Of a DNA stretch of 22,006 nt, positions 1-22,006 are shown piece after piece. The notes beneath the pieces were generated by a model. That model worked only from the letters and a program-made list of their open reading frames with translations. It searched no databases and was not told where the DNA came from. Position 1 is the stretch's first letter, and each line of letters opens with the position of its first letter. This stretch comes from Candidatus Pacearchaeota archaeon (lineage in GTDB: Archaea; Nanobdellota; Nanobdellia; Pacearchaeales; GW2011-AR1). The position numbers and the translations under genes are program-made. The stretch is taken from contig JAGVXK010000013.1 in assembly GCA_018303825.1 (NCBI GenBank), positions 1 to 22,006 on the forward strand, given 5' to 3'.

Positions 1-4
1 TTAT

Positions 5-46
5 ATCTGGGTAGGATAATTTTTTGTAACACAATCCTACTCAGAT
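5..46. repeat. 13-bp inverted repeat / hairpin of unknown function
   Basis: ATCTGGGTAGGAT (5-17) and ATCCTACTCAGAT (34-46) pair fully apart from one G-T pair, with a 16-nt loop. Confidence 0.5.
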
Positions 47-189
47 TGTTTGAGATTAACTATTTTTCGGTTTTATTTTCTGGAACTCCGGACAGAGCAT
101 ATATAATTCAATTATCACATAATCATCATAATGATTAAGTGTCAAAATCTTCCTTTCTATCAAAATAAATTACTCTTTTTATTCAAGGC

Positions 190-552
190 TTATTTTACAA
201 ATTCAACTTCAGCCAAATTTTCAAACTCTTTATCCCCAGTAAGAAATTTTATCCCCATTTTTTTGGCCATAAAATATGAAATACAGTCTGGAACAGAGAC
301 TTTTCTGTCCTTCCAACCAAGTCTAAACTGCATAGCCTCTTCAATCCACTCAGGCTCAATTTTAAATATACGTCTTGAGTATTTTTGTAGTATTACTTTT
401 AGGTCTTTCTCCTTTTCTTTGAATAATCCATAACACAATTCGGCAAAAATAAAGTCATTTATAACTATTTCAGAATCAATATATTCTTCATAGTCTAAAT
501 TACCATTAATTATCTCAAAAATTGCATAGGTATCGAACACATATTTAGACAT
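190..552 (-). CDS. vapC: PIN-domain (VapC-family) ribonuclease toxin
   Basis: PIN acidic quartet is present: VFDTY, AELCY, VPDCISY, LTGDKEF. Start placed at ATG 552 (MSKYVF), which overlaps the end of the antitoxin gene by 8 nt. Confidence 0.9.
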   Translation of the reverse strand: MSKYVFDTYAIFEIINGNLDYEEYIDSEIVINDFIFAELCYGLFKEKEKDLKVILQKYSRRIFKIEPEWIEEAMQFRLGWKDRKVSVPDCISYFMAKKMGIKFLTGDKEFENLAEVEFVK

Positions 553-769
553 CGTATAGTTCTTTGTCAATCTCTTCCATTAGCTGAGAGATTGGTTTTT
601 TAAATTTGTGAATTCCAAACGTTTCTCTGAGTATGTTCGATTTATTATGTCCAATGGTTATCTTTATTTCATCTCCCTCATTCATTCTTTCCTTTTCAAC
701 TGCACCCATAGGTACAACAACTCCAAAAGAATTTCCCCATCTTCTAAGTTTTGTTTTTATTTCTATCAT
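545..769 (-). CDS. vapB: AbrB/MazE/SpoVT-family antitoxin
   Basis: N-terminal swapped-hairpin signature KLRRWGNSFGVVVP...EGDEIKITI; 74 aa, directly upstream of and overlapping the PIN gene. Confidence 0.85.
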   Translation of the reverse strand: MIEIKTKLRRWGNSFGVVVPMGAVEKERMNEGDEIKITIGHNKSNILRETFGIHKFKKPISQLMEEIDKELYDV

Positions 770-790
770 GTATAAACAATATAATTATAC

Positions 791-798
791 TATTTAAA
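791..798 (-). promoter_or_regulatory. TATA box of the vapBC operon (probably leaderless), flanked by an inverted repeat
   Basis: Minus strand reads AAAGG-TTTAAATA, 22 nt from ATG 769. TACTAT (788-793) and ATAGTA (806-811) flank it. Confidence 0.7.
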
Positions 799-874
799 CC
801 TTTCTATAGTAATTATCAAAATCTAAAGGTTAACGAGGGATTAATCACTCCGAATAGGGCTTCCGCCAGGCGAG

Positions 875-908
875 AAAAAATAAAAAAAAAGAAAAATAAA
901 AAATAAAA
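875..908 (-). terminator. Oligo(U) archaeal terminator of the S-layer gene
   Basis: About 34-nt T-rich tract on the minus strand, beginning about 10 nt after the S-layer stop codon. Confidence 0.6.
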
Positions 909-917
909 TCAACCGAT

Positions 918-3602
918 TTAAGCGGTTACTGTTTCGACTGTAGCAACTGTTTCACTCGTGCCTTTGTACTTCTTACCGGCTGTTGTGTCAACAGCTTGTG
1001 TAGTCAAGTACTTAGCAGCTTTAGTTGTGTCTGCAGCATATCTTCCTGCAACTAATGTTGCAATCTTCGTGCTTGCATAAGGAGATGTGAAAGACTGGAT
1101 CAAGAATGACCCGCCTGTTACTCCTGTCTTTGTCTCGAAATCAGCCCCACATGAAGTGGAACTTGTTCCTAACAAGGCAGCAGCAACACTGTTTACACAG
1201 TTTCCTCCAACAACTATTAAGTTCTTAGCAGATACAGCACTAACTTCAGAGTCGGCTACGGCAACACTTCCAAGAGCTTTAACTCCTGTTGAACCGCCAC
1301 TTGTGGCAGCTTCTATCTCAGCAGCATTTGCAGCCGCATATATTAATGCAGCGACCTGCTCATCTGGATAGCTTATTGTTGCTTGCTTCTGGTCTGAATC
1401 AGTTGAATCCTCTGTTACGATGGATCCCCACAAGTCAGCTTCCTTTGTAAGTTTGCTGTTGCTTGCAAGACTGATTCTGTCCCATACTGCATCTCCACCC
1501 CAAGTTCTGACAACGTCATTTACTCCAATGCCATCATCACTGTTTCCACCGGCCTCAACAGTTGTGATAACAGCCTCGTAGTTTGTGTTGTCGTCCTTTT
1601 CCTCGAAGACAATTAATGCAGGACCTGCAATATTTCCTCCGTCAGGACTTACAAGATAAAGAGAAGTTAAGTTCTCTCCACCCCACGTAAAGTTATATGT
1701 TAACCTTCCAACAGTAACTGACTTAGCTAAACTTTCAGGGTCTGCGCTAACATTTGTTCCGCCAATGCTGAAGTTTCCTGCACCATTTGCGGCAGCAGTA
1801 TCACTACTTAACAATACTGCAACATCTGTATACCCATCTCCATCAGGTAATCTTATTGTTGTAACATCGTTACCTTGGGTTCCACTAAATACATCTCCAT
1901 TATTACTTGAGTTATCCCAAGAACTAAGAGATATGTTCAAAGGCTCATAAAATGCTACCTTTGCACCCTTAGATGTTTGTATAGTTGGATAAAGAACCAT
2001 GGCTGCGGTACTACTTGCGCTATCGGGATAGTTTATAGTCAAATTCATCGCGTCACTGGCAGAGTCTGATGCTCCCCAATATGCAATTGTAAAGACCTTA
2101 CCTCCAACAGTAACTGTACCTGCTCCTTCTCCTGTTAATGTAGCCTCATATATGTCGCCTGAAAATACATCTTGTAGTCTGACTTTGTCAGAGCTGTATC
2201 CAGAGGATGCGTTCTTGACTTCATATACTTTCATCAAATAACCATCTGCCTCGTTTCCAAGAACAGCATAATCATTTGGATGAACTCTCTCCATTTCCCT
2301 GACGCTTAGGTTTCTACCATCGTTATCCACCATAAGCTGTGGAAAATCAGTTCCAGTATAGTTCTTTGCCCATTGCACTGTCTTTGCTTGACCACGATTA
2401 TTGGTCAAAGTAACAGTTAGTTTATCGTCAGCATCATTCTTGATAGCAATATTTTCTCTTGCCGTGCTGTTTGAAGGCACAGTTAGAGCGCTAAAGTCTA
2501 TCTTGAATGTTCCGAAAACAGGGTCAACACGTGCACCACCTTCCAAAATCGCATCGCTATCCGAATTAGGGGCAGCGACTGAGACTGTTATCTTGGTTAA
2601 GTCACCAAGGTCAGTTGTTTTTGTAAAGTATGCCTTCGTTCCATCTACAGTTGTAGCATCATCTCCAGTTGTTACCGAACTTCCGCTAACTAAGGTGACT
2701 TTTTCAGCACCTGCTAGGATAGTTGCAGATAATTTCAAGTTTGTTTCATCAGCAGTTAGAATTGCGACTGTCAAACCCTGGACTTTCTTAGACGCATTTT
2801 CACTTACTTCCTTAGAATCGCTTGAACCTGTACTGTCTGTAACTTTTATAGTGGCAGCAGTGTCAGATGCAGAGACTAATTCAACAGTATATTCCTTTCC
2901 TCCTATAGTAACTTTTGTACTTGGAGAATCGCTTGACAAGTCAACTTTTTGTGCTTGTTTAAGCAAGACTAAATCTGTTACGCTTGTTGAAGAGGCAATT
3001 GTATACTTCTGTCCGAATAGTGTCAAATCCTGGCCCTTCGAATCAGCATGTGTCAAATTGACCGCTTTGTTGAAAGTAACCGAAGCGTTATAGATGTACG
3101 TGTTTGTACTAGTACTCAAAGTTAATCCAAATACTGGATCATTTGAGCTGGTTGGTTGCTTTGCATAAGTTACCTGTGGGTTTGCACCCAAAGTAATTGT
3201 CTGCGTGTAAGAGGCATCAACATTTCCAGAGAAACTTCCATCCTTAAGGACGGTTGGCAGCTCTGTCTTTGTTAAAGCGCTCTTTACCTGATTTAAGGTA
3301 TCATTTACATAAATCTTTGTAGAGCTTGTAAATAATGGAGCAGCCTCACCTGTTATCGATACGCTTGTACTCGAACTCGTTGTAGCTGTCTGTTCAGCAA
3401 GCTTTTGCTGTAACTGTGCATTTATGTCTGCAACGGCGACTAAGTCTGTATTAGCAGCAGTGCTACCATATACGATAGCGACGTCCGCGCTTCCTCCCGA
3501 TACGAAAGGTGCCGGATAATTTGCTGCAGCAGCCAAAGCCACTGTTGAGCCAAGCATTGTTACGCCTGCCAAAACAGCTGCAATCTTTTTATAATTAATC
3601 AT
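918..3602 (-). CDS. S-layer protein (resembles the Methanococcales-type S_layer_N/S_layer_C architecture, with a large central insert)
   Basis: Signal peptide (MINYKKIAAVLAG...ALAAAA) followed by YPAPFV...VAIVYG...D. C-terminal NLIVVGGNCVNSVAAALL...LVAGRYAADTTKAAKYL. Thr/Ser/Ala/Asp-rich, with a strong SD sequence and a terminator. Confidence 0.9.
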   Translation of the reverse strand: MINYKKIAAVLAGVTMLGSTVALAAAANYPAPFVSGGSADVAIVYGSTAANTDLVAVADINAQLQQKLAEQTATTSSSTSVSITGEAAPLFTSSTKIYVNDTLNQVKSALTKTELPTVLKDGSFSGNVDASYTQTITLGANPQVTYAKQPTSSNDPVFGLTLSTSTNTYIYNASVTFNKAVNLTHADSKGQDLTLFGQKYTIASSTSVTDLVLLKQAQKVDLSSDSPSTKVTIGGKEYTVELVSASDTAATIKVTDSTGSSDSKEVSENASKKVQGLTVAILTADETNLKLSATILAGAEKVTLVSGSSVTTGDDATTVDGTKAYFTKTTDLGDLTKITVSVAAPNSDSDAILEGGARVDPVFGTFKIDFSALTVPSNSTARENIAIKNDADDKLTVTLTNNRGQAKTVQWAKNYTGTDFPQLMVDNDGRNLSVREMERVHPNDYAVLGNEADGYLMKVYEVKNASSGYSSDKVRLQDVFSGDIYEATLTGEGAGTVTVGGKVFTIAYWGASDSASDAMNLTINYPDSASSTAAMVLYPTIQTSKGAKVAFYEPLNISLSSWDNSSNNGDVFSGTQGNDVTTIRLPDGDGYTDVAVLLSSDTAAANGAGNFSIGGTNVSADPESLAKSVTVGRLTYNFTWGGENLTSLYLVSPDGGNIAGPALIVFEEKDDNTNYEAVITTVEAGGNSDDGIGVNDVVRTWGGDAVWDRISLASNSKLTKEADLWGSIVTEDSTDSDQKQATISYPDEQVAALIYAAANAAEIEAATSGGSTGVKALGSVAVADSEVSAVSAKNLIVVGGNCVNSVAAALLGTSSTSCGADFETKTGVTGGSFLIQSFTSPYASTKIATLVAGRYAADTTKAAKYLTTQAVDTTAGKKYKGTSETVATVETVTA

Positions 3603-3610
3603 TTTTTTTA

Positions 3611-3617
3611 ACCTCCT
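3611..3617 (-). promoter_or_regulatory. Shine-Dalgarno sequence of the S-layer gene
   Basis: AGGAGGT located 8 nt upstream of ATG 3602. Confidence 0.8.
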
Positions 3618-3618
3618 T

Positions 3619-3728
3619 TCAGCTCAATCCCTTGTAGCAGCTCCGCAGAGCCTCTTTTTGAGAAGGCCGCATGTTAATAGCGACCCGCTAAGCTGACCAT
3701 TAGCACCAAATTAGTAGATGCCTATGGT
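3619..3728 (-). ncRNA. Candidate structured cis-acting RNA in the S-layer 5' leader
   Basis: GC-richer than its flanks. Hand-folded helices: ACCAU..GGCAUC/GGUGCU..AUGGU hairpin; UCAGCUU/GAGCUGA; UAGC/GCUA; GGUCGC/GCGGCC; CUC/GAG; GCUC-UGCG-GAGC. Confidence 0.55.
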
Positions 3729-3771
3729 ACTCACTTTAAGCTTAAAGGGTAAAGACTTTAGCCAATAATGC

Positions 3772-3779
3772 TTTAAAAA
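3772..3779 (-). promoter_or_regulatory. Candidate TATA box of the S-layer gene
   Basis: Minus strand reads AAGG-TTTTTAAA, the same purine-rich + TATA pattern as other promoters here. Predicted start near 3750, giving a leader of about 148 nt. Confidence 0.6.
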
Positions 3780-3913
3780 CCTTGCTGTCAAATTTTCGTT
3801 TAATGCAAGTAGTGTCTTCTATTTCTCTGCATTCCTTTATAAAGCTTTTGGTATTACTTAAAGTAACAACACTTTATTTTAAAGCAATTTTTTCCTTAAA
3901 TTTTCTTTTTTTG

Positions 3914-3986
3914 CATATATATGGTCTTTTATACAGTATATATGAAATAGAAACATATATATACTAAATATATGTTATATATATAG
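3914..3986. repeat. Array of (TA)n boxes including a perfect 9-bp inverted repeat
   Basis: CATATATATG (3914), GTATATATG (3936), CATATATATAC (3954), TTATATATATAG (3975). AACATATAT-N7-ATATATGTT spans 3952-3976. Confidence 0.55.
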
Positions 3987-4064
3987 GTAAGGGTTTAACA
4001 CATATCCCTATCGTCGATAAACACATATTTAGATAAACAAAATAAAAACAAAGAAATAACTAAA

Positions 4065-4424
4065 ATGGCAGCAAAAACAAAGACAAGGGAAATAACCATA
4101 TCAGATGAGGGCGGGGCATTCCAGGCTTTTTTCAAAAAACTCTCTGGAGAGCACAAAGAATATGACTTTCAAGGATTAGAAACTCTTAGAAAACTTCTCA
4201 GCAATGAAAAAGCAAGACTCCTCCATATAATAAAGACAAAAAAACCTATCTCAATCTATGCCTTGGCAAAGATTTCTGGGAGAGATTTTAAATCAGTAAA
4301 CGATGACATAAAAGTGCTGCAAAAGTTTGGTTTTATAGAATTTATTTCAGAGAAAACAGGCAGGAGAGAAAGGCTTAAGCCCGTTCTTTCAATAGACAGG
4401 ATAAGAATAGACTTTAAGATTTAA
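4065..4424 (+). CDS. Winged helix-turn-helix DNA-binding protein (resembles the COG4190 / HVO_A0114-like family)
   Basis: LRKLLSNEKARLLHIIKTKKPISIYALAKISGRDFKSVNDDIKVLQKFGFIEF...RLKP. Confidence 0.8.
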   Translation: MAAKTKTREITISDEGGAFQAFFKKLSGEHKEYDFQGLETLRKLLSNEKARLLHIIKTKKPISIYALAKISGRDFKSVNDDIKVLQKFGFIEFISEKTGRRERLKPVLSIDRIRIDFKI

Positions 4425-4699
4425 CCAAAGCAACATTTATAGCCCAAAGAGTCATTATCTTACCAATTAACATCCAATTATCTCACAAATGCTGTTATGA
4501 TGACAAGAATAAAGAAATATATTTCATACAACTCAATCATTTATAGATAGATACCTTGATAATTACTTTGCATAGGAATATGGGTTCTGTTAAATTAAAA
4601 GGTATAGCTAATTTTATCGTCGTAATCTTAATATTTATCACCAGTTGGCTTAACAAAACCTACCTAGGATTACACGAATTTAATAACAAAACAAAAGTG

Positions 4700-7672
4700 T
4701 CAATACTTCTTTCTCTTGAACAAGTAAATGGCAAATATAACAATCAAAACGACAACCACAACTACTATTATTATCCATAATGTTCTTCCAGAAGTGCCCT
4801 CTGCCGCGGGAGGAGCTGTTTCATTCCCAGTTGCTTGGGGTGTTGTTGTGACGACAGGCTCGCTTATAGACTTCATAGTAATATTTGCCTGTCCATTAGA
4901 AATTGAAACTAATGTCACGGAAATATCATAGTTGTTGTCTCCTGTAATCTCAAACTTTTTGGTCTCTCCTACTGAAAGAGTAGCTGTTTGAGGAGTGCTT
5001 GCCACTTCTACCGTTACGCTTGTGTTTGTAATATTGGTTATACCAAGATAGTGTCCAAGTCCGCTGACATTGAATGTAATTCTATAGTTTGTCTTCAATT
5101 CCTTCAAAGCCTGTCCCAGATTCAGCTCAGAGCCATTCAATTTTATTTCTTTCACCCATTTTGACACTATTGAGCCTCTACTTCCACTACCTGTTCCGGC
5201 CCCGCTACCGCAACCATCAGTTGATAATGATTGTACAGAAGTTCCAGAGTTTCCAGCATAGTCTGTGCAATTTCCAGTAATAGTATAAGAATTACCGCAA
5301 TTCAAGCCAGATATGGTCAAGCTAGAGACTGTTCCAGATGAACTTGTAAGGACACAAGCTCCGCTGACTCCGCTTCTCTCATCACTTCCAGAAAGAGTAA
5401 CAGTTATACTATTCGCAGTAGAACTTGCTTTTGCAAGATCTGTGCTTGGTGCCGCAGTATCAAGAGTTATTGTTCGGCTGCCTGTAGAATTTTGCTTTGA
5501 ACCCTTATCCCATATACTTACATTGTATGTATAATTCTGATTAGGCAGTCCGGTCCAATTTATAATTCTTTGCGCAGTTGTGAATACGGTTGAATTTACC
5601 AAGCCGGTTGCATTATACAATTCAAATGTTATGTTCTTCTCATTGGCCTCGACAACAGTTACATTCACATATATAAATGTCTGTGACTTATTTATGCCAG
5701 TAGCCAAAGTATCTGCGCTGAAGGATATTTGAGGATACAATGTCTCAAAAGTTACATTTCTTGTACCTGTCGAGCTATTAGTTGTTGTGCTGTTGCTATT
5801 CCCAGCATAATCAAATGCAGTCGCATTAAAGTAATAAAGACCGTCTGCCAATCCAGTATAATTAATGAACGCAATATCTCCAACTGCACTTCCGGCAAGC
5901 GTCATTGAGCTATTTGACCAGCTCGAATTATAAACACTTATATTTACATTCCTAAGATTCACATCAGTTGCAGTTACATTTATGAAAAATGACCCATTTA
6001 CAACAGCATCAGAAGACACAGTTTGTATTGTAAAGTTAATTATAGGCTTTATTGTGTCAACTATAACTATTCTTGTCTCTGTGAAATTGCTGTTATCTGC
6101 CAAATCATGGGAAGTTGCATTAAAAGTATAATTGCCGTCTCTTAAATTGGTAAAGTTAATATAATTAGGAGATGAAGTCGTTGTACTTGTATTAACAACA
6201 ACGCCAGTTATGTTATATAAATTGATTGTTATATTCCTTAAATTGATATCCGTAGCCGTCACATTAACAACTATGTTTGTTCTAGATATATTAGTGACAT
6301 TTCCCTCAACACCATTACCATAAGCAATTAAAGAAACAATAGTATCAAGCATTATTGTTCTCTTCTCTGTTGTATTGCTATTCCCTGCATAATCATAAGC
6401 AGTAGAATTAAAGCTATAATTGCCGTCTGATAACCCAGTTACATTCACAAAGGCTGGAGAGCTCGTCCAAATAGTTACATTTGTCCAACTGGAATTATAC
6501 ACATAGATAGTTATGTTCTTTAAATTAATATCTGTTGCAGTTATATTAACGACAATATTATTCTTTGATAAGAATGAATTATTTATTTCTGTTGTTATGG
6601 TGAAATTAATTATGGGCAAAACAGTATCAACAATAACAATTCTTGTGCTGGCATTACCTGTATTTCCAGCATAATCAAGCACTGTTGCATTAAACGTATA
6701 ATTTCCATCTCTTACATTAGTAAAGTTGATAAAGCTAGGAGATGAAAAAGCTAAACTTGAGTTGACAACATCTGTAGTATTAAATAGAGTTATGTTTGTG
6801 CTCTGCAAATTTGTCTCTGTTGCAGTAACATTAACAACTATATTTGCTCTTGATATATTGGTAACATTGCCTTCAGTATTAGTATTATAAGTAAGAAGAG
6901 GTCTTGTTGCATCATAAAGTATAGTCCTATTGGTATTGTTGAAAGCCAGGTTACCAGAGCTATCCTCTGCCCTGAAATTCCAGTAGAACCTTCCTTCGTA
7001 AGGAAATGCAAAAGTCAGGTTTGTATCATTTGTTGTTCCTATTGCTGTCACATTGCTAATGTTGACAGTATCAAATGTAGAGTTATAAAGAAACAAAGAG
7101 GAGTTTAGTAAGGCATAATTGTCTGTGAAAGAGGCATTAAACATCAGTGTTCCAACAGTTGTGTTTGTAGAATTCGCAGGCGCAATCAATTTGACAACTG
7201 GGCTCGTAGGGTCATTTATTGTGACAGAAATATTTGTATAGCTAACATCATTTGTGGTGTTCACAGTTGTAACAGTAATATTATATGTCCCTATAGTTGA
7301 TGCAGTCGCATTAAAGCTGAAGTAATTCCTGGTGAGGTTAGCAATAAGACCTCCCGTAACATTCTCCCAGCTTAACTTGGTAATTTGGCTAAGGTTTGTA
7401 AACACACTTGCCGCCGCCACATCAGTCTGATTTGTCCAGTTCAGGAACATAAAAGTCGGAGGCAAAGTAATATTGACTTGTGTTATATTTGACGCGGTTA
7501 CATCTGTATTATTAACGGAAATATTATAAAAATTGGAAACAAGAACAGTAAAGGTGCCGATGTTTGGGGAGGTGACAACATGAGTTGCCATGACAATAGA
7601 CAAAAAAACAACAGCTAAAATCACTGAGACTGCTAAAAGCGTTTTTAAAAATAACTTCCCTTTTTTATTCAT
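4700..7672 (-). CDS. Large membrane-anchored cell-surface glycoprotein with tandem Ig-like beta-sandwich repeats
   Basis: Basic + hydrophobic signal peptide; repeated units ending ..DGNY.FNAT..D.AGN; Gly/Ser linker; C-terminal TM helix (WIIIVVVVVVLIVIFAIYLF) with KRKKY tail. Start is ATG 7672 (preceded by GAGTGA) or GTG 7678. Confidence 0.85.
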   Translation of the reverse strand: MNKKGKLFLKTLLAVSVILAVVFLSIVMATHVVTSPNIGTFTVLVSNFYNISVNNTDVTASNITQVNITLPPTFMFLNWTNQTDVAAASVFTNLSQITKLSWENVTGGLIANLTRNYFSFNATASTIGTYNITVTTVNTTNDVSYTNISVTINDPTSPVVKLIAPANSTNTTVGTLMFNASFTDNYALLNSSLFLYNSTFDTVNISNVTAIGTTNDTNLTFAFPYEGRFYWNFRAEDSSGNLAFNNTNRTILYDATRPLLTYNTNTEGNVTNISRANIVVNVTATETNLQSTNITLFNTTDVVNSSLAFSSPSFINFTNVRDGNYTFNATVLDYAGNTGNASTRIVIVDTVLPIINFTITTEINNSFLSKNNIVVNITATDINLKNITIYVYNSSWTNVTIWTSSPAFVNVTGLSDGNYSFNSTAYDYAGNSNTTEKRTIMLDTIVSLIAYGNGVEGNVTNISRTNIVVNVTATDINLRNITINLYNITGVVVNTSTTTSSPNYINFTNLRDGNYTFNATSHDLADNSNFTETRIVIVDTIKPIINFTIQTVSSDAVVNGSFFINVTATDVNLRNVNISVYNSSWSNSSMTLAGSAVGDIAFINYTGLADGLYYFNATAFDYAGNSNSTTTNSSTGTRNVTFETLYPQISFSADTLATGINKSQTFIYVNVTVVEANEKNITFELYNATGLVNSTVFTTAQRIINWTGLPNQNYTYNVSIWDKGSKQNSTGSRTITLDTAAPSTDLAKASSTANSITVTLSGSDERSGVSGACVLTSSSGTVSSLTISGLNCGNSYTITGNCTDYAGNSGTSVQSLSTDGCGSGAGTGSGSRGSIVSKWVKEIKLNGSELNLGQALKELKTNYRITFNVSGLGHYLGITNITNTSVTVEVASTPQTATLSVGETKKFEITGDNNYDISVTLVSISNGQANITMKSISEPVVTTTPQATGNETAPPAAEGTSGRTLWIIIVVVVVVLIVIFAIYLFKRKKY
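5462..6913 (-). repeat. Five intragenic Ig-like units of about 95-104 aa arranged A-B-A-B-C
   Basis: Units begin at DATRP, DTVLP, DTIVS, DTIKP and ETLYP. A units share EGNVTNISR.NIVVNVTAT; B units share PIINFTI...YNSSW.N. Confidence 0.75.
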
Positions 7673-7732
7673 CTTCACTCTTTTTGCGAATAGAAAGTAG
7701 TAATCTTTGGCATTTATAAACCTTTTTCTTTT

Positions 7733-8014
7733 TTACATAAAGCTGACAATTCCCTTCGCCATTAAAAGAAAAGCAGGTATCCAAAGAAACAATGGTTGCA
7801 AGACAAAAAATATTGATAAGATAAGTATAACTGAAGAAAATATATCTATGATGCTTAAAGGTATCTCTCCTGTAAATATCATCAATCCTTTTAAAAAAAG
7901 AATTCCAGCACAAAACAAGATAAGTTGTAAAAAAGGCGTCATTCCAAATATTAAAAGCAGGAAAACTATCGCAGACAGCAAATCTATCCCACCAAGTATT
8001 TTAACCAACACCAT
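7733..8014 (-). CDS. Small integral membrane protein of unknown function
   Basis: 93 aa, almost entirely hydrophobic (about 3 TM segments). TATA-like TTATTAAA lies 22 nt from the ATG. Confidence 0.7.
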   Translation of the reverse strand: MVLVKILGGIDLLSAIVFLLLIFGMTPFLQLILFCAGILFLKGLMIFTGEIPLSIIDIFSSVILILSIFFVLQPLFLWIPAFLLMAKGIVSFM

Positions 8015-8035
8015 ATTTTATTTTTATACCTCTAC

Positions 8036-8043
8036 TTTAATAA
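8036..8043 (-). promoter_or_regulatory. TATA box for the 8014 membrane-protein gene
   Basis: TTATTAAA on the minus strand, 22 nt from the ATG. Confidence 0.55.
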
Positions 8044-8260
8044 GATTTGTGTATTATAGTTCATAATAAAAATAGAACCTTGCATTCAAATATCATCTAA
8101 TAAGTTTCTTATTATAGTCAATGACTTTAAAATTTCTCCAATTTGTCGTTGACTAGATAGGGAAAGACTTATGTCTTTCACTATACTTCATTATAATTTA
8201 AATTGCTGGTAGTCATCAAATTAAAATATGTTAAAGATTAACTGCATTATATTAATAAGG

Positions 8261-8268
8261 ATTAAATA
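8261..8268 (+). promoter_or_regulatory. TATA box for the flippase gene
   Basis: AAGG-ATTAAATA, 22 nt from ATG 8290. Confidence 0.55.
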
Positions 8269-8289
8269 GCATCTTTAATAAGGTATTTT

Positions 8290-9846
8290 ATGAAAAAAGG
8301 ATATAAGGTCGTTAATAGTTCGTTGCAAACGATATTCAAATCTTCTTTAATCGTTTTCATAGGAATTGCCTTGTCGAAAATCCTGGCATATGTATTTAGA
8401 ATCATAATAGCAAGGTATTATGGTCCTGAAGAATATGGATTATATCTTCTTGCCTTAATGGTAATAGGTTGGCTAGGCACTTTCGCCACCCTTGGTTTAA
8501 CAGAAGGAGTTCTAAGATATATTTCAATGTTCAGAGGGAAGAATGAACATGGAAAGATAAGATATTTATTATCTTATACTGTTATTATCACTTCGATAAT
8601 CGGATTTCTTGCCGCAATTTTCTTATTCTTCCTTTCTGATTTCATATCAATAAACATCTTTCACAACCCCGGACTTATTTTGTATCTTCAAGTTTTCAGC
8701 ATTCTTATTCCAATAGGAATCCTTGGAAATATTCTTTTAAGCACCATAAGGGCATTTGAAAAAGTCTCATGGTATTCTTTCATTTTTAATATCTTTCAAA
8801 ATGTAGTAAAGGTTCTTTTCTTATTAATATTGATATTTGCAGGATTTAAGAACGGGGCGGTAATGTTTTCCCAGTTCTTCACAAGTATAGCTGTTCTGTT
8901 GATAGGATATTTTGTCTTGAAATTTTCAGTTTCTCTTCCAAAGAAGACAAAAGAAAAGGATTTTGATAAAATATTTTTAAGAAATGAAATATTTTCTTAT
9001 TCCTGGCCAATAATGTTCTACGGGATAATGGCCAGCGTTCTATACTGGACAGATTCCTTCTTTATCGGATATTTCCTTGATGCTAGCTCTGTGGGAATTT
9101 ATAATGTGGCCCTTTCTCTAGCAACCTTGCTGGCATTCGCTCCTGAACTATTCATGCAACTATTTTTCCCATTAATAAATAAGGAACATGCAAGGAAGAG
9201 AACAACAGCCATAAGAGAGATAAGCAAGCAAGTAGGAAAATGGATATTTATCATCAACCTGCCATTATTTATCTTGGTAATGCTTTTCCCAGGAGCATTA
9301 ATCAAGATCTTGTTCGGCTCACAATATCTTATAGCAGCAACAAATGCATTAAGAATTCTCGCTGTTGGAACATTCTTCTCCTCAATGTTTGTAGTTTCAA
9401 ATAATCTTCTTAATATGCTTGGGAGGTCAAAGCTCTTGTTAATGAACACTTTAATAGTTGGAATCTTCAACATAATTTTTGATTTTATTCTTATCCAGAT
9501 TTACGGCATTAACGGTGCAGCAATAGCGACTACCTGTAGTTTTATACTTCTCGGAATTCTTCTAGCAGCAGAAACAAAACATTACATATCATTCATACCA
9601 TTTAGAAGAAAAATGCTTCGTATCTTGATTGTTGCAATTATCCCAACAATCCTATTAGTAATAGCGCACAATCTAATCAAAATAACTTTCTTCTCAATGA
9701 TTTATCTAAGCATTTTATTTGGAATTTTATATATAGTACTAATTTTTGCCACTAAATGTTTTGATGAAAATGATCTTACAATTATAAAGACAGTAAAGAA
9801 TAAGATGAAGCAATACACTTTCTTTGGTTATTCTCCTTTCGCATAA
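8290..9846 (+). CDS. Oligosaccharide flippase (Wzx/RfbX, MOP superfamily)
   Basis: IIIARYYGPEEYGLY, LYWTDSFFIGYFLDASSVGIYNVA, YGINGAAIAT; 518 aa with many TM segments. Confidence 0.9.
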   Translation: MKKGYKVVNSSLQTIFKSSLIVFIGIALSKILAYVFRIIIARYYGPEEYGLYLLALMVIGWLGTFATLGLTEGVLRYISMFRGKNEHGKIRYLLSYTVIITSIIGFLAAIFLFFLSDFISINIFHNPGLILYLQVFSILIPIGILGNILLSTIRAFEKVSWYSFIFNIFQNVVKVLFLLILIFAGFKNGAVMFSQFFTSIAVLLIGYFVLKFSVSLPKKTKEKDFDKIFLRNEIFSYSWPIMFYGIMASVLYWTDSFFIGYFLDASSVGIYNVALSLATLLAFAPELFMQLFFPLINKEHARKRTTAIREISKQVGKWIFIINLPLFILVMLFPGALIKILFGSQYLIAATNALRILAVGTFFSSMFVVSNNLLNMLGRSKLLLMNTLIVGIFNIIFDFILIQIYGINGAAIATTCSFILLGILLAAETKHYISFIPFRRKMLRILIVAIIPTILLVIAHNLIKITFFSMIYLSILFGILYIVLIFATKCFDENDLTIIKTVKNKMKQYTFFGYSPFA

Positions 9847-9849
9847 ACC

Positions 9850-9857
9850 TTTATTAA
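9850..9857 (+). promoter_or_regulatory. TATA box for the 9879 methyltransferase gene
   Basis: TTTATTAA, 22 nt from ATG 9879 and just after the flippase stop codon. Confidence 0.55.
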
Positions 9858-9878
9858 CCCTTTTCTTTTCCCAAAAAC

Positions 9879-10355
9879 ATGAAGAATTTAATTAATACAG
9901 ACATCAGGCCAGGATATCTTAATATAGACTTTGAGAAAATTCAGGGAATAGATTCAGTCTATGACTTAAACAAGCTTCCTTATCCATTCAAAGACAATCA
10001 ATTCAATGAAATAATAATGAGAAATATCTTAGAGCATTTGGAAAATCCATTCGAAATAATAAAAGAAATTCATAGAATCTCTGAAAAAGGAGCAAGAATC
10101 CATATAAGAACACCTCATTTTTCGAGCAATAATGTCTGGGGAGACTTGCAACACAAGCGAGGATTTAACACTGATACTTTCAAAAACGTGAATATGCAAT
10201 CAAGATTCAGGATTCTCAGACAGGAAATAACTTTCTCTCACTTCAGATTTTTCATGCGCCCCCTCGCAAAAATCAATCCAGTTTTCTATGAAAAGCATCT
10301 TGCCTATATCTTTCCAGCCGTAGACTTAATTATAGAACTGGAAGTTATTAAATAA
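9879..10355 (+). CDS. Class I SAM-dependent methyltransferase-like protein (Methyltransf_11-like) with a degenerate motif I
   Basis: GYLNID...DLNKLPYPFKDNQF..I..RNILEHL...EIHRI..KG.RI.IRTPHF. The usual N-terminal NLGCG is absent. Confidence 0.75.
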   Translation: MKNLINTDIRPGYLNIDFEKIQGIDSVYDLNKLPYPFKDNQFNEIIMRNILEHLENPFEIIKEIHRISEKGARIHIRTPHFSSNNVWGDLQHKRGFNTDTFKNVNMQSRFRILRQEITFSHFRFFMRPLAKINPVFYEKHLAYIFPAVDLIIELEVIK

Positions 10356-10375
10356 ATTGAAGTGATAAAACGAAA

Positions 10376-11305
10376 CTAATCTAATAGTCCTGCCAAGCTC
10401 TTTCCAATATCGCCTTCCCTAAATACTCCTTTTTCATACGCCCATTTAACGAAATGAAACTGTTCATCTAATGCACTAAGCTGCCCCATTCGTTTTGGAT
10501 TCCAAACTGCTTGATTAGCTTGTTCAATTTCCGCTTGTTCTATTGGGTGGTTATAATCAATAGGAACTGATATTATCCTGCCGCCCATTAAATTAATTAA
10601 GCAAACAGGCATTTGTATCATGTGGTCCCAGCGTTTGAAATCAGCTGCTGCTTCATCATAAATAAATTGTCTGGTATCTCCTTCTACCTGATGTTTTAAT
10701 TTAGCTTGTTTTTCCTGCAATCTCATCTCACCAAAAGCTCTCGAGATTTTGTCATCTCCAAAAACAAAAAAGAATGGCGTCACACCTCTAACCCAAAGCT
10801 TTGGTCCTGCAAACGTGTCTATCGGCTTGCCACGCATGTCCATGTAGCCCAAGTCTGTATGTCTTTGGTTTCCAAATTGTTCACTATTTCGCTGTGCTCC
10901 AGGATATTGCCTCATATTCTTTCTGAAAGGAACAGCGATATGCGCATGATTAGCTTCAATTCCCTCAACAAGACGAGGTATATGCCTTATCATATCTACT
11001 TTTTCAGGTTCTGTCCATATAATATAATCAATTCCATATCTATCTGCGTATTCTTGGGCATGTCCTAATGCTTCGCGCCTTGAGCCACTAAGTCCATGTT
11101 GTGTCTCCCCGTAACAATGCACGCCCATCGTGTTCATACTTGCAAGAAAAGCGCCATTATCTGTCCCGCCGTCTACTAAGAATACCTCATAGCCTTTTTC
11201 TACTGCTCCTGTAAGAAAATCCGTCGCTAATCTTTTTCTAAGAATCCCTTCAGGATTATTTCCATAAAAAGTCGTAGTCACAATCGCTACTTTTGGATTT
11301 GTCAT
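10376..11305 (-). CDS. Atypical GT-A-fold (GT2-like) protein
   Basis: KVAIVTTT..., VFLVDGGTD, GLSGSRREAL, then IIWTEPEK where GT2 enzymes have DxD. Fold assignment is by motif spacing only. Confidence 0.65.
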   Translation of the reverse strand: MTNPKVAIVTTTFYGNNPEGILRKRLATDFLTGAVEKGYEVFLVDGGTDNGAFLASMNTMGVHCYGETQHGLSGSRREALGHAQEYADRYGIDYIIWTEPEKVDMIRHIPRLVEGIEANHAHIAVPFRKNMRQYPGAQRNSEQFGNQRHTDLGYMDMRGKPIDTFAGPKLWVRGVTPFFFVFGDDKISRAFGEMRLQEKQAKLKHQVEGDTRQFIYDEAAADFKRWDHMIQMPVCLINLMGGRIISVPIDYNHPIEQAEIEQANQAVWNPKRMGQLSALDEQFHFVKWAYEKGVFREGDIGKSLAGLLD

Positions 11306-11958
11306 TTTTTATTTTCTACCTTCTTTAAAGCATGATGCGATTTAGAGTCCCCCACCATACAAGGAACTAACATATTATAATTCTTCCATGAATAAACATT
11401 TATCTCATCAGCGACTTCTTTGCAAGCAACTTTCAATACAGGATTATCTTCATAAAAAACGAACTTTTCGAAAGGAATTCCACCACCAAAACCTTGATCT
11501 CCCAATGTCAAAATATGACTTCTAAGACATTGAACTATTAGTTTTCCAGTTTCACCTTGCGGTTGGTAAGTAGTTAGGAATTTTAATAAATCTGCTGGAT
11601 GGTAGAATCCTCTTGGCACTGGTTCTTTGGTTGATTTTCTTATTAGTGGGATTGATAAATTTCCCTCTTCTTCATCAATCTCCAATGGAGAACAATTACC
11701 CCCCTGAACTATTCCACAAGATTTAGATATTAACCACCTTCTCTTTGGTATTTCAAAACAACAATATAAAGGAACGGCGCGCAATCCAGGGTATTTAGGA
11801 GAGATAATTCTTTTTATCGCTTCTGCTGCAAATTCATAGCCCTTGTTTTCTTGTCTGGTAAGACCCCTAACAGCCCGCTCTTGAATATCTCCACATTCTT
11901 TCTGTGGTTCCACCAACCAATAATTCTTTAGCTGTTCATTTGTTAAATATTTTCCCAT
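11302..11958 (-). CDS. Hypothetical protein (Cys-containing, no family recognised)
   Basis: 218 codons from ATG 11958, with TTTAAATA 22 nt upstream. Its stop overlaps the next gene's start (ATGA, 11302-11305). Confidence 0.7.
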   Translation of the reverse strand: MGKYLTNEQLKNYWLVEPQKECGDIQERAVRGLTRQENKGYEFAAEAIKRIISPKYPGLRAVPLYCCFEIPKRRWLISKSCGIVQGGNCSPLEIDEEEGNLSIPLIRKSTKEPVPRGFYHPADLLKFLTTYQPQGETGKLIVQCLRSHILTLGDQGFGGGIPFEKFVFYEDNPVLKVACKEVADEINVYSWKNYNMLVPCMVGDSKSHHALKKVENKK

Positions 11959-11979
11959 GTTATACCAGCTTAGCAAGTG

Positions 11980-11987
11980 TATTTAAA
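11980..11987 (-). promoter_or_regulatory. TATA box for the two-gene unit 11958-10376
   Basis: AGAAAG-TTTAAATA on the minus strand, 22 nt from ATG 11958. Confidence 0.65.
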
Positions 11988-12033
11988 CTTTCTCTGAATT
12001 TTTTAACCACCAGCACGTACTAAAAATTATTTG

Positions 12034-14379
12034 CTATCTAGCCGTTTCTCTCAAATCAGCATCCACCATTAATTTAACAAGTTCCTTGAATTTTATTTTT
12101 GGCTCCCAGCCAAGCACTCTTTTGGCTTTTGAATAATCCCCGACTAATTTCTCAACTTCAGTTGGTCTGAAGTAAAGAGGGTCAATTTCTACTAAAACTC
12201 TCCCAGTATTAATATCAATTCCTTTTTCATTTATTCCTTCTCCTCCCCATCTTATTTTTATTCCAACATACTCAAAAGCAGATTCTACAAATTCTCTTAC
12301 AGAATGAGTCTCTCCAGTTGCAATTACATAATCATCCGGCTTATCTTGCTGCAGCATAAGCCACATTGACTCTACATAATCTGGCGCATACCCCCAATCC
12401 CTTCTTGCCCCCAAATTCCCAAGATATATTTTTTCATCCTTGCCAATTTTTATTGCTGCTACTCCTTGTGTAATTTTCTTTGTTACAAAATTCTCTCCTC
12501 TTCTCGGGCTTTCATGATTGAACAAAATTCCATTGCAAGCAAACATATTATATGCTTCTCTGTAATTCTTCACAATCCAATAAGCATAAAGCTTCGCAAT
12601 CCCATACGGACTTCTCGGGTAGAAAGGAGTTGTTTCTTTCTGGGGAGATTCCTGGACAAGCCCAAAAAGTTCGCTTGTCGAAGCCTGATAAACCTTTGTC
12701 TCCTTTAGTTCAAGAGAACGGACAATTTCAAGAAGTTTCAAGACTCCAAGAGCATCTGCATCTGCAGTATATTCTGGAGTTTCGAATGAAATCTGCACAT
12801 GGCTTTGCGCAGCAAGATTATATATTTCATCAGGCTTTACCATAGAAATTATTCTTTTTAAACTGCTGGAATCAGTCATATCACCGTAATGAAGGAAGAA
12901 GCTCTTGTGTCTTCTTGTCAGAGAGTGATAGATATCTTTTAATCTTCCTCTGTTGAAAGAACTGGCTCTTCTGACAAGTCCATGAACTTCATAGCCCTTG
13001 CTCAATAAAAATTCAGCGAGATACGAACCATCTTGTCCAGTGACACCAGTAATGAATGCCTTTTTTACTTTCTGACTGGGCTCGGGCTTCCATAATGAAG
13101 GACTCTGGCTGCTGCCTAGACTGCTATTAACAACACTCTTTTGATTATTTATATCGCTTAACGTAATTTTCTTGTCAGAGGTTATAGAATTTAAAGATAT
13201 ATGTCCTCTAGTTAATAACTTAGTCATCTCAGATATTTCTTCATTTGAAAGCTCAGGATTATTTGGAAAATAAAATCCAAGGGAATGAACTCTGCTTGCA
13301 TTTGGGCAGTCATAGAATCTTCCTCTTTCATTCATATAATCTATAAAGAATGGCTGTTCAACAATTGCCCCCCCAACTATCGGCCTTATTTCAATTTTAT
13401 TTTCAAACTTTGCTTTATATTCTTCCATAATAGAGTTGTTAATGAAAACTAATGGATAGGCAAAATTGGAAACAAAGTCTATATGCCCTGTTTTTATAGG
13501 AATGAAGTCTATGTTGTTCGAAACAGCGCTGTGAAATTTTTTAAAATTCTCATTTCTCTGGTTTATTATTTCATCAATGTATTTCAACTGTTCCAATCCA
13601 AGAAAACCAGTTATTTCTGTTGGTCTTAAGTTTTGTCCCAGCGTATAAAAAGTATATTGGTCATAAAAATTGCTTATTTTATTGTCCTCTTTTAACTTTT
13701 GTTTTTTATGGTTTTCAAGGTCTCTGCTCCATCCATGAGCTCTTGTCATCATTAATATATCATATAGATTTTCATTGTCTGTGCAGACCATTCCTCCCTC
13801 TATTGTTGACATATGGTGCCCTACAAAAAATGAAAAAGTGCTTGCAAGCCCGAAATTTCCCAATCTCACCCCGCCAAGCCTGCTTCCAAGAGATTCACAG
13901 TTGTCTTCCAATAAAATTATTCCTCTTTCATCGCATATATTCTTTATTTTATCAACATCTCCGCAGAATCCGAGAAGATTTGTCAAAAATAGGGTCTTTA
14001 TCTCAGTTCTTTCAAGAACTTTAAGTAAATTATCAGATGAAACATTCAGATGTTCAAGAGAGACATCTATTGGAATAGGTTCTAATCCAAGTTGAATTAA
14101 GGGCGTAACATTTGTTGCCCATGTGATTGCAGAAAATCCAACCTTATCGCCCTTATGCAGTTTTTTCATGTTCAACAATGCCTGAATCAATGCAAGGTTC
14201 GCAGAACTTCCACTATTGTACAAAACAGAATATTTTCTTCCCTGGTATTTTGAGAATTCTTTCTCAAATTCTTTGCACTTCTCTCCCATGCTTAACTTCT
14301 TGGCATTCTTAATAAAGTCGCAAAGTTTTGCTTTTGTCTCCTCTTCTTTGTAAAATGTGGATTTTATTAATGAAATCAT
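12034..14379 (-). CDS. colD-gmd: Fusion of an N-terminal ColD-like PLP-dependent GDP-4-keto-6-deoxymannose 3-dehydratase (DegT/DnrJ family, His-type) and a C-terminal GDP-mannose 4,6-dehydratase
   Basis: N-part: [45 protein letters not shown]-part: [64 protein letters not shown]. No stop codon and no in-frame Met in the linker. Start placed at ATG 14379 after AGGGAG. Confidence 0.88.
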
Positions 14380-14390
14380 CTTCTCCCTTT

Positions 14391-15308
14391 CTAATTTTTT
14401 TTTACAACCTCCTTGTAACATTCTATTGTTTTTGCAATTCCCTCTCTTAATCCAGTTTCTGGCTTCCAGCCAAGTGCTTTTTCCAGTCTTTTTGTATCTA
14501 GGACAATAGAATCTGTAGAAAGGTTGTAATACTTTGCGTCTTTGCTTACTTTTAACTTTGTATTAGTTAGTTCTGCTATGATTTGCGCCAACTCCTGCAC
14601 TTTGGTTCTAATTCCTGTTCCAAGATTCAAAACTCCCGAATAATTGCTCTGCAAAGCTCTGACAATTCCCTCGCAAACATCATCAACATAAATATAATCT
14701 CTTAATGCCTCTCCTTCATAAACTTCATTTTCTGAATTGATTAATGCATTAGTTATTAATCGCGGCACTATGGTAGGCATATCCTCTTTTTTCCATTGCT
14801 GTCCCGGACCATAGCAATTCCCGAGCCTGAATATTACCAACGGAAAACCGCTCTGTTGCAATTCAAGACCTTTTCTTTCTGCAGCCATTTTTGATTCTGC
14901 ATAAAAGTCCGGCTCATCCTGCAGTGCTTCATTTTCTTTTATTAAATCTTTGCTAGTTTTATAAACGACGCATGAAGACATGAACACTACTTTATCCACA
15001 TTTTTTTCATTTAATTTATTGAAAAAATTAATTGTAGAATCTACATTCAAAGACATGGTATCGTTTTTGTCTTTTGCTCTTGCGGGGCTGCTGAATCCTG
15101 CCAAATGGACTACATAATCAAAATCAATTTTATCAAGAAAAGAAAAATCAGTCTTTGTCAAATCCTTATTTATCATATAAACACCTGGAATTTCATTTCT
15201 CCCAACGTTGATAACATCTGCCTTCTCGCTCTGCAATCTCTTTATAAGATTCCTTCCGATGAATCCTGAACTTCCTGTTATTAGGACTCTTTTTCCCTCC
15301 AACGACAT
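14391..15308 (-). CDS. NAD(P)-dependent NDP-sugar epimerase/reductase (extended SDR)
   Basis: [27 protein letters not shown] (YxxxK), [23 protein letters not shown]. Confidence 0.88.
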
Positions 15309-15411
15309 GTTCTTTTTGTCTTTTTCACCTTTTTTCTGGAAACCGAGAGTACTTTTAAAGATTATTACAATGCAATATCATACATTCAAATCAGAGCAAA
15401 ATCAATTAAAA

Positions 15412-15867
15412 TCAATTAAACACACCAGAATCAAAAATAACCCTTTTCACATATTCTGGAAGGCTTTCATCTATTTTATCTATCCATTTATACTCTGCAC
15501 TGGTTTTGTCCAGTTTTATTTTAAGATTTTTATCTTCCGCTTCAACAAGAAAACCTATGTTAATGGTATGAGTCCCCCCATCTATCTTGCCGAATGCGCT
15601 TTTTTCAAATATAGTTTCATATATTCCTATCATTTTATTTACTTTAACTTTCAACCCAACTTCCTCGAAAATCTTTCTTTTTGCAGCTTCCTCCAATTTT
15701 TCATTTTTGTAAACTCTTCCTCCAGGAACCCACCACTCTCCTTTTGCAGGCTCATTTTTTCTCTTGACAAGGAGAATTTTATTATCATGAAATAGGACAA
15801 CATCAACACAGCATATAGGCATTAACTCCAAGATTTTTCTATACTCCTCGTTTGGGATGTTTTTCAT
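15412..15867 (-). CDS. gmm: GDP-mannose mannosyl hydrolase-like NUDIX protein
   Basis: NEPAKGEWWVPGGRVYKNE...RKIFEEVGL is a Nudix box lacking the RE glutamate. THTINIGF matches the GDPMH His-base motif THYVVLGF. Start placed at ATG 15867. Confidence 0.75.
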   Translation of the reverse strand: MKNIPNEEYRKILELMPICCVDVVLFHDNKILLVKRKNEPAKGEWWVPGGRVYKNEKLEEAAKRKIFEEVGLKVKVNKMIGIYETIFEKSAFGKIDGGTHTINIGFLVEAEDKNLKIKLDKTSAEYKWIDKIDESLPEYVKRVIFDSGVFN

Positions 15868-15888
15868 AATGGACAAGAAGAGGCATCA

Positions 15889-15896
15889 TTTAAATA
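15889..15896 (-). promoter_or_regulatory. TATA box for gmm and probably the downstream SDR and colD-gmd genes
   Basis: AAGG-TATTTAAA, 22 nt from ATG 15867. Confidence 0.6.
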
Positions 15897-15918
15897 CCTT
15901 GTCTTCAGCATATTAAAA

Positions 15919-15926
15919 TTTAAAAA
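15919..15926 (+). promoter_or_regulatory. TATA box for the 15948 GT4 gene
   Basis: TTTAAAAA, 22 nt from ATG 15948. Confidence 0.55.
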
Positions 15927-15947
15927 GCCCACTAATCCTTACCATAA

Positions 15948-17165
15948 ATGGATAATTTAAAGATTTCAAAAGATAACTTAAAAAAAATACAGTTCTATCC
16001 TTCCATAGAAAAGTTGTATAGCTTGGATAAAACAATAGTAGAATTTCCGCCAGAGGGATATACTTTCATTGGAACAGGTCCGAATATGGCTTATAAAATA
16101 ACAGACAGGGCAACAAGTTCCAAAACTTTAAGGAAATTAATTCGCCCCTTATATCATCTCTTTCTCAAAATATTCAAGACAACGAAAATCTTTGAGATGA
16201 CAAAGAAAACTCCTATTATGCAGGAAGCAAACCTCGTCTTTTCAGGTTCAGTGATATACGACATAAAAAAACCCTGGATATTATATATGTTTGACCACCC
16301 AACAAGCTTAGCGGGGAATAATTATCCTCTTTTCTTGAAATACCGAGACAAGATAGAGCAGGTCCTTCTTTCACCCTATTGCAAAAAAATAATTTACACA
16401 AATCAAACCCCCATAGAATTTATGAAAAAACAATTCTGCAAAGAAGTAGTAGATAAAATAGTCCTGATTGATTCTGGGATGAAGCCAATAGGCAAAGCAA
16501 AAACCTATCCAAAAGACTATAATAAAAAAAAGAAAAGAATTTTATTTATGGGTTCGATAAATAATCCCCTTGATTTTTACATTAAAGGCGGGTTAGAAGT
16601 AATAAAAACCATGCAATCAATGTCAAAAAGGAAAGACGTTGAATTCGTTGTCCGCTGTATGGTTTCTGATGAAATAAAAGAAGAAATTTCAAAAATTCCA
16701 AACGCAACTTTAATAGATAAAACCGTTCCGTTCGAAGAAATAATAAAACTATATGAAAGTGCAGATATATTATTCATGCCCGGGCATAATTATTCAGTTA
16801 CTGCATTTCTTGAGGCAATGTCTGTAGGCGTTCCGATAATTGCTCTTAATACCTATGCAGTTCAGGATTACATTGAAAATGGTTTCAATGGTTTTATTGT
16901 TCAAAGATCAGATAAAATAAAAGGATATACAAATCTAGGATACCCTTCTTACATAAGAACAGATACATTTACAGATGAAATAAAATCTCTTGACGACCCT
17001 GAATTGATAGCTAGGTTAAAGGAAAAGTTAGAGTATCTTCTTGCCAATCCAGGTTTAATAAAGAAAACAGGACAAAATGCAAGAAAAGAATTTCTGAGAA
17101 GGTACTCCCTGGAAAAAAGAAACAAAGAATTCAAGGAAGTATTCGACAAAGCTCTTGAACATTAA
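15948..17165 (+). CDS. GT-B fold glycosyltransferase, family 4-like
   Basis: ILFMG..., KGG..VI, YESADILFMP...FLEAMSVGVPIIA...IENGFNGFIV. The first Glu of the EX7E motif is replaced by Asn. Confidence 0.85.
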   Translation: MDNLKISKDNLKKIQFYPSIEKLYSLDKTIVEFPPEGYTFIGTGPNMAYKITDRATSSKTLRKLIRPLYHLFLKIFKTTKIFEMTKKTPIMQEANLVFSGSVIYDIKKPWILYMFDHPTSLAGNNYPLFLKYRDKIEQVLLSPYCKKIIYTNQTPIEFMKKQFCKEVVDKIVLIDSGMKPIGKAKTYPKDYNKKKKRILFMGSINNPLDFYIKGGLEVIKTMQSMSKRKDVEFVVRCMVSDEIKEEISKIPNATLIDKTVPFEEIIKLYESADILFMPGHNYSVTAFLEAMSVGVPIIALNTYAVQDYIENGFNGFIVQRSDKIKGYTNLGYPSYIRTDTFTDEIKSLDDPELIARLKEKLEYLLANPGLIKKTGQNARKEFLRRYSLEKRNKEFKEVFDKALEH

Positions 17166-17274
17166 ATATACGAAATGATAAAATTTAATTATGAAAAAAA
17201 GCACAAGATTAATAACTTTAATAAAACCAAACAGGTATAAGTAAATAATTTCAAATAATAAAAAACAAAATAAA

Positions 17275-18477
17275 ATGAAACTCGGACCAAATTTAAGAAA
17301 AAAATACACAAAATGCATTGAAATTGCCAGAAAATTCTCAGGATTAGTTGACAGGGCAATATGGCTGGCTCTTGACCCAAGTAAATTTAAAATGATAAGG
17401 AATAAAGAAATAGATAAAATCCTCGTAGTTCTTATAAATGAGCAAAAAGGAAATGTCGGCGGAGATTTTTGCCTTCTTGGAGTTTTAAATTATTTCAAAA
17501 AAGTTTATTCAAAAGTTGAAGTCGCAATTCTTGCAGATAAAAGTACAATAAAAACTTTCGGTTTCGTTCCGGGAATTGAAATGATTGAATATCAAGGAGT
17601 GGAAACTCTAAGAGACATAAGAGGAGAGCATTTCAAAGCAGCCCTGTTCATCAACCAGGGTCCGGTAAAAATAAAACAATTCCTTTTCATCCCATACAGA
17701 ATATCTTTATTTTACTACAGTTTCAGGGATTTCCTAAGCTTAAAGACAAAATTGTTCATTACAAGAAGGCCGTTTATCAAATGGGGAACCCACATGGTTG
17801 AAATGGAATTTAAGATGTTTGAAGCTTTGGGTTTTAAATTCAAAAAGAAAAAAACCATCTTTTATCATTCAAAAGGAGAAGAAGACAAAGTAAATTCTTT
17901 CCTAAAAAGCAATAATGTAAGCAAAGGCAACAAAACGGGGAAGTTTATTGTTATTCATCCTGGAGGAAAATTTGTCGTTGAAGCTCTTGAAAGAAATAAA
18001 ATCGCTCCTCATCTCTGGAGTTTTGAAGGATATGCGGAAGTAGCAGATTATTTTTCAAAGAAAGAATATAAGATTATCATCACAGGAACAGGAAGTGAGT
18101 CTATTTTAGCAGAAAAAATAATAAAAGAATCAAAAAATAAAAAAGGTATCATCAACACTTGTGGCAAGCTCACAATTAGGGAAGTTGGCGCATTGTTGGA
18201 AAAGGCAAGATTTCTCATTGCAACTGATACAAGCATTGTTCATGTAGCCTATCAAGTCGGTGTTCCAATTGTTGAACTAATGGGTCCCTCTTATCCTAAA
18301 ATAGTCGGCGCCTGGCCGACAGACAGCAAAAAGCACAAAATCCTGTTCGACAATGGTCCTTGTGCATACAGCATGAAAAAGACAGAATGCCCAGAAGACA
18401 TTCCCTGCATGCAGAATATCTCTGTCAATGATGTGGAAAAAGCAGGCGATGAATTGTTGAGACTAAAATTCAAATAA
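17275..18477 (+). CDS. Glycosyltransferase family 9 (WaaC/WaaF heptosyltransferase-like)
   Basis: GGDF (catalytic Asp position), FIVIHPGG, INTCGKLTIREVGALLEKARFLIATDTSIVHVAYQVGVPIVELMGP, and a C-terminal C..C...C MQNISV motif. Confidence 0.85.
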   Translation: MKLGPNLRKKYTKCIEIARKFSGLVDRAIWLALDPSKFKMIRNKEIDKILVVLINEQKGNVGGDFCLLGVLNYFKKVYSKVEVAILADKSTIKTFGFVPGIEMIEYQGVETLRDIRGEHFKAALFINQGPVKIKQFLFIPYRISLFYYSFRDFLSLKTKLFITRRPFIKWGTHMVEMEFKMFEALGFKFKKKKTIFYHSKGEEDKVNSFLKSNNVSKGNKTGKFIVIHPGGKFVVEALERNKIAPHLWSFEGYAEVADYFSKKEYKIIITGTGSESILAEKIIKESKNKKGIINTCGKLTIREVGALLEKARFLIATDTSIVHVAYQVGVPIVELMGPSYPKIVGAWPTDSKKHKILFDNGPCAYSMKKTECPEDIPCMQNISVNDVEKAGDELLRLKFK

Positions 18478-18490
18478 TCTCCATCTCATC

Positions 18491-19336
18491 TTATCTCACA
18501 TTCATCCCAAAATATATCTTCCTAAATAATCCATTTAGTGTGCCAAAATATCTATAAGTCATGAATAGAAGCATGGGCAGGAAAAGAGAAAAATTGCCAT
18601 TTTTGTGGCATTTCTTGATTGATAAAGCAACAATCATAATTGGAGATAATAAAATTCCAAATAGAGGAACAAGATAATTTATTCCCTTTATCTCGATAAC
18701 TTTGTTTTGTATCGAAGCACCAATCCATCTGCTTTGCTTGAAAACTTCTTTTAGTGTTTCAGGATTTTTATGATAGCATACAGCATTCTTCACTCTTCTT
18801 GACATTATTCCATATTTGAAATAGAATGTTGCATCATCTCCATATCCATATTTAGGGTCAAAGCATCCCATCTTGAAGAATTCTTTTTTTTGTATAGCCC
18901 TAAAAATATATCCCTTATCCTGATAGCTGTAATCCTTAAAATGAGTTCCCCAGCATTTGCTCCATATATTTTCCTGATTTGAAGCTATCTGCCTTCCTTC
19001 TTCTGTTCCAATTATCTTTTCCTTAATTATAGGTTCAATCAAGTTTTTTATGTAATTTTTCTCAAAAGTCATATCAGCATCAACAAAAATCAGTATTTTC
19101 CCTCTGGCTTTTTTAGCTCCAAGATTTCTAGAAAATCCGGGCCCCCTATGTTCTCCCTTAATCAGCTTTACTTTCTTAAATCCCCAAATGATTTCCTTCG
19201 TTTTATCAATCGAACCATCATCAATAACTATAACCTCTTTATTTTTGTAGCTCTGTTTCTCCAGAGAGGAAAGACATTTACCAATATCTTCCTCTTCATT
19301 ATAAGCCGGGATAATTACACTTACTAATACTGCCAT
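18491..19336 (-). CDS. Glycosyltransferase family 2
   Basis: VSVIIPAYNEE, VIVIDDGS, RNLGAKKARG, IFVDAD (DxD). Confidence 0.92.
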   Translation of the reverse strand: MAVLVSVIIPAYNEEEDIGKCLSSLEKQSYKNKEVIVIDDGSIDKTKEIIWGFKKVKLIKGEHRGPGFSRNLGAKKARGKILIFVDADMTFEKNYIKNLIEPIIKEKIIGTEEGRQIASNQENIWSKCWGTHFKDYSYQDKGYIFRAIQKKEFFKMGCFDPKYGYGDDATFYFKYGIMSRRVKNAVCYHKNPETLKEVFKQSRWIGASIQNKVIEIKGINYLVPLFGILLSPIMIVALSIKKCHKNGNFSLFLPMLLFMTYRYFGTLNGLFRKIYFGMNVR

Positions 19337-19357
19337 TTTCTTTGTACAGACTAAAAG

Positions 19358-19365
19358 TATATAAA
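19358..19365. promoter_or_regulatory. Single TATA box centred between two divergent genes
   Basis: TATATAAA on plus and TTTATATA on minus; 22 nt from both ATG 19336 (-) and ATG 19387 (+). Confidence 0.6.
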
Positions 19366-19386
19366 TTGTTCTTTCTCGCTTTTAGG

Positions 19387-20007
19387 ATGAAAAAATTAAT
19401 CTTCGAATTCCTGCAAAGAATATTAAAAAAAGGCAATTTGCAGTTAAGAAAGATAAAACTGCGCTCTATGAATCAATTTCTAAAAGAAAATTATGGAAAA
19501 AAAGAACTGATAGGGATTGAAATTGGCATTCTTGCAGGAGAAAATTCCTTGGAAATGTTTGAAAATCTGAACATAAAGAAACTTTATCTCATAGACCCTT
19601 ATTCTTCTTACTCTGATTATAAAGAAACTGAAATGAATGCAAGAGGACAGAAATCATTGAACAAATATGAGCAGTCCGCAAGAAATAGATTGAAGAAATA
19701 TAACGACAAAATTGTCTGGGTCAAAAAGTTCTCCTCTGATGCCTGGAAGGACATAAAAGAAGAAGTTGATTTTGTATACATTGATGGGAATCATCAATAC
19801 GAATATGTAAAGAAAGACATTGAAACTTATTATCCTCTTGTGAAAAAAGGAGGAGTTTTTGGAGGCCATGATTACAATACCTATCTTCCAATGGAAAAAT
19901 CAATGCAGGACTATGGTGTTGTAGAAGCAGTCACGGAATTTCTAAGAAGATTAAAGCAAAAAAGAAAACTCTGGTTCTACGAGTCTGATTGGTGGATAGT
20001 TAAATAA
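19387..20007 (+). CDS. Class I SAM-dependent methyltransferase (Methyltransf_24-like)
   Basis: IEIG...GENS, LYLIDPY, VDFVYIDGNHQYEYVKKDI...KKGGVFGGHDY. Start placed at ATG 19387. Confidence 0.85.
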   Translation: MKKLIFEFLQRILKKGNLQLRKIKLRSMNQFLKENYGKKELIGIEIGILAGENSLEMFENLNIKKLYLIDPYSSYSDYKETEMNARGQKSLNKYEQSARNRLKKYNDKIVWVKKFSSDAWKDIKEEVDFVYIDGNHQYEYVKKDIETYYPLVKKGGVFGGHDYNTYLPMEKSMQDYGVVEAVTEFLRRLKQKRKLWFYESDWWIVK

Positions 20008-20100
20008 TTTCGGGATAATACAGATAAGTGATAGAGGTTGGGAATATTAAGTTGAAAGTGGAATGTTGACATACAAGTAAAAGTAGTTATAATAGATAAT

Positions 20101-21198
20101 TTGTATGAAAATGTATTTAAATCAACATTTCCTCAGACAATAGGTGGGGGAACAACCCACATTGTCAATCTTGGCAAAGCCCTTGTAAATTTAGGGAATG
20201 AAGTTCATATTATCAGTTCAAGGGCAGAAAAAGGCAAGGAAAATCAAAACGCGAGGAAATTTCCAAAAGGACTTTACATTCATCAGATAGGAATGATACA
20301 TAAGAAGTTTGAAGGTTCAGGAAAATTCTATTATTTATACAGAATTTTCTTTGAATTGGCTTTCCTTTTTGGAGCTTGGAAGAAAATAAAAGAAATAAAG
20401 CCTGATGTGATAGATACCCAAGCTCCGATAACAACTTCTCTTCCAGCATCACTTTCGGGAGTTCCATTTGTAATGACATGCCATGGAATTCATTCGTATG
20501 GTTTTGGAAAATTTTACAAAATGAAAGGAAAATTTAATTCAAAAAGAGCCAGGAAAATAATCTCTCAAGGCGATGAAACCGTTGATTTTTATGTCAAATT
20601 AGCTGGAGATAAAAAGAAGAAAGTAATAATTCCGAATTTAGTAGATACAGAATTCTGGGAATTCTCAAATGATAAAGATAACAAAAGAATTGCAACTGCA
20701 GCGAGATTTTCTAAGCAGAAAGCTCTCGATAAACTTGTTACAGCAATGAAATCTCTGTCGGATTATGAACTTCATCTAATAGGTGGAGGAGACATGGAAG
20801 AAGTAATAAAAAAAATTGCAGGAAAAAATGTTAAATTATTTGGTTTTCAACCACCTGAATTCTGTAAAAAAGAATATAAAAAAGCAAGATTCACCGTTCT
20901 TCCAAGCGAGTTTGAAGGACTCCCCTATTCAATATTAGAATCAATGTCTTCTGGAGTAATTCCAATTGTTACAAAAGTCGGAGACTTAAGATCACTCATT
21001 GTTGATGGAAAGAATGGTTTCTTCCTTAAAGATAATAATCCAAAAACAATTATAGAAACAATAAAAAAAGCTAGCAAAGCAAATCTAAAAAAGATAGGCA
21101 TTGAAGCAAGAAAAACAGTTGTTAATGGCTGGGGATTAGATAAGGTTGGAAGGATTTTCCTTAACATATACAAGCAAGCCTTAGAAGAAAAAGGTTAG
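20101..21198 (+). CDS. Glycosyltransferase family 4 (start codon uncertain)
   Basis: FP..IGGG..HIVNL, PFVMTCHG, IIPNLVD, ARFSKQKALD, VLPSEFEGLPYSILESMSSG (EX7E), IVDGKNGF. Confidence 0.85.
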   Translation: MYENVFKSTFPQTIGGGTTHIVNLGKALVNLGNEVHIISSRAEKGKENQNARKFPKGLYIHQIGMIHKKFEGSGKFYYLYRIFFELAFLFGAWKKIKEIKPDVIDTQAPITTSLPASLSGVPFVMTCHGIHSYGFGKFYKMKGKFNSKRARKIISQGDETVDFYVKLAGDKKKKVIIPNLVDTEFWEFSNDKDNKRIATAARFSKQKALDKLVTAMKSLSDYELHLIGGGDMEEVIKKIAGKNVKLFGFQPPEFCKKEYKKARFTVLPSEFEGLPYSILESMSSGVIPIVTKVGDLRSLIVDGKNGFFLKDNNPKTIIETIKKASKANLKKIGIEARKTVVNGWGLDKVGRIFLNIYKQALEEKG

Positions 21199-21313
21199 AT
21201 TTAATGTTAGACAGTTAGAAATTATTCCTGCGGTTTCTTCAACATAAGGTTTAGGAATGCTCCACATTGGAATGGACTTGCATGTCATGCATGGAGTGCG
21301 ACTTTCCCTTTAT

Positions 21314-21694
21314 CTATCCATTTTCAGGGTTCAAATAAAATCCTGTAGAATATCTCTGAAAAGTTAGGGCCCAGACAGGAATTTCTATTCTTTGTTCAGT
21401 AGATTTTTTAACATATCCTCTAGGATGATAATTCTCTCCGACAGCTCTAGCAATATCTTGAGCAAGGGCAATTCCCTTATCAACCGTTTGTTTGTCAACA
21501 TCACTAAGAAATAACAAATTAGCACTAATATGCCTGAAGTTGCGATCAGTTATACGATATTTCACGATTGTATCCGGTTCTCCACCATAGCCCAAACCAG
21601 CTCCATGGCTAGTCTCAACAATAATATCTATACTAAACGGAGGTCGAGGCAATTTTTTTATTTCCGCAAAAACTCTTCTGGCATGCTTATTCAT
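21314..21694 (-). CDS. Hypothetical protein
   Basis: 126-aa ORF with protein-like composition; CTTTTATA lies 22 nt from the ATG, with purine-rich sequence upstream. Confidence 0.6.
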   Translation of the reverse strand: MNKHARRVFAEIKKLPRPPFSIDIIVETSHGAGLGYGGEPDTIVKYRITDRNFRHISANLLFLSDVDKQTVDKGIALAQDIARAVGENYHPRGYVKKSTEQRIEIPVWALTFQRYSTGFYLNPENG

Positions 21695-21715
21695 AGAGAA
21701 TCGATTTTGTGGGAG

Positions 21716-21723
21716 TATAAAAG
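21716..21723 (-). promoter_or_regulatory. TATA box for the 21694 hypothetical gene
   Basis: AGAAAGG-CTTTTATA on the minus strand, 22 nt from the ATG. Confidence 0.5.
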
Positions 21724-22006
21724 CCTTTCTTCATTTTTTTGTTAGAATTAGTAACAACAATATATACAATACGATAGACTGGTGATTTGTTCGAGCTCAG
21801 TCCTTATGTTAATAGTGTACCCAATCTCTACTTCGCTTAGTTGTGAAAAATGTTCCTGCTAATTATTTCATTTAATTTAAAATGCATCTAATTTCTATTT
21901 TTTTTCGATTAAATATATATTCTATCGATGATTAATATTAATTATAACCCGTTGTGATTCAATAGTTTAAGCCACCAGGTGACATTTCTCTTATACCATT
22001 CAATTG

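Follow-up and report, generated by a model that had tools for sequence, protein, structure and literature searches.

A fused ColD–Gmd protein from a Pacearchaeota archaeon, a probable bifunctional enzyme of GDP-3,6-dideoxyhexose synthesis

ColD/WbdK, described from Escherichia coli O55:H7 (PDB 2gms, 3b8x, 2r0t, 3gr9) and Yersinia pseudotuberculosis, is a GDP-4-keto-6-deoxy-D-mannose 3-dehydratase with an aminotransferase fold, a catalytic His188, no Fe-S loop and a RAHGW(S/T)R motif, and it acts downstream of the GDP-mannose 4,6-dehydratase Gmd (TIGR01472; PDB 7kf3, 1t2a, 1db3). Its mechanism has been reviewed (PMC8987622). In the colitose sets of E. coli O55 and O111, gmd, colD and colC are separate genes, and gmm is found in related GDP-sugar clusters. 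Fusion of consecutive deoxysugar steps has precedent in the plant and viral bi- and trifunctional UDP-rhamnose synthases and in the RmlC/D fusion (PMC8987622), so a fused architecture is not in itself surprising. Here we describe an archaeal protein in which a ColD-type domain and Gmd are joined in one chain. The window, the whole 22,006-nucleotide stretch of Pacearchaeota DNA that was analysed, contains the features listed in Table 1; an Rfam scan of it gave no match.

Table 1. Features of the colD-gmd locus and its surroundings, by position in the window
Feature	Position	Strand	Detail
S-layer-like protein, 894 aa, possible glycan acceptor	918..3602	-	PF05124 S_layer_C, 56.3 bits
Wzx/MATE-type polysaccharide flippase	8290..9846	+	
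Two downstream ORFs in the same direction, of 224 aa and 309 aa, 4-nt overlap	10376..11976	-	no Pfam or NCBIfam family
Fused colD-gmd gene	12034..14379	-	781 codons plus stop codon (12034-12036)
GDP-mannose 4,6-dehydratase domain (residues 439-781)	12037..13065	-	NCBIfam gmd, TIGR01472
48-aa Ser-rich interdomain linker (residues 391-438)	13066..13209	-	ancestral gmd start now GTA (Val438)
Predicted ColD-type PMP/PLP-dependent 3-dehydratase domain, DegT fold (residues 1-390)	13210..14379	-	Pfam PF01041, 195.7 bits
His188 codon, catalytic His replacing the aminotransferase Schiff-base Lys	13816..13818	-	alignment to ColD
Spacer, 11 nt, SDR stop to colD-gmd start	14380..14390	-	GGGAGA ribosome-binding-like motif, 14382-14387
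Extended SDR, 305 aa, probable 4-ketoreductase (with or without epimerase activity) on the ColD product	14391..15308	-	Pfam Epimerase, 135.8 bits
Nudix hydrolase, GDP-mannose mannosyl hydrolase (Gmm)-like	15412..15876	-	first gene of the co-directional run
Glycosyltransferase block, candidate nucleotide-sugar users	15948..21198		
GT4	15948-17165	+	
GT9	17275-18477	+	
GT2	18491-19336	-	
Methyltransferase	19342-20007	+	
GT4, second	20101-21198	+	

The fused gene lies in a single uninterrupted frame (12034..14421, 795 aa), within which translation probably begins at ATG 14379, giving the 781-aa protein (P0001). This ATG directly follows the spacer after the TAG of the SDR gene (14393-14391), is preceded by the GGGAGA motif and agrees with the 'MIKLMKSTF' beginnings of homologs; a start at the alternative ATG, 14421, would bring about an overlap with the SDR gene. 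Pfam places DegT at residues 13-386 and GDP_Man_Dehyd at residues 442-771, and the AlphaFold2 model has a mean pLDDT of 91.5, with both halves above 90. The ORF analysis, Pfam and NCBIfam thus bear out the central observation of a preliminary description of this DNA, which was of one open frame joining the two enzymes.

The N-terminal domain has the fold-type I (DegT/aspartate-aminotransferase-like) PLP/PMP fold by Pfam, AlphaFold2 and Foldseek. Its best solved relative is ColD (PDB 2gms), at 206.8 bits against 141.1 for E1 and at most 83 for aminotransferases, and Foldseek ranks the predicted fold in the same order, with a TM of 0.85-0.88 to ColD. Identity to E. coli O55 ColD is 36%. Two adjacent His codons occupy 13813-13818, and the first aligns with ColD His188, the residue altered in PDB 3b8x (H188N), 2r0t (H188K) and 3gr9; this His is invariant across family alignments A1 and A2. 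The RAHGW(S/T)R motif is common to the domain and ColD, while residue 187 is Gly here and Ser in ColD. The Cys-rich loop of E1 ('rdCyCapgCdntCkk') aligns with a six-residue Cys-free gap, and the only Cys residues in the domain are 20, 35, 139, 149, 161, 199 and 358, with none between 200 and 357. Both active-site features that the preliminary description had read from the ORF, a His for the Schiff-base Lys and the lack of the E1/RfbH Fe-S Cys cluster, are therefore present.

In a tree, which was a quick version with SH-aLRT support only and without E1, SpnQ or perosamine-synthase (Per) references, the clade that holds the N-terminal domain also takes in E. coli O55 ColD, with 100% SH-aLRT, the Lys-type reference lies outside, and two Lys-bearing fusions sit on the other side with that reference. 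Grouping with Lys-type aminotransferases, which the preliminary description had named as an outcome against its reading, did not occur. A perosamine synthase-like Lys-type aminotransferase is ruled out by the His at the site and by the tree position. Bit scores, catalytic His and the tree with a genuine ColD agree in pointing to a ColD-type domain, as had been proposed. What the domain acts on is suggested by gene context. It is fused to Gmd, and about 30 of 80 related species genomes have gmd directly upstream of their ColD-like gene, which ties it to the Gmd product. The probable substrate is GDP-4-keto-6-deoxy-D-mannose, from which the 3-OH would be removed, with glutamate-dependent regeneration of PMP.

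The C-terminal domain was described as a complete GDP-mannose 4,6-dehydratase, and it is: it scores 580.8 bits against TIGR01472 (equivalog cut-off 415), covering model positions 1-341 of 342. Against PDB 7kf3 it scores 492 bits with a Foldseek TM of 0.97, and the NADP-binding and catalytic Thr/Glu and Tyr-xxx-Lys residues are all conserved. The GxxGxxG (GVTGQDG), T-S-E (STSE) and YxxxK (YGIAK) motifs lie at 445, 567 and 592. Between the two domains, the linker has the length and Ser-rich character first noted for it, with 12 Ser among its 48 residues and neither a stop nor a Met. It is predicted to be disordered (AlphaFold2 pLDDT below 50 for residues 393-434), and its sequence is not conserved among homologs. 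Linkers of fused relatives span 4 to 48 aa, this one being the longest and least conserved within its domain-order class, and such a range is as compatible with simple tethering as with channelling.

The SDR encoded immediately upstream aligns along its whole length, at 47% identity, with the N-terminal domain of P0004, an SDR-ColD-Gmd protein of 1060 aa from a sister Pacearchaeota, and is orthologous to that domain. Its identity to E. coli O55 ColC is only 23%, and it scores 85 bits against the Fcl model NF047922, whose cut-off is 500; it thus falls outside the GDP-L-fucose synthase family, which rules it out as ColC. Its best PDB matches are generic epimerases and reductases, and it could still serve as the 4-reductase. 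The Nudix protein is also below the cut-off of its model (76.1 bits against 146 for Gmm, NF011963), and Gmm is nevertheless its best match both in the PDB (1rya, E 2.4e-16) and in NCBIfam. The two downstream ORFs matched only 'hypothetical protein' clusters in the ESM Atlas, although the 309-aa one also gave a weak hint of GT2. Taken together, the Gmm-like Nudix, SDR, glycosyltransferases, flippase and S-layer-like protein fit a cluster for a GDP-mannose-derived glycan. A search of the 85.7%-complete genome turned up no NTP_transferase-family (ManC-type) gene that would supply GDP-mannose.

Several other accounts of the protein have to be weighed. The N-terminal domain could act on the Gmd product by other His-dependent PLP/PMP chemistry, yielding a 4-amino sugar or carrying out a 3-dehydration toward a branched or further modified sugar; the protein would then still be bifunctional, but with an end point other than the intermediate of the colitose pathway. 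The modest identity of this 'FVGHH' subfamily to characterised ColD, the Gly at 187, the partner SDR that is not ColC-like and the aminotransferase activity of SpnQ under some conditions (PMC8987622) all leave room for this. It is nonetheless unlikely, given the catalytic His, the shared RAHGW(S/T)R motif, ColD as the best match in both sequence and fold, the clade with genuine ColD and the placement of the Lys-bearing fusions across the tree; nor does the window contain a thiamine-dependent or C-branching enzyme. Another account would make the domain the 3-dehydratase half of an E1/SpnQ-type system, able to turn over only with an iron-sulfur cluster and the help of a separate reductase. RfbH is indeed its best named NCBIfam match, at 188.9 bits, but this is far under the cut-off of 423, and RfbH probably tops that list because no ColD-specific model is among the hits. 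The lower score to E1 and the gap in place of its four-Cys loop go against this account, the absent loop ruling out an E1/RfbH type, and fusion to Gmd implies a GDP-sugar rather than a CDP- or dTDP-sugar, which together make it highly improbable.

Doubt could also fall on the fusion itself. It might be an artefact of assembly, of a frameshift or of gene calling, or the gene might yield two proteins through an internal start or linker proteolysis. The source is a metagenome-assembled genome, the linker is of unusual length, and in G004, the closest family member that was examined, the genes are separate. Against this, the same 781-aa protein occurs letter for letter on seven contigs from several sources, with the 795-aa call on two more, and the fused frame is kept in five homologs of 52-69% identity, whose linkers are 4-21 aa. 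A further fragment (P0011) has a linker identical to that of the 781-aa protein. The old gmd start position holds no ATG, GTG or TTG but GTA, which rules out an internal gmd start, and no tandem repeat was found in the linker. Because of the identical copies and the frame conserved in orthologs, we reject an assembly artefact and consider the ColD-Gmd fusion confirmed, an artefactual or two-protein origin being very unlikely. That one half has decayed to a non-catalytic part retained for structure or regulation is the hardest to credit, since catalytic and cofactor motifs are intact in both halves, both are modelled with high confidence, and the genome has no match to Gmd besides the fused one.

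The reading we prefer, that the protein is a bifunctional Gmd and ColD-type 3-dehydratase converting GDP-mannose to GDP-4-keto-3,6-dideoxymannose, was put forward in the preliminary description and is well supported in silico by the match ranking, the His, the missing Fe-S loop, the tree, the Gmd motifs and the context. The NADP-dependent Gmd domain would oxidise and dehydrate GDP-D-mannose to GDP-4-keto-6-deoxy-D-mannose. The ColD-type domain would then form a PMP-sugar Schiff base, with His188 as general base/acid, and expel the 3-OH; hydrolysis would release GDP-4-keto-3,6-dideoxy-D-mannose and ammonia, and glutamate would regenerate PMP from PLP, all without need of an iron-sulfur cluster or reductase partner. 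The SDR would reduce C4, possibly with C5 epimerisation, to give a GDP-3,6-dideoxyhexose, which nearby glycosyltransferases and the flippase could place in a surface or S-layer glycan. Because the SDR is so distant from the Fcl-family ColC, the pathway may end not in L-colitose but in a D-series 3,6-dideoxyhexose. The flexible tether and fusion would most likely secure 1:1 co-expression and proximity in a streamlined genome. We infer the substrates and products, what the SDR does, where the sugar ends up and whether there is a kinetic advantage, and judge it likely that this mechanism as a whole is right and that the DPANN archaeon makes a naturally bifunctional enzyme. A more ambitious version is possible but doubtful: that the double and triple fusions are substrate-channelling 'GDP-3,6-dideoxyhexose synthases' making an S-layer 3,6-dideoxy sugar in DPANN archaea, with non-colitose stereochemistry set by the non-ColC reductase and perhaps, given that no ManC-type gene was found, with GDP-mannose scavenged from a host. 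We found no support for the lability of the 4-keto intermediate, which had been the premise for channelling in the preliminary description.

The architecture is not confined to this locus. Fusions of a His-type DegT domain to Gmd make up 38 of the best 120 database matches. They occur in either domain order and arose independently several times, and Pacearchaeota and Nanoarchaeota entries in NCBI are among them. The ColD-like subfamily itself occurs in at least 583 species genomes, many DPANN archaea included. Public sources label all of these fusions only "GDP-mannose 4,6-dehydratase", and our literature search found no paper describing a ColD-Gmd fusion. To our knowledge, 3,6-dideoxy sugars have never been demonstrated chemically in Archaea. 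Colitose pathways are implied to have been predicted computationally in some non-TACK archaea (PMC7725333). The novelty first claimed for the fusion was thus overstated and is modest: no publication was found, but the architecture recurs in databases. Of the two things that the preliminary description said would count against it together, that the architecture be common and that it be described, the databases bear out the former, and the literature search gave no instance of the latter.

If our reading is right, many entries of DPANN archaea and candidate-phyla bacteria now called "GDP-mannose 4,6-dehydratase" or "DegT aminotransferase" would be two- or three-step GDP-3,6-dideoxyhexose synthases. 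Their annotation would be corrected, and unusual, possibly antigenic or host-contact surface sugars would be predicted in these episymbionts. The natural fusions, in both orders, with linkers of very different length and in triple form, would offer a series for probing tethering against channelling, as well as compact one-gene biocatalysts for rare dideoxy sugars. Current understanding is not overturned, both chemistries and the fusion of deoxysugar enzymes being already well known.

Compared with ColD/WbdK, the N-terminal domain shares fold, catalytic His, lack of an Fe-S loop and signature motif, and differs in its sequence divergence, residue 187, Gmd fusion, archaeal host and non-ColC SDR partner. 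The C-terminal domain is a full Gmd, about 60-63% identical to known members, but it lacks its own start codon and is held in one chain with the enzyme that acts after it. The two parent enzymes are dimers or tetramers. The locus follows the same enzyme logic as the E. coli colitose set, with Gmm-like, SDR, ColD and Gmd functions encoded in one co-directional run, whereas the E. coli genes are separate and ColC there is of the Fcl family. The UDP-rhamnose synthase and RmlC/D fusions join SDR or cupin domains; in the archaeal protein, an SDR dehydratase is linked to a dehydratase with the PLP fold. The same domains and the same His are present in Gmd-ColD proteins from Pacearchaeota and Nanoarchaeota (MCK4553274.1, MEK6833307.1) and in the 1060-aa SDR-ColD-Gmd proteins of Crystal Geyser Pacearchaeota (PIO07510.1 and others), and all of these differ from the 781-aa protein in domain order or number. 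The triple-fusion locus (L018) has the gene order of the locus described here, plus one more fusion.

The minus strand holds one open frame from 14421 to 12034 (795 aa) in which a DegT-family domain is joined to a complete GDP-mannose 4,6-dehydratase (Gmd). The preliminary description had reported this fusion, and its coordinates are all correct, including those of the His-His codons at 13813-13818. Translation probably begins at the ATG at 14379, giving a 781-aa product (P0001) whose N-terminus, MISLIKSTF, agrees with those of homologs in the alignment. The C-terminal half scores 580.8 bits against the NCBIfam Gmd equivalog model (cut-off 415) and is ~60% identical to GMDs of solved structure. 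An AlphaFold2 model from a 51-sequence alignment has a mean pLDDT of 91.5, with values below 50 at residues 393-434 and a pTM of 0.59, and therefore depicts two confidently predicted domains joined by a flexible tether. In Foldseek searches, the Gmd half matches GMDs at TM 0.97 and the N-domain (residues 1-390) matches ColD (E about 2e-29, TM 0.85-0.88) before E1 (TM 0.77); no solved chain among the matches spans both halves.

Features of the fused gene, its surroundings and a related triple fusion
Feature	Position	Strand	Details
Probable colD-gmd start	ATG at 14379	-	11 nt past the stop (TAG, 14393-14391) of the preceding SDR gene; GGGAGA before ATG
DegT_DnrJ_EryC1 domain of P0001	residues 13-386		Pfam, 195.7 bits
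Interdomain linker	residues 391-438; 13066-13209	-	48 aa, 12 Ser
GDP_Man_Dehyd domain of P0001	residues 442-771		Pfam, 506 bits
Two overlapping ORFs of 224 and 309 aa, immediately downstream of colD-gmd	10376-11976	-	co-directional
GT9 glycosyltransferase (LPS heptosyltransferase family)	17275-18477	+	PF01075, 70 bits; weak heptosyltransferase I-III matches
P0004, SDR-ColD-Gmd polypeptide (1060 aa)	L018:3089-6271, PFOR01000012.1		Candidatus Pacearchaeota archaeon CG_4_10_14_0_2_um_filter_35_33

The hallmarks of ColD are an aminotransferase fold, a His in place of the Schiff-base Lys and the absence of a four-Cys Fe-S motif (PMC8987622), and the N-domain has all three. Against all PDB sequences its top matches are the four ColD entries (about 203-207 bits), followed by E1 (141), a putative NDP-sugar 3-dehydratase (121) and Lys-type sugar aminotransferases (83 bits or less). 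The first His of its GHH motif aligns with ColD His188 (His in 2gms, Asn in 3b8x, Lys in 2r0t and 3gr9), bearing out the His-for-Lys replacement proposed earlier, and its RAHGWSR corresponds to RAHGWTR of ColD. E. coli O55:H7 ColD, its sequence drawn from a genome record, shares 36% identity with the domain. In a tree of 58 DegT domains built by a quick maximum-likelihood method, this ColD falls within the P0001 clade at SH-aLRT 100; one E. coli Lys-type DegT protein and the only two Lys-bearing fusions lie on the opposite side. Chemistry of the E1 type is highly improbable: as the preliminary description had noted, the E1/RfbH Cys cluster is missing, the insertion that follows the RAHGW motif in E1 (rdCyCapgCdntCkk) being a Cys-free 6-residue gap in P0001, whose N-domain has Cys only at 20, 35, 139, 149, 161, 199 and 358. 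Some other His-dependent reaction of this domain is unlikely. That one of the two domains is dead is barely credible. The predicted bifunctional ColD-type and Gmd activity is well supported.

It is also very unlikely that the junction is an artefact or that the gene yields two separate products. The linker is Ser-rich as described, contains neither a stop nor a Met, and has no DNA repeat. The identical 781-aa protein is recorded from seven contigs, the longest of 65 kb, and a 795-aa call from two more (JGI, ENA, Logan, NCBI); homologs P0002, P0003, P0005, P0004 and P0015 (52-69% identity) keep the frame from ColD to Gmd; and a divergent fragment, P0011, has the identical linker, all of which argues against an artefact. 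The Met that P0002 and P0003 keep immediately ahead of KKALITG is presumably the old gmd start, and the corresponding codon of P0001 is GTA, so no separate Gmd initiation is possible there. P0011 (470 aa) is unlike P0001 over its first ~170 residues and identical over the remainder, which includes the first ~20 Gmd residues, a mosaic that suggests strain-level recombination inside the gene or a chimeric contig. All four of these alternatives are less likely than Gmd and ColD-type chemistry in one chain.

We think it quite probable that the tethered domains carry out successive steps of a pathway completed by neighboring genes. Gmd is predicted to convert GDP-mannose to GDP-4-keto-6-deoxymannose, from which the ColD-type domain would remove the 3-OH via a PMP Schiff base, with the His188 equivalent as acid/base and PMP restored from glutamate; the upstream SDR would reduce C4, and cluster glycosyltransferases would place the GDP-3,6-dideoxyhexose in a surface glycan. 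We propose that fusion ensures stoichiometry and proximity of both enzymes; true channelling is possible but unsupported, since the linker is long, disordered and unconserved. The gene lies in a co-directional minus-strand run of a Nudix gene (top match GDP-mannose mannosyl hydrolase), a 305-aa extended SDR, colD-gmd and two orphan ORFs. Flanking genes encode GT4, GT9, GT2 and GT4 glycosyltransferases, methyltransferases, a Wzx-type flippase and an S-layer-like protein. The SDR is not of the ColC/Fcl type (85 bits, cut-off 500; 23% identity to E. coli ColC). It is likely, judging by sequence, the pathway 4-reductase, as its entire length aligns at 47% identity with the N-terminal domain of P0004 from a Crystal Geyser Pacearchaeota, which ties it functionally to the pathway. 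The product would be L-colitose or a D-series 3,6-dideoxyhexose, depending on whether the SDR also acts as a C5 epimerase. The GT9 glycosyltransferase, of the LPS heptosyltransferase family, sits in an archaeal surface-glycan cluster. Neither orphan ORF has a family match in Pfam or NCBIfam; the ESM-Atlas clusters nearest the 309-aa protein are hypothetical proteins, chiefly of candidate-phyla bacteria, with GT2 on 16% of the members of one.

The genome (0.81 Mb, 23 contigs, 85.7% complete) has an archaeal SSU rRNA, and the nearest named relatives of P0001 are from Pacearchaeota and Woesearchaeota. The fused Gmd is its sole Gmd match, and no ManC-type sugar-1-phosphate nucleotidyltransferase (NTP_transferase, PF00483) was found in this 85.7% of a genome. 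The family is patchy in relatives, with matches in 22 of 40 genomes; one that is 92% complete in 3 contigs (G023) has a Gmd match and no NTP_transferase match. Host-supplied GDP-mannose, a non-canonical enzyme or assembly gaps are possible explanations.

Our literature search, which included the review PMC8987622, found no description of a ColD-Gmd fusion. The architecture is recurrent, and the uniqueness suggested earlier is not supported. Among the 120 best matches in a 5.8-billion-protein collection, 40 have both domains, in either order, and 38 of them carry the catalytic-site His; the fusions form subfamilies with the motifs FVGHH (P0001), FYFGHHMTT, FYYGHHMTT and the distant AHILVTGVGG. 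Starred branches of the 58-domain tree force at least five state changes for each order, and thus repeated fusion or fission. The linkers, of 4 to 48 aa, show no conservation, and that of P0001 is the longest in its order class. A ColD-only alignment scanned against 185,579 species genomes found at least 583 loci encoding its ColD-like subfamily, in DPANN archaea, Patescibacteria, gammaproteobacterial MAGs, a Chitinophaga and others. Of the best 80, two are Gmd-fused. Another 32 have a separate Gmd no more than 4 kb away, upstream in 30 and mostly immediately so; the other 46 lack any Gmd inside that distance. Forty genomes from the family or order of this one contain no full-length fused match, and in one of the same family (G004, L002:434-2655) gmd (346 aa) and a ColD-like gene (384 aa) are adjacent and unfused; the fusion is therefore a lineage-specific event in a family where fusion is a recurrent minority state. 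Because the order in G004 is the reverse of that in P0001, the fusion also needed a change of gene order, or a different ancestor.

Larger fusions exist. P0004, found on more than 30 contigs, has the domain order of the separate SDR gene and colD-gmd here and would carry all three steps of the GDP-3,6-dideoxyhexose pathway on a single polypeptide; like the other fused proteins, it bears only the name GDP-mannose 4,6-dehydratase in NCBI and other public sources. A second, distant DegT lineage of ~25% identity, in which His replaces the Lys (STYxAHILVTGVGG; P0038, P0044, P0045, P0048, P0050-P0052, P0056), is also Gmd-fused, in some cases as ~1040-aa triple fusions, and lies on the Lys-type side of the tree and not with ColD. 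P0041 (1213 aa) combines Gmd, a ~485-aa radical-SAM/B12-binding region and a Lys-type DegT aminotransferase, making it a GDP-sugar-modifying fusion of another and more complex kind. Colitose pathways have been noted as absent from TACK archaea (PMC7725333), wording that implies their computational prediction in non-TACK archaea. The ColD-Gmd fusion is an uncharacterised yet recurrent variant of known enzymes. It is not very surprising, but it can aid annotation and serve as a model in enzymology.
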